Virus record (IMG/VR): IMGVR_UViG_3300010885_080481
Length of the DNA: 64,000 nucleotides
Reading direction: 5' to 3' (one strand)
DNA from: a virus
Taxonomy: Duplodnaviria; Caudoviricetes
In this document: positions 1 through 64,000 of the stretch, one piece after another
Numbering within the stretch: position 1 is the stretch's first letter
Layout: the number at the start of each line of letters is the position of its first letter
The notes under the pieces: model-generated
The model's input: the letters and a program-made list of their open reading frames with translations, nothing else
Told to the model about the DNA's origin: nothing
Database searches by the model: none
Program-made: the position numbers and the translations under genes

Positions 1-1
1 T

Positions 2-103
2 AGAGGTCCCCAGGGCTTCAAGGGTGAGTCCAGCGGACCGGCCGAACGTGAACTCCTTGCCCATTGGGCCCACGAGGCCTTGAAGCCTTCTGGAGAAGAA
101 TAG
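2..103 (+). CDS. 3' end of a truncated hypothetical ORF
   Basis: Open frame RGPQGFKGE...KPSGEE ending TAG 101-103, GC3-rich like its neighbours, just before the first promoter repeat. Confidence 0.35.
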   Translation, partial: RGPQGFKGESSGPAERELLAHWAHEALKPSGEE

Positions 104-148
104 CACTGAGCAGTGCAAAGTTCTACCTCGAAAGGATATACTAGGACC

Positions 149-469
149 ATGAACATCGTCGAGTACGTCTCCGGTCTCCGCAAGTACCGCATCACCCTCG
201 TCCCCGGTGCCTACGTCGTCGTCGAGGCCTTCAAGGATGACCAGTTCGTCTCGATGAAGAGGTTTGAGGTGGGGGACGAGGTGGAGTACGACTCCTTCAA
301 CCTGAGCTACACAGGCCTCATCATGGCGATCGGCAAGAAGACGGTCACCGTGGAGACCTCTTTCAGGGGAAACAAGCGCCTCAAGGCCGAGGAGTTCGGC
401 TGGCGGAACTGGGACTTCAATGCTGCTGAGACCGCACGACGCAACGCAGAAACGTCGCAATCTATCTGA
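149..469 (+). CDS. early hypothetical protein (MNIVEYVSG...)
   Basis: ATG 36 nt after promoter copy 1; high GC3. The ORF-track start at 113 is the promoter GTG. Confidence 0.8.
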   Translation: MNIVEYVSGLRKYRITLVPGAYVVVEAFKDDQFVSMKRFEVGDEVEYDSFNLSYTGLIMAIGKKTVTVETSFRGNKRLKAEEFGWRNWDFNAAETARRNAETSQSI

Positions 470-510
470 GGGCTGTGCAAAGTTCGGACCCGAAAGGGTA
501 TACTAGAACC

Positions 511-675
511 ATGGAAACGGTCTTCGCCAAGGTCCCCCAGCACCTCTACCTCTTCCGGTCCGCCTGCGGGACCAAGTTCATCGACCGGGACGGTCGGGGC
601 TGGAAGCTCCACACCCCGACCCTCGGGAAGTGGACCTACTTCCCCACCTTCAAGGCCTGCCTCACGGCGGCCTGA
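511..675 (+). CDS. early hypothetical protein (METVFAKVP...)
   Basis: ATG after promoter copy 2. Confidence 0.75.
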   Translation: METVFAKVPQHLYLFRSACGTKFIDRDGRGWKLHTPTLGKWTYFPTFKACLTAA

Positions 676-726
676 AAAGTCGCGGAGGCGGTGCAAAGTC
701 AACCCTAAAAGAGGTAAGGTAGAACC

Positions 727-1452
727 ATGCCGATCATCAAGACGAGCTACGACGCCAACGTCGGCCCCGAGACCCTCTTCCGTGGTCGGGTGCTCAAGAT
801 CGAGAAGACCACGGAGACCCGCAACTGGTCGGACACGTTGGACTACAGCGACCACCGCTCCACGGAGTGCACCTGGGCCCTCGTCTACCTCGGGACCCAC
901 GGCGTGCCGCCCCGCGGTTGGAACGGCCGGGTGATCGCCCACATCAAGGACCCGTTCTGGGAGACGCCCCGGGACCTGACGGTCGACGAGCGGTTCGCCT
1001 GGATGGACTGCACCAACCTCTTTGGGGACCGGCACGGTTACCTGCTCAAGGCCGAGGTCGACACGGTGGGCGACCTTCTCATCGCCGGTGGCACGGAGAA
1101 CATCTACGACCAGCTCGCCGCCTGGGAGGCCCACCACAAGGCCGCCCTCGAGGCCCGAGTCGCGGAGCATGCCGCAAAGGAGGCCATCCGCCTCGCCGCC
1201 GAGAAGGCCGCGACCGAGAAGAATGCCGCCCGTGCTGCCAAGGCTGCCGAGAAGGATGCCGTCCTCAAGGCCGCCGCTGAAGGTCACCTTGCCCGGATCC
1301 CCACCAAGGGCACTCAGGTCACGGTGGATGGGTTCACAGGGAAGGTCTTCTGGATCGGGGTCTCCAAGTACCGTGGGTTCTGGTCCGCCCGGGCCGGCAT
1401 CAAGGACTCCAGGGGCAACGTGCAGTGGGTTCCGGCGGACCGGTTCTCCTGA
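727..1452 (+). CDS. early hypothetical protein with Ala/Lys/Glu coiled coil and SH3-like C-terminus
   Basis: 241 aa ORF after promoter copy 3; helical AEK-rich middle; beta-rich C-terminus GTQVTVDGFTGKVFWIG. Confidence 0.8.
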   Translation: MPIIKTSYDANVGPETLFRGRVLKIEKTTETRNWSDTLDYSDHRSTECTWALVYLGTHGVPPRGWNGRVIAHIKDPFWETPRDLTVDERFAWMDCTNLFGDRHGYLLKAEVDTVGDLLIAGGTENIYDQLAAWEAHHKAALEARVAEHAAKEAIRLAAEKAATEKNAARAAKAAEKDAVLKAAAEGHLARIPTKGTQVTVDGFTGKVFWIGVSKYRGFWSARAGIKDSRGNVQWVPADRFS

Positions 1453-1455
1453 CCT

Positions 1456-1536
1456 AGGATGACACAGGAGAGGCTTCCATAAATCCGGGAGGGGTAACCA
1501 AGGCCCGACTCCCCAAAGCCTCTCCTGGGTCATCCT
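1456..1536 (+). ncRNA. structured intergenic RNA element (21-bp stem with inner hairpin)
   Basis: 1456-1476 pairs with 1516-1536 at 20 of 21 positions; inner GGGAG/CTCCC and GGG/CCC stems. Confidence 0.55.
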
Positions 1537-1599
1537 CGAGACCTCGAAAAAGTTCACAGGACAGTGCAAAGTTCCACCTTGAAGTGATAAGTTAGAACC

Positions 1600-1689
1600 A
1601 TGGACAAGCACACCGCCTCGGACATCCTCGGAGCCCTCATCACGGTCGCCTCCACGGCCTTCGCCGGCTACTGGCTCCTCGCCCTCTGA
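1600..1689 (+). CDS. 29-aa membrane mini-protein (MDKHTASDILGALITVASTAFAGYWLLAL)
   Basis: ATG exactly 36 nt after promoter copy 4; hydrophobic; too short for the ORF track. Confidence 0.7.
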   Translation: MDKHTASDILGALITVASTAFAGYWLLAL

Positions 1690-1719
1690 CCCTTCACTCC
1701 CAACCACAAGGACGACACC

Positions 1720-1905
1720 ATGAACGACTCGATCACCATCAAGACCTGCAAGTGCGACGAGTGTGACCATACGGCACCTGGTGTGGAGTACACATCCCTC
1801 GGGTCCCCGGTTCTCTTCGTCTGCAAGCACTGCGAGCCCAAAGGGTTCGAGAAGCAGGCCCGACAGGATATCGATTCCTGGTTGGCCGGCGGTTCGTTCC
1901 GCTGA
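1720..1905 (+). CDS. small Cys-rich (putative Zn-binding) protein
   Basis: CKCDEC...CKHC motifs; AAGGA upstream. Confidence 0.7.
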   Translation: MNDSITIKTCKCDECDHTAPGVEYTSLGSPVLFVCKHCEPKGFEKQARQDIDSWLAGGSFR

Positions 1906-1946
1906 TCCCGGTGCAAAGTCAACCCTGAAAGAGTTAAGGTAGAACC

Positions 1947-2327
1947 ATGGCAACTCGCTCCTACATCGGCAAGCTCCTCAACGACGGCTCCATCACCGGC
2001 ATCTACTGCCACTTCGACGGTTACCCGGAGGGCGTCGGTGCCACCCTCAAGGAGCACTACACGGATCCGGTCAAGGTGGATGCCCTCCTCGCCCTCGGCT
2101 CCATCTCGTCCCTCGGGGCGGAGATCGGGGAACAACACGAGTTCGAGGATCGATCCCGCGACTGCGTCACGGCCTGCCACCGGGACCGTGGCGAACGCCT
2201 TGAGGCGCCGACCGTCTACCGGAACATCGACGAACTTCGCCGGAATGCCTTCAACGACCTCGGGGCTGAGTATGCCTACGTCTTCGTCAACGGGGAGTGG
2301 GCCACCACGGAGTTGGGTCCGGCGTGA
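1947..2327 (+). CDS. conserved phage hypothetical protein (YCHFDGYP family)
   Basis: After promoter copy 5; MxTRS.IG...IYCHxDGYPxGVG.xL..HY motif recognised as widespread in phage hypothetical proteins. Confidence 0.8.
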   Translation: MATRSYIGKLLNDGSITGIYCHFDGYPEGVGATLKEHYTDPVKVDALLALGSISSLGAEIGEQHEFEDRSRDCVTACHRDRGERLEAPTVYRNIDELRRNAFNDLGAEYAYVFVNGEWATTELGPA

Positions 2328-2557
2328 CCCTCGATGAGTTCCTCCGCAAGGCCCTGGAACCTCAACGTGCCACGAGACCGGGACAACGGTTCATCAACCT
2401 CCTCCACGAGGTGAAGCCCAGCCTCGCCTACAACCTGAAGAAGATCAACCTCGATCCGTACTACATGGATCAGCTCCTCCCCGCGGCCATCCAGTACGCC
2501 GTGGACAACTGGGACGCCTTCAGCCCAACCGACTACATCATAGGAGTCGATGAGTGA
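2324..2557 (+). CDS. hypothetical protein
   Basis: GTG start overlapping the upstream TGA (GTGA). Confidence 0.65.
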   Translation: MTLDEFLRKALEPQRATRPGQRFINLLHEVKPSLAYNLKKINLDPYYMDQLLPAAIQYAVDNWDAFSPTDYIIGVDE

Positions 2558-2621
2558 TGAAAGATACAAGAAATTCCCTCATCTAGTGCAAAGTTCAACC
2601 GGGAAGTGATAGGGTAGAACC

Positions 2622-2843
2622 ATGGGTTACGAATCGACCACGTACGAATGCCGGGGTTGCGGGCGATACGGTGACGGAACCTGGGTGTCCCTGCCACCTG
2701 AGTGGTCACGCATCGAGCGGATCGACGGGCCGAACAGCATCTGTCCTGCCTGTGTTCACGATCGTCTCGAGGATGTTCTCAAGGATCTTCGCGAGGACGG
2801 TTACGAGCACGCCCACGTGGTGCAAAGTTCAACCGAGAAGTGA
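2622..2843 (+). CDS. small Zn-ribbon-like protein
   Basis: After promoter copy 6; CRGC...CPAC; 3' end overlaps promoter copy 7. Confidence 0.75.
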   Translation: MGYESTTYECRGCGRYGDGTWVSLPPEWSRIERIDGPNSICPACVHDRLEDVLKDLREDGYEHAHVVQSSTEK

Positions 2844-2855
2844 TAGGGTAGAACC

Positions 2856-3059
2856 ATGAAGAAGACGATCCCCCATGCGATCCCCCAGAGGCCGTGGCAG
2901 TCCTACCCCGGCGAGAACTTCGACCGCACGACCACCATGGCCCTCCAGATCGCGGACGAAGCTCGGGCCAATGGGCGGGTCGAACCGGCCCACGGCTACT
3001 CCCGAGGAGACTGGGAGACGGCTGAAGAACGTCTCGTCCGCAGTGCAAAGTTCGCCTGA
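2856..3059 (+). CDS. early hypothetical protein
   Basis: After promoter copy 7. Confidence 0.75.
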   Translation: MKKTIPHAIPQRPWQSYPGENFDRTTTMALQIADEARANGRVEPAHGYSRGDWETAEERLVRSAKFA

Positions 3060-3078
3060 GAAAGGGTATATTAGGACC

Positions 3079-3336
3079 ATGAAGAACGACATCACGGTGG
3101 GCGACCTCGTCGAAGAGGTGGGCACGGACTCCGGTTGGTGGGTGGTGACCGAGGTCTTCCGGAACACCCACCGCAAGTACATCGTCTGCGAGGATGCGGC
3201 GGGGCGACCGGTTCGCATGGTGACCGAGGTCTTCCGAAACACCCTCCGCGAGGGGTTCGCGGCGAAGCTGGTCCTTAAGGATCGACCGGACTGCGTCACC
3301 TTCGTCCCCATCGACCGGTTGGCCAAGGTCGGCTGA
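3079..3336 (+). CDS. early hypothetical protein with internal VTEVFRNT duplication
   Basis: After promoter copy 8. Confidence 0.75.
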   Translation: MKNDITVGDLVEEVGTDSGWWVVTEVFRNTHRKYIVCEDAAGRPVRMVTEVFRNTLREGFAAKLVLKDRPDCVTFVPIDRLAKVG

Positions 3337-3389
3337 GAAAAGTTCTCCCGGCGGTGCAAAGTTCCCAGCAGAAAGGATATACTAAGACC

Positions 3390-3563
3390 ATGAAGCTCAC
3401 CAAGAAGCAGGTCCTCGAGATGTTCCGCGAGTTCTGGACCGGGCACCCCGGTTCGTGGACGGAGAGCGAGAGGCGGGAAGCCTGGAACGACTTCACGGAT
3501 ATGTTGTGCAAGGATCGGCAGATCACGGAACGCCAGTACGAGACCTGGGCCAACCCGTTCTGA
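3390..3563 (+). CDS. early hypothetical protein (MKLTKKQV...W.NPF)
   Basis: After promoter copy 9. Confidence 0.75.
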   Translation: MKLTKKQVLEMFREFWTGHPGSWTESERREAWNDFTDMLCKDRQITERQYETWANPF

Positions 3564-3626
3564 GCCGGGGACAAAAAGTTCCCCAGCCCGGTGCAAAGTT
3601 CCCAGCAGAAAGTGTATACTGAGACC

Positions 3627-3854
3627 ATGAAGAACGCACGCTTCAACGAGGAGATGGCGATCATCAACGGCCGCGGCACCTGGAGCGCCGACGGCTCCAC
3701 CCTCACCCTGGAGAACGGGCGGATCCTCACGAAGGACGAGCAGTGGTCGGAGCGTGACCGCCTCCTGTCCGCCCGTCTGGCGAAGCCTGCCAAGCCGACC
3801 TCCCCTGCGGTCAAGCGGGAACGAGCCCGTCGGATGGCAACCGGCTGGTACTGA
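3627..3854 (+). CDS. early hypothetical protein
   Basis: After promoter copy 10. Confidence 0.75.
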   Translation: MKNARFNEEMAIINGRGTWSADGSTLTLENGRILTKDEQWSERDRLLSARLAKPAKPTSPAVKRERARRMATGWY

Positions 3855-3920
3855 GCCGGGGGACGAAAAAAGATCCTCCAGCCCGTGCAAAGTTCAACCT
3901 CGAAAGGGTATACTAGGACC

Positions 3921-4097
3921 ATGAAGACCACGGTAGAGGTAGTCCAGGCCCGCGATGTTCTCCGGCTCACCTTATCCCTCGAGGAAGCCAAGCGGATCCG
4001 TGCGGCCCTCTCGGACCTGGACGGGGAAGACTTAGACGCCTATGGCGGGATCCTTGAGGTCCTGCGGAAGGCCATTCCCCAACAATGGGCTCGGTGA
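3921..4097 (+). CDS. early hypothetical protein
   Basis: After promoter copy 11. Confidence 0.75.
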   Translation: MKTTVEVVQARDVLRLTLSLEEAKRIRAALSDLDGEDLDAYGGILEVLRKAIPQQWAR

Positions 4098-4150
4098 GAG
4101 CAGTTCTCCCGGCGGTGCAAAGTTCAACGAGGAAAGGATATACTAGGACC

Positions 4151-4327
4151 ATGAAGAACGAAGCCATCTACGAGATCGCGTACTTCACCCCCAAGGGCAA
4201 GCCCGGCCGGAAGCAGGTCCGCCAGTCGCGAATCGTCAAGGAAGCTCAGAAGCTGTACGACGCCGGGTACCACGGCATCCAGGTCTCCTACTACCCACTG
4301 ATCGCCGGCGTCGATCCGATCATCTGA
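4151..4327 (+). CDS. early hypothetical protein
   Basis: After promoter copy 12. Confidence 0.75.
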   Translation: MKNEAIYEIAYFTPKGKPGRKQVRQSRIVKEAQKLYDAGYHGIQVSYYPLIAGVDPII

Positions 4328-4369
4328 CCTGCGGTGCAAAGTTCAACCTCGAAAGGATATACTAGGACC

Positions 4370-4729
4370 ATGAAGAACCCCGGCAAGTACGAGTCGACTC
4401 TCGCCACCACCCTCAAGTCCCTAGGTCTCGACCACCGCGCGGAGGACCCCAACTTCCTGGAACTCCGCGAGGCGGCCTACAAGATCGACGACCTCCGTGC
4501 TGAACTGGAAGGTTGCTCCCGGCGTCGCGCGGACCGACTCACGTCCTTCGCCAATGATGTGGCCTCGGGCCGGATCCACATGACACCCCCGACGGGCAGC
4601 TCCCTCGTCGATGACATCGCGGAGAAGACCACCATCCTCAACGAGAAGTCCTCATCCTTCCCCACCCTCCTCCGCCTCGTCGCCGGACCAACCGCACCGA
4701 AGGAGTTCTTCGCGATCCTCCGCACCTGA
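4370..4729 (+). CDS. early hypothetical protein
   Basis: After promoter copy 13. Confidence 0.75.
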   Translation: MKNPGKYESTLATTLKSLGLDHRAEDPNFLELREAAYKIDDLRAELEGCSRRRADRLTSFANDVASGRIHMTPPTGSSLVDDIAEKTTILNEKSSSFPTLLRLVAGPTAPKEFFAILRT

Positions 4730-4760
4730 GAAACCCAACCTTCGCCACCACCGACCCGCA

Positions 4761-4781
4761 GGAGGATGATATATATCCTCC
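4761..4781 (+). promoter_or_regulatory. hairpin sequestering the translation start region, with late-promoter-like loop
   Basis: GGAGGAT-GATATAT-ATCCTCC ends immediately before ATG 4782. Confidence 0.55.
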
Positions 4782-5069
4782 ATGAAGCTAACACGCCGCC
4801 ACCTCCGCACCATCATCGATGAGGTCATCACAGAGGATCTCAAGAACGTTCGCAGCAGCCACGAGAAGACCATCGCCGGCACAACCGCGCTCCGCAAGAT
4901 GCACGACGCCCCCGGCGTTCTCGATGCGCTATCGAAAATCACTGACCCCAAAGAACTGGCTCAGGTCATAGAAGCCATCATCGACGCAGTTCCCATGGTC
5001 AAACGCGGAGACGTCCTAGCGGCTCTGGCGAAGGTGACACGTCATGAACGCACCACACACAGGTTCTAA
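4782..5069 (+). CDS. hypothetical protein with capsid-targeting-like N-terminus
   Basis: MKLTRRHLRTIIDEVITED leader shared with several late genes. Confidence 0.75.
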   Translation: MKLTRRHLRTIIDEVITEDLKNVRSSHEKTIAGTTALRKMHDAPGVLDALSKITDPKELAQVIEAIIDAVPMVKRGDVLAALAKVTRHERTTHRF

Positions 5070-5070
5070 C

Positions 5071-5169
5071 ATGCGCCTCGACAGATCACATCTCGTGGCC
5101 TTCCTCGAAGGCACTGTCCTCGGGGTCATCTTCGGCTGGGTGCTGTGGTGGGGCCTGCTGCGCGACTGA
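5071..5169 (+). CDS. 32-aa membrane mini-protein
   Basis: MRLDRSHLVAFLEGTVLGVIFGWVLWWGLLRD, starts 1 nt after the upstream stop. Confidence 0.55.
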   Translation: MRLDRSHLVAFLEGTVLGVIFGWVLWWGLLRD

Positions 5170-5174
5170 GACGC

Positions 5175-5345
5175 AAAGGGGCCCGATAAAGACGGCGCAA
5201 GGCCGGGGGCTGGGGGTTAAAAGGCTGTAAAAGGGCCCCTAATTTAGGTGGGGGGCCGGCCCCTAAAATAGGCCCCTTTCGGGCCTAGGGGCCCCCCGGC
5301 CATTTATAGCATTTTCTGTGGGCTTTCTAGGGCCTCCGGGGGGCG
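5175..5345. repeat. GGCC/palindrome-rich non-coding boundary element
   Basis: CCTAATTTAGG 5238-5248, GGGGCCGGCCCC 5252-5263, TAGGCCC-CTTTC-GGGCCTA 5269-5287, GGGGCCCC 5288-5295, several G-runs. Confidence 0.6.
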
Positions 5346-5432
5346 CTAAGGTCGTTCGCGCGACTCGAGAAATTTTGAGATCAAAACGGTACCTTCTCCT
5401 GTCTCGTGGAGGCACATCAGCCTATTTAGATC

Positions 5433-5615
5433 GTGTTGGACCTGAAGCCCGGCGATCTATGCACCTATCTAGACGATGGTGATACGCCGCGGGTCCTGTT
5501 GTCACGGGTCTTGATGTTCCTCTATGTAAATCCGAAGCATTCCGATGAAGGCATGTTCCTGTGTAATGATGGGTCGCTCGACGAGGAGTACTTCGTGTTC
5601 CTGAGGCGCCTGTGA
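5433..5615 (+). CDS. small hypothetical protein (KPGDL-type)
   Basis: GTG start; LKPGDL N-terminus typical of small SH3-like phage proteins. Confidence 0.55.
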   Translation: MLDLKPGDLCTYLDDGDTPRVLLSRVLMFLYVNPKHSDEGMFLCNDGSLDEEYFVFLRRL

Positions 5616-5751
5616 CCGAGTTCCGGAGCGAGGGAAAGATCCCTCGCGGCCGTCGTGCTCGAAATTTCTCGGGAATTTTTTCGTATCGAAATCGACCGTT
5701 GTTCTTTGGTGGGATGATGCGTACCATGGATGGCGAGGTGATGAGATGCGA

Positions 5752-5847
5752 ATGAGTTACGGCAAGCTGTTCGAGAGGATGTTCGTGACGTCAGTGTTCA
5801 GGTTGATCATTGGAGCGATCTTGAAGCCGTTCCGTCGGCTGCTGTAG
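5752..5847 (+). CDS. 31-aa hypothetical mini-protein
   Basis: MSYGKLFERMFVTSVFRLIIGAILKPFRRLL. Confidence 0.4.
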   Translation: MSYGKLFERMFVTSVFRLIIGAILKPFRRLL

Positions 5848-5999
5848 GCGGTGGTTCGGCGCCACTCTAAGCATTCCAGAAATATTCGAGAGTTCGTGGG
5901 GATATAAAACCTTGACGAGCTTTTTTTATTTTTAGAGAATGATTACATCGTATAAGTTGTACAAACCTCTTATAGGATATAGTATAGGTATACAAATAT

Positions 6000-6935
6000 A
6001 TGGCCCTAGGTGTCTGTTGTCATTGGATTAGGCATGAAGTTGCGCCGCGGAGCGGCAAATCGCAAGTCATCAACGAATTGGATGAGAGAACCTTGCAATT
6101 GGGTCGATACGAACGAGGTTCTTATGCTGAGGACTCGATTCGTTCGTTGTATCTGCACAATGTTCGAATGTTGCGAGATGTGTTGCGGAAGGTTGCGGCG
6201 AGTGGCGTGCGGTTGTTCCGCGTGTCATCCGCGATGTTTCCGTTGAGTGATCGCGTTCCTCGAGGGTTGTGGGACAACGAGGTCGTGAAGCGCGAGTTGA
6301 TGTTGTGTGGCGAGGTGGCACGGAAGCATGGCATTCGGTTGACGACTCATCCGGGTCAGTTCTGCGTGTTGTCATCAGATTCTGATTCCGTGGTGGAGAA
6401 GGCCGTTGTCGAGCTCGAGCATCATGCCTGGATGTTTGATTCCATGGGGTTGCCGAGGAGCCCTTACGCTGCGATCAACGTGCACGGTGGCAAGTCAGAT
6501 CGAGTTTCACGGTTGATCGATGCGATTCGATCTTTGCCTGAGGCGTCGAGGTCGAGGTTGACGTTAGAGAATGACGAGACGTGTTATTCGTTGGTGGACC
6601 TGTTGCCGGTGGCTCTCGAGACGGGCGTTTCTCTCGTTTGGGATTCGCATCATCACGTGTTCAACGATGGTGGATTGGACGGCGCAGAGGCTGCAGATGC
6701 AGCCGATGAGACGTGGCCTAAGGGAGTGAAACCTCTGCAACATATCAGTAACACGGAACCGGGTATGGAAGGCGGTTCATTCACCGAACGTCGGAAACAC
6801 AGCAACATGATTCATTACGTGCCAGAAATCCAGCTCGAGCGCCTCCGGCGCGATGCTGTGGACGTTGAAGTCGAGGCCAAGTTGAAGAATTTGGCGGTGT
6901 TCGATATGTCAAAGAAATTTAGTATTCCTTTGTGA
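6000..6935 (+). CDS. uvsE: UV DNA damage endonuclease (UVDE family)
   Basis: FRVSS.MFP, RLTTHPGQFCVLSS, INVHGG, LTLENDE, WDSHHH, HIS, VEVEAK motifs. Confidence 0.92.
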   Translation: MALGVCCHWIRHEVAPRSGKSQVINELDERTLQLGRYERGSYAEDSIRSLYLHNVRMLRDVLRKVAASGVRLFRVSSAMFPLSDRVPRGLWDNEVVKRELMLCGEVARKHGIRLTTHPGQFCVLSSDSDSVVEKAVVELEHHAWMFDSMGLPRSPYAAINVHGGKSDRVSRLIDAIRSLPEASRSRLTLENDETCYSLVDLLPVALETGVSLVWDSHHHVFNDGGLDGAEAADAADETWPKGVKPLQHISNTEPGMEGGSFTERRKHSNMIHYVPEIQLERLRRDAVDVEVEAKLKNLAVFDMSKKFSIPL

Positions 6936-7016
6936 ATTACCTTTGAGCAAAGGTGTTTGAGAAAAGAGTATAAAGTAATTGACCTCGTAAAAGAGGATAT
7001 ACAGGAGAGAAAAAAC

Positions 7017-7298
7017 ATGGCGAAAAATAAGACAGTTCAGAAGCGTTCCTCGGATTTGACAGTGCAGTATCCCCAAAAGATTACGTTCGATGAGCTTGCA
7101 GTGGTAGATGATGACACGTTGGGTAGCATGCACAAGAGCCACGTGGATGCGATCAATCGTATGTCAAGTCACGATCTCAACACGAGTCCATGGGAGATTG
7201 AGTTGTGTTATGTGCAGCGAGAGATGCAGATGAGGATCCTACGGAAGGAGTTACACACGAAGTATCTCTCTAACGTGGTTTCTCATGAGGTGGACTGA
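7017..7298 (+). CDS. hypothetical protein
   Basis: AGGAG before ATG 7017; WEIELCYVQRE helix. Confidence 0.7.
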   Translation: MAKNKTVQKRSSDLTVQYPQKITFDELAVVDDDTLGSMHKSHVDAINRMSSHDLNTSPWEIELCYVQREMQMRILRKELHTKYLSNVVSHEVD

Positions 7299-7300
7299 AG

Positions 7301-8128
7301 ATGAATTCCGAACCCCAAGGATTGAGAGAACGCTCTCGAGATCTCGCCGGAGACGGCGATGCAATGGGTTACTATTTAAACTCGTTAAAGAAGCATCAAC
7401 AGCTTAATCATGAACAGATGGTTGAGTTGTTCAAAATCTTAGAGGAAGGTGGGCCTACCTCTTCTAAGGTGAGGAATAAGCTGGTTGAAACCAACTTGAG
7501 ATTGGTCGTTTACGTTGCAAAACAATATAAACGACACAACATGCCTCTTGAAGACATTATTCAAGAGGGAAATTTGGGATTGATGAAGGCGATCGAGAAG
7601 TTCGACTGGCGGAAAGGTTTTAGATTTTCCACTTACGCCACTTGGTGGGTTCGACAAGCGATCGGTCAGCATATTCTAAAGAGAAAGAGAATCATTCGTA
7701 TGTCGGCCCATGCTGTCAACACACAAAAAAAGTTGATGTCGGCGGCCGAAGAATACCGATCAACCATGGGTTGCGAGCCGAGCGTGGAGGAACTGAAGGA
7801 GCTGACAGGAACGTCAGATATGATCTTCAATGCCACGACGATCAGCGGTCGGGCAATCATTTCTCTGGATCAACCTCTTTCATCAGATCCAGATTCTGAC
7901 ACAATTGAGGATAAGATTGGCGCGGATCTATCAGAGGATCCTATGCAGATAGTTTCTTCAAGGGAACTGTTGGGCGTTGCGAAAGAAGTCATGGAGCAAT
8001 TATCACCAAAAGAAGCGGCAATTTTGAGGTTACGGTTTGGGTTGGTTGAAGACGTTTCTGCTGATGATTCTTATAACTTGACGCAGGAAGAGGTGGCTTC
8101 AATTGCAGAAGGTCATGGGTTAACATGA
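7301..8128 (+). CDS. sigma-70 family RNA polymerase sigma factor (RpoD/RpoS-like), region 4.2 truncated
   Basis: LVETNLRLVV, DIIQEGNLGLMKAIEKFD, GFRFSTYATWWVRQAI, ISLDQP, LSPKEAAILRLRFGL; ends before the RER.RQIE helix. Confidence 0.9.
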   Translation: MNSEPQGLRERSRDLAGDGDAMGYYLNSLKKHQQLNHEQMVELFKILEEGGPTSSKVRNKLVETNLRLVVYVAKQYKRHNMPLEDIIQEGNLGLMKAIEKFDWRKGFRFSTYATWWVRQAIGQHILKRKRIIRMSAHAVNTQKKLMSAAEEYRSTMGCEPSVEELKELTGTSDMIFNATTISGRAIISLDQPLSSDPDSDTIEDKIGADLSEDPMQIVSSRELLGVAKEVMEQLSPKEAAILRLRFGLVEDVSADDSYNLTQEEVASIAEGHGLT

Positions 8129-8352
8129 TTGAGTATTTGATACTTTTCTTTTCTACTTTAAGCTGCGTTCTATCAGGGATAGCTTTTAGTCTGTTGCGTA
8201 AGATTGCTAAAGAGCAATCAGGACGTGAATCTTTTGATACTATGAAGCTAGAAGAGAACCTCAACACTCGTTTGAGAGATTTGCAGATGACTCAGTTTAG
8301 TTTACGAATGCCGAATTATCCGCGGCCGAGCGGTGTCACGAGGAAAAAATAA
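8125..8352 (+). CDS. hypothetical membrane protein
   Basis: N-terminal hydrophobic helix; ATGA overlap with sigma gene. Confidence 0.6.
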   Translation: MIEYLILFFSTLSCVLSGIAFSLLRKIAKEQSGRESFDTMKLEENLNTRLRDLQMTQFSLRMPNYPRPSGVTRKK

Positions 8353-8355
8353 TTT

Positions 8356-8655
8356 ATGACGATGAAAAAAGGTAGCAAATTTGACGGCGGATATGCGACA
8401 ATTGACGAGAATGGTGTTAATTATCGTGACATCGCTGAGACAATGACTCATCTCGGATATAAGATGAACCATTCATCAGCTCGTAATTATGTTTTACGTG
8501 TTATGCGAAAGTTTGTAGATGCTATTGCAGAGAAGCATGGAGTCGCGTTGACAAGCGATGATGCAAACAAGATTTCAAAGTCTCCGCTATTCCAAAGCGG
8601 AATTTATGACTTGCTGCAGGACTTAGATGTCCATAGAAAAATTGGTGAAAAATGA
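8356..8655 (+). CDS. putative HTH DNA-binding protein
   Basis: VNYRDIAETMTHLGYKMNHSSARNY helix-turn-helix pattern. Confidence 0.65.
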   Translation: MTMKKGSKFDGGYATIDENGVNYRDIAETMTHLGYKMNHSSARNYVLRVMRKFVDAIAEKHGVALTSDDANKISKSPLFQSGIYDLLQDLDVHRKIGEK

Positions 8656-9065
8656 AAGCGGTAAAATATCAAAAAAAATCTTTGATTAAACTAGAGAATT
8701 TGTTGAGGCGACGAAAAACGACGCTTTCCAAATTCTTACAAGAGAGAGGTATCACGACGTATCAGGCACTCGAGTCAGTTTGTTCTAGGCTAGGGGTTGT
8801 TACGCCTTCCTTTGAGGCATTTAACCTATGCATTCCTTCCTACGTATCAGATCCGACTGATGGTGTTATTGTTGTTCCGCCGCTAGACGTTGTAAATGAG
8901 GTGACGGGCGAGAAAGAAGACGTTGGAGATATTTTCGTTGCAATCTCGCCCGGGGCGACTTACGAAATCTCGATGATGGATAATGACGAGCAGATGTCTG
9001 GATCTGCAGACGTCGTTGACGTTCGCAGTTTTTCTCGTAAAAAGAATAAAAAGGCGGTTGGATGA
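8652..9065 (+). CDS. hypothetical protein
   Basis: Coupled ORF with ATGA overlaps. Confidence 0.65.
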   Translation: MKAVKYQKKSLIKLENLLRRRKTTLSKFLQERGITTYQALESVCSRLGVVTPSFEAFNLCIPSYVSDPTDGVIVVPPLDVVNEVTGEKEDVGDIFVAISPGATYEISMMDNDEQMSGSADVVDVRSFSRKKNKKAVG

Positions 9066-9334
9066 AGATGAGACGTGTTGTTTATGATATTGAAAATTTC
9101 AAGCAAGAAAAGAAACACAACAAGACCCCAGAAGATTCTCAAAACTGGTTATTTGAAAAGCGGAACATGGCTTTAAAACTCATCAACAATGCTTCAGCTT
9201 TGTCTGATGCCGTCGGTGTTTGTAACCATGTTCTGGAAAAGAATCCAGATTCGGAGTTAAAATTTGCAGTTGAAAAAATCAACAAGGTTATTGAAGAGCT
9301 AAAAAAAGACTTTAAGAAGAATTACACATTCTAG
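9062..9334 (+). CDS. hypothetical protein
   Basis: Coupled ORF. Confidence 0.6.
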   Translation: MKMRRVVYDIENFKQEKKHNKTPEDSQNWLFEKRNMALKLINNASALSDAVGVCNHVLEKNPDSELKFAVEKINKVIEELKKDFKKNYTF

Positions 9335-9341
9335 GTCACTC

Positions 9342-10073
9342 ATGAACAAACGAACTATGTTATCTCAACGTAATGTTTACATGAGATTGGCGTTAGAGAA
9401 ATTTCTTAGTTCAAAATGTGTAGAGTACCTCGACAAAGAAGAATTGGCAAATTTAAACTCCGCATTTCTTTCTCTAACACCAGGAGAGAATATCCACGTT
9501 TTTAAATTGGAAGTCGTCTTTCCTTTAGAAAAAAAATCGATATTTCGGGGGATTGTTGCCGTTGTCAGTTTTGCGTGGAACGTAGCAAAAGAAAATGAAG
9601 TGGACAAACAAGGAAATCTTTGGTCGGTTTACGAATTTATGCCGACTCTTTCTCTTAAAGAGCGTTATTCTCTTTCAGGGGAAATACTGAAATATTGGGT
9701 AGAATGTATCTCTAGCATCTTACATCTTTTAGATGATATAAAATCGTTAAATATTCCTCGTAAAGTCAAAGAAATGACGTGCACCAATGAGGAACGATTA
9801 AGAATCGAGTTGCAAAAAAAATATGAAGAATCTTGTGCGGCTTTATCAAGATATTTTCGAACTTCAGAAGGAAAAAAGTTAAGATTAAATTTAAGGAAAA
9901 AAGGTAAACAAAAAAAAATACCTCTCAAGTTTATATCTGAATTTTTGTTAGATAGTTCACGCAAAAAATACGAATTTAAAGTTCGAGAGAATGACTCTTC
10001 TTATTTCAGCAAGTATAGAAGATATTCTATCTTAGTCGAAAATGACTGCGCCTTAATAAGAAGAGAAGAGTGA
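9342..10073 (+). CDS. hypothetical protein
   Basis: 243 aa ORF, AT-rich. Confidence 0.65.
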   Translation: MNKRTMLSQRNVYMRLALEKFLSSKCVEYLDKEELANLNSAFLSLTPGENIHVFKLEVVFPLEKKSIFRGIVAVVSFAWNVAKENEVDKQGNLWSVYEFMPTLSLKERYSLSGEILKYWVECISSILHLLDDIKSLNIPRKVKEMTCTNEERLRIELQKKYEESCAALSRYFRTSEGKKLRLNLRKKGKQKKIPLKFISEFLLDSSRKKYEFKVRENDSSYFSKYRRYSILVENDCALIRREE

Positions 10074-10105
10074 AATGTCTAAATTTTGTTTGTTATAATA
10101 ACAAC

Positions 10106-11461
10106 ATGTCAACAGTAATTGATGTCCTCGAAGCGCTCGAGTCTGATAATTCAAGAATCTTCAAAGAAGATCTTCTTGATAGGTGCAAAGGAAATTCTTT
10201 GCTCAAAAAAGTCTTTGTCGCGGCATTCGATCCGTATTCAAACTACTACGTCAAAAAATTTAAGTCATCCAAAAGTTTCAATAGAGTTGATGATGATGAT
10301 ACTGTCATCGAACGATTTCTGAACTTGATCGGACAAGAGCTAGCAACTCGAAAAATCACGGGTAATGATGCCAAGAGTGCCGTGGAACAGTTCTTTTTAG
10401 AACTAGATGAACGTCAAGCAAAGTGGTGCCAACGAATTCTTCTTAAGAATTTAAGATGTGGAGTTCAAGAAACGACCGTAAATAAGGTGTGGCCTGGTAC
10501 CATCAAGAAATTCACCGTTCAACTTGCGGATAGCCTTGAAACACATCACGATCCTAACGCAGGCATTCAAATTAAGGATCAAATCATTTATCCTGTCCGG
10601 GTTGAACCTAAGTTAGATGGGTTACGATGCATCGCTGTGAAGCTAGCTGGCGAAGTTACTCTGTTTACGCGTAGCGGATCAATACTAGAGACTCTACCTA
10701 AGATTAAGTCGATTTTGGAAAATGTAGGGTGGGATAATTTTGTTCTCGATGGAGAGATCATGGGATCTGACTGGAATGAGTCTGCGTCCGTTGTGATGTC
10801 TCACAAAAAGAACAAAGATGATTCCAACATGATCTTACACGTTTTTGACGCGATGCCTTTCGACGATTGGCGTGATCAAAACAATGAGATGTCTCTAGCT
10901 GACAGAGCCATTCTAGCCCATAAGTTGGTCGAACAGGTCGCTGACAAGTCCATTGCAATTGTCGAAGGTAAGGTTGTCAATGATCAGCATGCTCTTTTAG
11001 AGTTTTATTCTGCAAAGATGGAAGCAGGATACGAAGGCATTATGGTAAAGAAGTTGGATTCTAATTACGTTTTCAAACGCTCCAACTCAGTCCTCAAGCT
11101 TAAGCCAGTGTCTACCTACGAAGGAGTAGTGGTAGGAAACTACCTGGGAACTCGAGGTTCAAAGAGAGAGGGCATGTGGGCAGGATTTGAAGTTGTTTTG
11201 CCGAACGGCGTTGTGACGAGGGTCGGTGGTGGGTTCACCGACAAGATTAAGGCAGAGATCGGAATGAACCCCGCCGCATGGCTCGGCAAGGTGATTGAGA
11301 TGGAAGGTCAGCCAGATCCTGCTACAAAAAATGGACTAACCAAGGATGGCCGAATCAGGTTTCCTGTCTTTGTTAGAGAGAGATCAAAAGATGACGTTGA
11401 CGTAGTTGTATTAATCGCAGGAGAAAAGTTTATAAACAAAAATATTGAACAGTTTGTTTGA
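10106..11461 (+). CDS. lig: ATP-dependent DNA ligase (T4 gp30-like)
   Basis: EPKLDGLR (KxDG), FVLDGE, YEGIMVK, VLKLKP, OB-fold VGGGFTD, IRFPVF; start reassigned to ATG 10106 behind GTGAAA-N18-TATAAT-N6. Confidence 0.93.
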   Translation: MSTVIDVLEALESDNSRIFKEDLLDRCKGNSLLKKVFVAAFDPYSNYYVKKFKSSKSFNRVDDDDTVIERFLNLIGQELATRKITGNDAKSAVEQFFLELDERQAKWCQRILLKNLRCGVQETTVNKVWPGTIKKFTVQLADSLETHHDPNAGIQIKDQIIYPVRVEPKLDGLRCIAVKLAGEVTLFTRSGSILETLPKIKSILENVGWDNFVLDGEIMGSDWNESASVVMSHKKNKDDSNMILHVFDAMPFDDWRDQNNEMSLADRAILAHKLVEQVADKSIAIVEGKVVNDQHALLEFYSAKMEAGYEGIMVKKLDSNYVFKRSNSVLKLKPVSTYEGVVVGNYLGTRGSKREGMWAGFEVVLPNGVVTRVGGGFTDKIKAEIGMNPAAWLGKVIEMEGQPDPATKNGLTKDGRIRFPVFVRERSKDDVDVVVLIAGEKFINKNIEQFV

Positions 11462-11529
11462 TAATGATATAGTTATCGTCGAAGTTGTAATACAATTGAA
11501 CACAGCTTCGTTACAGGAGATTATTTAAA

Positions 11530-11760
11530 ATGACAAAGGTATTATCAGTAGTTCTTGCCGCTCTTTTTATCGCTGCATGTGCCGCCACAGATGCACCAGC
11601 TCCAGCCGCTTCTGCTTCAGCTGAGGTAGTTGTTGATGTTGCTGCCTCGGTTTCGGCAGCAGCTCCAGTTGAGAGTGCTGCACTTGCTGCTACGCCAGCT
11701 TCGGCTGCGCCTGTTGCAACAGTTGCTCCCAGCGCAACAGCAACAGCAGCTACAAAGTGA
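11530..11760 (+). CDS. Ala-rich lipoprotein
   Basis: Signal peptide with canonical lipobox IAAC; low-complexity A/P/S/T body; AGGAG SD. Confidence 0.7.
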   Translation: MTKVLSVVLAALFIAACAATDAPAPAASASAEVVVDVAASVSAAAPVESAALAATPASAAPVATVAPSATATAATK

Positions 11761-11768
11761 TGAACATT

Positions 11769-11796
11769 TGAAGGTTATAAATTATTATAACCTTCA
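11769..11796. promoter_or_regulatory. 28-bp palindrome overlapping the putative tRNA promoter
   Basis: TGAAGGTTATAA-ATTA-TTATAACCTTCA; ATGAAC(11760)-N17-TATTAT(11783). Confidence 0.6.
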
Positions 11797-11800
11797 TATT

Positions 11801-11872
11801 GGTCCCATCGTCTAACGGTTAGGATACGTGATTTTCACTCACATAATCGGGGTTCGATTCCCCGTGGGATCG
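11801..11872 (+). tRNA. trnE: tRNA-Glu (anticodon UUC), CCA not encoded
   Basis: Acceptor GGTCCCA/TGGGATC, D-arm GTCTAACGGTTAGGA, loop TT-TTC-AC, T-arm CGGGGTTCGATTCCCCG. Confidence 0.92.
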
Positions 11873-11875
11873 CTG

Positions 11876-11899
11876 AAAGCCATCAAAGATGGCTTTTTT
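11876..11899 (+). terminator. intrinsic terminator after tRNA
   Basis: AAAGCCATC-AAA-GATGGCTTT followed by TTT. Confidence 0.8.
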
Positions 11900-11902
11900 A
11901 TT

Positions 11903-12097
11903 ATGAATTCTTTACCAAAAATAGGCGAAAGAATAGTGGTTTACGGTTTGCCACAAGAAGCAAAGGTAGCATCCGTTCAATGGGATACTACCTTTTTTGA
12001 TTGGATTATCGGTTTAGATTGGGGAAATTACGGAACTTCAAAAGTTAAGTTACATGATGAATTTAAGATTTGGTATAGAATTTCAACGGTAAATTAG
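11903..12097 (+). CDS. hypothetical protein
   Basis: ATG 11903 (MNSLPKIGERIVV...); the ORF-track start lies inside the tRNA. Confidence 0.6.
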   Translation: MNSLPKIGERIVVYGLPQEAKVASVQWDTTFFDWIIGLDWGNYGTSKVKLHDEFKIWYRISTVN

Positions 12098-12435
12098 TCA
12101 GATTCTACTTTTTTGAGAACATTCATCACTTTAATAGTGTCTTGTTCAGAAGCATCAATCAATTTTGCAACCATATCACCGAATATCTGATTGTCGTTAG
12201 AATTTCTTTTTCCTAAACGAAGATTCGTCACGGCTGTTTTCAATTTTGCTCCATCGAGGCCAAGGGTTTTTGCAATTTTATTGACGTCAAGCGTACCTTC
12301 AGCTCCAGTGGCAGTTTGAGTACCAGACTTTGCAGGTTTAGATCCTGCGTTAGCAGGATCTGTAGGGGCGGCCTCGTTCAATTTTAGTAATTCTTTTTTA
12401 ATGATTTGTCGAAGTTGCGATTCTGTGATTTTCAT
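12094..12435 (-). CDS. hypothetical protein with capsid-targeting-like N-terminus
   Basis: MKITESQLRQIIKKELLKLNEA leader. Confidence 0.75.
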   Translation of the reverse strand: MKITESQLRQIIKKELLKLNEAAPTDPANAGSKPAKSGTQTATGAEGTLDVNKIAKTLGLDGAKLKTAVTNLRLGKRNSNDNQIFGDMVAKLIDASEQDTIKVMNVLKKVESD

Positions 12436-12506
12436 GTTAATCCTGTGGCAACAATAAACGTATATATCTATGTAGCAACAAAAAGAAGTTTCATTTCACG
12501 TAATGC

Positions 12507-12881
12507 TTATCTTGCCTTAAAAATATTATTTTTAACCACCAACGGATTATCCTTTATTTTCCAAAATTGTTTTTCTAGCGGTGGTTCTTGTCCTTCCTTA
12601 AACCACATTAATTTGCGGCCTTTGGTAGAATCATAAACACCTATAATCGTTATTTGTCCTGCATGAATTAAGTCATGGCAGATATGACATACGATACTAA
12701 GATTATAATTGTTGTTAGTACATCTAGGATCGCATCGCGGAATGATGTGATGAATGTTGAGAGCTGCTGGATTGTTGTATCCACAAATTTCGCAGGTTTC
12801 TTTGAGTAACTTTATTTGCCCTCTGTGCCTCTTGGATTCCACGGATTGAATATAAGATAAAAATGGATCGTGTGTACACAC
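12507..12881 (-). CDS. HNH endonuclease
   Basis: CEICG...IHHIIP...N..NL..VCHICHDLIH. Confidence 0.85.
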   Translation of the reverse strand: MCTHDPFLSYIQSVESKRHRGQIKLLKETCEICGYNNPAALNIHHIIPRCDPRCTNNNYNLSIVCHICHDLIHAGQITIIGVYDSTKGRKLMWFKEGQEPPLEKQFWKIKDNPLVVKNNIFKAR

Positions 12882-12915
12882 GATCCATTATCCATTTTAT
12901 TCATGATTTCTTAAA

Positions 12916-13356
12916 TCAAATCCCGCTGATGGTGCAGCTACCAGAAGCAGCCATGACTAAAAATGATCTTCCATCGCTTATAAGAGAAACTGATTTATTT
13001 GTTCCTGTTTCTAAAGTTAATTTGCTACCTTGGTTATTAGGCGTTGTTCCTGCCATGCCAGCAAATACTTTCGTGCCACCAGTTTCTTGAGAACCTGTTA
13101 GATTGTGGGGGGATCCGTCTGAAGTACGAAACACGAATACTCCTCCTGGAACAGACGACGCGAGTGGCATGATCCAAGTGGTGGCGAAGTCGTAATTTAA
13201 GTCGTATGCGCCAGGTCTCGTTATATTTCCTGGGTTAGTTTTCAATGAAACTCTTACCGTAGGAAGAGAACTCATAGAAATAGAAGAATTTATTTGTAAT
13301 CCAGATCCTTCCTCTTCTACTACCCCCCTTGAATCGTCGATAGTTATTTTAGACAT
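12916..13356 (-). CDS. putative virion structural protein, paralog 1
   Basis: MSKITIDDSRGVV..GSGL; near-identical C-terminus to 13377-13817. Confidence 0.7.
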   Translation of the reverse strand: MSKITIDDSRGVVEEEGSGLQINSSISMSSLPTVRVSLKTNPGNITRPGAYDLNYDFATTWIMPLASSVPGGVFVFRTSDGSPHNLTGSQETGGTKVFAGMAGTTPNNQGSKLTLETGTNKSVSLISDGRSFLVMAASGSCTISGI

Positions 13357-13376
13357 GATTTTTGTTCTTTCGTTAA

Positions 13377-13817
13377 TCAAATCCCGCTGATGACGCAGCT
13401 ACCAGAAGCAGCCATGACAAGGAATTTATTTCCGTCGCTGATAAGTGCGACGGAAGACCCTTGGACATTTTCAAGAGCTAGTGCGCTGCCTTCGTTAGCG
13501 GGAGTAGCACCTGCCATGCCAGCAAACACTTTCTTACCGCTAGTTTCTTGAGAACCTGTTAAAACGTGAGCGTGAGCTGAAGCACTTCTAAAAACGAAAG
13601 TTCCTCCGGCGACTGAAGACGCAAGAGGCATCACCCAAGTCAATGCTGAAGAGCCAGATAATGTATAAACGCCAGGCACGTTCAATGTGCCAGCTGAAGT
13701 TTGTGATGAAACAGCCGTAGTTGGCAAAGAAGTTAGAGAAATTGAAGAATTGATCTGCAACCCTGAACCTGCAGATTGAATGAGACCTTGCGAATCACTA
13801 ATGGTTACTTTTGGCAT
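13377..13817 (-). CDS. putative virion structural protein, paralog 2
   Basis: MPKVTISDSQGLIQSAGSGL; Ser/Gly/Thr beta-rich. Confidence 0.75.
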   Translation of the reverse strand: MPKVTISDSQGLIQSAGSGLQINSSISLTSLPTTAVSSQTSAGTLNVPGVYTLSGSSALTWVMPLASSVAGGTFVFRSASAHAHVLTGSQETSGKKVFAGMAGATPANEGSALALENVQGSSVALISDGNKFLVMAASGSCVISGI

Positions 13818-13870
13818 GATTTTCCCCCATGAAAGATGGTTATGGGTAATTATTGTCTAATTAGTAAAAT

Positions 13871-15250
13871 TTAAATAGGATTTTGGTTAATAATTCCTGA
13901 AATCCATGGTCCCGTATAAAATTCTTCAACTCTGCGTCTATCACCTTTGGCAACAGTAAAGGCGACGGCAGCTCCGGCAGATGAAGATGTAGTATTTGCA
14001 GATTGGTTGGGCACATCATTACCTGTCGTCGGGTCGAACCCTAAAATAGATCCGTCGGCTTTTACTCCTCCAAACCATCCTGTTTTAGTGTATCCATTAC
14101 CCATTACATACAACCAATTTGAATTACCGGGGGTTCCATCAGGCCATCCTCCTCGTTCGAGCGGTGTCTTTGGAGTATCTCCATGGACTGTGATGACTAC
14201 GTTGTCGGCAAGGGTCTTTCCTGAACATGTTGGATCGGGTGTTGCTGCAAGGTCATTCATGAACTCATCAAGGATGAGTCCTAGATGATTCACTGTGGCA
14301 AGTAGGGTTCCCATGTCAGCAAATGCTCCGTGAGGATCGTCTCGCATGACAGGAAGTGCCACGCAAGATGTGAGACCTAACTTGAAAGCCTTCGATGTGG
14401 TGATGAGAGTCTTTGCCAACTCACGTAGCTTATTAGGCGTAGAGTCTACAACGCCGTATCTCATTAGGTCATCTTGGGTTGGTTCCAAGAGTGCTGCCAG
14501 GTTTTTTCCAAGGAAGTTTGCACTCTTCTTTCCGATGTCTAGAGGACGTTGAACAGTTGGCCTAGTAGCAGCTGTATTTAGACCGAGGAATGTCTTGTAG
14601 TATGCCTCAAAGAGTTGTGCATCGCTCTCTACTTCGAGGATAGATCGGCTTGCGGCGCTGTTGAACAACTGAACCATGCCATCCGCGTTTCCTACCGTGG
14701 CAAGTTGAGGTGCACCAGGCGCAGTCCCGAATGCAAGAGGTGTAATGCCGATGACGGGAAGAAGCGTTGGATTTGCCCTTTGAACGGAAGAGCAAACTGC
14801 CAGCATGCTTTGACCTGCTCCTACCGACGCGGCAGATCCAGGTGTAGGTGTGTGGGTCTGGTTAGTACCTGCCATGAATGCAGAGATCCTCTTCAATTTA
14901 TCTCTTTTTGTCCACGGTGATTGTGGAACATGATACAATGTCTTATCGGTGTCTGTGGCTTTAAGCTGTTGTCCCTGGGCATGGAATGCGAAATTATTAT
15001 TGGTTGATGTGGCTACTTCATTGTGAGGCCATAATAACTGGAACCATGCGAATCCACCATCACCTGCCACGAGATGAACTGATCTCATTGTGGTTGAGCA
15101 TGAGGCCTCGTCCGCCATCGCAGAACCTGCAGAATCGCTAATAACATTTAACACTTGTGATCGATCGAGGGCCAGAGCTGCGCCTGCGGCTGCGGTCCAC
15201 TTTAGGAATCTTCTTCTTGATTGTCCACGTAGATCTTTTAGGTTTGACAT
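13871..15250 (-). CDS. Tat-exported DUF1501-like protein
   Basis: SRRRFLK twin-arginine signal; overall pattern (GG.AWF...RDDPHG...VHGDTPK) resembles bacterial DUF1501 proteins; start reassigned to ATG 15250. Confidence 0.7.
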   Translation of the reverse strand: MSNLKDLRGQSRRRFLKWTAAAGAALALDRSQVLNVISDSAGSAMADEASCSTTMRSVHLVAGDGGFAWFQLLWPHNEVATSTNNNFAFHAQGQQLKATDTDKTLYHVPQSPWTKRDKLKRISAFMAGTNQTHTPTPGSAASVGAGQSMLAVCSSVQRANPTLLPVIGITPLAFGTAPGAPQLATVGNADGMVQLFNSAASRSILEVESDAQLFEAYYKTFLGLNTAATRPTVQRPLDIGKKSANFLGKNLAALLEPTQDDLMRYGVVDSTPNKLRELAKTLITTSKAFKLGLTSCVALPVMRDDPHGAFADMGTLLATVNHLGLILDEFMNDLAATPDPTCSGKTLADNVVITVHGDTPKTPLERGGWPDGTPGNSNWLYVMGNGYTKTGWFGGVKADGSILGFDPTTGNDVPNQSANTTSSSAGAAVAFTVAKGDRRRVEEFYTGPWISGIINQNPI

Positions 15251-15260
15251 TGTTTTCCTT

Positions 15261-15989
15261 TCACTCGCAAGAATGTGCTGCGGATAGCAAAGTTGCGATT
15301 GCGATTGCTTGACCCTTTTCAGGAGTTGATGCATTAATGACCAAGTCAGTACAAATCGCAAGGTGTTGTTGCGTGGCAGGTTTTCCTAAGAGACACGTCA
15401 CACCAGCCTCCAAACACCAACCATTCTCATCAAAGATGGGTGCTCCGACGCCTGACTCCTGACACTGTGCCATAGATGGAAGTGCAGCAATGATTTCCGG
15501 TGCCGCTTGAACGAAGATGTCGAATTGCTTCGCTGCGCCTGAAGATGTCCATACTGTCGTCTCACCAACTCGTGCATCATAGACAGCAGCGCCCAACGGG
15601 CCTGTTCCGTCATTCAACAATTGTCCTGCTGTCGGAGGATCTCCTGTTGCTGATAGATTAACACCGAAATTTTCTAGAATATTTCGTAATGTCGCAACTG
15701 GAATCTTCTGACAGGAATGCAACCTCGTCCTGATCTCCGGCGGGCCCTCATCCTGACGTTGGGCGAGCACCTCCAAGGGATCCTTGTTTCCGTCTTCACC
15801 TAGTCCTGACATATGATCGAAAGTGTTGTCTTCGCTGCCCGTGTAATCGTCAGGAGGCGGAGGTTCCTCAGGTGGTGGGTCTGTTTTGGGATCTTCGACA
15901 GGTGGTAGGAGACCATCAGGTGTATCTAGACCGCAGGATAGGCTAAGGAAGGCCAATGGGAGGCTCAAGAATAATCTTTTGTAATTCAT
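15261..15989 (-). CDS. putative lipoprotein of DUF1501-like operon
   Basis: Signal peptide ending SLSC, Pro-rich linker, several Cys; AGGA upstream. Confidence 0.7.
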   Translation of the reverse strand: MNYKRLFLSLPLAFLSLSCGLDTPDGLLPPVEDPKTDPPPEEPPPPDDYTGSEDNTFDHMSGLGEDGNKDPLEVLAQRQDEGPPEIRTRLHSCQKIPVATLRNILENFGVNLSATGDPPTAGQLLNDGTGPLGAAVYDARVGETTVWTSSGAAKQFDIFVQAAPEIIAALPSMAQCQESGVGAPIFDENGWCLEAGVTCLLGKPATQQHLAICTDLVINASTPEKGQAIAIATLLSAAHSCE

Positions 15990-16006
15990 ATGATGTTTTT
16001 CCTGCT

Positions 16007-17179
16007 TCAAAAATTTACAAAATCATCGTGCTTCAACATGAAGCGGAGAGTCTCTTTCACATTCATCCCCGTGGACTCGAACTTTTCCACGAGGGGATCG
16101 AGGACTTCAGGAGGAACAGTGGCGAGATCGTTGACGACATCCTCCTTCGACATGACCATGTTCCACAGGCGAGTCGTGACGCAGTCAGCAATGATAGGAT
16201 CATCAGCAATTGCTGCGCCAAATGCTGGGAGATCATCAGCCTCGCTTCCAAAGCGCCATGCCGTCTTTTCGCCAGAAGAAAGCCAATGTTCTACTTCAGT
16301 CGTCACCGGTTCCGGAAGCACGGGTGTGCTCACTGAGCTCTCTCCCACCCACATGCCTTCGGCATCGAAGTTAGCGAATAGAGGAGCGATGTGGTTCATC
16401 GTCGCGTGACAGTTCGCACACACTACAGACTGTGTATCCCGGAAATTGATGGGAGAATCCGAGATAGATTCGAAAGGCCAAGGAGACACGTAATCCTTAC
16501 CGTCCACGACAGTGGGCTTATCAACTGACTCGGCGGGAAATTTCTGGCACGCAAAGACTTCCTGGACCCACCTGACCCGACGGAAGGCCATGTTGCTGTA
16601 GAAATGCTTCATCGTGCCTGGGTTGGTGAGGACCCCTGCGTGAACAGGTACAGCGTTTTCACACTCCCCGTCGACAAAGTCTCCATTCTCAAAGGTAGGA
16701 CACGTGTTCGTGGTGGCCGTGAACACATCGGTGAAAGGACTACCATTTACTGAGATTCTTGCGGCGAGGACGGGTGAATGATCCATCATCTCAGAACCGC
16801 CTTGACGCATCGTGTCGCGCCAAAATTTCACCATGCGAGCTTGAAATCGCGAATCATCAATCATTTCATCAACGATTGATTCATACTCTGATTTCTTATT
16901 TTGAGCATTCTGTAGCCTGCGAATAGTCTCTAAAGTAGGTAAAGTTCTAGTTAGCTTTAATGATGCAGTTCTTAGAGCTTCTTCATAGCTTAGTTTTCTA
17001 TCGTCTAGTGTGGTTTTTTCAGGGGCTTCGCCTCCTGAACCAGCACCTGAAGAAGTCGTGTTGTCGGTTGATGAAGATCCTTGTCCTGAAGAGTTATGTT
17101 CGTTTAATCCTTCAGGAGTTGAAGCGCAACCAACTCCGCATAAGATAAGAATCGTTAAGATTTTTTTTGACATCACCAT
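16007..17179 (-). CDS. putative heme-c-binding lipoprotein (DUF1549/DUF1585-1592-like)
   Basis: Signal ending GVGC, S/G linker, CANCH (CxxCH) motif, GVLT.PG, C-terminal L...F...G.NVKE..R. Confidence 0.7.
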   Translation of the reverse strand: MVMSKKILTILILCGVGCASTPEGLNEHNSSGQGSSSTDNTTSSGAGSGGEAPEKTTLDDRKLSYEEALRTASLKLTRTLPTLETIRRLQNAQNKKSEYESIVDEMIDDSRFQARMVKFWRDTMRQGGSEMMDHSPVLAARISVNGSPFTDVFTATTNTCPTFENGDFVDGECENAVPVHAGVLTNPGTMKHFYSNMAFRRVRWVQEVFACQKFPAESVDKPTVVDGKDYVSPWPFESISDSPINFRDTQSVVCANCHATMNHIAPLFANFDAEGMWVGESSVSTPVLPEPVTTEVEHWLSSGEKTAWRFGSEADDLPAFGAAIADDPIIADCVTTRLWNMVMSKEDVVNDLATVPPEVLDPLVEKFESTGMNVKETLRFMLKHDDFVNF

Positions 17180-17322
17180 GATATTAATATCTCGTATTCA
17201 AAAAAATACAAGATAATATCAAGATTATTTTTTGTGTGCTGATAATAGAATTCCCACAGCTACATCAAATACGAATATTAATCATGTTTTAACGTCGACT
17301 TTTAGAGCATTATCAACAAAAA

Positions 17323-17355
17323 TTTTACCGCTGAACAATCTATTCAGCGGTAAAA
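17323..17355. terminator. intrinsic terminator
   Basis: TTTTACCGCTGAA-CAATCTA-TTCAGCGGTAAAA downstream of 17387-17941. Confidence 0.75.
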
Positions 17356-17386
17356 GATTCACGTTGCGATTTACTGAAAAATAAAA

Positions 17387-17941
17387 TCACGTTACGATCG
17401 TGAGCGGATCATTGGTCACCGCATGGAGGAACCAGTGGCTGCCGTTGCAGACGACTTCCATGAAATCTCCTCCTTGAAGGGCTACGCCGAAAGCAACGGA
17501 TATTGCAGCAGAGACCTGCTGACCTTCGGCCGCGGAGGCGGCTCCGTTATTCGTGTTGATGGCGTTGCCGTAGATCTTTGCGGAGCCGACGGGAACTTGG
17601 ATCTTGTGGGCATATGCAGCACCAGCATACATCTTGAAGTGAAGTCCTTGGGCAGGCGCTGGAAGCGTGAACGTCTGAGCAGACCCTCCATCAGCTATGA
17701 GAATGGCTCCGCTCTCTGCTGAAGTGAGTACGACACCGGCTGAGATGATCTGTCTACGGCCGCCTGTCTGAGTGACGCCGGCCATCGTGAGGTAGGTACC
17801 GCTGAGTGTGGTGTTTCCTCCAACAGCTAGGTCATTTGTAAACGTGGTGTTTCCCGTTGTAGACAACGTACTTGAAATTTCGACGCCAGAACCCGTGCTC
17901 TGAACCAATCCTTGCGAATCATTAATTGTAACTTTTGGCAT
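17387..17941 (-). CDS. putative virion structural protein, paralog 3
   Basis: MPKVTINDSQGLVQSTGSGV N-terminus shared with 12916 and 13377. Confidence 0.75.
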   Translation of the reverse strand: MPKVTINDSQGLVQSTGSGVEISSTLSTTGNTTFTNDLAVGGNTTLSGTYLTMAGVTQTGGRRQIISAGVVLTSAESGAILIADGGSAQTFTLPAPAQGLHFKMYAGAAYAHKIQVPVGSAKIYGNAINTNNGAASAAEGQQVSAAISVAFGVALQGGDFMEVVCNGSHWFLHAVTNDPLTIVT

Positions 17942-18005
17942 GTATACCTGTCCTCTTTAAAGACGGGATAAATATCCCAAACGTAGGAAAAAGTATTATT
18001 CCTGT

Positions 18006-18389
18006 TTAATCTTTTAAAGAATCTGTTAATCTTTTTTTAGAAGAATCAGGAGAAACATTGTAATTTTCTAATATACGCCTTATCGTCTTTACGATTGCAT
18101 CATAACCTACGACTGAAATGCCACCTGATGTTGTATATGCTAAAATTGATCCCGCCAACGTATTTCCAAAAGCTTCAGGAACAGGAAGTCCGTACTTGTA
18201 ACCTATCAATCCCGTCCACGCTCCGACTGCTAATGCATGAAGCGGTAACGTAGCCCAATACAAACGGCGCCACCCCACATGTCCGTCAGATTCTCTTCTC
18301 TTATTTCCAAGAACTATGTTACGGACGACTTGGCCACACATTCCTATGATGAATGGGACGATTCCTAATATTATTAGCCAGTCTTGCAT
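18006..18389 (-). CDS. multi-pass membrane protein (holin-like candidate)
   Basis: Three hydrophobic segments and a basic C-terminus; alternative start 18428. Confidence 0.5.
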   Translation of the reverse strand: MQDWLIILGIVPFIIGMCGQVVRNIVLGNKRRESDGHVGWRRLYWATLPLHALAVGAWTGLIGYKYGLPVPEAFGNTLAGSILAYTTSGGISVVGYDAIVKTIRRILENYNVSPDSSKKRLTDSLKD

Positions 18390-18399
18390 TGTAATAATT

Positions 18400-18660
18400 C
18401 TATTCTGCCGCCATGGGAAATTCTGCATGTGCAGACATATCTACGGCCCATTTGTCACATGCTTCATGCGCCTTGTTTACCAAATCATTGCAAGCTTCTT
18501 CTAACGTCATACCACTTGTGAGAGCAGCATCTAGGTAGCTCATCATTGCTGCAATCAATTCATCAGAGTTTACTTCGACAGATTCGACCAATTCTTTCTT
18601 GTTGATGCTAAGATATTCCTGTTTTATTAAATTGCGCAGTTGAGATGGTGATAATTTCAT
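18400..18660 (-). CDS. hypothetical protein with capsid-targeting-like N-terminus
   Basis: MKLSPSQLRNLIKQEY leader; ATAATTA immediately upstream. Confidence 0.7.
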   Translation of the reverse strand: MKLSPSQLRNLIKQEYLSINKKELVESVEVNSDELIAAMMSYLDAALTSGMTLEEACNDLVNKAHEACDKWAVDMSAHAEFPMAAE

Positions 18661-18744
18661 AGAGTTAATTATCATGTTCTCAAAGCAACATTTCGTAAAA
18701 TTGTATAAAACGTTATAAAGTAGAGACAATACTTAGCTGTAAGT

Positions 18745-19980
18745 ATGAAAAAAATTTTGCTAGAAAAGTTCATTAAAAATTATTTGCTGTTAGAAGCCAA
18801 GAATTCTGGTTTGTTGAGGCTAATTGATGAACTTTACGTCATGAATGACAAACTCAACTTGAGTGAAGAAGAAAAATTTAAAAAATTGAAAAATGAAATA
18901 TCGATGTATTTGGGGCCGAAAGCTCCTGCAGGATCATCTAGAATAGTTTTTCCTCTTGATTCAGGCAGCGTCATTAAGTTAGCTCTTAATCCTGCAGGAT
19001 TTGCGCAAAATGGTACTGAGGCCATGGCAGGATCCGATGAGTCAGTCTCTGCTATCATAAACCCTGTCATCGCAAAGAGCAACGTCGTAGAATACGACGG
19101 GTTTTTTTGGATCGTTCAAGAGAAGGTATTACCGCTTAATGACGATTTGACTGGTTCTAAAAACTGGTCTTATTTTCAGAACCTTTTGATGAAAGCTACC
19201 AGAGGTGCTCATTCAATCACGCCTGATAAAGGGGAGTTTTCTACAGCTGTTGATGTGGAAAAAACAAGAGTAGAAATTCCGCTCGGCGGGGCAAAAAAAC
19301 TTCAGGCACTGAAACCTGTGAATACGAAGGAAGTAGAAGAGGAAAAAGCTAGAAAGCAGATCTCAGATGCTTTTAAAAAAGTTGGACCTGAATTTTTTGA
19401 ATCTTTCAGGGAATTCTTAAACAAGTACTCAGGATCTAGAACAGGCGATCTTTTTAAACCTGACTCTTGGGGAATGACGTCTGACGGTAGGCTGAAGTTG
19501 ATAGATTATGGATACACCAAAGGAATATCCGACAAGTTCTACGATAGAGGTTACGTGTTGGATCAAACAGAGATAAAAAAGAGGCTCGATGCGGCGCAAC
19601 AACGAAGAGAAGAAAATATAGACTCAACTGTAGCCGATAATGAGTATATGCTTATGAACGTCAACAACGTCCCTCCCTTGATGTCTCTGTTGCTTCTAAT
19701 AAAGGGCGTCGTGATTGGTCTTCCACGCAGAGTTGAAGAGTTTGAGGTCGGAAAAACGCTTTCTAATCTCACAGAAACTGAAAAAACTTCAGTGGCTAGT
19801 TTGATCAGGAATAAGCAAGAAATTATCGAAAAAATTATTAATCAAGTATCAAACACGCAATTAAAAAATAAATTGTATGATGAACTGGATGAAATCCTGT
19901 TGTCAACAGGATCTTTAGGTAAAACTGAATCTTTGATCAGACTTCTAGTAAAAGAAAGCCTCCGCGCAAGAATGAGATAA
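18745..19980 (+). CDS. protein kinase-like fold protein A
   Basis: AGSSRIVF loop, VIKLA Lys, QNGTE, WIVQEKV hinge, GDLFKPDSWG, LIDYG. Confidence 0.7.
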   Translation: MKKILLEKFIKNYLLLEAKNSGLLRLIDELYVMNDKLNLSEEEKFKKLKNEISMYLGPKAPAGSSRIVFPLDSGSVIKLALNPAGFAQNGTEAMAGSDESVSAIINPVIAKSNVVEYDGFFWIVQEKVLPLNDDLTGSKNWSYFQNLLMKATRGAHSITPDKGEFSTAVDVEKTRVEIPLGGAKKLQALKPVNTKEVEEEKARKQISDAFKKVGPEFFESFREFLNKYSGSRTGDLFKPDSWGMTSDGRLKLIDYGYTKGISDKFYDRGYVLDQTEIKKRLDAAQQRREENIDSTVADNEYMLMNVNNVPPLMSLLLLIKGVVIGLPRRVEEFEVGKTLSNLTETEKTSVASLIRNKQEIIEKIINQVSNTQLKNKLYDELDEILLSTGSLGKTESLIRLLVKESLRARMR

Positions 19981-19983
19981 AAA

Positions 19984-20820
19984 TCAACCTTTACCTGACT
20001 GCTTCGGTTCCCATTTTTTCACGTCTCTACGCAACGCTGAAGCTGCATCAAAAAATATCACTTCTCCCTCACCGCCGCGGACGCGTCGAATTCCCATGTT
20101 GTCAGGTTTGAAGTCAACCATCCCTAATTTGTAATGCGATAAAATACCTTTTACGAATCTTTGAAACCAATCAGGAGATAGTCGGTACCTCTCTTCAATT
20201 GACTTCAATTCTGCTTCTGGTAATAAAGGGATCAATTCGTTTGCTAGTTGTTGCGGATTTCTATCAGCAAATTTAACAGGAGGCTGTCCTGTAGACTTGG
20301 CACGTTTTTGTTCTTGCCCGACGATCGTTGCGATACCATCTGAGATGGATCTCCATAACAATTTCCACTCAGGATCCTCACCTAGAGAGCTTGCTTCTGA
20401 CACCTTCTCGACAATAGACCACCCTATCGGTCCTGCGTTGCTTGTAAATACGCCTGTGTCTAATACGTTAGGTAGACCTGAACCAATTTCGCTTCCTGAA
20501 TATAAGACATCTTCAATCTCAGATGCTCGAGGAGTTCCTGGTTCTAGTTTTAGAACTAGATTTCTTCCCAACGAGAACGCTGTACCTTGTCGACCTGATC
20601 CCAAATACTTGACGTTACCTTTAGACAGAATTCTGTTCCAATCTACAAAGTTATCAGGTTCTGCTGAAAAAGCGTCAACGTCTAATCCCATGCGCTTAAA
20701 GACTTTGGATTTCATTAATTCATCTCTTATCATACCCATTTGCAATTCAGATAATTCTTGAGATATGTTTAATGATTCTACTAGAATATTTTTAATGAAT
20801 TCTCTAAGTAATAACGACAT
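19984..20820 (-). CDS. protein kinase-like fold protein B (Ser/Thr type)
   Basis: YLGSGRQG Gly-loop, VLKLE, SIVEKV, VDFKPDNMG catalytic loop, IFFDA. Confidence 0.78.
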   Translation of the reverse strand: MSLLLREFIKNILVESLNISQELSELQMGMIRDELMKSKVFKRMGLDVDAFSAEPDNFVDWNRILSKGNVKYLGSGRQGTAFSLGRNLVLKLEPGTPRASEIEDVLYSGSEIGSGLPNVLDTGVFTSNAGPIGWSIVEKVSEASSLGEDPEWKLLWRSISDGIATIVGQEQKRAKSTGQPPVKFADRNPQQLANELIPLLPEAELKSIEERYRLSPDWFQRFVKGILSHYKLGMVDFKPDNMGIRRVRGGEGEVIFFDAASALRRDVKKWEPKQSGKG

Positions 20821-20862
20821 GCCAATTACACACTAAGTATTACAACAACTTAAATTAAAAAC

Positions 20863-20890
20863 GAAAAAGGCCTCGAAAGAGGCCTTTTTC
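20863..20890. terminator. bidirectional intrinsic terminator
   Basis: GAAAAAGGCCTC-GAAA-GAGGCCTTTTTC. Confidence 0.85.
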
Positions 20891-20913
20891 TAATTAGACA
20901 TGATATCTTTTAA

Positions 20914-21100
20914 TCAGATGATGTTCATGTCAATGACCGTGCCGATCGTGCCTCTTGACCGTAGCCCAGTCTTTGGAAGGGATCGCAGAGTTGACTCTTC
21001 CATCGCCCACTGATGCTGAGATATGCCCTTACGAGATCCGGAGGTGGCCCACGCCACGGGGCCCTTCTTGTACTCCGACTCCACGGACCCGAGGATGCAT
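20914..21100 (-). pseudogene. decayed duplicate of the major capsid gene 3' end
   Basis: Encodes ...GTVIDMNII*; collinear near-exact blocks shared with 23383-23488. Confidence 0.65.
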
Positions 21101-21342
21101 CGTACTGCGGTAGGTGCATCGTGTCGTCTTTGCCTTTTTCGAGGTCCGTGGCCTTTAAGTATCACACGGATCGCAGGAATATTCGCGAATATTGTCCCCA
21201 GGTTTCCCGCATCGCGTATTTCCGACCATTTCTCTGGCGGAACTCTATGCTGCTCCTCGAACAACACGTCTCTTTCCTGCTCATCAATCCGTGGACCACC
21301 ACATCAATGTTGAGGGCAATATATATATGCATGAACGCCGAC

Positions 21343-21471
21343 ATGAAGTTATTGAGGACATACCTAGCCAACGTCATCAGAGAGGTGGCAGAGGTACGGA
21401 CCAAAACCGACGTGGTGGCAAGAGCTTACTTCTTGAATTTCTTACGTGTGTTCGCAAGGTCGATGCCATAA
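21343..21471 (+). CDS. 42-aa protein with capsid-targeting-like N-terminus
   Basis: MKLLRTYLANVIREVAEV; ATATATATA upstream. Confidence 0.45.
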   Translation: MKLLRTYLANVIREVAEVRTKTDVVARAYFLNFLRVFARSMP

Positions 21472-22388
21472 CGTTTGGACAGAGCACCTGACTTGAGACG
21501 AAGAATGTTATGCCAAGACATCAGCTTCTTAGCAAGATCATCCGAAACATAATCTTTTCGACCCAGCTTACCCAACTCTGGGTCACCCGCCATCGTTTTA
21601 ATAAACCTCTTCACCACAGCGTTGACAAACTGTATGGGTGTGACAGGCGCATCTCCTTGGCCTTCGTATGATCCTCGACCGACGACATTCTTCATGGCAT
21701 TGAGGAAGCCATCCTGGACGTTAGCAGGCAGGGCAGCCGGCTCGTTTCCTCCAATCTCATCAGCCATGTCTGGAAAATACTGCGTGATGAGCAACTCATC
21801 AAACTGAGAACCATAACGGTTGAAGAAATCCTTCACCACATCCATCACAGGCTTGGGCTTCTTGTCCAATCTGTTACCGATGGAAACTGTGATATTGGAG
21901 TCGTCTCCTCCCACTCTCTTCGCTTGATCCAGACCCGACTGGACCCAATAGACCATGATCTCATAGAGGTTGTCGTTCATCTCTGGGCGGTCTGGATCAC
22001 GACCCTGAAACTTGAAGCGCTTGTAGGCACCCTTCATCGTGGCCTCGTGAAGCAGGGCATGGATGACGTCACCGCTGAAAGCCTCATCGATATAGTCGTC
22101 GGCGCACAGGGTCAGCAGGCCCGACTGTCCCTTGCTAAGGAATCTTTTTGTGTAGAAACCACCGGTCTCAAAGATTTCATCAAACTTTTGCACTGCAAAA
22201 GCCGTGAATTCAGCATCCATGGCCTTCTCGTCATCTGTCAACGGTGGACGAAGAACACCATAGTGACCGAAAGGTGTGACGTCGTCCATCTTTTTGGTAC
22301 CGGAGGCGAACTCAGGTGTGGACTTGGAGATCTCAGAGACGAGAACCTCGTGAATCAAGGACCGAAGTTGAGAGAGTCGTATCTTCAT
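21426..22388 (-). CDS. hypothetical protein with capsid-targeting-like N-terminus
   Basis: MKIRLSQLRSLIHEVLVSE; ATATTTA upstream; 320 aa. Confidence 0.78.
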   Translation of the reverse strand: MKIRLSQLRSLIHEVLVSEISKSTPEFASGTKKMDDVTPFGHYGVLRPPLTDDEKAMDAEFTAFAVQKFDEIFETGGFYTKRFLSKGQSGLLTLCADDYIDEAFSGDVIHALLHEATMKGAYKRFKFQGRDPDRPEMNDNLYEIMVYWVQSGLDQAKRVGGDDSNITVSIGNRLDKKPKPVMDVVKDFFNRYGSQFDELLITQYFPDMADEIGGNEPAALPANVQDGFLNAMKNVVGRGSYEGQGDAPVTPIQFVNAVVKRFIKTMAGDPELGKLGRKDYVSDDLAKKLMSWHNILRLKSGALSKRYGIDLANTRKKFKK

Positions 22389-22481
22389 GGGAGGTAAATA
22401 TAGGATCGGTCAAAGAAAATATTCAAAGAATGTCGCCTCTGTTCCATACGCGGTATTTACAACCATTTCTCTGGCAGAACT

Positions 22482-23297
22482 CTAGGGCTGCTCCTCGAAC
22501 AACACCTCGAACCGCCAACCCTTCTTCTCACAGAATCGGGCCGCAGCCTCCCACTTGGCCTCATCAATCTCGTCGTGGCGACCCTTCACCTCGTAGAGGG
22601 TACGGTCTTCTGGTGCGTAGAAGTCTGGGACGTAGGTCCGCTGGGAGCCGTCTGGATGGGTATAGGGGATGGTGATGCCATGTGACTTGGTGACATGGTA
22701 ACCTTTGGTAATTGCCGCCTCAAGGAACGACGTTTCCCAGGAAGAATGCATGAACTCCTCCTGTCCGGTGAACGGATTGAACTTCCACTCAGTCTTGAAA
22801 GGAGCATGGGGACCGATGATGCCGGCCTCGAGGAGCTTGACAGCCCGAGCGGAGGCTTCTTTGCGGAGCAGAGAGGCGAAGGGTGAAGAGGACCAGAAGC
22901 GAGCCATTGCTTCTGACTTTTTTCTTTGAACTTCTGGTGTTAGTGTTGCTTGGTTCATTAGTCTACCTTTTTTAAAAGCAACATCTGGGTGTTTACTCAT
23001 CCATCTTTTCATGTTTTCAGAGTTTTTCTTGCCTATCTTCGCTTTCTCCTCATCAGATTTGATTCTACCATGTGCGTGGTGACCGTGGATAAATCGTGTA
23101 AAATCCTTTAGGGAAACATTCCAATTGTTTTTTCCATTGCATCCACATGAGCACAAGGGTATGCAGTTATTGTATTTCCATTTCAGCACATATTCTTGAG
23201 ATGACATCTTGTGGCATCTTAAGTGTCTAAAAACAAATTCCTTTGATTCAAATTCCTGTTCGCACTCTTTACAAAAATTATCTATTTCACTTGACAT
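22482..23297 (-). CDS. free-standing homing-type endonuclease: C2H2/CGC Zn motifs, NUMOD3-like segment, TnsA-like PD-(D/E)XK domain
   Basis: CKEC..H...H, CSCGC, SSWE, YVPDFY, YEVKG, KWEAAARFC. Confidence 0.8.
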   Translation of the reverse strand: MSSEIDNFCKECEQEFESKEFVFRHLRCHKMSSQEYVLKWKYNNCIPLCSCGCNGKNNWNVSLKDFTRFIHGHHAHGRIKSDEEKAKIGKKNSENMKRWMSKHPDVAFKKGRLMNQATLTPEVQRKKSEAMARFWSSSPFASLLRKEASARAVKLLEAGIIGPHAPFKTEWKFNPFTGQEEFMHSSWETSFLEAAITKGYHVTKSHGITIPYTHPDGSQRTYVPDFYAPEDRTLYEVKGRHDEIDEAKWEAAARFCEKKGWRFEVLFEEQP

Positions 23298-23337
23298 ACA
23301 AATATAATATAAACGTAAACTAAAAGTATTTAAACTA

Positions 23338-23362
23338 CAAAGGCCACAAAAAGTGGCCTTTG
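23338..23362 (-). terminator. terminator after major capsid gene
   Basis: CAAAGGCCAC-AAAAA-GTGGCCTTTG. Confidence 0.75.
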
Positions 23363-23398
23363 CAATTATTTAGACAGTGAATTCAGTTGACGTTCATG

Positions 23399-25288
23399 TC
23401 AAATTATATTCATATCCAAAACTGTGACCGTGCCGTAGAAGTCCGAGCGGACCATCTTCTTACCGTAGCGGGTCATCACGCCCTTACGCGGTGTGAAGTC
23501 CTCTGGTGCGAAGATTGTTGGTGTCACGATGAGTGGAACGTATGGTGCGTATACGTAGCCTGTCTCGAGGTAGCTGCCACCCTTGTAGCCAACGAGGATC
23601 TTGTTACGTGGGAAGTAAGGATCCTTGTAGACTGTGAAGCGGTTGCTGACCGTGCCGATTGCCTCTGCACCGATCGTGAATGGTGAGCCAACCTGGCCTT
23701 CTCCATCGATCGAGTACTTGGGCTTGTAGAGAACTGAACTCTCGAGGATGGTTGCAACGTCTGGGCTTGTGACCATGAAGTTTGCAGATCCGCGGAGTGT
23801 CTTGCGGTGGATTGTGTTTGCCACGTCGATGACTGTCTCGACGAGGGTCTCGTACCACTCGCGAACCGTACCCGTGAATTGTGGTCCGATCGAGAGGCTA
23901 GATGCGAGAGTGACTGGCGAGCCTGTTGTCTTGTTGACGAAGCGACCTGGTGCGCGGCTCCAATAGAAGTTGGCGCCGTTGGCCTGTGTGACGAGGTCGT
24001 TGAGGATCTCGCGGTCGATCTCAAGGGCGATCTGCTCTGAGAGGATCGAGGTTAGCTCAACCTCAGCGTCCATGCTGTGGTAGGCGTTGAGGTCCTGTGC
24101 GAGCTCTGGAGACCAGCGGGCACGGAGCTTGCGGGTCGTTGCAGTGATTGCAATTGACTCAATCTTGATGTCGATTTCTGGAATTGCAGGCTGCGGTGTT
24201 GCACCGAAATCAGATTCGAATGATGGAACGGTAAGTGTTGCTCCGCTTGCGCTATCAACTGTGAGACCTGCCTTGAGAGCGAATGAGAAGCGACCGTTTG
24301 AAGCTGCGCTAACCGCGAGGCTTGCACCATCTGCACCCTTGACTGCCATCTGAACGTGTGTACCGTTGAGTGGATCTGGTGTGAATGATACTGCGCCACC
24401 GTTGTACACGAAGTTTCCGCGCTTGTTGAGGCGGCGGAGGTTGAGTACGCCAGAACCACCTTGGAATGCTTCACCCCATGCTGTCGCGTTTGTTACACCA
24501 CCGAAGAGAGCGATGCTATCGACTGCAAGTAGGTCGGCTGCTGCGTTGGCCGTCGTGAAGACCGATGCAGAGACGTAGAGGAAAGAAACGTCGCCGGTGT
24601 TGTTTGTGACGAAGTTTTCAACCTGTGGATCGAAGTCAAGGTAACGAGCGTTGCTACCGCTGAAGTCAGTTGCGGCGGCGAGCTCGTGGCCTGCTAACCA
24701 CGTATCAGCAGCTGAACCTGCCCAGGCGCCGAGAGCGACTGCAGCTGTTGTCATTGCAGCTGATGTTGTCGATCCTGTGACCCTGGAGTAGCTTGTGCCG
24801 ACGAGGTCATACATACCACCTGCTGCTAGAGATCCGCTCTGGACTCCTTTGCCTGTGGGGTTGTTGTAGATAGACTGTCCTCTTGTGAAGACAGCGTCAC
24901 CAGATGTTGGTGTTCCTACGTTCGTGCCGTATGTGTAATCAAGATAGAAGATGAGTCCTGAGGGGAGGCTCATTGGCTGGATCGAAACGAGCTCGTTTGA
25001 AACGAGGCCGCCGAACACTCTACGAACGATTGGGAATGCAATGTTTGTGAATCCCTGGATCTGTCCGCTTGATGTAACGTTACCGCCACCTGTTGAGAGG
25101 CTGTTGCTCTCTTTGAGTACCTGTGCTGCCTGGTTCTCGAGGAGCTGTGCCATTACTTCGCGGCGTGTTCCATCGAGGCCGCGGAGGAGGCCTGTGCGGC
25201 TCCATTTCTCTGTAAGACGGGCGCGCTCAGCGCCGACGTGACGCTCCTTGATGCCCTGTGCAAGCTGATCAATTGTAAAAGATTTCAT
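23399..25288 (-). CDS. major capsid protein (T4 gp23-like)
   Basis: KWSRTGLL.GL, LLENQA, FPIVRRVF..L, VSIQPM.LPSGLIFYLDY, IPEIDI, TRKLRARWSPELAQDL.AYH, EIDREIL, YAPYVPL, PRKGVMTRYG. Confidence 0.97.
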   Translation of the reverse strand: MKSFTIDQLAQGIKERHVGAERARLTEKWSRTGLLRGLDGTRREVMAQLLENQAAQVLKESNSLSTGGGNVTSSGQIQGFTNIAFPIVRRVFGGLVSNELVSIQPMSLPSGLIFYLDYTYGTNVGTPTSGDAVFTRGQSIYNNPTGKGVQSGSLAAGGMYDLVGTSYSRVTGSTTSAAMTTAAVALGAWAGSAADTWLAGHELAAATDFSGSNARYLDFDPQVENFVTNNTGDVSFLYVSASVFTTANAAADLLAVDSIALFGGVTNATAWGEAFQGGSGVLNLRRLNKRGNFVYNGGAVSFTPDPLNGTHVQMAVKGADGASLAVSAASNGRFSFALKAGLTVDSASGATLTVPSFESDFGATPQPAIPEIDIKIESIAITATTRKLRARWSPELAQDLNAYHSMDAEVELTSILSEQIALEIDREILNDLVTQANGANFYWSRAPGRFVNKTTGSPVTLASSLSIGPQFTGTVREWYETLVETVIDVANTIHRKTLRGSANFMVTSPDVATILESSVLYKPKYSIDGEGQVGSPFTIGAEAIGTVSNRFTVYKDPYFPRNKILVGYKGGSYLETGYVYAPYVPLIVTPTIFAPEDFTPRKGVMTRYGKKMVRSDFYGTVTVLDMNII

Positions 25289-25339
25289 TTATATTCTCCT
25301 GTAAACAATTTGGTTTAATTATAACGAATTATCTCGAGG

Positions 25340-27241
25340 TCACTTAGCTATGCCTGCGAGTTTTGCCCAACGTTCGGACTCAAAACCTTCGTTGAGTGTT
25401 TGTGCTGATGCCGAACGTGTCGCCTGTGAAGAAGATCCAAGAACGCGGCCTTCTGTCACAGTCTTACGAGGCGTTGCCAATGTCTTGGCAAGGCTTTCGT
25501 ATACAAGCTTCACTTCACGAAGCGTCTTTGCTTCATCCAACTGCTCAATAACCTGCGATTTCTGACGCGCGGTGAGAGCTTCTGACTGTAGCAATTTGTT
25601 TGTGAATATGAGCTTAGCGTTGAGCAGATTCGTTTCTGCCAACTTGTTGCGGAGCTGTGAATCGCCTGAGCTCGCGACAGGTTTTGCGACGTTATTTGAA
25701 CGACGCTCTGTGCGGAGGGCCTCTGAGAGGTCTCCTGAAAGTTTGTTAAAACGTTTGACTGATTCATTGTAACGTTTTGCAAAGTTTGTGTATGCTTGTT
25801 TGAAGTTAACGCTAGATGCGTTGATCTCTTTTCGTTCAGCAAGCGTCTTTGCTTTTGAGAACTTTGTTTTTGCTGATTCATAGAGGCTTGCGGCGGTTCT
25901 AGCCTTGTTTTTTAATACCTCTTGAAGTTTAAGTTCTTTAGCCATGTTACGACGAAGAGATTCACACTTAGCTGCTTCATCCTTCTCTTCCTCTTTTTCA
26001 TTCATGCCTGGTGAATCGCCCTGCTTCTTTGTCTGCGAATAATCTTCGCGGCGCTTCATGGCTGCAGGTGATGAATCTGTTCTGTCTCCTGCTTCTTCCA
26101 TATCAAGCTCTAAAGCAAGTTCATCAAGTTCGTTTGCATAAGACTCGTCTGCTTTTTCTGAATCATCTTCAGCTTCTTCATCAGAACCTTTTGTCTCTAA
26201 TGCTTCGTCAGTTTCTGAAAGAGTTACATCTAGTGGTTCTCCTTCAGAATCAGCATCGCCAAAATCATCAAACTCATCAGAGCCTGGTTTTGTTCCGTCG
26301 ACAGAAGGAACTTTTTCTTCTCTAAGAGTTCTCATACGAGCAATTTCTCGACGAAGCATATTTTCATCGATTTCGACAATAACATTATCAGAAAGCTTAC
26401 GAGATTCCATCTTAGAATCCATGCTTCCTTCAAGGTCAAGATCTTCCTCGCCTGATTCTTCTTCCTCGTCACCTTCCTCGCCACCTTCTGCGCCGCCTTC
26501 TGCGTCGCCGAGATCGAGATCTTCCTCATCTGATTCTTCTTCCTCACCACCTTCTTCACTCTCTTCGCCTCCGGAGACCAAATTGACTCCAAGGCTTTCG
26601 AGATCGATGTCGTCAGGAAGGCCTGTCAATTCCAGGCTGATTGTTTCTTCATTTAAACGACTATTTCTCTTCTTCATTTTAATCTCCTGAAGCTTTTCAA
26701 TTTTTTTCAAACAATTTTGTAATTTAAGATTATATCCTAGTTTTTGTGTAGGACTATCAGCATTTTCGTTAATAAAATCATACATTGTGCTGACCAATGT
26801 TGATAGTTCATTTACCTTGTTGGTAAAAATCTCAGAGTTTTTTTCGTTCAATTCGATAGAAAGCAGCTTATTCGCTAGTTCAGAAACATAGCGTAACTTT
26901 CTTTCGACTGCGGGTAATACTTTGCCACCAAACTCAAAATTTTCTTCTACGCTAGAATCTTCTTTAGCATCAGCTTCTTCTGCTGGTTCTTCTAACGCCT
27001 CGACAACTTCTTCTTCCACGGCTTCAGGTACGTGAGATTTGTTGTCTTCAGGTTCATCAGTTAAAATCTTATCGTCTTTTTCCTCGACTTCTTCAGCTGA
27101 TTCACCTAACAGTTCTTTTTCAATCAGCTCACGAATGCGAGGCGCGACGGCTTCGATAACTGCTCTTTTAGCGTTATCTTCTGCAATTTCTTTTAACTTT
27201 TTAACATCTGCTATTGCTTCTTCGTAGAGCTGCTTTGACAT
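25340..27241 (-). CDS. prohead core/scaffolding protein (gp22-like)
   Basis: Very acidic coiled-coil protein directly upstream of capsid gene; NLLNAKL.FTN, W.KLAGI end. Confidence 0.85.
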   Translation of the reverse strand: MSKQLYEEAIADVKKLKEIAEDNAKRAVIEAVAPRIRELIEKELLGESAEEVEEKDDKILTDEPEDNKSHVPEAVEEEVVEALEEPAEEADAKEDSSVEENFEFGGKVLPAVERKLRYVSELANKLLSIELNEKNSEIFTNKVNELSTLVSTMYDFINENADSPTQKLGYNLKLQNCLKKIEKLQEIKMKKRNSRLNEETISLELTGLPDDIDLESLGVNLVSGGEESEEGGEEEESDEEDLDLGDAEGGAEGGEEGDEEEESGEEDLDLEGSMDSKMESRKLSDNVIVEIDENMLRREIARMRTLREEKVPSVDGTKPGSDEFDDFGDADSEGEPLDVTLSETDEALETKGSDEEAEDDSEKADESYANELDELALELDMEEAGDRTDSSPAAMKRREDYSQTKKQGDSPGMNEKEEEKDEAAKCESLRRNMAKELKLQEVLKNKARTAASLYESAKTKFSKAKTLAERKEINASSVNFKQAYTNFAKRYNESVKRFNKLSGDLSEALRTERRSNNVAKPVASSGDSQLRNKLAETNLLNAKLIFTNKLLQSEALTARQKSQVIEQLDEAKTLREVKLVYESLAKTLATPRKTVTEGRVLGSSSQATRSASAQTLNEGFESERWAKLAGIAK

Positions 27242-27267
27242 TTCAAAAATTCTCCGTAATTCAAATA

Positions 27268-27762
27268 TTAGGTTGTTGAGTCAGACGATCCCATTTTAGG
27301 TTTATTTCCTAAAACAAAAGCTGCAATCTTCTTTGCATGCTCAGCAGGAGATCTAGTACCTGTTGAAGGTCCGCCAGGTACGTACGATGGTTTAATATCC
27401 GTTGCTTTAATTCCAGGATCTGAATTCTTGTCTGTACCATCGGTTTTTCCAGGGCCAGGCGAAGATAAATCAGGCGTAAATGAGTTAGCAGGATCACCTG
27501 GATTTTTCCAAGCTCCATCGGCTCCCGCTAGAGTATTTGGTGCCTCTCCGTAATTTAAATTTACGCCTGGACCAAAATACGTATCTCCAGGTTGTACAGT
27601 GGGCATTAAATACTGGTTTCCAGCATTTACCACTAGTTCTCTATAGTCTTTTTCTTTTCCAACAAAGTTACTTGTTGGTGATGCAGGAAACAACTTGCCC
27701 AAAAGTAAATTTTTTTCATTGGACTCCGGTGCGTAAACTGTATATTTTCCTTGTCCAGGCAT
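27268..27762 (-). CDS. hypothetical head-module protein
   Basis: Pro/Gly-rich ORF within the head cluster, with SD. Confidence 0.7.
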   Translation of the reverse strand: MPGQGKYTVYAPESNEKNLLLGKLFPASPTSNFVGKEKDYRELVVNAGNQYLMPTVQPGDTYFGPGVNLNYGEAPNTLAGADGAWKNPGDPANSFTPDLSSPGPGKTDGTDKNSDPGIKATDIKPSYVPGGPSTGTRSPAEHAKKIAAFVLGNKPKMGSSDSTT

Positions 27763-27794
27763 AGCGTTTCTCCTTACTAATTGAGGTTAAGATT

Positions 27795-28034
27795 TCACTT
27801 TTTGCGAAGTAAAGTCATTTTTAATTCGCGTATTTTTTCTAAGCGCTTGGTCAATCTAGATTCTTCTAGCCCAAGTGCCTTATAATAATTAAACTGATTC
27901 TCTAAAGAATCTGCAAATTCATCAGCATCAACTTCATCTGCTTCTTTAGCAGCATCTTTTGTGCTCTTTTCGGCTTTAAACTTTGCCATTTCTTCAAGAA
28001 CGATTTTTTTGAGTAAAGATGAAGTTAATTTCAT
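27795..28034 (-). CDS. small head-module protein with capsid-targeting-like leader
   Basis: MKLTSSLLKKIVLEE. Confidence 0.7.
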   Translation of the reverse strand: MKLTSSLLKKIVLEEMAKFKAEKSTKDAAKEADEVDADEFADSLENQFNYYKALGLEESRLTKRLEKIRELKMTLLRKK

Positions 28035-28091
28035 AATTGCATTTCCTTTTTTAGAAATATAATGCTAATTATTACACTCTAGACAAAACGA

Positions 28092-28529
28092 TTAAAATTT
28101 CTTTGGAGTGTCAGCAAAAGCCAAGGTGGCCCATTTTGAAGCTGCCTCGTCGCCGAATATATCTTCTGGTGCATTCGATGCCACTATGTTCTCGATTGTG
28201 CCGACAGGCGCTACAGCATTTTTGTTACTTTCGTTCATTAGCATATTGGGTAAAGTCGTAGAAGCAGTGTCGGCAAGAATAGCCGCTAGAACAGGATCTC
28301 CTTTAGATTCTGCCTTTATTACGTCATTCAATCTTGACTTCGACAATAAGTCATGCTGAGTTTGTGAAGAATATTTGACGTGATCTCTTGGAGATTTATT
28401 GGCCGAGCGAGCTTGCGAATGTTTTGAGATTTCTTCTTTTAGCCTTTCAGGCCGACCCATGCCTTCGGCTAATATTTCGACCAAACATTCTTTTATAATT
28501 TGTTTTAACTCTGATCTAGATAATTTCAT
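28092..28529 (-). CDS. head-module protein with capsid-targeting-like leader
   Basis: MKLSRSELKQIIKECLVEILAEG. Confidence 0.75.
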   Translation of the reverse strand: MKLSRSELKQIIKECLVEILAEGMGRPERLKEEISKHSQARSANKSPRDHVKYSSQTQHDLLSKSRLNDVIKAESKGDPVLAAILADTASTTLPNMLMNESNKNAVAPVGTIENIVASNAPEDIFGDEAASKWATLAFADTPKKF

Positions 28530-28565
28530 ATAAGTCTTTAAATTACTATCGATTATAAAAGTATT

Positions 28566-29174
28566 TCAAGTTTTAGAAACTAATATATCGTTTATTATTC
28601 TATTAATTCTATCAGATTGATCGAATATAGTTCTTAATTCGGCTGGATTTAAAGACTTTCCTTCTGCCATCATGAACGCGCCAGGAGTTGAAGGTTCTGA
28701 GACGTAATCCCAACATATTAGTTGGAAATCGTCTTGCACGACTTGATAATCTCCTTGTTTCTTTGTAGATCCAACGCCTCTAGAAGAGATTCCTAATTTT
28801 ACTCCGCTTTCGACTAAAGATTGCAATATCTTACCAGAAGGAGTGTCTAGTATCTCTACAGAGCCATAAACAACATCACCTTCTAGGTACGCTTCTTTAA
28901 CAATGTGAGAAACATTCTTTAGATTTACGACAGAAGAATCAGGATGATCTAACTCGCCGAGAGCTCTATTTTCTGCTATAAATTTTTGATAGTTCCTTAT
29001 TTCTCTATCTAGTATGTTTCTAGGATAGATTCTGCCATTCTGATTAAGAGTGTCAGATTTCTGTAAAATTCCTCGCATGACAATCTTCCCGTTATTTTTT
29101 TCACGAGACTCTTTTATCATGTCAGTTGTGTAATCGAAAATTTCGTATGAATTAAGTAATTTTAATTCAGACAT
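28566..29174 (-). CDS. prohead protease (T4 gp21-like)
   Basis: NQNGRIYP, ALGELDHP, NVSH, LDTPSG, GISSRGVGS, D.VSEPS. Confidence 0.95.
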   Translation of the reverse strand: MSELKLLNSYEIFDYTTDMIKESREKNNGKIVMRGILQKSDTLNQNGRIYPRNILDREIRNYQKFIAENRALGELDHPDSSVVNLKNVSHIVKEAYLEGDVVYGSVEILDTPSGKILQSLVESGVKLGISSRGVGSTKKQGDYQVVQDDFQLICWDYVSEPSTPGAFMMAEGKSLNPAELRTIFDQSDRINRIINDILVSKT

Positions 29175-30027
29175 CTGATCCTCCTGTAGTTAGCTCATCA
29201 ACAAGCTTAGCATATAACATGTATTCGGAAACAGTAGAATCATCAACTATACTTGCGGATTCTGATAATTTTGACTTGACTTCTACGAGTTTACTCTTGA
29301 GATATGATGAAGCATTTTCAGACGTTACATAGTTGTTTATAGACTCTAAAAGTTTTTCTTTTATCTCTTGCATCTTTCTGAAGATGGTAGAGTTGTCGTC
29401 GTTTGCCGTGGAAAAAGCGTAGGCTTTTATTAAAGCTTTTTGATCAGATGACAGAGCTCCGTCATATTTTTCGCTCAGCTTTTTCATCATAATCTTCATC
29501 AAAAGACGATTTGTTCCGACAGAATTCTCGTTAACTTTTTGTTCGCTGGTTTCTTCTTTTTTAGTTAGTAACCACTTCAAAAGTTGATCTTCATACTCTG
29601 CAAGCTTTTGTAAGTTAGGTTCTTTTGATCTCCATCCGTTTATAAGATTTTGTATTGTCGCAAACATCTTATACTCATTAACGTGTTGATCATAGAAATT
29701 TTCATCTTGAAGCTGATGGTTAATGTTCCTTATCAGCATAGATTTTTCTTTTTCTAATTCTTGCAAGTTGTGAGTTCTACAAACATTCTTTGCTTCATTA
29801 ATGATGGATGCCGCGACGGACTCTGACCCAACTGTTGTTTTCATTAAAGCATTAATGAGCCTGAATTCTTTATAGATTTCAGAACCTGGCTTAAAACTTT
29901 GTTTTATTATTTTTAATGCTTTAGATGACTTTTGTTTGTCATTTTCTACTAAGGAACTTGAAATGGTTCTTATCAAGAACTCATAAAGTAAACCAGAATT
30001 TCTTTTTTTATTATGTGAGGATGACAT
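29167..30027 (-). CDS. conserved head-module protein between portal and protease
   Basis: HNKKRNSGLLYEFL N-terminus; helical; position in module. Confidence 0.75.
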   Translation of the reverse strand: MSSSHNKKRNSGLLYEFLIRTISSSLVENDKQKSSKALKIIKQSFKPGSEIYKEFRLINALMKTTVGSESVAASIINEAKNVCRTHNLQELEKEKSMLIRNINHQLQDENFYDQHVNEYKMFATIQNLINGWRSKEPNLQKLAEYEDQLLKWLLTKKEETSEQKVNENSVGTNRLLMKIMMKKLSEKYDGALSSDQKALIKAYAFSTANDDNSTIFRKMQEIKEKLLESINNYVTSENASSYLKSKLVEVKSKLSESASIVDDSTVSEYMLYAKLVDELTTGGSDV

Positions 30028-30081
30028 TTTTGGTCAATTCCTTTCGAAAATTTATTTTTCTATCCCAAATAGATATCACGA

Positions 30082-32103
30082 TTATTCTTCAATCTCAATA
30101 TCAAGTTCTTCTTGATTCATTAAAGAAGCATTTTCTGACAAAATTTCATTTCTTTTGTTATGGATTCCTAAAGAATCTGACATTTTTTTCAATGAAGACA
30201 TTACGTCAGGCGGTAAGCTTGTTGTAGAATAATTTTTTTTCTGTAACGATTCATTCATGCCTAGAGGATCTCTGAATTGATTTCTGAGCCATTTAGTGTC
30301 ATAAGGATCATCTAGAGTTTGTTGATTAGATATCATATCAGAAAAATTAGGCTCATGAAGTTGATGCTTCTTTCTTCTAGAACTATCATATTGTGCTTTT
30401 TTCGCGCTGTAAGGAGCCTTTTTATATCTGGCATTTTTCTTAACGGGTAACTTGTCTTTTTCATAAAGATTTGTTGAAGAAAAATCTGGTTCGTCTATTG
30501 ACAACAAGAGCTTAGACCCAGGTTCAGCGTCATCGGCAGGTTCATCTCCTGCAAATAGATCCTCTTCTCCTCCAGCAGACTCCTCGCCACCTTCTTCGCC
30601 TGCGGGTTCACCACCTTCTTCTTCACCACCTTCTTCTTCGCTACCGAATGGGCCGCCTCCTGTCTCATCGGCGGCTTCTTCAGGTTTTGCAGATTCGACT
30701 TCTGCATCTGTTATTTTTTCTTGTTTACGTTGGTCATTTATAACAGAAATTTGTTCATCGTTCAGACCCCAAATTTCTTTTTGGATAAATTGCCTACTAC
30801 CCATACCTTCTGGCAAGGCCCCACCAATCTCAAATTTAGTTCTCCACAATTCTAATTTTTGTTGTTGCGCGACGGTCGAAGGATTAGATAAACGAAGCGT
30901 GAAATTTTGTAAATCTTCATTATCAAACCCGTGCGAATACAGATGAATGATTGCTAACTTATTGAGCTCTGATAACAAAGTCTTTTGAATAACGTTGATA
31001 GTTCTGGAAAAACGAATGTCCTCTTGCGCAAGGGTTGCCTTGGATGAAAGCATTTCATCATAACCCAAGTAAGCTCTTGGTATCTTTAATGCAGCAAATA
31101 ATTTTTTCTGAATGTATGCAACGTCTTCTACAGAAGCAGCATTTTGTCCTCCAGCAAGAGTGTCTATCTTCGTTCCACTTTCACTACCTCTGATAGGTAT
31201 GAAATAATCATCCTCTACACTGAGTGGAGAATATCGCAAGTCGACGCGACCAGTGTTTCTGTCAATGACTTGGTTAGTTCTTAGATTTTTTCTTTGTTCT
31301 TCAACATACATTGGAACGTTCTCAGCAGGAATGTTCGCAACATCGATGTAAAAAACTCTTCTTTCAGGTGCTCTTACGACGCGGTATACCAACATTGCAT
31401 CTTCTAGCAGTATCAGTTGTCTCCAAATGCGGCGGGCCGCTTCAATGACAGAAGATCCGTACGGCAAAAACATGTCATTTCCGATATAACGAAAATGCGT
31501 AACTTCCCAGTTTTCTAAAGTTCTATTTCCCATTGTCGTCCATCTATATCTGACGGCAAAAGGATCTTCTCTATCGTAGTTTTCTTCTCTTTCTATTTCA
31601 TTTACAGGTATGGGAAAAGCATTAATCACACCCAACGTAGGGGATACGTCGTTGTAAAGAAAAAAGTCTCCATACTTTACGAGGTTTCTGGCCCAGGATC
31701 TTAAGTTAAATTCTACGTTAAGAGTGTTATAGAATAGATCTTCTAGTATCTCTTTAATCTTTTCATTGTCTGAGTATACGTGTAATACTCTACCTTTTTC
31801 ATCCTGAGCACAAGTTTCATCTGCATAAATGTCGAGAGCAGCTGCAATTTCTGGAGTATACTCCATTTCAGCAAAATCTTGATATCTCATCAGTCTTTCT
31901 GATAAGTTATAAGAGTTTGCAGTTATTGTTGAGTAAGTCGGAGAGACTGAACGTTGAAATAACAACGCAGCAGATGACTTAGATTTATCAGATACTGCTA
32001 TAGTTGTGTCTAACGTTCTGATCTTACGTTTAACAACAGGTCCACTTTTGAAGAGACGAGTTAAACGTTGGAATAAACTTTTATTATTTTCTTCTTTAGA
32101 CAC
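30082..32103 (-). CDS. portal protein (T4 gp20-like)
   Basis: Y.EME.TPEIAAALDIYADE, W.RNLVKYGDFF, LEDAML.YR..RAPERRVFYIDV, EDDYFIP.RG, IDTL.GG, LFAALKIP. Confidence 0.95.
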   Translation of the reverse strand: MSKEENNKSLFQRLTRLFKSGPVVKRKIRTLDTTIAVSDKSKSSAALLFQRSVSPTYSTITANSYNLSERLMRYQDFAEMEYTPEIAAALDIYADETCAQDEKGRVLHVYSDNEKIKEILEDLFYNTLNVEFNLRSWARNLVKYGDFFLYNDVSPTLGVINAFPIPVNEIEREENYDREDPFAVRYRWTTMGNRTLENWEVTHFRYIGNDMFLPYGSSVIEAARRIWRQLILLEDAMLVYRVVRAPERRVFYIDVANIPAENVPMYVEEQRKNLRTNQVIDRNTGRVDLRYSPLSVEDDYFIPIRGSESGTKIDTLAGGQNAASVEDVAYIQKKLFAALKIPRAYLGYDEMLSSKATLAQEDIRFSRTINVIQKTLLSELNKLAIIHLYSHGFDNEDLQNFTLRLSNPSTVAQQQKLELWRTKFEIGGALPEGMGSRQFIQKEIWGLNDEQISVINDQRKQEKITDAEVESAKPEEAADETGGGPFGSEEEGGEEEGGEPAGEEGGEESAGGEEDLFAGDEPADDAEPGSKLLLSIDEPDFSSTNLYEKDKLPVKKNARYKKAPYSAKKAQYDSSRRKKHQLHEPNFSDMISNQQTLDDPYDTKWLRNQFRDPLGMNESLQKKNYSTTSLPPDVMSSLKKMSDSLGIHNKRNEILSENASLMNQEELDIEIEE

Positions 32104-32113
32104 GATATTACGA

Positions 32114-32141
32114 CCCTACGTATCAATATATCTACGTAGGG
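32114..32141 (-). promoter_or_regulatory. hairpin with late-promoter-like loop upstream of portal
   Basis: CCCTACGTA-N10-TACGTAGGG; loop reads GATATATTGA on the minus strand; 10 nt from the GTG start. Confidence 0.5.
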
Positions 32142-32160
32142 CTACAATGGGCAAAAAAAC

Positions 32161-32463
32161 TTAACCTTTTACTGGTTTCAGCGTAACTTTTTGAGCAATT
32201 TTTTGTTTCTTTAAATCAGTTACATAGCTCATTGGATTTTGCATCATCAGTTCTAAAACATCTTTTATATTTTTAAGATGAGGAGTTAAAGCATTGACTG
32301 CCGCAGGAGGAACCTCATTCTCAAATTCGCTAATTTCTTCATATAAGTCAGCGACAGAAGAGAACAACGCTTTTGCTTCAGCTGAATTCATATTTTCAAC
32401 AATGCTTGTTCGTTGAATTGTTATTTCATCTTGCAACGTTTTTGAGTTTAACTTTTTAGACAT
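32161..32463 (-). CDS. hypothetical protein
   Basis: 100 aa between terminase and portal. Confidence 0.7.
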   Translation of the reverse strand: MSKKLNSKTLQDEITIQRTSIVENMNSAEAKALFSSVADLYEEISEFENEVPPAAVNALTPHLKNIKDVLELMMQNPMSYVTDLKKQKIAQKVTLKPVKG

Positions 32464-32495
32464 TTTGAACCTGGCTTATACGCTATATTTATTAC

Positions 32496-34145
32496 TTAAT
32501 CTCGATATAACCAAGATAAATCTGTCATCGATGGATCAGAGTTAGCGTTGACATGTTTCACTTGCGAAGGTTCTCTTAGCTTGTAAACATTTTGTGGATT
32601 AATTCCGTTGGCAGCTCGAAGTGTGGGGCTTATGTAAGGTTGCGCTGAGTTCGGACCGTTAGGAATGTCATTTAATTCTACTCTAGAGATTCCTGTCGAT
32701 TTAAGCATTGCATATGCCATTGCCATCGACGATTCGTTCGTCCCACTGCCATCTTCTACTAACCAGGCTCCGATTGCTAGGCTCATGATTAAATCATCAT
32801 GACTATCCTTAGAAGCCATTGGTTTGTTATTGTTCCAGACAAAGGCCTGTAATTGATCGTATAATCTTTGTGAATGACACTTCAGGGTTTTATTTCTAAT
32901 TAATTCTTCTAACTTTGTGAGGACTTGTACCCTTGTTTTTTGGTTAGTTGGAAACCCTGGCAGTTCTGATTGGTCTGTCGGGATATAAGAAAAAGGATCT
33001 CCTTTATGGTTATGGTAGTATAACTTTGTATATCCTGAATCTCTTAACTTAACGTTGACAAAGTATCCGAAAGTATTATTTTCAGGACATATAAAAGCGT
33101 TATTGTATTTTTTCCCCCATTCAGACAACAAATCAGCAAATTTTTCAGGAGGTATTTTGCCCATATATTCGGCTACAACTTCGCAACTAGATTGATCAAT
33201 CACGTGAAAAGCTGAATAATCGGAAGCGTCGCCACGGGCTACGTCGGCGGATATAACATAATTTTTATCCAACGAAGGATGATCCCATATCCAAACGTTT
33301 CTATCAAACCCAGATTTTTCGACTGGTGGGAAGATGCGTGATCTAAATTCTTCTAGATCTTCTGATTGCAGGAACGTATCGCCTGAAGTAATAAAGTCGC
33401 AAAGATACTCTTGGCTTACTTTTCTTTTAGGTAGATTTCTAGTCTCTTTTATGAACCAAGCTTCATCGTGCTCAGGATGAACAGTCCATGGTAAACGAAT
33501 CGGATTAAACTCATTAGTTCCAGCTTCTGCCTCCACCCAAAGTCTGTAATACAAACCTCCCACACCATTTGGGGAAGATATAAGGATTGCATTACCGCCT
33601 GTCGTCAAGGTAGGATAAAGGCCGGTCCAAATCGTGTCGAAATCTCTAATAAACGCACACTCGTCTACTATCAACAGAGACAAAGCTTCTGAACGACCAG
33701 CATCCTCAGATGTAGGAACTGCTTTTATTTGAGAACCATTACTAAAAGAAATTTGTTGTTTTGACGGTTCAAATTTTGGCATTAAAAGCCATTTTGGCAA
33801 AGATTGCAACATGACAGCTACCTTCTTTATGAAGTTTTGAGCAGTAGCAAGTTTCGTTGCAATTACCAGAATGTTTTTATCTTTATAAAAGATAGCTAAC
33901 CATGTGGCATAGGCAGCAGATACAGTTGATAGTCCTAACTGTCTTGATTTTAAAACTATGTTGAATCGATTCTTTTGAAAATTCTCTAAGCAATCTTCTT
34001 GAAACTGATACAATTCAAAAGGTATCGTTCCTTTTAAAGGATGCTGAATTTTTGCATAGTTTTTAATGAAATACGCAGGATCTTTCCCGCAGCGTATGAT
34101 CTCACTAATCTGTTGTTGTTTCGTTAAATTTTTTTCAGCCATCAA
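32496..34145 (-). CDS. terL: terminase large subunit (T4 gp17-like)
   Basis: VLKSRQLGLST Walker A, LIVDECAF Walker B, ISSPNG, ISADVARG and HDDLIMS nuclease aspartates. Confidence 0.96.
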   Translation of the reverse strand: MMAEKNLTKQQQISEIIRCGKDPAYFIKNYAKIQHPLKGTIPFELYQFQEDCLENFQKNRFNIVLKSRQLGLSTVSAAYATWLAIFYKDKNILVIATKLATAQNFIKKVAVMLQSLPKWLLMPKFEPSKQQISFSNGSQIKAVPTSEDAGRSEALSLLIVDECAFIRDFDTIWTGLYPTLTTGGNAILISSPNGVGGLYYRLWVEAEAGTNEFNPIRLPWTVHPEHDEAWFIKETRNLPKRKVSQEYLCDFITSGDTFLQSEDLEEFRSRIFPPVEKSGFDRNVWIWDHPSLDKNYVISADVARGDASDYSAFHVIDQSSCEVVAEYMGKIPPEKFADLLSEWGKKYNNAFICPENNTFGYFVNVKLRDSGYTKLYYHNHKGDPFSYIPTDQSELPGFPTNQKTRVQVLTKLEELIRNKTLKCHSQRLYDQLQAFVWNNNKPMASKDSHDDLIMSLAIGAWLVEDGSGTNESSMAMAYAMLKSTGISRVELNDIPNGPNSAQPYISPTLRAANGINPQNVYKLREPSQVKHVNANSDPSMTDLSWLYRD

Positions 34146-34528
34146 GCTAACTCAAATATACATTTTCTTCTATACAACGCAGTTCTTTTTGGATTATGAA
34201 CGTTCATTCCAATGATTTCTACAGTTTCAGTAGCAGAAACTTCTTTTAACTTTAAGGTCTTTCCAGCCTTGTCTTTATAATTGCTTTTTACGTTATCAAC
34301 AATGCTTTTGATATTGCTAACAGATTGCTCAGATTCTAATAACTTCACTCTAAGCATTTCTCTTTCAGATGCAAAGTTAACAATCGTTTGGTAATTTAAG
34401 ACCAATTGATTTTGACCTGATAAGCTCATTTTTACAGAAAATCCGCTTACATTAGGTACAGGTTTTGAGGAACGACCCCATGAAGTATCTATTGCTTCTC
34501 CTAATGCGCTAAGATCTATATCTGCCAT
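34142..34528 (-). CDS. hypothetical protein
   Basis: Coupled to terminase; ATACTTA upstream. Confidence 0.7.
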   Translation of the reverse strand: MADIDLSALGEAIDTSWGRSSKPVPNVSGFSVKMSLSGQNQLVLNYQTIVNFASEREMLRVKLLESEQSVSNIKSIVDNVKSNYKDKAGKTLKLKEVSATETVEIIGMNVHNPKRTALYRRKCIFELA

Positions 34529-34580
34529 TTTGTATCCTCTACTTTAAAAACTAAAACTATAAGTATGCGTTTCCTTTGAA

Positions 34581-34880
34581 TTAGAGATTTATCGATACAT
34601 TTATCTCTTTTTTACCAAATTTCTTTTCTATTTCTAGCTTATCTGGACGCCATCCAATTTTCCATTTTTCTTGGTTTGGACGGGCCCAAAAAATTTCGCA
34701 AGTTTCGCAACAGCTGAATTGTCTAAAAGATTTTTCATCTTCAGATGTTCTCATTAAAAAATCGCAAACTGGACATGATATTGGCGTCACGTCATTTTCA
34801 TCATGGTCTTCTGCTTTTATGAAGAACCAACCTTCACACTTCTTAATTAATCTATTATTCAAATAAGGTTGCCATGTCAT
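34581..34880 (-). CDS. small Cys-rich protein
   Basis: CPVC...CCETC. Confidence 0.7.
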   Translation of the reverse strand: MTWQPYLNNRLIKKCEGWFFIKAEDHDENDVTPISCPVCDFLMRTSEDEKSFRQFSCCETCEIFWARPNQEKWKIGWRPDKLEIEKKFGKKEINVSINL

Positions 34881-37800
34881 ACAACTAAAACTCTTGATTC
34901 TTTTTCTTGCTTTGTAATCTCTAAGATGTGATCTGCAATGTCTTTTATTCCGTCCACATGTGTGATTACCAACACAATTCTAAAATACTTTTTCAAACTA
35001 GTTAAAAGCCGGCTACATGCTTCTACCCCAGACTCATCTAACGTTCCAAACCCTTCATCTATTATGAACATATCAGACTTAGGTAGAGTAGAGACGTTAG
35101 TCAATGCAATACGTAATGCAATTGACGCGATGGTTTTTTCCATACCGGAGCATAACTCAATTATTCTCCTTGAGTCTCCGTAATTGATATAAATTTCAGT
35201 CGAGTCTAGTTCTTCATCGTTCTCTAGCTCTATTGTAAAATCAACGATGCCTTGTAAGATTTTACAAATCTCAGCATTAATAACTGGTAGCTGCGTTTTT
35301 GTAATCATTAAAGGCAATCCTTTTTTTGAAAAAGCATCGCAAATCATTTCAAATGCTTTCATTTCTTTAATGAGAGCATTTCTTGAATCTTTTTCTGACT
35401 TTAACTTCTCTAGATCTGATGTTAAGCGCCCGTGCTGTTTAGCCAGTTCTAATTTTTCATTGTCATGATTCTTGATAGCCTTAGACAATTCTTCTATTCT
35501 AGATCTTAGGTTAACAACTTCATAATTTTCATTATTTTTTAAAGCCTCTTGTAGTGATAGCAATTTTTCTTGACTAGCTGCTAAATTTTCTACGCAAGAA
35601 TCACAAGCTGATTTGTTCTTTGCAATTTCAGTTTCTTTTTTAGAGATTTCTAGTTTTAAGCTTGATGATAAAGTCAATGCTTTTTCGTGTTTCGTTATTT
35701 TAGAGACGATAGAATCTTTATCAAAATCTGCTATTACTTCCAATGCTTTTTCAAGAGACTTTTTAATAGATGATTCTTTTTCTTGCTGCTGTTTGATGCT
35801 TGATTTATCCTCATGAGCATTTTTTATGAATTTGCAAGTTGGATATTCATCATTGCAAGGTACTTCTTCGAGAAGTCTTAAAGACTTTTGCTGTCTCTGC
35901 AGTATTGAAGATTCTTTTTCGTAAGAATGTTTTAAGTCTACGATAGATTTTTCTAAAGATTCAATTGTAGTTAACTTCTTTTTTAGTTCTGCTACATTTT
36001 CATTATCAATTAATTCATTTACCGCTGATAACTTTGAGCTCAACGAGTCAATTTCTGATTTTAGAGTTTCGATTCTATCAGAACAATCTTTTGCTTGTTT
36101 TTCAAGCAAAGAAACTTTTTTCTCTTGTTGTTCGACCTCTATAGATGTAACAGGTTTAAAATCTTTGTAAGATGAAATTTCAGATCGTAGGTCATTTAAC
36201 TTACTTTGAGAATCTGATATGACATTACTTAGTTCTTCAATTTTTTCGCTTAATTCTTCGCAGGTTTCTTCGCCTTGCGATTGTAGAAAGTCCCAATTTT
36301 TCTCTGGATAATTCTTTAATCGCGATTTAAACCCATTCAATTCTTTGTTAGATATCTCGTACATCTTGTCAAAGATGTCTAGGTCCAAGAATCTTGACAA
36401 CAAGGCTCGCCTTTTTGCCGAAGACAAAAGTATGAATGCGCCTGTTTCTCCTTGGGCTGAAAAAGATGTCATCAAAAAATCTTCAGATGATCCTACTAAA
36501 GATTTTATTGTTTTTTCCGTGTCAGTTCTTTGTTCTCCGCCTAGGTCTTCAGCGTCACCGTTTTCGTTAATCTTAAAAAGGTTAAGCGCGGTGGAAGCAT
36601 TGGTTAACCCTTTTTTATTTACATTCTTTGTAGTTTGACGCTCTACAACGTAGGTAGTTCCATTATGATCAAAAATTGACCTAGCTGAACAATACGGTTT
36701 TCTTACGTTACAAACGTAAAGATTCTTCATTGCGCCTCTGTCAGTCGTGTTGAACAGAGAGTACATGATGGTCCCTATTATTGAAGATTTGCCGATTCTG
36801 TTTTGTCCAAAAATTCCCACGATTCCATTCAGCTTAGAGAAATTAATCTCATTATCTTCACCGTAAGCAAAAACGTTATCCCACTTCATGTGCTTTAAAG
36901 ACCAAGAAGAACTCCTGGCTAAATCATCAGAAGTCATTACTGTTGCTAAATATTTTTTTATCTCGTTTTCTACGACGTTCCAATCGACGTCGACGTATTT
37001 GTTTTCTTTGCAATAGGCTCTCAGTAATGATAAGATCGTATCGCTTGAACGTATGTTCTTTTTCTCAAGAACAACTTCTTTAGTAGAGATTTTGCCGATT
37101 TCAGGTTTATATTCCAGTTTAAACGTCACTTCAGTTGCAATCATTTCTGAACGCAAGTGATCCGTGATAATTTGAACATCACCCTGCGAAATTGGAAGAG
37201 TTGAACGTATTCTAAATCTAGATTGTTTTGGATACTTTGAGATCTGCATAAGCAAATCTTCATGCGAACCAGACCAATCTAAAGTAACATATGGTTTTGG
37301 ATTGGGTAGCTTATAAAAATTTACGTCCCAATCTTTGGAACTTTGTATTTTCCACAGCAGATAACCATGTTCTAACTCTTCTGCATAATTTTGCTGAACG
37401 GGAGTTCCTGGGAAACCTATCCACGGTTTTCCATCACGATAGGCCAACATTTGACGTTTGTGAATGTCTCCTAAAAATGCAAAATCATAACCGTCAAAAA
37501 ATTCAACAGTTATTCCTTCTTCAATATCCCATCCTGATTCAGTGACTGACCCTCTAACTTGTCCATGATAACAAGCTATGTTAATTTTTTCAGCTTGCGG
37601 CTTTACTAAATTCCAGTTTTCTTCATCAAATAAGCTGAAAATACACCAATTGTATCCGGGGTGGAATTCGTATACTCCACTTTTTTTGTATAGATGAACT
37701 CGAGGATTATTTAAAGCTGCTACAATCGGCGACACCGCATCTTGCCTCGTAAGATTCACTAAATTGCCGTCATGATTTCCTAACGTGAGGTGAACTTGAG

Positions 37801-38017
37801 CAATTTTAGACATTGAATCGAGCCACCACGTAAGTTGATCGATGTATTCAGGCGAAATTCCTGAAACTTTCGTGTGAAAGATATCTCCCCCGACAAAGAT
37901 GTGATCAACTTCTTTGCTTTTGCAATCTTCGATAAATTTTGAAAAAATTTCTCGATATTCATCGTGACGACTTAATCCGCGCCAATGAATGTCTGCAATG
38001 TGAGCGATTCTTAGCAT
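34877..38017 (-). CDS. fused Mre11/SbcD nuclease - Rad50/SbcC ATPase (gp47-gp46-like)
   Basis: ADIH, GGDIFH, GNHD, GDIH phosphoesterase motifs; GQNRIGKSS Walker A; coiled coil with C..C hook; CSGME signature; IIDEGFGTLD Walker B. Confidence 0.93.
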   Translation of the reverse strand: MLRIAHIADIHWRGLSRHDEYREIFSKFIEDCKSKEVDHIFVGGDIFHTKVSGISPEYIDQLTWWLDSMSKIAQVHLTLGNHDGNLVNLTRQDAVSPIVAALNNPRVHLYKKSGVYEFHPGYNWCIFSLFDEENWNLVKPQAEKINIACYHGQVRGSVTESGWDIEEGITVEFFDGYDFAFLGDIHKRQMLAYRDGKPWIGFPGTPVQQNYAEELEHGYLLWKIQSSKDWDVNFYKLPNPKPYVTLDWSGSHEDLLMQISKYPKQSRFRIRSTLPISQGDVQIITDHLRSEMIATEVTFKLEYKPEIGKISTKEVVLEKKNIRSSDTILSLLRAYCKENKYVDVDWNVVENEIKKYLATVMTSDDLARSSSWSLKHMKWDNVFAYGEDNEINFSKLNGIVGIFGQNRIGKSSIIGTIMYSLFNTTDRGAMKNLYVCNVRKPYCSARSIFDHNGTTYVVERQTTKNVNKKGLTNASTALNLFKINENGDAEDLGGEQRTDTEKTIKSLVGSSEDFLMTSFSAQGETGAFILLSSAKRRALLSRFLDLDIFDKMYEISNKELNGFKSRLKNYPEKNWDFLQSQGEETCEELSEKIEELSNVISDSQSKLNDLRSEISSYKDFKPVTSIEVEQQEKKVSLLEKQAKDCSDRIETLKSEIDSLSSKLSAVNELIDNENVAELKKKLTTIESLEKSIVDLKHSYEKESSILQRQQKSLRLLEEVPCNDEYPTCKFIKNAHEDKSSIKQQQEKESSIKKSLEKALEVIADFDKDSIVSKITKHEKALTLSSSLKLEISKKETEIAKNKSACDSCVENLAASQEKLLSLQEALKNNENYEVVNLRSRIEELSKAIKNHDNEKLELAKQHGRLTSDLEKLKSEKDSRNALIKEMKAFEMICDAFSKKGLPLMITKTQLPVINAEICKILQGIVDFTIELENDEELDSTEIYINYGDSRRIIELCSGMEKTIASIALRIALTNVSTLPKSDMFIIDEGFGTLDESGVEACSRLLTSLKKYFRIVLVITHVDGIKDIADHILEITKQEKESRVLVV

Positions 38018-38050
38018 TTGTAATAAATTAATGTTTTTAGTAAGAGGTGT

Positions 38051-39034
38051 TCAAAGTTTAAAGCTGGTGGTCATCGCTTTTGATAACTTATTAATAAATA
38101 AATCATTCCAGCTGAGTGGTCTGGCTTCTGATAGTGCAGTAACAAATTCTGACTTATTCATGCTACCAGGATCTCCCCATGGTCTAACATCCACAACGAT
38201 AACGTCAATGTCATATTCTTGTAACTTCTTTACAATCTTAGGCGTCTTTTTGTTCCACATGTCTCCATCAAGTGCTAAGGCTATCGGCGTGTTATACAAC
38301 AAAATCTTATTAAAGATTTCGTGACGTTCATCTAGGTCTGATCCCAGGATTGCGGTAGAGTTATCAGGACATTTTACAAGATCAAATGCTCCCTCGACCA
38401 GAACAAGACGTTTTTTCCAATCAACATTTATTTCATTAAAAATGATAGGATTTTTATCAACGTCTGGATTATCGTACTTAGGTTTTTTATCTTTGTCTAT
38501 AGCTCTGGCTACGAAGTAGTTCAGATTTCCTGATTCATCGAATGACGGCATGATGATTCTGCGTTTCCATCTAGGTTCATCAGAAACTCCTAATTTAAAG
38601 TACCAAGCATCTCGTTCATTTAATCCTCTAGAATAGAGGTAACGCCAAGCTGCCTTTATATCAGGATCCATTTCATTTGCTAACGTAATCAGCTTAAAGT
38701 CTTTAGGTAGTTCTAATTTAAGCGGTTCTTCTTTCTGTCCTGTGACGAGTTGAGAAACGTCGCCGAAAAAACCAAATAGTTCCTTAAAAATAGAAAGATG
38801 AGTTTGCGTTCCAAACTTTCTTATGAGAGGAATTATAGATCTTGCTTTCCATCCACAAACCCAGCAGTGATTTGCTGAGGTGTCTGTTCGAATAGAGAGT
38901 TTCTTTTTTGTTAGATCAGTTGGAGCGCATATGGGGCAACGAACATCAAAGTTGATACCGTTGGACGATATGCGTCCTTTACCAAAAATGGATTCAAAAA
39001 AATTTATGCTATCAGAGACCGAACGAATGGCCAC
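38051..39034 (-). CDS. DNA primase (DnaG/gp61-like)
   Basis: CPIC...HCWVCG Zn finger, RIIMP, YFVAR, VLVEGAFD and ALDGD TOPRIM motifs. Confidence 0.9.
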   Translation of the reverse strand: MAIRSVSDSINFFESIFGKGRISSNGINFDVRCPICAPTDLTKKKLSIRTDTSANHCWVCGWKARSIIPLIRKFGTQTHLSIFKELFGFFGDVSQLVTGQKEEPLKLELPKDFKLITLANEMDPDIKAAWRYLYSRGLNERDAWYFKLGVSDEPRWKRRIIMPSFDESGNLNYFVARAIDKDKKPKYDNPDVDKNPIIFNEINVDWKKRLVLVEGAFDLVKCPDNSTAILGSDLDERHEIFNKILLYNTPIALALDGDMWNKKTPKIVKKLQEYDIDVIVVDVRPWGDPGSMNKSEFVTALSEARPLSWNDLFINKLSKAMTTSFKL

Positions 39035-39066
39035 AGAGTCATCGTAACACTAAAATATTGAATTGT

Positions 39067-39657
39067 TCACATGAGGCTCGCTGCTCGGGCGATAACATAT
39101 GCGTCTGTAGCATCTCGACTCCAATCGACAGGTTCTCCATTTTTCTTTTTTGGCCAATCGACGTGTCCCAAATCATTTTCTGACATGTATTTAAAAACTT
39201 GTTCTTTACCAGACATACCAGCTTTTGCGGTTTTTTGCATCTTTATTCCGCATAATTTTCTAGCTGAAGCAGATGAAATGTACTCAGGATCAACACCAAA
39301 AATTTCTCTTGAAATGTAAGAAACAATTCCATTAAATCTCATTAGAGTTGTGATAGTTGCAGCTGAGGACATACCTGTTCTGAAACCCATCAGGGGTTCT
39401 TCTAACGCTACTCGATATGTTCCTGGATATTTTTTGGATAGACCTCTTAACTCTAAGTTTGTTAGGTCTGCTTTTTCCCAAAAAGTTTTACACTTCTTGA
39501 ATTCGATACGATCGAGGTGAAGGATTTGAGACCCTCTATCATCAGGCGTGATTTCTGAATTGAGTATACAGATTCCTGTGACAGACGTGGAAACATCCAA
39601 TCCAAAAATTATTTTTGACACATCACAAATTATTGCATGAGAAATTTTAGTAAACAA
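39067..39657 (-). CDS. RuvC-like Holliday junction resolvase
   Basis: IFGLDVSTSVTGIC, VALEEP, D.TDAYVIA; true start possibly GTG 39621. Confidence 0.8.
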   Translation of the reverse strand: MFTKISHAIICDVSKIIFGLDVSTSVTGICILNSEITPDDRGSQILHLDRIEFKKCKTFWEKADLTNLELRGLSKKYPGTYRVALEEPLMGFRTGMSSAATITTLMRFNGIVSYISREIFGVDPEYISSASARKLCGIKMQKTAKAGMSGKEQVFKYMSENDLGHVDWPKKKNGEPVDWSRDATDAYVIARAASLM

Positions 39658-39707
39658 AGCGCGTATAACATAACCGCCGACGCCCAGATGATCTACGATT
39701 AATTAGA

Positions 39708-40115
39708 TTAAATTACGCCTAGTTGCTTTAACTCTATTTCCGTAAGCATCAAGAAAGTCATTCCATGATGATGGCACCACAGTTTTGCTGCCTCCGACTT
39801 CTTCTTAACATTAACAGAATCTAATTTCCTTTTTTGTTTTATTTCCACGACAAACTTAGTACCGTTTTTAAGTTCTACGTAAAAATCAGGGTAGTATTTT
39901 CTGATTTTTCCCGTCGACTTATTTGAAACGTATTCTATGATTACTTTTTCATAAGACCAAGAAGATACGTCAGCATGGACATCCAAAAATATCATATATT
40001 TTTGTTCCCACCCACTTCTAAACTTGCACTCACCTGCAATAGGGGATATGTGAATGCCTCTTTGATAACGTGGTTTTTTCTTTCTTCTTTTTTTCTTTGT
40101 CTTTTTACCAATCAT
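39708..40115 (-). CDS. head completion nuclease (T4 gp4/TnsA-like)
   Basis: FRSGWE, WSYE, YYPDF, VEIK, AAK.WC. Confidence 0.8.
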   Translation of the reverse strand: MIGKKTKKKRRKKKPRYQRGIHISPIAGECKFRSGWEQKYMIFLDVHADVSSWSYEKVIIEYVSNKSTGKIRKYYPDFYVELKNGTKFVVEIKQKRKLDSVNVKKKSEAAKLWCHHHGMTFLMLTEIELKQLGVI

Positions 40116-42594
40116 ACTTTACTTTGAAGGCAATCTTGTCAGTGTGCCTCTTCATAATTGGTTGAGCCAATTGGGTTTTCATGACCACGTTGAGATTATC
40201 ATCGTGAAAGTTTATGCCTGTTATGTAAACAAACTTTGAATCATACTCATTAGGACGTAATGTTGATGGCACATTTTCATAAGTTGGATTTGAAGAAGAG
40301 TTTAAAAGGTTTGCTGGTGCTACTACTTCGAATCTCAAGGTATGAATGTTCTGTTCACCTTTAAAAGACATTTCGAATTGATCTTTACCGAAAAAGTACA
40401 AATGAGGATTTTTTATAGCTATTATTCCTTCATTATAAAAAATAGTTCCAACTGCATTCCATTGGCAATGTTTAGTTTCTGCGTCGGCTCTATACAAAGT
40501 TCCATTACCGTTGTCTTTGATTCTAATCTTGACGGCGCCACCAGATCCTGTTAACGCATTGTCATAAAGCGTAAAACTTCCTGGTATTATGTTCAATCCG
40601 TAATACAAATTGCTAACGTCAAAAAATGTTATTTGGTTAGAACTGTTGTCTTTAGTTCTTATTACGTCAGCCGCAGGAAAGTTATATTGAACGACTCTAG
40701 CTGTATTATGATTCGTCAAATTAAAAGTTTGATTTTGATAAGCATAAATTGAGCCGCCTATGTTTGGTGACACAGGATTTTCAGGAGTTGTCACGAGCAG
40801 GCTTGTTATACTTTGTTCAGATGCTGGTTCTTGTGCATTAAAATATTGGGATTTTAATGCAATCATGTTATTAAGGCTTATGAACCCAGGAGAAAAAGAG
40901 TAGTAATCATCCACATTAGTTGTCGTAAGTTCTTCGTTTCTTAAAACATCATAGTTGGGATAAAAGTTGCCGTCGTCGCAAGGAAGTATCAATAAGTTTC
41001 TTTTTCTGTTAGACGGGACGTCGTAAATGTAGTCATTAGCTTTTCTAGTTTGACCTGATATAGTGGGCCAGCTATATTCATATCCTATTTGTCTTGCGAA
41101 ATTATTTGTAGAAAAATCTTTTAGAAAATTTTCAGTGTTTATTAAATGACCGTTCGATCCAAAAGCTAGCTGAATGTTAAAAGGTGTAACAGTGGTTCCT
41201 GAATTTACGTTATTTACTCGCCAAGGAACTTGGCTTCTTATGGCCGTTTTTTCTACGAAAAATGGAGGTAAGTAAAATGCCGTCCCGGCCAATGCTATTT
41301 CATTGGGTCCATAAGAGCTAGAAACTCTTATTTCTGCATCTGTGATATAATAATTTTTTATAGTTAAATTATGCAGTTCTGCTTGAAGAGGGTGATTTAA
41401 AACTAGCGGCCAAGGTTCATCTACAGAGCTATCTGGATCTAATTCGTAGGTTCCCCACTTTTGTTTTGCTAGGTTGGTAAAAAACTTTTTTTGTTGATTT
41501 AATCCTACGTTATTTCCTTCAAAGAAATTTCCTACTAATAAAGCATCGGGATTTCCTGAGTTCTTAAAAACTTTTGGAGAGATAGTACCTGAAGGTAATG
41601 AAAAATTACCCTTATTAATTCCATCGATTATAAAAGAACCTGTTCCGTTATTTACTGAACCTCCTCCCCAACGAATGACGGCATGATGCCAATTATTCCA
41701 TGCCAAGGCGTTGTCATCGGATATAAAAGTTAAATCGTTAGGATATCCTCCTGAAGTGGCGAGGGAAGGTCGAGCGTCGGCACTGTGACTCAATTGTAAC
41801 ATCAATCGGAATCCAATAGGCAATCCGTTAAAATCTTTTTTAGATCCTGTTATCAAAGAAACAGCGTAAGAAGAAGATAGATGAAAAATTGTGCCTGCTT
41901 TAAAATGACCTTTTTCTAAAGAATTGTATTTTGGATTTATGTGAAAATCAAAAGAAAAATTGTTATGTATAGTGTATACACCCGAAGCATGATCAGGATA
42001 AGAAGAAGCCCACCTACCATCATCATAGTTTGGATAAACTAATGCTGTCTTGTTGTCATATCCTAGAGGTGTTGTTGAGGACGAGAAAAAATTAAGAGAA
42101 TGATAGTTGCAATAGCCCCAATGGGCCGATGGATATGCACTTTTGTAGTAAGTGGATAGATTGTTTTTTATTATGGATTTTCTTAAGTAATTTTTAGAAA
42201 AATATGTGTAATTAGGGAGCGCGTCTTCAACGGATCCGCTGACAGGGGTCGGAGTGAACCTGATGATATCTAGCTTTTTTTGTTTTTTTGCAGATACTGT
42301 TTGATTTTTTACATCAACGTCCAAATAATCTTTTAGATTATTTAAAACGTTGTTGTTGTTTGGATTTTTTACAGCATTTTTGATGCTGTTTATTGAAATT
42401 TCAATGTCTTTATCATTGAATGTGCTCTCTAAAAATCCTTCTAGGGGTCTTAGTTCTTTTTCGATTGTAGAACGTCTTTGAAAAATGTGTAAAGAACCAG
42501 TTACGCCTGAAGAACTAGACGAATAAAAACGAGTTGGATTCGTCGCGACAGTAACAGTTTGAAAATCTAACTGGTTTATCTTGAATATTGACAT
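40105..42594 (-). CDS. baseplate/tail-associated protein with LamG-like domain
   Basis: FDFHINP...WHHAVIRW...FIIDG; C-terminal YITGINFHDDNLNVVMKTQLAQP. Confidence 0.65.
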   Translation of the reverse strand: MSIFKINQLDFQTVTVATNPTRFYSSSSSGVTGSLHIFQRRSTIEKELRPLEGFLESTFNDKDIEISINSIKNAVKNPNNNNVLNNLKDYLDVDVKNQTVSAKKQKKLDIIRFTPTPVSGSVEDALPNYTYFSKNYLRKSIIKNNLSTYYKSAYPSAHWGYCNYHSLNFFSSSTTPLGYDNKTALVYPNYDDGRWASSYPDHASGVYTIHNNFSFDFHINPKYNSLEKGHFKAGTIFHLSSSYAVSLITGSKKDFNGLPIGFRLMLQLSHSADARPSLATSGGYPNDLTFISDDNALAWNNWHHAVIRWGGGSVNNGTGSFIIDGINKGNFSLPSGTISPKVFKNSGNPDALLVGNFFEGNNVGLNQQKKFFTNLAKQKWGTYELDPDSSVDEPWPLVLNHPLQAELHNLTIKNYYITDAEIRVSSSYGPNEIALAGTAFYLPPFFVEKTAIRSQVPWRVNNVNSGTTVTPFNIQLAFGSNGHLINTENFLKDFSTNNFARQIGYEYSWPTISGQTRKANDYIYDVPSNRKRNLLILPCDDGNFYPNYDVLRNEELTTTNVDDYYSFSPGFISLNNMIALKSQYFNAQEPASEQSITSLLVTTPENPVSPNIGGSIYAYQNQTFNLTNHNTARVVQYNFPAADVIRTKDNSSNQITFFDVSNLYYGLNIIPGSFTLYDNALTGSGGAVKIRIKDNGNGTLYRADAETKHCQWNAVGTIFYNEGIIAIKNPHLYFFGKDQFEMSFKGEQNIHTLRFEVVAPANLLNSSSNPTYENVPSTLRPNEYDSKFVYITGINFHDDNLNVVMKTQLAQPIMKRHTDKIAFKVKYDW

Positions 42595-42620
42595 TAAAAT
42601 TCTTCATTATCTTAATGATA

Positions 42621-43829
42621 TCAGAAATCAAGTCTAACTCGGAATGTCAAGTCTCTTTCGGGGCTTTTTTCGACAGGTCTACTTAGTTTAGCTACGGCTA
42701 ACAGGTTATCGTTGGCGTCATAAAGTCCAATCGACGTAATAAACGAGAAAGTTTGTTGCGTAGTTTCTTGTCCTGGGTCTATTACGGTTATTCTATTATC
42801 ATCATCAGTGAAAGTAGGATTAGAAGAATAATTGAATTCATCGGCGCCTGCTCTACAAAAAATCAAGGTGCTGTTGATGTTGGTCGTGTTTTGGAACGTT
42901 ATAGCAGTTAGAGATCCTGAACTAAATCTAGTAGAACAAATGTGGTCTACAACGTTATCAATTGATGCAGAGACGATAAAATCAGGTACAAGTTTTGATC
43001 TTCCTGCTGTTTCAGTTCCAGGACCGCCTAAGATTGTTAGGCCCGTGGGTGTCATCGCGTCGATATTTCCAGACATGAACTGACTTGCTGACGTTATCTT
43101 TTCAAGATCCATGACAGCTATTCCTCTATCATAGAACAACAATCCTACCGTTCTTGATGTGTCAGCAGCATCTACTATGTTGCCTAACTGCCCACCAAAT
43201 TCGGTTATTTGATTCGTCGATGCCCCAATGTCTGTATAGATAGACATCCCTCTCTCAGAAGTTAAATAGATGTTTGGTTTATCTACACCTCCGTCGTATC
43301 TGCTCAAGGATGCAGATTGATAAAATCGCATAGCGAAAGAATCGCGCTTTATAGCATCTCTTGCAAACAAGCGTTTAAAGGCAATAAAGAAAGCTGCGTC
43401 AATTTTATCGTTTGCGCTTTGTGAACCATAAGGCGCAACAAACTGTCGATCAGCGTCTCCTAAAAGAAGCTGGGAAAACTGTCTATAGTTATCCAATTTT
43501 TCACGCATCATCAAAGAAGAAGATGGGAAGATTTCTTTACCAGCAGAATCCACTGAAGATAACGAAGAAGAAGTGATATCAGAAGATGGAAAGACGCCGA
43601 TGGTGCAATCGAACACGGGATTGGCCGTCTGTAACGTAAAATCTTGATCGTACACGGTCTGGAACAAGGATGATGTGATTCCTGGGCCCATTCCTCCTGT
43701 TACGAAAACTTGGTATTTTCTGCGTGAGGTTGATCCGCTGACATCTTCTTGAATTACGTCAATAAGCTGACTAAGGAATGATCTAGCTGTTTTTATATCT
43801 GCTGGTTCTAATGCTTTATATGTTGCCAT
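42621..43829 (-). CDS. baseplate wedge-like protein
   Basis: C-terminal FITSIGLYDANDNLLAVAKLSRP domain homologous to the end of 40105-42594. Confidence 0.65.
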   Translation of the reverse strand: MATYKALEPADIKTARSFLSQLIDVIQEDVSGSTSRRKYQVFVTGGMGPGITSSLFQTVYDQDFTLQTANPVFDCTIGVFPSSDITSSSLSSVDSAGKEIFPSSSLMMREKLDNYRQFSQLLLGDADRQFVAPYGSQSANDKIDAAFFIAFKRLFARDAIKRDSFAMRFYQSASLSRYDGGVDKPNIYLTSERGMSIYTDIGASTNQITEFGGQLGNIVDAADTSRTVGLLFYDRGIAVMDLEKITSASQFMSGNIDAMTPTGLTILGGPGTETAGRSKLVPDFIVSASIDNVVDHICSTRFSSGSLTAITFQNTTNINSTLIFCRAGADEFNYSSNPTFTDDDNRITVIDPGQETTQQTFSFITSIGLYDANDNLLAVAKLSRPVEKSPERDLTFRVRLDF

Positions 43830-43864
43830 TTTGTCAGTTTACCAATCTTATAATTTGTAAGATG

Positions 43865-44587
43865 TCAAGTCGCTTGCTTTATGTCGATAGCAATGTCTTT
43901 AACAACCCCAGAATTTACGCCTGTAACTCTTACATAAGTTTTTATCGTATTTTTTGTGGTTCCTGTTCCGTACACATCAAACAACGTAGTTGTTAAAGAC
44001 TTAGCAGATACTACGAAATCTAATATCGCACCTCCAGTGGACGTGGTGTTAGATTTCGGTACCATATAATAAGCTCTTTGTTGATTATCGATGTTGTTAG
44101 GAGACGCGTTCGATCCCAACCTAAGAAATATGTTGGGCAAATCTACCATAAAAACTTCATCTCTTAACTCGACGTCTATTGAGGTTTCATTCAATATAGT
44201 TTGAGTCAAAGTAATTCTTGCTTGCGTTTGTTTTCCAATTGCTGTTGACGTGTAAATGACGAAAGTATTACTAGAAAAAGTAGAATCCCCTGTTAACTCT
44301 AGTTTTGGTAATCTAAGCAAATTAGGATTAGAAACGCTTATTAATTTATACTTTTGAGCATGAGCTTGGCTTGTTAATCCCTCAAAGATAGGTGTGTTCT
44401 TTTCTATCTTTTCTCTGCCTACAGTTCTACCATACTTTTTAATAATTTCGTAGTTGACTTCATCATCTCCTAAAGCGAATTTGGCTATAGAAAAGCTTCC
44501 ATCATTTCTTGACAAAAATTGTCGACCAGTGTCCGTCAATACTGCATCGAGAATAATATTGTTAGTGCTGTGGTCTAAAAAGCCCAT
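43865..44587 (-). CDS. putative baseplate structural protein
   Basis: MGFLD..IILDAVLTDTGRQFL..GSF.I.KFALGDDEVNY. Confidence 0.65.
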   Translation of the reverse strand: MGFLDHSTNNIILDAVLTDTGRQFLSRNDGSFSIAKFALGDDEVNYEIIKKYGRTVGREKIEKNTPIFEGLTSQAHAQKYKLISVSNPNLLRLPKLELTGDSTFSSNTFVIYTSTAIGKQTQARITLTQTILNETSIDVELRDEVFMVDLPNIFLRLGSNASPNNIDNQQRAYYMVPKSNTTSTGGAILDFVVSAKSLTTTLFDVYGTGTTKNTIKTYVRVTGVNSGVVKDIAIDIKQAT

Positions 44588-44666
44588 GTTTTCACCTAAA
44601 TTCTACTTGTAACTATTGGACAAGTAAATTTGTATGACCTAAATTATATTTTTGCGATATTTTTCT

Positions 44667-46526
44667 TTAAGAAGATTTTATTATTTTTATGTCTAACGCA
44701 ACATTATCTTGATTGTCTATATTGATAAAATTTATTTTGTATTTAGTGCTTTCCATTTCAGATTTAAACAACTTTACTTTATTGCTAGTCCCTTGAACTT
44801 CGTAGCAGTCTGGAGTGAAATAAGCATGTATAGTTTTCTTATTAGAAGTTTTGATAGAATCTATAAACATGTCTTCTGCTAGATAAAGATTAGGATATTG
44901 TTTTGGAGCTCCTGCAATGGAAATTGCTGTGACTATAATCTTATTTTTGTAAGAATCAAATTTGACCTTGAATTGTTCCGAGTAATTAGAAGTCAACCCG
45001 TGGGCGTCGATACAAGCTAAAGCGTAGATGTATTCTGAATCTTTCATGAATTCATCATCATAATATGACTTTTTTGGTGTTGCTGTTTTCTCTATTAACG
45101 CAGGATTTATCTCGTCTTCTAACAAAGGAAACTTAATATCTGCATCATTAAAATCATACATTTTTATCAATTCAAAAGGTTCATCAACTGATGATTTTCT
45201 TCTGAATACTTGAAAATATTTTATATCTAACTGAGAATTTATGGGGAATGTCCAATATAGAAACAAAGACCCATATTTTCCCGTGTTAGGATAAGGAGCG
45301 TTGGTGACGGAATCGTATTGCATAGTAAGTGGATTGATTCTGTCATAATTCCACATGAACTTTAACTCGGTAGGTGGTGGAGGACCAACATTCTCAGTTG
45401 TTTCAACTACAGTCACTACAGGCCTAGAAGCGATGAGACTCTTTACGGTTGACGTGTTATAGTTTACGTTATTTACAGCTGAGTACTGCACGTCTACTAC
45501 CGATCTAATGCTGTAAGAATATAACGTTCCATATCTAACGTTGAAATCAACGAATGAAGTCTTAGAAGGATTTTCTATTACAATTGTTTCTTTTTGCAAT
45601 TTGGATCCATCAGGAAAAATCTCTGATTTTTCTATGACATAGCCTACCAATCTTACAGTACTGTCAGAAACTCCAGCAACATTATTATCTGCTGAAATTA
45701 TTTCATAGTAATCAACGTTGGTTTTAAATTCGTAAGGAGGTAAAAGGCTACCTGCTTTTGCTGCATCTGGTAATAGCGTTTGAAAAGATTGTTGGTTTAA
45801 AGTCAGCGGATTACCAGCTGCATCAATGACTAAAGAATCTACAACATTGTTGCTAATTTGCGTAGATGTGCTTAGCTTTTTTAAGCTTTCTAAGTAGCTA
45901 TTTTTTATGACTGCTCCGCCATTATTTCTGAATATCGTTCCTTTGATTAAAGGCTGGCCTGATAAAGGCGGCGGAGAATCAGGATTTACTGGTTCTGCTT
46001 CTTTTGTTATGGAAGATTTTGAAGAAAAATTTGAAGAATGATTGACGCTTGTCGCTTTTTCTAAAGAAGAATTATTAAACTGCAAAGATGTATAGTAATT
46101 TCCTGAAAAATTTTCTTCATTAATTATTTTAGAATTGTAAGCAGAAACTACACCGTTGTTAGCAACTTTGATTTCAATTTTTTTAGGTCTATTAAAAGAT
46201 ACTTTTATATATCGGGGGAATTTATCTCTATTTTCTATTAATTCTGCGTCCGTGTAATCATAATTTTTTCTATTGCTGCTACCAACGATAAGATCATTAT
46301 CAATTCTCAATTTAACTCTTAAGTTTTGCAGAATGTTGTTGTCTCTGGTCGATTCATCAGTGGTAAAAAAATTATAGATAAAAGCAGAAGTTAAATTAGT
46401 AACTTCAGGTACATCCGCTGAATAAACTAGCCTAGATGGATAAGAAAAAACGCTCTGCTGGCTAAATTCTACAGATTCGAGAGCTATTTTAGCAGATTTA
46501 TTAAAAATATTTCTTGATAGTGTCAT
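44667..46526 (-). CDS. putative structural protein with Fn3/Ig-like segments
   Basis: FVDFNVRYG..YSYSIRS, PPPPTEL, LYWTFP, YIYALACID. Confidence 0.6.
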   Translation of the reverse strand: MTLSRNIFNKSAKIALESVEFSQQSVFSYPSRLVYSADVPEVTNLTSAFIYNFFTTDESTRDNNILQNLRVKLRIDNDLIVGSSNRKNYDYTDAELIENRDKFPRYIKVSFNRPKKIEIKVANNGVVSAYNSKIINEENFSGNYYTSLQFNNSSLEKATSVNHSSNFSSKSSITKEAEPVNPDSPPPLSGQPLIKGTIFRNNGGAVIKNSYLESLKKLSTSTQISNNVVDSLVIDAAGNPLTLNQQSFQTLLPDAAKAGSLLPPYEFKTNVDYYEIISADNNVAGVSDSTVRLVGYVIEKSEIFPDGSKLQKETIVIENPSKTSFVDFNVRYGTLYSYSIRSVVDVQYSAVNNVNYNTSTVKSLIASRPVVTVVETTENVGPPPPTELKFMWNYDRINPLTMQYDSVTNAPYPNTGKYGSLFLYWTFPINSQLDIKYFQVFRRKSSVDEPFELIKMYDFNDADIKFPLLEDEINPALIEKTATPKKSYYDDEFMKDSEYIYALACIDAHGLTSNYSEQFKVKFDSYKNKIIVTAISIAGAPKQYPNLYLAEDMFIDSIKTSNKKTIHAYFTPDCYEVQGTSNKVKLFKSEMESTKYKINFINIDNQDNVALDIKIIKSS

Positions 46527-46535
46527 AGCTTCTTT

Positions 46536-49500
46536 TCAAAATTTGGAATTATTGTAAGTCGACAGCTTAGCTATATTTCCTATATCATTTAATATTTCTT
46601 TAGAAATATTCTTAAGATCGCCAACGGAAGTAGAAGCTGCCTTTTTTATCTCACTTGGTTGCTTGATATTTTCAGTTAATTGTTTACCTATTGATAACTT
46701 AATAGATTTTGCATGAGTTTCTAAAACGGCAAAATAAGAGTATAACGTTACATCACTTTCAGTTTTATCGTTATCGTAGTATACATTTCCGACTTGTTTT
46801 ATCTTTCCTAAAGACACCATCGCTTCAAGCAGTTTTTTACCTATAGAAGTGCTTTGAGTTGCTGATACATCAACTTGAAACTCTGGATCGAATATTATAT
46901 TAAAAACTCTGTCAAACTTTTTAGGAGCCACCAATTTTTTGAGAAATTCTATATTGGACGGAAATATCTTTTCAGAAAAAGTCGTTGCATTTCCAAAGTT
47001 TTTTCTAGATCTGTTTTGGGATATTTCTAAAGAAAGTAAAGCCTCTGCTTCTGCTGTGTCTAGATTAAACGTTGTTTCATTAAGTACCAAGCCTGTAGTG
47101 ATCTTTAGATAATTTTCTAATAAAAAGCTAATAATATGGTTCTCTATTATTTGTGATTTTTCATAGTCATTTAAAAAGCTATATTCTTCATCATCAAGAT
47201 TTGGAACTATCGTTGATACTTCTCCACCATCTTTTGAATTAGACTTGTTAAAAAAAGAATAATTTCTAGTGTAAAGCTGCTTTATATCAGAAACGTTGTC
47301 TGGAATTTTGTCCACTATTCTAACTGGGTATCTTGATGCTTCAAACAAAAATGTTTTTGGTAAATAAATGACGTCGCTATTCAGCAAGTCCATTTTATAA
47401 ATGGATACTTTTATGATGTCATCGTGCTTGTTTGTGCTTTTTTCAAGTTGAACTTGCGTTAAAAGATTTTTTATCAAGTTTTGCGCAAGACCAACGGTTA
47501 TGATCTTTTTGTTGTATCCTTTGACTTTTGCAAATTCTTGGTTGTTAAAAAATCTCTTTAAAACTTTTACCATTTTATCGGAATGAGAAAGAGTTTCTAG
47601 ATGGTTGTTGAAATACACCTTGGAAGTATTATCGCTAGAAGTAAACTTATCAACTGAAGCGTTCATGTCTTCCAGATTAGATAGCAACAAACTCAATTGA
47701 TTTTTAGAAAGTAAAAACTTTAACTTTTCTTTACCTCCCATGTACTGTGCTAAATAAGTCAGCTCCGCTCCAGCTAATGAGTTAATTGTTGCAAGAGAAT
47801 CATTTATTCCTTTTTTTAGAGTTTTTATCGTATTCAAAGCCGTAATAATAGATGTATTCAAATATGAAATTTCATTTTTAATTTTGCTTCTTATTGGCCC
47901 TGCTGACATTAGAGCATAAACTGAATTATTAAATCCATTATTAGTCACACCAGGAGACAACTGTACGTAAGAACTCCAAAGCCAAGCTTTTTTTACATTA
48001 TCTCCTGACGAATTTACGTTAAATTTATCTTCTTTCGGTGCAGGTAATTTGCCAATAGTGTTATTGAATTGATCCATCGCCCAGGCTCTTACTTCGCTAC
48101 CTTCCATTAACTTTATGCACTTAAATAAAGTTTCAAACATCATTAACTTAATAGTTTGAAAAGACACCCCATTAAAGCTAGTTAAACCAGCTAAGTTACC
48201 AGAAGCATAAGTAAATAAAACTTTTTCAACTTCTTTAAGCACCTCAGCAATTAGCTTAAACACCGGGTTAGCTCTTAAAGCTTCACCAAATCTTAAGGCA
48301 TTTTCATATCGACACGGCAACCATGAAAATTCTCCACTCTGTAATCTATCTTCAATTTGCGAAATTGCTTGACCAAAAGTTGCCTCACCAGATTTTTCAC
48401 TTTTAGTGTTAGCTGCTGCTGCGTTTTGCTTCTCAATGTAAGATTTTATTGCGTTTATATCATCTTTTATCTCTTGAGGAAAGTCTCCTAAACTTACGCT
48501 TTTATCTTTAAGAAATCTATGTATTAAAACGTCTAAAAGGTAAAAAGAACCGTTAGGAGATGAATTGTAAAAATGTATCATCAAATAAACCAAACTTTTT
48601 AGTTTGACGTAACCAGGTTTATTGATGTGCTTTAAAAATGATATCACTCCTAAATTTGGATTGTTATAATCAAATTCTGCTTTATTTAAATTTGAGTTTA
48701 AGATATCAAAAATCTTATTAAAGAAAATAGTGGGATCTGTCGACACGTAGTTAGGCGAAAATTCTTTATTAAAAACTTGAGAATCTTTTGTGCTCAGCAT
48801 TCCTAAGTCATAAGCAATTGTAGAAAAATGCAAGTCTAAAGAAGACAACTTATTTCCCAACAAATTTGCCCTGTTTCTAAGATCATAGTTTCCATTTGAA
48901 TCTACAAATTCTACCAATCTTTCTTCGCTGTAAATGTAACTGCCGGCGTCGACTATATTAGGGAACGTATTTTTTTCTGACTTTATGATCTGGTTTTCTG
49001 ACTCTTCTAATGTGAGAACAGATTTATCATTTGTCAACAAAAAAGATAATCCTTTTAAAGAATTTTGAGAATTTGTATTGACGGGAGAATAAATCCTGTC
49101 ATTATTTTTTACGTTACCTATAACCTTTTCTAGGAAATCATAGTTAGCTGATTTATCATTAGAACTTGCTCGAAGTCCTGGCAAAGACGTATTAAAAAAG
49201 TTTAACGCATTAGCTAACTTGGCAGACGATGGGTCGTAGCACGATGATATTCTAATTTCTTTACAAATGGAATTTAAAATAACTGCAATAATTTTTGTTT
49301 CATCTAAATCTATCTTGCTTAAAGAAGCATTCAAAGCAATAAAAATATTATTAAATCTATTCGTTTCTGTTTCTATTTCATCTAGTTTTTCAGCTAGCTG
49401 CGGAGGGATTTGACTATCTGTAATAAAATCTGATATACTTTCTGAGTCGACCACTACATCTAGACTTAATCCAGAAGTAACTTCTAAATTTGTTGCTGCA

Positions 49501-50528
49501 ATTTCAGAGTCTGTTTCAAATTTTGAAAAAATAGATAACTTTTCATCACCAGCTCTAGTGGGTATAGACTTGGCATCAGAACCTGTATACGGTTCTTTTG
49601 AAACGTATAAGTTTAACAAGTTTTGTGTTTCTTTTACTAACATTAACCAAAGTTTAGTAGAAGAAAATTTAGACAAATCACTTTCTTCTATCTTTGTTAG
49701 TAACGCTAACACTTTCACTAAATTCGTTTTTTCAGTTGTTAAAGACTTACAATAATCCTTTAATAAATCTTTGTCTGTTTTTGAATCTTCTGGTATTTCT
49801 TTGCTTATAAATTCAAGCGCAGAAAAATCATAAACTTCACTAAACAAGTTTAACCTTTTTCTATCAAGCTCTATTCTTTTCAAAATTTGATAAACTGATT
49901 TTGTTGCATCGGTCAATGAAGCTACACTTTTCTTTATTGCTTCATTCCTTTTTTTTACATTTTCGTTATTTTTTAAACTGTTTATAGCCGTTGCATCATT
50001 TTCTATCTGGCGCATTGTTTGAATGTACACATCAAATAATTTGCCATGTTCGGTTTGTTCGGAATTTTGTTGAAGATACAATGGATGAAAATCAGTCAAC
50101 GCAATAATTTCAGGACGACTATCTGAAATATTGGTTAATTTTTCAAATTCTGATATAGGTTTTTGAGGGGTTGAATCATTGCTGTATGTAACGATATCAC
50201 TTTCTTGAGTTTTATTTCCAAACCCCGTGACCGAGGAAGCGTAATGTCCTAGATCTTTTAGATTACTGCTAAGTCCACCTTCTAAGTTAGTTTTGTTACC
50301 TGAAGGCTTTAATAAAGATGTGACACTTTCTTGGCCGGTGGGCCTCCCTGCGTTTGAACCAGCATCACTAGCAGGTTCTATTTTGGTAATCAAACTGCTG
50401 ATTTTAGATAATGCTTCAGCATTGGCATCTGACATACCAGAAATAGAAACTTTTGAAACAGGTTGAGTTTGAAGTCTACCTGTTTTTAAAAAAGAATTAT
50501 TAGCAGATTTTGGAAATTTTATCGTCAT
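46536..50528 (-). CDS. large hypothetical (probable virion) protein, 1330 aa
   Basis: Long ORF in the structural block; no recognised motif. Confidence 0.75.
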   Translation of the reverse strand: MTIKFPKSANNSFLKTGRLQTQPVSKVSISGMSDANAEALSKISSLITKIEPASDAGSNAGRPTGQESVTSLLKPSGNKTNLEGGLSSNLKDLGHYASSVTGFGNKTQESDIVTYSNDSTPQKPISEFEKLTNISDSRPEIIALTDFHPLYLQQNSEQTEHGKLFDVYIQTMRQIENDATAINSLKNNENVKKRNEAIKKSVASLTDATKSVYQILKRIELDRKRLNLFSEVYDFSALEFISKEIPEDSKTDKDLLKDYCKSLTTEKTNLVKVLALLTKIEESDLSKFSSTKLWLMLVKETQNLLNLYVSKEPYTGSDAKSIPTRAGDEKLSIFSKFETDSEIAATNLEVTSGLSLDVVVDSESISDFITDSQIPPQLAEKLDEIETETNRFNNIFIALNASLSKIDLDETKIIAVILNSICKEIRISSCYDPSSAKLANALNFFNTSLPGLRASSNDKSANYDFLEKVIGNVKNNDRIYSPVNTNSQNSLKGLSFLLTNDKSVLTLEESENQIIKSEKNTFPNIVDAGSYIYSEERLVEFVDSNGNYDLRNRANLLGNKLSSLDLHFSTIAYDLGMLSTKDSQVFNKEFSPNYVSTDPTIFFNKIFDILNSNLNKAEFDYNNPNLGVISFLKHINKPGYVKLKSLVYLMIHFYNSSPNGSFYLLDVLIHRFLKDKSVSLGDFPQEIKDDINAIKSYIEKQNAAAANTKSEKSGEATFGQAISQIEDRLQSGEFSWLPCRYENALRFGEALRANPVFKLIAEVLKEVEKVLFTYASGNLAGLTSFNGVSFQTIKLMMFETLFKCIKLMEGSEVRAWAMDQFNNTIGKLPAPKEDKFNVNSSGDNVKKAWLWSSYVQLSPGVTNNGFNNSVYALMSAGPIRSKIKNEISYLNTSIITALNTIKTLKKGINDSLATINSLAGAELTYLAQYMGGKEKLKFLLSKNQLSLLLSNLEDMNASVDKFTSSDNTSKVYFNNHLETLSHSDKMVKVLKRFFNNQEFAKVKGYNKKIITVGLAQNLIKNLLTQVQLEKSTNKHDDIIKVSIYKMDLLNSDVIYLPKTFLFEASRYPVRIVDKIPDNVSDIKQLYTRNYSFFNKSNSKDGGEVSTIVPNLDDEEYSFLNDYEKSQIIENHIISFLLENYLKITTGLVLNETTFNLDTAEAEALLSLEISQNRSRKNFGNATTFSEKIFPSNIEFLKKLVAPKKFDRVFNIIFDPEFQVDVSATQSTSIGKKLLEAMVSLGKIKQVGNVYYDNDKTESDVTLYSYFAVLETHAKSIKLSIGKQLTENIKQPSEIKKAASTSVGDLKNISKEILNDIGNIAKLSTYNNSKF

Positions 50529-50530
50529 AC

Positions 50531-53092
50531 TTACTCTACTAAATCTATCAATAAGTTATTAGAATACACCACATTTCCAACTGAAAAATCGGCGTGTACA
50601 GGAACCAATACGTAACTGATTTCTCCAATATCATGCTTGGTAATTTCATGAATAAAACGTATGTCTGTCGTCAAACAATGAGATTTTCCTATTAGCGTTC
50701 TAACATTTTCAATTTCTTTAAAAATTAAAATGTGATCTATAGAATTTTCATCTCCATTTATCTTACAAGTAATAGAAACCTTATTGCTTTCTATAAAATT
50801 TGCAAAAGCTTTTTCGATAGTACCAAAAGGAGTTTTGTAAGAAACTTCAAACGAATAATTGAACCCTATTTTACCAGCTATAGATTCATCTTGGCCAGTT
50901 TCATTTATAAAATTTCTAGAAAAGACTGTTCCTCTTTTCAATTTTTCAGGGTACAACTTAACAGTTGGATCATAGCTGTACTTCTTTTTTGTTTCGATGT
51001 CTTCTACTTCTGTTTTGGATGAACGAGCAATTGATTCAGGATGTCTGATTAAGGGTGTGAGAACGTATTGGTACTCATTTTCAGCCAACAGATTTTTTGC
51101 TAAAAACTTCGAAGATTGTATAGAATCCGTAAATGGTTGATTGTTGCCAATGATTCCTAAATTTTCTACATCTCCTGTAGACTTGTTGTATCTAGTAATT
51201 TGAAAACAAATTATTTTGTCGAATATTGATTGTTTTTCGTTAATACTGCTAGAAGAAAATTCAGGATAATTTCCTATAAAGATTGCTATTTGATCTCTAA
51301 ATCTAGAATTTTGTTCTTGTTCTAATTCTATAGAGGGAGTAAACTTTAAATCCAAAGTTCTTCCATTTACTTCAGAGCCTGCGGGGCGGGCGGCGGCAAT
51401 TTCAGTCGCCGTGGCGCTGGCAGCAAACCTAAGATCGTCTTTTAAAAATTCATTTAATCTTATATTGAGAGATCCACCTTCATAAGGAAGATATTCTAAA
51501 AATGCGGAATGAGAAGAAAGTTCTTCATGTCCAGACCCATTTACGATCATTGTTGTAAATTCATAAATATGATTTGGAATTAATCTATTTTTTATGAAAA
51601 TAGAGCTAGCCATTGAATTAGGACTAAAGTTTAAATTTTCTATTTGAAAAAATTCTTTTTGTTTTGTCGTGACATCTCTGTACAAAATTCTTGCGCATGT
51701 GATGTTAGGATCATGATTAAAAACTTCAATCTTTACGTTACCTTGTAAGGATAACTTGGGAATTAAAATAACTTTTTTCTTATGAGTTTTTTTACTGACT
51801 ACAATGTCAGTGAATTCTGATGATAAATTTTCAGTATAATTTGAAACAGGTATGAATCTGTAGATTGTCAAATCATCTTTGGTAACATAAAACTCAACTT
51901 TAATTGGACTTTTCGACTGAGATACATTAACAGTATCAACCTCTGAAAAAGAATCTAAAGTTCCATCATTTTTTATTACTTTTCTATAGATTTTTACTTT
52001 AGAAGCTTTTTTATCTATTTGTTTAATAGAAAATATCACCTTGCCAGTTTTTTGCGTGTAAGCAACGTGAGGAGGATGTTTTACTAGATAAAAATTGTTT
52101 AGATGTTTTTGTAAATCAAATATTTTTTCTACAGTCTCTAAAGGTAATAAAGTTTTTTTGCCAGAAGATAAAGAAACATTTTTGAATAACTCAAACTTTA
52201 CTATTAAAGAAGTGTTTTTAGTTATTTGGGATTGTTTTATATTGACCTTAGTAGAGACAGTTACAATGTCTTCTATTATTCCTTCTAAAACAGTCGAATA
52301 AGTCTTTGGTCTTGAACTATTTTGTCCTTGAAACAAATAATGATTCAATACATTACCAAGAGAGTCTCCTTGATTTTCTGGATGATTGTTTTTTCTAACT
52401 ATGCCTTGAGAAACTTCATAAGTAGATAAGTTTCTGGACTGTAACTTTGTAATTTCTGAGGGAGCTATTCCTTCTTCAAATAAAAGTTTATAGTAAGCAG
52501 ATCGTGTGTTAAATCCATCATTATTTAATCCTTGTTTGAGGTTCAATTCAGGAATATCAGATATGGAATGATGACTTACCTGAGGAACTAATTCTTCTTT
52601 GGATTTGTCTTTTTTTACACTAGATTCTATCTTTCTTAAAGATAGTTTGCTTTTTTTTCCTAGATCTGTTATGCTGCCGCCGGCTTTTATTACGCTGATC
52701 AGTTGGTTGTTTATCTTAGATGAGATATCACTAGATTTTTTAGTGACAAAATTACTGGCATCATCTTGATTAATGTTATTAATTTGGCTCCTGAAAGTAA
52801 TCAAATTTCTTATTATTTCATTACCAGTCAAATCTCTTAAAGCCTCTGAAGAAAAAATGACAGGTCTATCTTTACCACTTTCTTTTATAGTGATGTTCAG
52901 AGTGATTGCGTTTTCGGCTATAGCTTTTAATTGAGATATCTTGTACCTAAAAACAAATTGCATGTCTCCTTCTGCAATTTGCGATCGTAAACCATTGCTT
53001 TCTGAAGATGTCTCAAACATCCTCTCTAAAGTAGCAAAATTGTCTTCTACTTCTATAATTCCATTTTTTAGTTTAGGAAGATCAAAAAACAT
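50531..53092 (-). CDS. large hypothetical (probable virion) protein, 853 aa
   Basis: Beta-rich Ig/Fn3-like stretches. Confidence 0.7.
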   Translation of the reverse strand: MFFDLPKLKNGIIEVEDNFATLERMFETSSESNGLRSQIAEGDMQFVFRYKISQLKAIAENAITLNITIKESGKDRPVIFSSEALRDLTGNEIIRNLITFRSQINNINQDDASNFVTKKSSDISSKINNQLISVIKAGGSITDLGKKSKLSLRKIESSVKKDKSKEELVPQVSHHSISDIPELNLKQGLNNDGFNTRSAYYKLLFEEGIAPSEITKLQSRNLSTYEVSQGIVRKNNHPENQGDSLGNVLNHYLFQGQNSSRPKTYSTVLEGIIEDIVTVSTKVNIKQSQITKNTSLIVKFELFKNVSLSSGKKTLLPLETVEKIFDLQKHLNNFYLVKHPPHVAYTQKTGKVIFSIKQIDKKASKVKIYRKVIKNDGTLDSFSEVDTVNVSQSKSPIKVEFYVTKDDLTIYRFIPVSNYTENLSSEFTDIVVSKKTHKKKVILIPKLSLQGNVKIEVFNHDPNITCARILYRDVTTKQKEFFQIENLNFSPNSMASSIFIKNRLIPNHIYEFTTMIVNGSGHEELSSHSAFLEYLPYEGGSLNIRLNEFLKDDLRFAASATATEIAAARPAGSEVNGRTLDLKFTPSIELEQEQNSRFRDQIAIFIGNYPEFSSSSINEKQSIFDKIICFQITRYNKSTGDVENLGIIGNNQPFTDSIQSSKFLAKNLLAENEYQYVLTPLIRHPESIARSSKTEVEDIETKKKYSYDPTVKLYPEKLKRGTVFSRNFINETGQDESIAGKIGFNYSFEVSYKTPFGTIEKAFANFIESNKVSITCKINGDENSIDHILIFKEIENVRTLIGKSHCLTTDIRFIHEITKHDIGEISYVLVPVHADFSVGNVVYSNNLLIDLVE

Positions 53093-53098
53093 AATTTT

Positions 53099-54091
53099 CT
53101 ACTCAAAGATTAAAGTAAAAATTTTAACAAATGTGTTGTTTTCATATTGGTCTAAAAATACTTTTCCAACAAAAAAAACTTGCTTAATCTTATTTTCGTG
53201 TTTGAATGTACCAAATTCTAACACGTCTAGCTTTTGTAAAGAATCGCCAGTAATTTCAAAAACTTGAGAAAAAAGTTTATTTGCTATAGAGGTAGAATCA
53301 AAAAATACTGTCTCTTTAAATCCTTTTTCTTCTAAAGAGTTTAACTCGTTATTCAATTCTTCAAATCCGTAACTACCTTTAAAGTCTGATAGCTCCGGAT
53401 AATTTCCTATAGAATTATCTCTGATAACTTCAGGATCTTTTCTATTAACAAATTTGTCGTAAATTCGATTAATAGGAGGCAAATATTGAAAGTTTTTTAC
53501 CTTGCTGAAAGTTTTATCATTAAAGATACTAGGTAAGATTACTAAATCTTTAACTTTTTCATTTACCTTTAAAGGATTGTTTTCAGTTACTTTAAAGCTT
53601 ATTGTTTGTTTACTTAATTTTGTGCTTTCTTCTTCTAGAAATAAAACGTCTTTTGTCCCTATCACGTATAACTTTTTAAAGTTATCCGCTGAAGATGCTA
53701 ACAAAGACTCTGCCGTTGAAGAAAAAGCAGAACCAGTCAAAAAATTATAAGTGCTTATTTGCGAGCCGGAAAATAGATCACTTGTAACAGTAGCAGGAAC
53801 TGGTATGGCTCCTCCTAAAACTTGAATACTTTGAGAATTTTTGAAAGGTTTAAGCTTCCCAGAATCATCAGCTTCAAAAGTAATCTGATCTTGCGGCAGA
53901 TGTCCTTGTTCAAAGTAAAGTCTGTTTGTTACGTCAGCTGATCCGCTAATCGCATCTAAAGAGTAAAAGGTAGCTCCATCGGTAAAGCTTACATACTCTA
54001 TCTTTAGTTTACCATCGGCAATCTGTCGTCGGCCTGCGAGCGTGACGATGGTATCCATTATTCTTTCTTTGGAATCCAGCAATCCGCTCAT
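53099..54091 (-). CDS. putative baseplate structural protein, paralog of 43865-44587
   Basis: MSGLLD..RIMDTIVT.AGRRQIA.GKL.I.YV.F.D N-terminus. Confidence 0.65.
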   Translation of the reverse strand: MSGLLDSKERIMDTIVTLAGRRQIADGKLKIEYVSFTDGATFYSLDAISGSADVTNRLYFEQGHLPQDQITFEADDSGKLKPFKNSQSIQVLGGAIPVPATVTSDLFSGSQISTYNFLTGSAFSSTAESLLASSADNFKKLYVIGTKDVLFLEEESTKLSKQTISFKVTENNPLKVNEKVKDLVILPSIFNDKTFSKVKNFQYLPPINRIYDKFVNRKDPEVIRDNSIGNYPELSDFKGSYGFEELNNELNSLEEKGFKETVFFDSTSIANKLFSQVFEITGDSLQKLDVLEFGTFKHENKIKQVFFVGKVFLDQYENNTFVKIFTLIFE

Positions 54092-54129
54092 AGCAATAAA
54101 TTATGCACAATAACATATATGCATACCGT

Positions 54130-55521
54130 TTATAGTATCTGGGATGCCAAAGTAGCCAATTCGCTTCTTTCACCTTTCAACATGGTAACGTGGCCGGCAA
54201 TGTCATACTCTTTGAACTTTTCGATAGCGTACGTTAAACCGCATGTGTATGCGTCCACGTGAACGTTATCAATCTGTTCAATATCACCAGTTAGAACTAT
54301 CTTAGTTCCGTCTCCTACACGCGTGATGATTGTCTTTAGCTCGTGCATCGTTAGATTTTGAGCTTCGTCAATTACTATAAAAGAATTTGGAATTGATCTT
54401 CCACGTATAAACGTAATGGCTTCAATCTCAATCAATCCTTTTTCTTGCATCAAAGAAAGATAAGCGTTACTATCCGTTTTATTCCAATTACCTTCAGTTT
54501 TTGTGTTACCTCTGACTCTTGAAGCATTGCCTCTTTTATTGCCCATTAAGAAATTGAGGTTGTCTTTGATGGGAGAAATCCAAGGCTCCATTTTTTCTTG
54601 TAATGTACCTGGTAAGAATCCGATATCTTTTCCGACTGGTTGAACTGGCTTTGTAACGATTAGCTTAGAGTAATGAGCAACATCTGGATTGCCTATCCCT
54701 TTTAATTGTTCGAGCGCAGCAGAGAGGGCGAGTAAAGTTTTACCAGAGCCGCTAAGACCTACCAAAGTTAAAAGCTTGACCTGCGGATCAAACAGTAAGT
54801 CTAAAGAAAATGCCTGTTCTTTATTCCTGGGTTTTAATCCAAAAACACTTTCAAATTTGTTGATAGGAATAAGCTTTTTAATTCCATCGATTATTTTAAG
54901 CTTGGTTATGGCCGACTTGACCGTCTTTTCTTCCTCAACATGCTTGATTATGATGATCTGATTTGGATATTGGGCCTGGGGGAAATTTACGACTAATTCT
55001 TCATTTATGTAAAAAGAGTCTATGTCTTCCTCAGGAAGCTCTACCACTTCTACACCTTTATAGAATGTTTTTGGATCGTTAGTAACTCTTAGTTTTAAAT
55101 AGTCTTCAGATGCTATACCTAGTGCATCGCATTTTATTCTTACGTTGATATCTTTAGACACCAAGATATAATCTCTTGGTAAACCCAACATTAAGCTGAT
55201 TATTAGGTTATCTGCCTTAGTTGGATCAAGCTCTGTCGGAAGTTTTTCTTTTGCAATGGATGAATCCACTGACACAACGCGAAGAATACCGCCGTCAGAT
55301 AAAGTTACTCCATTTATCAAGCTGTTATCAGAAGATCTCATGCCATCCAACGTTCTACTGACGCTGCGGGCATTGTGACCAACTTCATCCATTCTACTTT
55401 TATGATGATCTAGTTCTTCCAGAACAACCATTGGTATAATAACATCATTATCCTGGAATGAAAAGATTGAGTTAGGATCGTTTAATAATACGTTTGTGTC
55501 CAGGACGTAAGTTTTTTTCAT
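54130..55521 (-). CDS. phoH: PIN-PhoH protein
   Basis: YVLDTNVLL PIN domain; GLSGSGKT, FIRGRS, IDEAQN, GDIEQID; start reassigned to 55521. Confidence 0.93.
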   Translation of the reverse strand: MKKTYVLDTNVLLNDPNSIFSFQDNDVIIPMVVLEELDHHKSRMDEVGHNARSVSRTLDGMRSSDNSLINGVTLSDGGILRVVSVDSSIAKEKLPTELDPTKADNLIISLMLGLPRDYILVSKDINVRIKCDALGIASEDYLKLRVTNDPKTFYKGVEVVELPEEDIDSFYINEELVVNFPQAQYPNQIIIIKHVEEEKTVKSAITKLKIIDGIKKLIPINKFESVFGLKPRNKEQAFSLDLLFDPQVKLLTLVGLSGSGKTLLALSAALEQLKGIGNPDVAHYSKLIVTKPVQPVGKDIGFLPGTLQEKMEPWISPIKDNLNFLMGNKRGNASRVRGNTKTEGNWNKTDSNAYLSLMQEKGLIEIEAITFIRGRSIPNSFIVIDEAQNLTMHELKTIITRVGDGTKIVLTGDIEQIDNVHVDAYTCGLTYAIEKFKEYDIAGHVTMLKGERSELATLASQIL

Positions 55522-55583
55522 ATTGATATTCAACAATCTTGTTTGAACAATGTAACTTTTTTGCCTAAAGTATAAACAAATTA

Positions 55584-55841
55584 ATGAAGAAAAGTTTACC
55601 AATTTTAAACGAAGCAAACAAATGTTTTGAAGTGCATGCTGCTTATAAGGTCTGTTGCCAAAAAAAATCTTGCAAAAATTACATAGAAAATGCATCAACA
55701 CAAAATTGTGTGATTATTGCAGCTCAAAAAGGACCTCACACACTTCAAAATATCGGTAAGATATACGGATTAACTAGAATGAGAATATGCCAAATTGAAA
55801 AGAATATCATTCAAAAATTGAAGAATTCTATAGACATCTAA
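55584..55841 (+). CDS. stand-alone sigma-70 region 4.2-like HTH protein
   Basis: HTLQNIGKIYGLTRMRICQIEK..IQKL, plus Cys-rich N-terminus. Confidence 0.78.
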   Translation: MKKSLPILNEANKCFEVHAAYKVCCQKKSCKNYIENASTQNCVIIAAQKGPHTLQNIGKIYGLTRMRICQIEKNIIQKLKNSIDI

Positions 55842-56312
55842 TCACATTTTCTTTAAGGCATTTTTCTTTTTTGAAAATCTATCTTGAGATGCATTTTGAA
55901 ATAAAGGTTGCTTTTCTTCAAAAACTTCTTTTAGTTTCATTTCTGTTTGCTTAACTGTTTGTACTTCAACAGCTTCTTCTTTTTCCAATGAAAGTTCAAA
56001 CGTTGCTTCTTCTTCTTGGGGTTGCGAAGTTTCTACGTTTGCTACTTCTTGTTGCGACGTAGCTTCTAAGTTGACTTCTTCTTTGATAACTTCAACAATT
56101 TCCTTCTCTTCTTGAGAAGGAGGCATCGGAAGTTTTACTTCTTTTTTCTCTTGAGCTTCTGCTTTAATTGTAGCTTCTTTTGTTTGCTTTAAGGTAAAAT
56201 CTTTTTTACTTTTTTGAGACAGTTTACCATTTTTGTTCAAAGAAGCATGAGGCTTTTTTGGATCTAATCCTAGGTTCATGATGTCAATTAGTATTGCTCG
56301 TGGGGCAGGCAT
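55842..56312 (-). CDS. Glu/Lys-rich hypothetical protein
   Basis: ATG 56312 with GAGG SD. Confidence 0.6.
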   Translation of the reverse strand: MPAPRAILIDIMNLGLDPKKPHASLNKNGKLSQKSKKDFTLKQTKEATIKAEAQEKKEVKLPMPPSQEEKEIVEVIKEEVNLEATSQQEVANVETSQPQEEEATFELSLEKEEAVEVQTVKQTEMKLKEVFEEKQPLFQNASQDRFSKKKNALKKM

Positions 56313-56349
56313 TTTTCCTCTTCTCTCTTCCAATATTTATTATGACAAC

Positions 56350-56386
56350 AAAAAACGGCACCTTGTGTTAAGGAAGCCGTTTTTTT
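56350..56386 (-). terminator. intrinsic terminator
   Basis: AAAAAACGGC...GCCGTTTTTT. Confidence 0.65.
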
Positions 56387-56403
56387 CTTGATTATTTTAT
56401 TTT

Positions 56404-56607
56404 TCAAGATTCTGATTTTGTAGACTTTTCAAGAGTCAAAGTAGTTTTCACTAAGTCTCCTGCTTTAGTCTTTAATTCTCTTAATCCTTTTCTAACTCTA
56501 ACTCCGGCCGCCGCAACACCTTTTGCGCTTTTAGCGACGTCGTGTTCAAGAGATTCTACTAAAGATTTTAATTCACTCCATTTAGCTAATACTTCGTTAT
56601 CAGACAT
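56404..56607 (-). CDS. histone H1-like (Hc1 family) nucleoid protein
   Basis: W.ELK.LVE.LE.D..K..KG.AAAG.RVRK.L..LK pattern; strong GGAGG SD. Confidence 0.75.
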   Translation of the reverse strand: MSDNEVLAKWSELKSLVESLEHDVAKSAKGVAAAGVRVRKGLRELKTKAGDLVKTTLTLEKSTKSES

Positions 56608-56662
56608 TGAGTCTATTACCTCCTTCGAGAATATAAATTTCTTTATATGAGAGTAAATAACT

Positions 56663-58315
56663 TTAAGATAATTTAAAATCCTTAGGAAATAATTTATAAT
56701 TCATTCTAAAAAACTTCTCCCAGTCAGAATCTAGGATGTAAGATATCGCAAAGTCATTTTGATTTCTTATGGATCTTCCTAAAGATTGAATTACAGATTT
56801 TGCTGTCATATAAGGATACCAAAATTTGTTCTTTTCCATTCTCTTTTTAACGACTAGATCTCCTAGATAAGGAAATGGAACCTTACAAATAATTTGAAAT
56901 CTGCTAAGATTATCATAAAGATCCACACCTTCGGTCATCGAAGGACTTAACAAAACCGTGGGTTCTTCACTTTGAATGTGCCTCTTTAAAACTTCATCTC
57001 TATTAGAAGAGTCATGCAGCATCAAACGAGAAGAAGAAAAATTTTCTTGAATGTGCTTTGCTACTCTATAATTTGTGCAGTGAATAATTCCTTTTTCTTT
57101 ACTATGCTTTTCTAATAGCATTTTTACGACTTCTACTATCTTAGGCAAAGTAAATTCAATAGAGTTTTTTGACATAGAACCGACAGGCAAAAAATGAATT
57201 GGTCTATTCTCAATAGAAAATGGAGAAAGAATAGAAAGATAAGCAACTTCTTTTTCTTTTATTCCTAAAGAATCACAAAAAATTTCCTTGTCTACAATTG
57301 TTGCAGACATAACAAGCACTCTTGCACCTAATCTAAAAAATGTTTGATAAGAATAAGGTGAAACATCAATAGGTTTAAATTCATATTTTTTGCCTGCCTT
57401 CTTGTTGTCATGTGGCGGTAAAGATACGTTCATGACCCAGTTCTCAGACTTGTATGCTTCTAAAAATCTATTTACTTTGCATATGTGCTTATCTAACATC
57501 TCATACTGCTTTGAGTAATTTCCATAACCTTCTATGTCGTTACTTAATTTAGCTAGAGTTTTTTCTAGTTCATTAATATATCTTATAAGAGATTTTTTGT
57601 AGGTCGTGCTTATCCAATCATAGATTGATTCTTGCGACTCAGATTTAGACATCTTACATTTTAAGACTTCTTTTGCAAACTTTTCTGAAAATGTTACTTC
57701 AATAAATTTCCCCAACTCTGATTCAGTGTTATGAGCTTCATCAACTATCAGCATATTGCGAGGCTCTAACTTGCCAGCGTACGTGGATTCTGCAAGAATG
57801 TAAGAAAAGTTTGTAATAGAAATAGGAGAATTTATAAATTCTTGCTTTTCTATAGAATATTTGCATTGTTGCTTACAATGCTTTTGAAACTCAGTGCCAT
57901 TCAATTGTTTCGCTAGTTTACTTAGAATTCTTTTTGATTCAGCACAAGTTTGATCATTGTAAAATGAACAAATATAATTGTTAGAAGACTTAATAGATTT
58001 GACTAGCTGGTTAGTGGAAGTTCCAAAATCTCTTAGATACTGTTCTTGAAGTATCTTTTGAGTAGTTACTACGTAAGCTCCTGTTAAAGGTTCATTGTCT
58101 TCATTTTTTTCTACAGGTCCATGAGCTTCCATGTAACGAGCAATAGCAATACCAGTTGCAGACTTTCCAACACCGGTGCCTAACTCTAAAATCACATATT
58201 TTTTGTTATCATTGATGTAAGAATTTAGAGCAAAATTGATTGCTTTTTCTTGTTCAGGCCTGATCTGTGGAAATGGAAAATAACTTTTCCAATCTTCTAT
58301 TGTGATAGTCTTCAT
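56663..58315 (-). CDS. DinG/XPD-family SF2 helicase with probable Fe-S cluster
   Basis: GTGVGKS, DEAH, SAT, SPSMTEGVDL, QSLGRSIR; four Cys after motif Ia. Confidence 0.88.
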   Translation of the reverse strand: MKTITIEDWKSYFPFPQIRPEQEKAINFALNSYINDNKKYVILELGTGVGKSATGIAIARYMEAHGPVEKNEDNEPLTGAYVVTTQKILQEQYLRDFGTSTNQLVKSIKSSNNYICSFYNDQTCAESKRILSKLAKQLNGTEFQKHCKQQCKYSIEKQEFINSPISITNFSYILAESTYAGKLEPRNMLIVDEAHNTESELGKFIEVTFSEKFAKEVLKCKMSKSESQESIYDWISTTYKKSLIRYINELEKTLAKLSNDIEGYGNYSKQYEMLDKHICKVNRFLEAYKSENWVMNVSLPPHDNKKAGKKYEFKPIDVSPYSYQTFFRLGARVLVMSATIVDKEIFCDSLGIKEKEVAYLSILSPFSIENRPIHFLPVGSMSKNSIEFTLPKIVEVVKMLLEKHSKEKGIIHCTNYRVAKHIQENFSSSRLMLHDSSNRDEVLKRHIQSEEPTVLLSPSMTEGVDLYDNLSRFQIICKVPFPYLGDLVVKKRMEKNKFWYPYMTAKSVIQSLGRSIRNQNDFAISYILDSDWEKFFRMNYKLFPKDFKLS

Positions 58316-58380
58316 AAACTACAAAGAGCCCAATGTCGTAGACATGGACTCTTATATTCTAGTTTTTTTAAGGTTTACAT

Positions 58381-58995
58381 TCAAGTTCCGATAATTTTAT
58401 CGACGATTCCCAACTTAACTGCTTCTTCAGGCGTAACATAATAATCATGACCAGACTTCATAATCTTTTCAATTTGTTCTTTGGTCATGTCGGATTCTTT
58501 TTGTAACGAAGTCACCATCAAATCTTGTAATCTCTTAAACTCTGATGTCTCGTTCATAGATTCAAATACGTTACCATAGAATCCTCCGGAAATCGGATGA
58601 ATCATCAATCTGGCTGAAGAACCTATCAACCTTTTTCCTTTCACACCAGATGAAAGTAGAAGCACGCCTGCAGACATGACTTTACCTAATGCTATTGTGT
58701 GAACTGGGCATGGTAAGAATCTAATAGTGTCATATAAAGAAAACATTTCATCTACTGATCCACCGTAAGTGGATACGACCAAATGTATTGGTTTATGATT
58801 TTGATTTGCTAGATACAAGAGTTGATAAATTACTGCTGAAATTGATTGCTCACTAACCCCGCCGTAAAGAACAACTATTCTGGAATCTTCGCCGTGTTTT
58901 GCATGGGGAAGCAGGGCCGCGAGGTCTGCTTCATCATGATCAGATTTTTTATTTTTAGAACTAAAAGGAATTTTTACGTCAGTGGATCTTCCCAT
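58381..58995 (-). CDS. clpP: ATP-dependent Clp protease proteolytic subunit-like
   Basis: STYGGSV, GKVMSAG (Ser), MIHP (His), DYYVTPEEA.KLGIVD (Asp). Confidence 0.9.
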   Translation of the reverse strand: MGRSTDVKIPFSSKNKKSDHDEADLAALLPHAKHGEDSRIVVLYGGVSEQSISAVIYQLLYLANQNHKPIHLVVSTYGGSVDEMFSLYDTIRFLPCPVHTIALGKVMSAGVLLLSSGVKGKRLIGSSARLMIHPISGGFYGNVFESMNETSEFKRLQDLMVTSLQKESDMTKEQIEKIMKSGHDYYVTPEEAVKLGIVDKIIGT

Positions 58996-59221
58996 CGTCG
59001 CTCCTTGATACGAATATTTCATCGCCGGCAATTTCTTTGATAACATCAGTTAGATCTTTTACATGGTTAATGTTTTCTAGTTCAAGAGAAAGTAAGTAAA
59101 TAAGAAACATTTGTTGTCTTTGCTTGAGACCAACATTCAATATTTCTTTAACAATTCGCCTACACTCTTCATTTTCTTTTGATATCTTTTCTGAAGATAA
59201 CTGACCATATACTTGTTGCAT
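58979..59221 (-). CDS. hypothetical protein
   Basis: Coupled upstream of clpP. Confidence 0.65.
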   Translation of the reverse strand: MQQVYGQLSSEKISKENEECRRIVKEILNVGLKQRQQMFLIYLLSLELENINHVKDLTDVIKEIAGDEIFVSRSDDGKIH

Positions 59222-59226
59222 ATCAA

Positions 59227-59751
59227 TTATTCTCCTAATGATTCTTTTCTAATATGAGAATCGACTTTAAACAATGATTCACCCAGTATTCTCACATATT
59301 TTACTATCTTATTATCACCTTCTACATCATTGGATAGCACAACAATATCTCCCCATCTTTTTTTTTCGATGACATATTGAACGTGCTCCCATGTCGGTAA
59401 CTCACAATTATTTCTTTCTAAAACTGGGATTAAATTTGGATTAATAGAGTTCTTTATGTCATCAATTGAAATGATAGATGACATATTTTCTTTACCTTGC
59501 ATTATTTCAGACGTGCAAATGTCTATGACTTTGTGAACAAGCCCACAATTATTACATTGCGAATACTTTTGCTTAACTTGACCATTTTCTACTTCAGAAA
59601 AAACTAAAAATTGATGAGATACAGCATTCGGCAAATTTTTATACTGAGACAACACACATCTACATTTTATTAGATGTTTTTGTCCGTAAGATTCTGTTAA
59701 AGAATCCCCAGATAAATCTTTTGTCTCTTTCTGGGACTTCTTTTTCTTCAT
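59227..59751 (-). CDS. hypothetical Cys-containing protein
   Basis: CRC...CNNC...C motifs. Confidence 0.7.
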   Translation of the reverse strand: MKKKKSQKETKDLSGDSLTESYGQKHLIKCRCVLSQYKNLPNAVSHQFLVFSEVENGQVKQKYSQCNNCGLVHKVIDICTSEIMQGKENMSSIISIDDIKNSINPNLIPVLERNNCELPTWEHVQYVIEKKRWGDIVVLSNDVEGDNKIVKYVRILGESLFKVDSHIRKESLGE

Positions 59752-59757
59752 GATCTT

Positions 59758-59997
59758 CTATTTTTTTTTCTTAGATGTTACAGTCTCTTCTTTAAAACAT
59801 TCTGATAAAAAGTTCTTATGCCCTTTATTGTAACCTTCACTGATCGAGGCATCTATTACATTCAAAAGATTAGGAAGAACAGACTCTTCAACTTTTAGCT
59901 GACCTGAATTAATTGCGGATACTAAATTTTTCTTAGTAATTTCTTTTGTTATCTCAAACAACGACCAAGCAGATTTGCTTAACTCATCTTTTTTCAT
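59758..59997 (-). CDS. hypothetical protein
   Basis: TATATT-N6-ATG upstream. Confidence 0.65.
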   Translation of the reverse strand: MKKDELSKSAWSLFEITKEITKKNLVSAINSGQLKVEESVLPNLLNVIDASISEGYNKGHKNFLSECFKEETVTSKKKK

Positions 59998-60033
59998 TTT
60001 GATAATATAATGTTTAACGAATACAAGGTAAAT

Positions 60034-61212
60034 TCATTCTGCAATAATAGCACCTAAATTTTGAATGGTGTTAAAAATTTTTTCTGAGAATTTTTGTGAT
60101 ACTTTTTTTGTAGCAAAAATTTCTCCGTCTTCGCAAATTCCGAAATCTAATAAAGACTTGATAGCTCTTAGACAATAATCAACAGATTGAGAATCTGCGA
60201 TAAACCTACTAGAATCCGGAATCCTTATAATACATTTGTTGTCTGCTAGTCTTTTCATTCTAGCTTCATAAACTTCTTCAGCTCCAGGAGATGAATCTAA
60301 TTTTTTCATTAGATTTTTTAAGTGAATTCTTACTTGCTGCTTTGTTTTTTTGTTTTTTATTGATATAGAATTGTTATTTATGCTTATTTCATCAACAGTT
60401 GATGAATCTGATAAACTAACAGAAGATATCAATTGACCTAAATTACTGGATATAGGATTAACTCCTACTATTACGCTAATGTCTACCATGGAGTTGATTC
60501 CATCTAAGTCGAAAGGCATAGAAATCGGATAAACAAACATTGTAGATCTTTTTCTATTAACTTCCATTGTTGATAAAACATCATCATGAAAGCCGCGAGA
60601 AAATATAATGACTTGGTGTTTGCTGTTGACTGCTTCTTCAAAAATTTTATTTAATTCAGAAACAGAATCAACAAATCCGTCGATCGTTATGACTTTTGGA
60701 TGTAGTATCCTAACAGAAGAAGTAAAAGTCTTGCATTTGAATTCATAAAATGATGAAACTTCCAGCGAAGTGGCGTTGTTGAAACTTTTTTCAACAACAA
60801 TTTTTCCATGAAATCCAGAAATTTTAATAGCTTCTAGCAGTAAACTTTTTAGTTTACTGTCATCTACATATTTAGAAACAACATTTTCAATGTCTGAAAA
60901 TTTAGGATGAAAAGTTTTCTCATCTATAAAAACTTTTCTAGTTTCAGAAAAATCTATAACATTTTTTAATGTTACAAAAAATCCGCCTGCAGACAATCTT
61001 TCAGCCAAAAAACAATTTTCTAAAATCAGTTTATAGATTAAGCTTTCTAATTCGTTTTCAAACTTAAAGTTTAAGAAATTTTGAAAAGCTGATTTTACGG
61101 CTATGTTTTCTTTAGCACTATTCAAAAACAAATTTGATTTATACAAACTACGAATTGTATAAATAACATTTTTTGTTGCTAAATCAATATCGCTTGTTAA
61201 GAAAACAGACAT
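60034..61212 (-). CDS. divergent GroEL/Cpn60-like protein
   Basis: EAIK.SG..GKIVVEKS, VIIFSRGFHDDVL.T..VN, D.S.IVG, YE.RMKRLA...IIRI; no GDGTT motif. Confidence 0.65.
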   Translation of the reverse strand: MSVFLTSDIDLATKNVIYTIRSLYKSNLFLNSAKENIAVKSAFQNFLNFKFENELESLIYKLILENCFLAERLSAGGFFVTLKNVIDFSETRKVFIDEKTFHPKFSDIENVVSKYVDDSKLKSLLLEAIKISGFHGKIVVEKSFNNATSLEVSSFYEFKCKTFTSSVRILHPKVITIDGFVDSVSELNKIFEEAVNSKHQVIIFSRGFHDDVLSTMEVNRKRSTMFVYPISMPFDLDGINSMVDISVIVGVNPISSNLGQLISSVSLSDSSTVDEISINNNSISIKNKKTKQQVRIHLKNLMKKLDSSPGAEEVYEARMKRLADNKCIIRIPDSSRFIADSQSVDYCLRAIKSLLDFGICEDGEIFATKKVSQKFSEKIFNTIQNLGAIIAE

Positions 61213-61243
61213 CTATATATCATAGATCAATTCTTATAAATGT

Positions 61244-61873
61244 TCAAAATACTTTAAATTGATTCATGATATAAGCATGAAATATCTTACCAAGTACGCC
61301 GAATAAAGCTGTACCTAAAGTCAAGGCGAGCCATTTAATAGCTCCAGCCTGTCTTTCGTACCACTTTTGAAGTTCTTTTAAAACTTCAGCGTGCTCTCTT
61401 AGTATTTTTTCAACATCAGCTTCTTCTATTTCTTCTTTTTCAGCAAGCTTATCTTTACTTTCTTTCCAACTTTTTATATATTTTATTTCTTCTTCTAAGT
61501 TTTCTACTCTTTCAACTTCTGCAGTTTGATTTTCTACGTTTTTTATTCTTGCGTATAATCCGCTATCAGGATCATAAAGTACATCTCTTATATCATCGAC
61601 TTTTTCTACTAATTTTTCTTGAGATTGTTCTATTTTTTCTATCTTATACATCAAAGTAGAAAAGCCACCATTCATCGCCGGAGCTGATAGGATCCTATTT
61701 TGCATTTCAGCAATTTGCTTACGATTATGTTCTAAAGCTGCTAACGCTGCTTTAGATTCCGGTGCAGAATCAATGATTTCTTTTTTGTCCTTGCGAGGAC
61801 GACTTCTTTTTTCTGAAACAACAGAAACTTTTTTTTCAGTCGTTTTTTTAGTAGGCATATACATCCTCATCAA
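61244..61873 (-). CDS. coiled-coil protein with C-terminal TM helix
   Basis: Coiled coil followed by WLALTLGTALFGVLG. Confidence 0.7.
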   Translation of the reverse strand: MMRMYMPTKKTTEKKVSVVSEKRSRPRKDKKEIIDSAPESKAALAALEHNRKQIAEMQNRILSAPAMNGGFSTLMYKIEKIEQSQEKLVEKVDDIRDVLYDPDSGLYARIKNVENQTAEVERVENLEEEIKYIKSWKESKDKLAEKEEIEEADVEKILREHAEVLKELQKWYERQAGAIKWLALTLGTALFGVLGKIFHAYIMNQFKVF

Positions 61874-61885
61874 GGCTAGTATTTT

Positions 61886-61960
61886 TAAAATCTAGATCTA
61901 GATTTAATAAATTTATCTAAATTTAGATTTAAGATAAATAGATCCAAATATCTTAAATTA
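61886..61960. repeat. AT-rich palindrome cluster at the strand switch
   Basis: AAATCTAGATCTAGATTT 61888-61905, ATCTAAATTTAGAT 61915-61928, ATTTAAGATA-N12-TATCTTAAAT 61927-61958. Confidence 0.65.
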
Positions 61961-61993
61961 AGTATTAATTCTCTACAGAAATAAGAGGTAAAG

Positions 61994-63925
61994 TTGCAGA
62001 CTTTTAATAATTCTTTATTTGAAGAAAGCGTTCGTCCGGTAGTGATACCTGATCACATAAAAGTAGTTTTTGTTGCAGATTTATTTGCTGAAGACTACGT
62101 AGGTGGAGCAGAGTTAACCACTCAAGCTCTTATTGATGAATGTCCTTTACCTTACATAAAAATTCGTTCTAGAGAATTAACGATGTCCTTGCTAGCTCAA
62201 GGGGTCGGTAAATTTTGGATATTTGGAAATTTTGCCCAAATGAACGTAGAACTAATACCTACGATCATTGGAAATCTGAAATATTCGATATTGGAGTATG
62301 ACTACAAGTATTGTAAGTACAGATCTCCCGAAAAGCATTTAGAAAAAGAAAATTCCCCTTGCGATTGTCACAACAAGTTTAACGGTAAATTAATATCAGC
62401 TTTCTACTACGGTTCCCGTGGGATTTGGTGGATGTCAGAAGCACAAAAGAACCGTTATCACATGATGTTCCCATTTTTATCTGAAAAAGATAATGTGGTT
62501 TTATCTAGCGTATTTTCTAAAGATACTTTGGGTAAAATTAGATGGCTAAGAGAACATGTTTCTAATGACAACACCGACAGAAAAAAATGGATTGTTTTAG
62601 GGTCGAATTCTTGGGTTAAAGGTGCACAAAATGCAGAAAAATGGTGCATCGATAACAAAAAAGATTATGAAGTAGTCTGGAATATTTCTTACAATGAAAT
62701 GCTAGAAAAGCTGGCAAAAGCAGAAGGATTTGTATACCTCCCAGCCGGAGCCGATACTTGTCCACGAATGGTAATTGAAGCAAAACTTTTAGGTTGTAAA
62801 CTTCAGTTAAATGATTTCGTCCAGCATAAAGATGAAGAATGGTTCAACACGGATGATCTAACAAACGTTAGCGATTATCTCTATTCGACCCCAGGTGTAT
62901 TTTGGAATGGGATTAAAAAAATGATGGAATATAAGCCATCTGTTAGTGGATACACAACTGTGTATAATGCACTTTCTCAAGGATATCCATTCGTCCAGTC
63001 TATAAGATCCATGTTAGGATTTTGTAGCGAAGTTTGTGTTGTTGATGGAGGGTCTACAGATGGCACCTGGGAAAAGTTGCAAGACCTAGCAAAAGAAAAT
63101 TCTTGTTTAAAAGTAAAGCAAGTTACTAGAGATTGGAACCACCCCCGCTTTGCAGTTTTTGACGGGCTACAAAAAGCTGAATCCAGAATGATGTGTACTT
63201 CAGAATATTGTTGGCAGATGGACTGCGATGAGATAGTACACGAAGATGATTATGAAAAAGTAATAGACCTTTGCAGAAAATTTCCAGCAAACGTGGATAT
63301 CATTTCTCTACCAGTCGTTGAGTATTGGGGCGGCTCTAGTAAAGTAAGAGCTGATATTATGCCTTGGAAATGGAGAATCAGCAGAAATAAAAAGAACATA
63401 ACCCATGGTATTCCCGTGGATGCTAGGCTTACTGATTCTGAAGGAAACACATACGCAGCTTTTGGTGACGGTTGCGATATGATTGATTCAAAAACGGGAG
63501 AAAGAATTCCTCACGTAACTTTTTATAACAACGAAGTAGACAGTGTTAGAAAATTAGCTGTTTCCGGAGACCAGGAAGCTAATGCTCAATACCAAGAGTG
63601 GTTTAATAAAGTAGTAGATAATCTTCCTGGTGTGTTTCATTACAGCTGGTTTGATATAGAAAGAAAAATAAAACTATATAAAAACTATTGGACAAAACAT
63701 TGGGAATCTTTGTACGGAAAAACTTACGTAGATAATGCTGAGTCAAATATGATGTTTGATGTTCCTTGGTCTCAAGTTACGGATGAAATGATCAAGAATC
63801 GAGCCAAGTTGCTAGCTGAAGAAATAGGCGGATGGGTTTGGCACAAAAAGTGGGATGGCAAACAAAAAACTTTCCACATCACCGTAAACAAATCTCAACC
63901 CAAAATTATGTTGACTGAAAAATGA
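61994..63925 (+). CDS. two-domain glycosyltransferase (GT4-like plus GT2-like)
   Basis: GGAELT, EGFVYLP...DTCPRMVIEAKLLG; then SGYTTVYN, VVDGGSTDGT, QMDCDE. Confidence 0.85.
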   Translation: MQTFNNSLFEESVRPVVIPDHIKVVFVADLFAEDYVGGAELTTQALIDECPLPYIKIRSRELTMSLLAQGVGKFWIFGNFAQMNVELIPTIIGNLKYSILEYDYKYCKYRSPEKHLEKENSPCDCHNKFNGKLISAFYYGSRGIWWMSEAQKNRYHMMFPFLSEKDNVVLSSVFSKDTLGKIRWLREHVSNDNTDRKKWIVLGSNSWVKGAQNAEKWCIDNKKDYEVVWNISYNEMLEKLAKAEGFVYLPAGADTCPRMVIEAKLLGCKLQLNDFVQHKDEEWFNTDDLTNVSDYLYSTPGVFWNGIKKMMEYKPSVSGYTTVYNALSQGYPFVQSIRSMLGFCSEVCVVDGGSTDGTWEKLQDLAKENSCLKVKQVTRDWNHPRFAVFDGLQKAESRMMCTSEYCWQMDCDEIVHEDDYEKVIDLCRKFPANVDIISLPVVEYWGGSSKVRADIMPWKWRISRNKKNITHGIPVDARLTDSEGNTYAAFGDGCDMIDSKTGERIPHVTFYNNEVDSVRKLAVSGDQEANAQYQEWFNKVVDNLPGVFHYSWFDIERKIKLYKNYWTKHWESLYGKTYVDNAESNMMFDVPWSQVTDEMIKNRAKLLAEEIGGWVWHKKWDGKQKTFHITVNKSQPKIMLTEK

Positions 63926-64000
63926 AAGGCATAATTTTAGCAGGTGGTACAGGAAGTCGTTTATACCCACTAACAAAAATCACTAATAAATGTTTGCTTC
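63922..64000 (+). CDS. rfbA: sugar-phosphate nucleotidyltransferase (RmlA/RfbA-like), 5' part
   Basis: MKGIILAGGTGSRLYPLTKITNK.LL. Confidence 0.85.
   Translation, partial: MKGIILAGGTGSRLYPLTKITNKCLL

Follow-up and report, generated by a model that had tools for sequence, protein, structure and literature searches.

The 3′ end of the major capsid protein gene is present three times in the window, the whole 64,000-nt stretch of DNA from an uncultured freshwater T4-like phage that was analysed here: once as the working end of the gene (tail 1) and twice as stranded copies beyond it (tails 2 and 3). The 2.48 kb from 23424 to 20947 are probably a homing-endonuclease island of the type described as mORFs in fungal mitochondria, which supplies the capsid gene with a recoded end and strands the end of the recipient. 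On the best reading of the sequence, this island has inserted within the final 33 nt of the capsid gene. Between the copies lie an endonuclease gene, a cargo gene (p320), the relic of a second endonuclease gene and a DUF5824 pseudogene; all features given below by window coordinates are on the minus strand.

The capsid gene (gp23 family, 629 aa, 23399–25288; PF07068, E = 1.8e-77) encodes a protein that ends in ...GTVTVLDMNII followed by the stop. It has 599 relatives in IMG/VR, the best at 95% identity; the nearest genes of cultured phages are below 50% identity, and a blastn comparison of the whole region with cultured phages returned a single distant capsid match and nothing else. Tail 1 (the seven final codons and stop, 23399–23422), spelled TTG GAT ATG AAT ATA ATT TGA, had been noted in the first-pass annotation for AT-rich codons unlike those of the rest of the gene, and both codon counts and GC3 agree. 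In the remaining 623 codons AAT encodes 0 of 29 Asn, ATA 0 of 29 Ile and TTG 1 of 50 Leu, and GC3 is 0.29 in the final seven codons vs 0.92 in codons −8 to −20. The final capsid sequence ahead of the recoded end is an 11-nt direct repeat, CGGCACGGTCA in gene orientation (left copy, 23425–23435), which is matched 11/11 at 20934–20944, the two copies flanking the 2.48-kb island. Within the capsid gene of the window, the sites that separate the closest relative, L002, from the group carrying tail 2 are too sparse for breakpoint mapping to place a crossover.

Tails 2 and 3 are real copies of the capsid end, far beyond chance. To score candidate ends, 70 real capsid ends were turned into a weight matrix, which was run over 1.37 million background positions. 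Tail 2 (DMNVN and stop, 23383–23400) comprises 18 nt, GAC ATG AAC GTC AAC TGA, and begins within the working stop codon, at an offset of +16 nt and 16 nt out of register. It reaches 21.6 bits, vs 11.3 bits at the 99.999th percentile of the background, which bears out the earlier claim of a GC-codon tail directly after the working end. Tail 3 (..GTVIDMNII and stop, 20914–20946) lies 2.47 kb beyond tail 2, is spelled in the normal codon usage of the capsid gene and contains the right copy of the 11-nt repeat. Its 30.2 bits exceed the median of real capsid ends (28.3 bits) and are the top score among the 1.37 million positions outside them; the nhmmer E-value is 0.017 (over 260 kb). The segment 20914–20931, proposed previously as a third end at 16/18 identity to tail 2, is the sole other match to tail 2 in the window at ≤3 mismatches (0.08 expected), and its identity as a capsid end is upheld by the match count, the matrix and nhmmer alike. 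Apart from a 6-nt in-frame gap, tail 3 is identical to the capsid end of the endonuclease-free relative L015 (31/31), and its last 18 nt match L015, L002 and L003 at 18/18 but tail 1 at only 14/18. The third copy had been thought to extend over about 120 nt as collinear blocks; its true length is 33 nt. The block TGACCGTGCCG (20934 and 23425) is indeed capsid sequence and belongs to tail 3, but those at 20953 and 21025 are not capsid remains and fall inside the DUF5824 pseudogene. A capsid-end profile (nhmmer) found no match upstream of 20947, and in local alignment 50 to 139 of 500 shuffles scored equally; neither result supports capsid DNA extending upstream of tail 3.

With copies of no more than 18 and 33 nt and a metagenomic source in which several relatives co-occur, chance similarity or a chimeric assembly might be suspected, but we consider this extremely improbable. 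Chance is opposed by the rank of tail 3 as the single best match to the matrix. Against a chimera, the junctions recur, identical or with few differences, in independent assemblies that come from two other studies, and likewise in JGI and ENA contigs; other contigs differ only in the lack of p320. Relatives with native-type ends co-occur in the same samples. A near-identical genome with an empty site, in which the capsid gene is joined directly to tail 3 and its terminator, was not found, and an exact-pattern scan of IMG/VR and the metagenome collection for the tail 3–terminator junction gave no match and no empty-site relative. Contigs of run X2 that join 20931 to 23424 or 23433 were considered as empty sites and rejected; these are other relatives, whose native ends share only 18 nt and are followed by different DNA. 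In L012 only ‘catctga’ lies between the inserted block and the native terminator, and L009 has a degenerate third end ahead of its native terminator.

Tail 2 is neither recent nor private to this genome. A copy at +16 to +18 is also found in L008–L011, L013, L014, L018, L020, L025, L029, L031, L043 and L064; the +16 tail is present at 11/32 endonuclease-adjacent vs 1/26 endonuclease-free loci (p = 0.007). L002 carries a decayed +16 copy together with the hairpin that follows it, has a codon-optimal end and lacks the endonuclease. Tail 2 is therefore either older than the island or spreads separately from it.

Both stranded copies are followed by TTAGACA and a GGCC hairpin, as first reported, and TTAGACA proves to be a hairpin arm that pairs with the gene end itself. 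The terminator-like hairpin T2 (23338–23362; fold −36 kcal/mol, z = −8.3) is preceded by an arm, AUUCACUGUCUAAA, complementary to tail 1, and is homologous to the post-capsid hairpin of L002, L008, L010, L013, L014 and L029. Tail 3 is followed by a full capsid-type 3′ module of its own (20863–20903; fold z = −5.7), with an arm, TCATGTC (20897–20903), complementary to GACATGA in tail 3, and the terminator T3 (20863–20890); the similarity of this region to post-capsid sequences of relatives (e.g. L019 and L021) exceeds the 99th percentile for random windows. These folds could suggest that the extra copies are kept as a working RNA or DNA structure, in which a hairpin ahead of the terminator sequesters the end of the capsid mRNA, so as to stabilise it or to control termination; tail 2 would then be a part of that structure rather than a scar. 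Besides the strong predicted pairing of gene end and downstream arm at T2 and T3, tail 2 and the stop-codon region form a 5-bp stem in both the window and L010, with one compensatory change, and an inverted copy of the end directly follows the stop in many endonuclease-free alleles. However, the pairing is only marginally enriched over shuffled downstream sequence (6.9 vs 5.7 nt, p = 0.06), a hairpin requires an inverted copy whereas the copy present is direct, and the nearest working capsid end is 2.5 kb away from tail 3, which adjoins a pseudogene and has a 6-nt deletion. We therefore regard a purely structural role as quite unlikely.

The 271-aa free-standing gene at 22482–23297 (PF08722, E = 4e-11) was proposed earlier as a nuclease at the capsid end, and its sequence and structure model predict an intact and credible homing endonuclease, whose family occurs sporadically at exactly the same site in relatives. 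It combines a C2H2 zinc finger, a CxCG cluster and a helical linker with a TnsA-like PD-(D/E)xK nuclease, i.e. a DNA-binding module with a nuclease domain in which the catalytic motif is intact. The N-terminal finger matches PRDM9 fingers (E = 6e-4). Residues C9, C12, H25, H29, D225 and E236 are invariant in homologues and E188 and K238 nearly so; E188, D225, E236 and K238 are conserved among 18 homologues as an E...PD...ExK motif. The top fold matches of the structure model (pLDDT 83) are TnsA 1t0f and 1f1z. The gene is mosaic in composition, with 36% GC in its first 390 nt and 57.5% in the remainder. No match was found by tblastn in 50,697 cultured-phage records, Pfam reports no GIY-YIG or HNH domain such as defines the T4 Seg and Mob families, and our literature search found no paper that brings together TnsA and a free-standing bacteriophage homing endonuclease. 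A stranded C-terminal end from another endonuclease lineage (LEFCQRNGCKYRVWNRGDIL and stop, 22423–22485) overlaps the endonuclease stop codon out of frame; in the L020 endonuclease, the sequence that aligns with it is the in-frame C-terminus.

At 32 of 58 distinct related phage loci, the endonuclease family directly follows the capsid gene, in many cases with two copies or fragments. Its distribution at this one fixed site is incongruent with the capsid tree, on which gains and losses amount to at least 14 state changes, and near-identical capsid genes occur both with and without it (L058, L059 and L061; L074 and L075). Presence of the endonuclease is linked to recoding of the capsid end: the last Ile codon is not ATC in 24/33 endonuclease-adjacent vs 3/29 free loci (Fisher, 6e-7), ATC being kept in the other 9/33, and a trend of about 6 to 0 is seen when phylogenetically independent pairs are compared (sign test, median p = 0.03). 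GC3 over the last 20 capsid codons is 0.61 with the endonuclease vs 0.80 without (p = 3.6e-5), a difference that is gone beyond codon −40; AT-shifted synonymous sites are linked to endonuclease presence in the last 20 codons only. This recoding may protect the end from cleavage, or AT-rich flanks could have hitch-hiked, with no selection for resistance involved.

The island is most closely paralleled by the fungal mitochondrial mORFs, which make gene hybrids in atp6 of Allomyces macrogynus, in atp6, atp9, cox2 and nad3 of Glomus sp., in Rhizopus atp9 and in Mortierella cox2, each with an inserted C-terminus and a stranded native one (PMC3630166). In both systems an endonuclease ORF lies in an essential gene, towards its 3′ end; the gene stays whole thanks to an inserted C-terminal segment of foreign origin, and the native C-terminus is left untranslated downstream, nearer to the element-free allele than the working end is. 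In the window, tail 1 is the foreign-looking working end, placed directly ahead of the endonuclease ORF, and tail 3 the downstream native end, closer to element-free relatives. Unlike in the mORFs, the host here is a phage and the target its capsid gene, the replaced segment is only ∼7 to 11 codons, and the island, besides having a terminator and start of its own, carries further cargo and the remains of earlier events. The nuclease belongs neither to LAGLIDADG nor to GIY-YIG but is of the TnsA-like PD-(D/E)xK type and bears a C2H2 finger, so the island would work like an mORF but outside the mORF enzyme families.

Free-standing endonucleases of the T4 Seg and Mob type home without introns, with marker exclusion and co-conversion, and segD, an uncharacterised GIY-YIG gene, lies between genes 23 and 24 on the opposite strand (PMC2988022); the parallel drawn to it in the first-pass annotation holds for that position. 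Homing endonuclease genes are also enriched beside capsid, terminase and RNR genes (PMC10448857). As in those systems, the gene described here adjoins an essential conserved gene and is sporadic among relatives; its presence is also linked to flanking differences over a distance-decaying tract, which would fit co-conversion. However, Seg and Mob enzymes are GIY-YIG and HNH, and the present nuclease is neither; segD is antisense to gene 23 and without a known site; and stranded duplicate gene ends are absent from the T4 descriptions (PMC2988022, PMC10448857). In T4-like phages, MobA with the gene 60 bypass cassette (bioRxiv 10.1101/2022.08.31.505936; PMC3014915) likewise pairs a phage endonuclease with a short sequence that alters the target gene without destroying its product, but that cassette breaks the frame and needs ribosomal bypassing, whereas here the replacement end finishes the gene early. 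TnsA of Tn7 (1f1z, 1t0f) is the best fold and Pfam match and shares the E...D...ExK catalytic motif. In the present protein the domain is instead joined to a zinc finger and to linker helices, an arrangement also seen in modular homing endonucleases, and no TnsB, TnsC or TnsD partners, terminal repeats or transposon ends are found near the gene, whose neighbours are only the capsid gene, p320 and pseudogenes.

The following order of events would account for the island. In a mixed infection, the zinc-finger/TnsA-like endonuclease would cut capsid alleles that lack an endonuclease, within or close to the conserved, codon-optimal 3′ end, and the endonuclease-bearing genome would serve as the repair template for the break. 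At the left, recombination would take place within the capsid gene, so that the differently spelled end and stop of the donor are copied in and the capsid protein stays intact. The right end would be joined through short homology, here the 11-nt repeat, stranding as tail 3 the last 33 nt of the recipient together with its end-pairing hairpin and the terminator downstream. Tail 2 would be a similar but older scar, carried along with the left flank of the island, and the 3′ end of the endonuclease gene holds an equivalent scar and would serve as a recombination site for gain or loss of cargo such as p320.

If this is true, a ‘bring your own gene end’ invasion, a mode of gene-end replacement documented so far mainly in fungal mitochondria, also acts on the gene that is most conserved and most highly expressed in T4-like phages, and is performed by a type of nuclease not previously classed with homing endonucleases. 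The confinement of recoding to the last 20 capsid codons makes a concrete prediction of where the endonuclease cuts. The 3′ ends of gp23, which serve as phylogenetic and PCR markers, would then be a tract under selfish-element pressure.

The cargo gene p320 (320 aa, 21426–22388) starts with a leader, MKIRLSQLRSLIHEVL, that is common to neighbouring genes, and has no Pfam, PHROG or Atlas match and no known family. In L087, leader-bearing genes form an array behind an endonuclease gene, and a 71% relative is among them. In the window p320 is bracketed by 56-nt repeats, R1 (22453–22508), the endonuclease 3′ end and a further 29 nt, and R2 (21216–21270), ∼92% identical, which with decayed upstream remains (to 21300) is the relic 3′ end of the second endonuclease gene. 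The near-identical strain L084 and one contig of run X4 lack p320. The proposal that mobile cargo has repeatedly entered the capsid 3′ end is supported for the endonuclease family, which is sporadic there, but not for p320, which was gained or lost by recombination at the 3′ end of the endonuclease gene. The DUF5824 pseudogene (20951–21134) retains residues 124–153 and 155–170 in two frames, at 87% over 30 aa and 81% over 16 aa to protein P0002, and is 78.5% identical to L081 over 135 nt; it is frameshifted, has lost ∼90 residues and is cut off at its C-terminus.

Exchange of p320 through the R repeats, and the common leader and upstream sequence of the L087 array genes, are also what would be expected if ordinary mosaic recombination acted without targeted cleavage. 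The interval between the capsid gene and p278 would then be a general hot spot where co-infecting relatives trade cassettes via short homologies (conserved leaders, terminators, gene ends). The endonuclease gene would be one passenger among others, and unequal or illegitimate crossovers would have left the stranded ends as by-products. The unrelated HAD-like gene that L002 carries at the same site, and the uneven divergence from L002 (capsid gene 91%, p278 56%), fit this account. It leaves unexplained, however, why the AT shift is confined to the last 20 capsid codons and tracks the endonuclease in independent pairs, and why the endonuclease family holds the first post-capsid position at 32/58 loci, and we consider it unlikely.

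Homing with replacement of the gene end, the reading we prefer, would make the island a natural exchange site for genes with a capsid-targeting-like leader. A more tentative extension, which we find rather doubtful, is that the stranded end, hairpin and terminator form a right-hand homology arm, such that the 2.5-kb island homes as a unit and the capsid-targeting endonuclease spreads the cargo. The island would then consist of an undescribed zinc-finger/TnsA-like homing endonuclease and leader-tagged genes for proteins that are probably packaged in the virion, and the endonuclease would drive the horizontal transfer of injected-protein cargo between freshwater T4-like phages that co-infect a host. 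On its far side the variable island is bounded by p278 (19984–20820), a leader-bearing gene of 278 aa whose homologues lie 0.8 kb past the capsid gene in L002 and ∼7 kb past it in the L070/L085 contig; the comparison of the insert across relatives called for at the outset thus finds a capsid-to-p278 interval that varies from 0.8 to ∼7 kb.

The locus examined here is from an uncultured freshwater T4-like phage. Its major capsid gene, of the gp23 family (25288->23399, minus strand; PF07068, E 1.8e-77), encodes a protein less than 50% identical to its nearest cultured counterparts, and the metagenome runs containing the stretch are from freshwater and lake. Following it on the same strand are a stranded copy of the capsid gene end (tail 2, 23400->23383), a GGCC hairpin (T2), an intact 271-aa endonuclease ORF (23297->22482), a 320-aa ORF (p320, 22388->21426), the relic 3' end of a second endonuclease, a GC-rich stretch, a further stranded end (tail 3, 20946->20914), a hairpin arm with terminator T3 (20890->20863) and, last in order, the 278-aa gene p278.

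The working end (tail 1) reads TTG GAT ATG AAT ATA ATT; in the remainder of the gene AAT and ATA each account for 0/29 and TTG for 1/50 Leu codons, consistent with the recoded, AT-rich terminus described in the first-pass annotation. The stranded copy and the third end ∼2.47 kb downstream, also proposed there, are supported by a weight matrix of the final 21 nt of capsid genes from 70 relatives, scored against 1.37 million background positions: tail 2 reaches 21.6 bits (99.999th percentile 11.3) and tail 3 reaches 30.2 bits, the top score among all background positions. A capsid 3'-end profile run over 260 kb of downstream sequence also gives tail 3 as its sole significant match (E 0.017). Save for a 6-nt in-frame gap, tail 3 is identical at 31/31 positions to the genuine capsid end in relatives that lack the endonuclease, L015 among them. 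The TTAGACA said to be shared is indeed present after both ends, as the 3' arm of a predicted hairpin pairing with the capsid end at T2 and T3. Such hairpins, in which the capsid stop and last codons pair with a complementary arm that lies downstream of them and ahead of the terminator, are predicted at 20897-20931 and 23368-23420 and in relatives L038, L044, L048, L050, L060 and L078, with marginal enrichment of stop-codon pairing over shuffles (p 0.06). Several endonuclease-free alleles carry an inverted gene-end copy immediately 3' of the stop.

Two further collinear blocks, previously read as capsid remains, are rejected: the profile finds no capsid-end sequence upstream of 20947, and 10 to 28% of shuffles match their alignment scores. 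The stretch is a DUF5824 pseudogene, aligning in two different frames to residues 124-153 (87%) and 155-170 (81%) of a 178-aa DUF5824 protein, with ∼90 residues deleted and the C-terminus truncated 4 nt short of tail 3. An intact 117-aa chimeric ORF (20914-21267, minus strand) runs from the endonuclease relic end through the pseudogene into the stranded capsid end; it has been called by gene callers (P0001, JGI and ENA records) and is most probably spurious.

The C-terminal half of the 271-aa protein matches a TnsA-like endonuclease domain (PF08722, E 4e-11), and the AlphaFold model (pLDDT 83) has Tn7 TnsA as its nearest fold, followed by Holliday-junction resolvases, Vsr and the I-Bth0305I catalytic domain. 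An alignment of 18 relatives' homologues retains a C2H2 finger (C9, C12, H25 and H29), for which PRDM9 fingers are a further match, a CxCG cluster and the residues of the nuclease motif, E188 ... P-D225 ... E236-x-K238. The gene is a mosaic, with a GC content of 36% over the first 390 nt and 57.5% thereafter, and with different best-matching relatives for its two halves. A search of 50,697 cultured-phage records returned no match to the protein. In the endonuclease family the N- and C-terminal halves are likewise shuffled across lineages, L019, L033 and L037 having the nuclease half of L010 with another DNA-binding half. Elsewhere in the window, a stand-alone, AT-rich 135-aa TnsA-like nuclease domain (39708-40115, minus strand; E 5e-19 with the endonuclease profile), which has no zinc-finger part, is flanked by an 829-aa structural gene on one side and a 196-aa RuvC-like ORF on the other.

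Among the best 80 of 599 IMG/VR loci encoding relatives of the capsid protein, iterative profile search places the endonuclease family directly 3' of the capsid gene in 32 of the 58 distinct loci with enough flank, frequently as two copies or fragments and also in a longer form of ∼475 aa. Its presence requires at least 14 changes on the capsid-protein tree, some between nearly identical capsid genes. Tandem pairs of endonuclease-family genes follow the capsid gene in L013, L033, L036, L037, L047, L062 and L027 (first 2.5 kb).

Terminal recoding accompanies the endonuclease. A final Ile codon that differs from the optimal ATC occurs in 24/33 endonuclease-adjacent loci and 3/29 free ones (Fisher 6e-7), and in phylogenetically independent pairs the codon changes in the same direction in ∼6 and in the opposite direction in ∼0 (sign test, median p 0.03). 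Over the final 20 capsid codons, GC3 is 0.61 in adjacent versus 0.80 in free loci (p 3.6e-5), over codons -21 to -40 it is 0.60 versus 0.67 (p 0.08), and farther upstream the two are equal; a tract decaying with distance in this way would be expected from co-conversion or target-site escape around a site of homing. A +16 tail like tail 2 occurs in 11/32 adjacent and 1/26 free loci (p 0.007). The one free locus that has it, L009, resembles a footprint, its recoded end being followed in order by tail 2, a third end in degenerate form and the native terminator. In L012 the native terminator resumes beyond a ∼1.25-kb inserted block and the old end is reduced to 'catctga'.

The island is best fitted by a homing-endonuclease element that would replace the gene end, by analogy with fungal mitochondrial mORFs (PMC3630166). 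The T4 Seg and Mob endonucleases, with intronless homing and marker exclusion, provide a model for the mechanism (PMC2988022). For the island's enzyme, cleavage specificity and protection of its own end are inferred. Homing endonuclease genes cluster close to capsid genes (PMC10448857); the parallel drawn earlier with T4 segD holds in that it lies between genes 23 and 24, though it is antisense and uncharacterised (PMC2988022). Our literature search found no report of phage homing endonucleases that are free-standing and TnsA-like.

An 11-nt repeat, CGGCACGGTCA, lies on either side of the island (23425-23435 and 20934-20944), marking the right junction as one of short homology. The closest relative, L002, has tail 2 and T2 in common with the window but a codon-optimal end and no endonuclease; therefore tail 2 either predates the island or is transmitted apart from it. 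The p278 of L002 is just 56% identical, and another lineage is therefore the source of the window's right side. The capsid-to-p278-homologue interval is 0.8 kb in L002, 2.6 kb in the window and ∼7 kb in another contig. A 223-aa HAD/5'-nucleotidase-like gene (L002:7977-8648) takes the place of the island in L002. The tail 3 junction is found in this strain cluster only, and we rank tail 2 as oldest, the tail 3 junction as younger and gain or loss of p320 as youngest.

Further scars are found at the endonuclease 3' end, where the last 20 codons of a different endonuclease lineage lie across the stop in another reading frame; this composite end (R1, 22453-22508) is repeated beyond p320 (R2, 21216-21270). 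In L084, a 1105-nt JGI contig (99% identical), and in a contig of run X4, p320 is absent and the endonuclease 3' end joins the R2 side directly, the single repeat of L084 being R1-like in its left part and R2-like in its right. The tail 1/tail 2/T2/endonuclease and pseudogene/tail 3/T3 junctions recur with zero or almost zero differences in contigs of two other studies (runs X2, X3), which supports the assembly independently. Since the same samples also contain relatives with native-type ends, mixed infections are plausible.

In L087 a p320 homologue (71%) is the third gene of a same-leader array, and the array comes after an endonuclease gene of 489 aa and a relic, 148 nt long, of a window-type endonuclease end. 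A leader of the type MK[IL]R[LI]SQLR..I.E is common to genes in and around the island (21426-22388, 19984-20820, 18745-19980 and 18400-18729), and the same type occurs in L087:1757-4364, L020:10970-11894 and the DUF5824 protein P0002. Together with its upstream sequence it precedes every gene of the L087 array, and the two may act as recombination homology.
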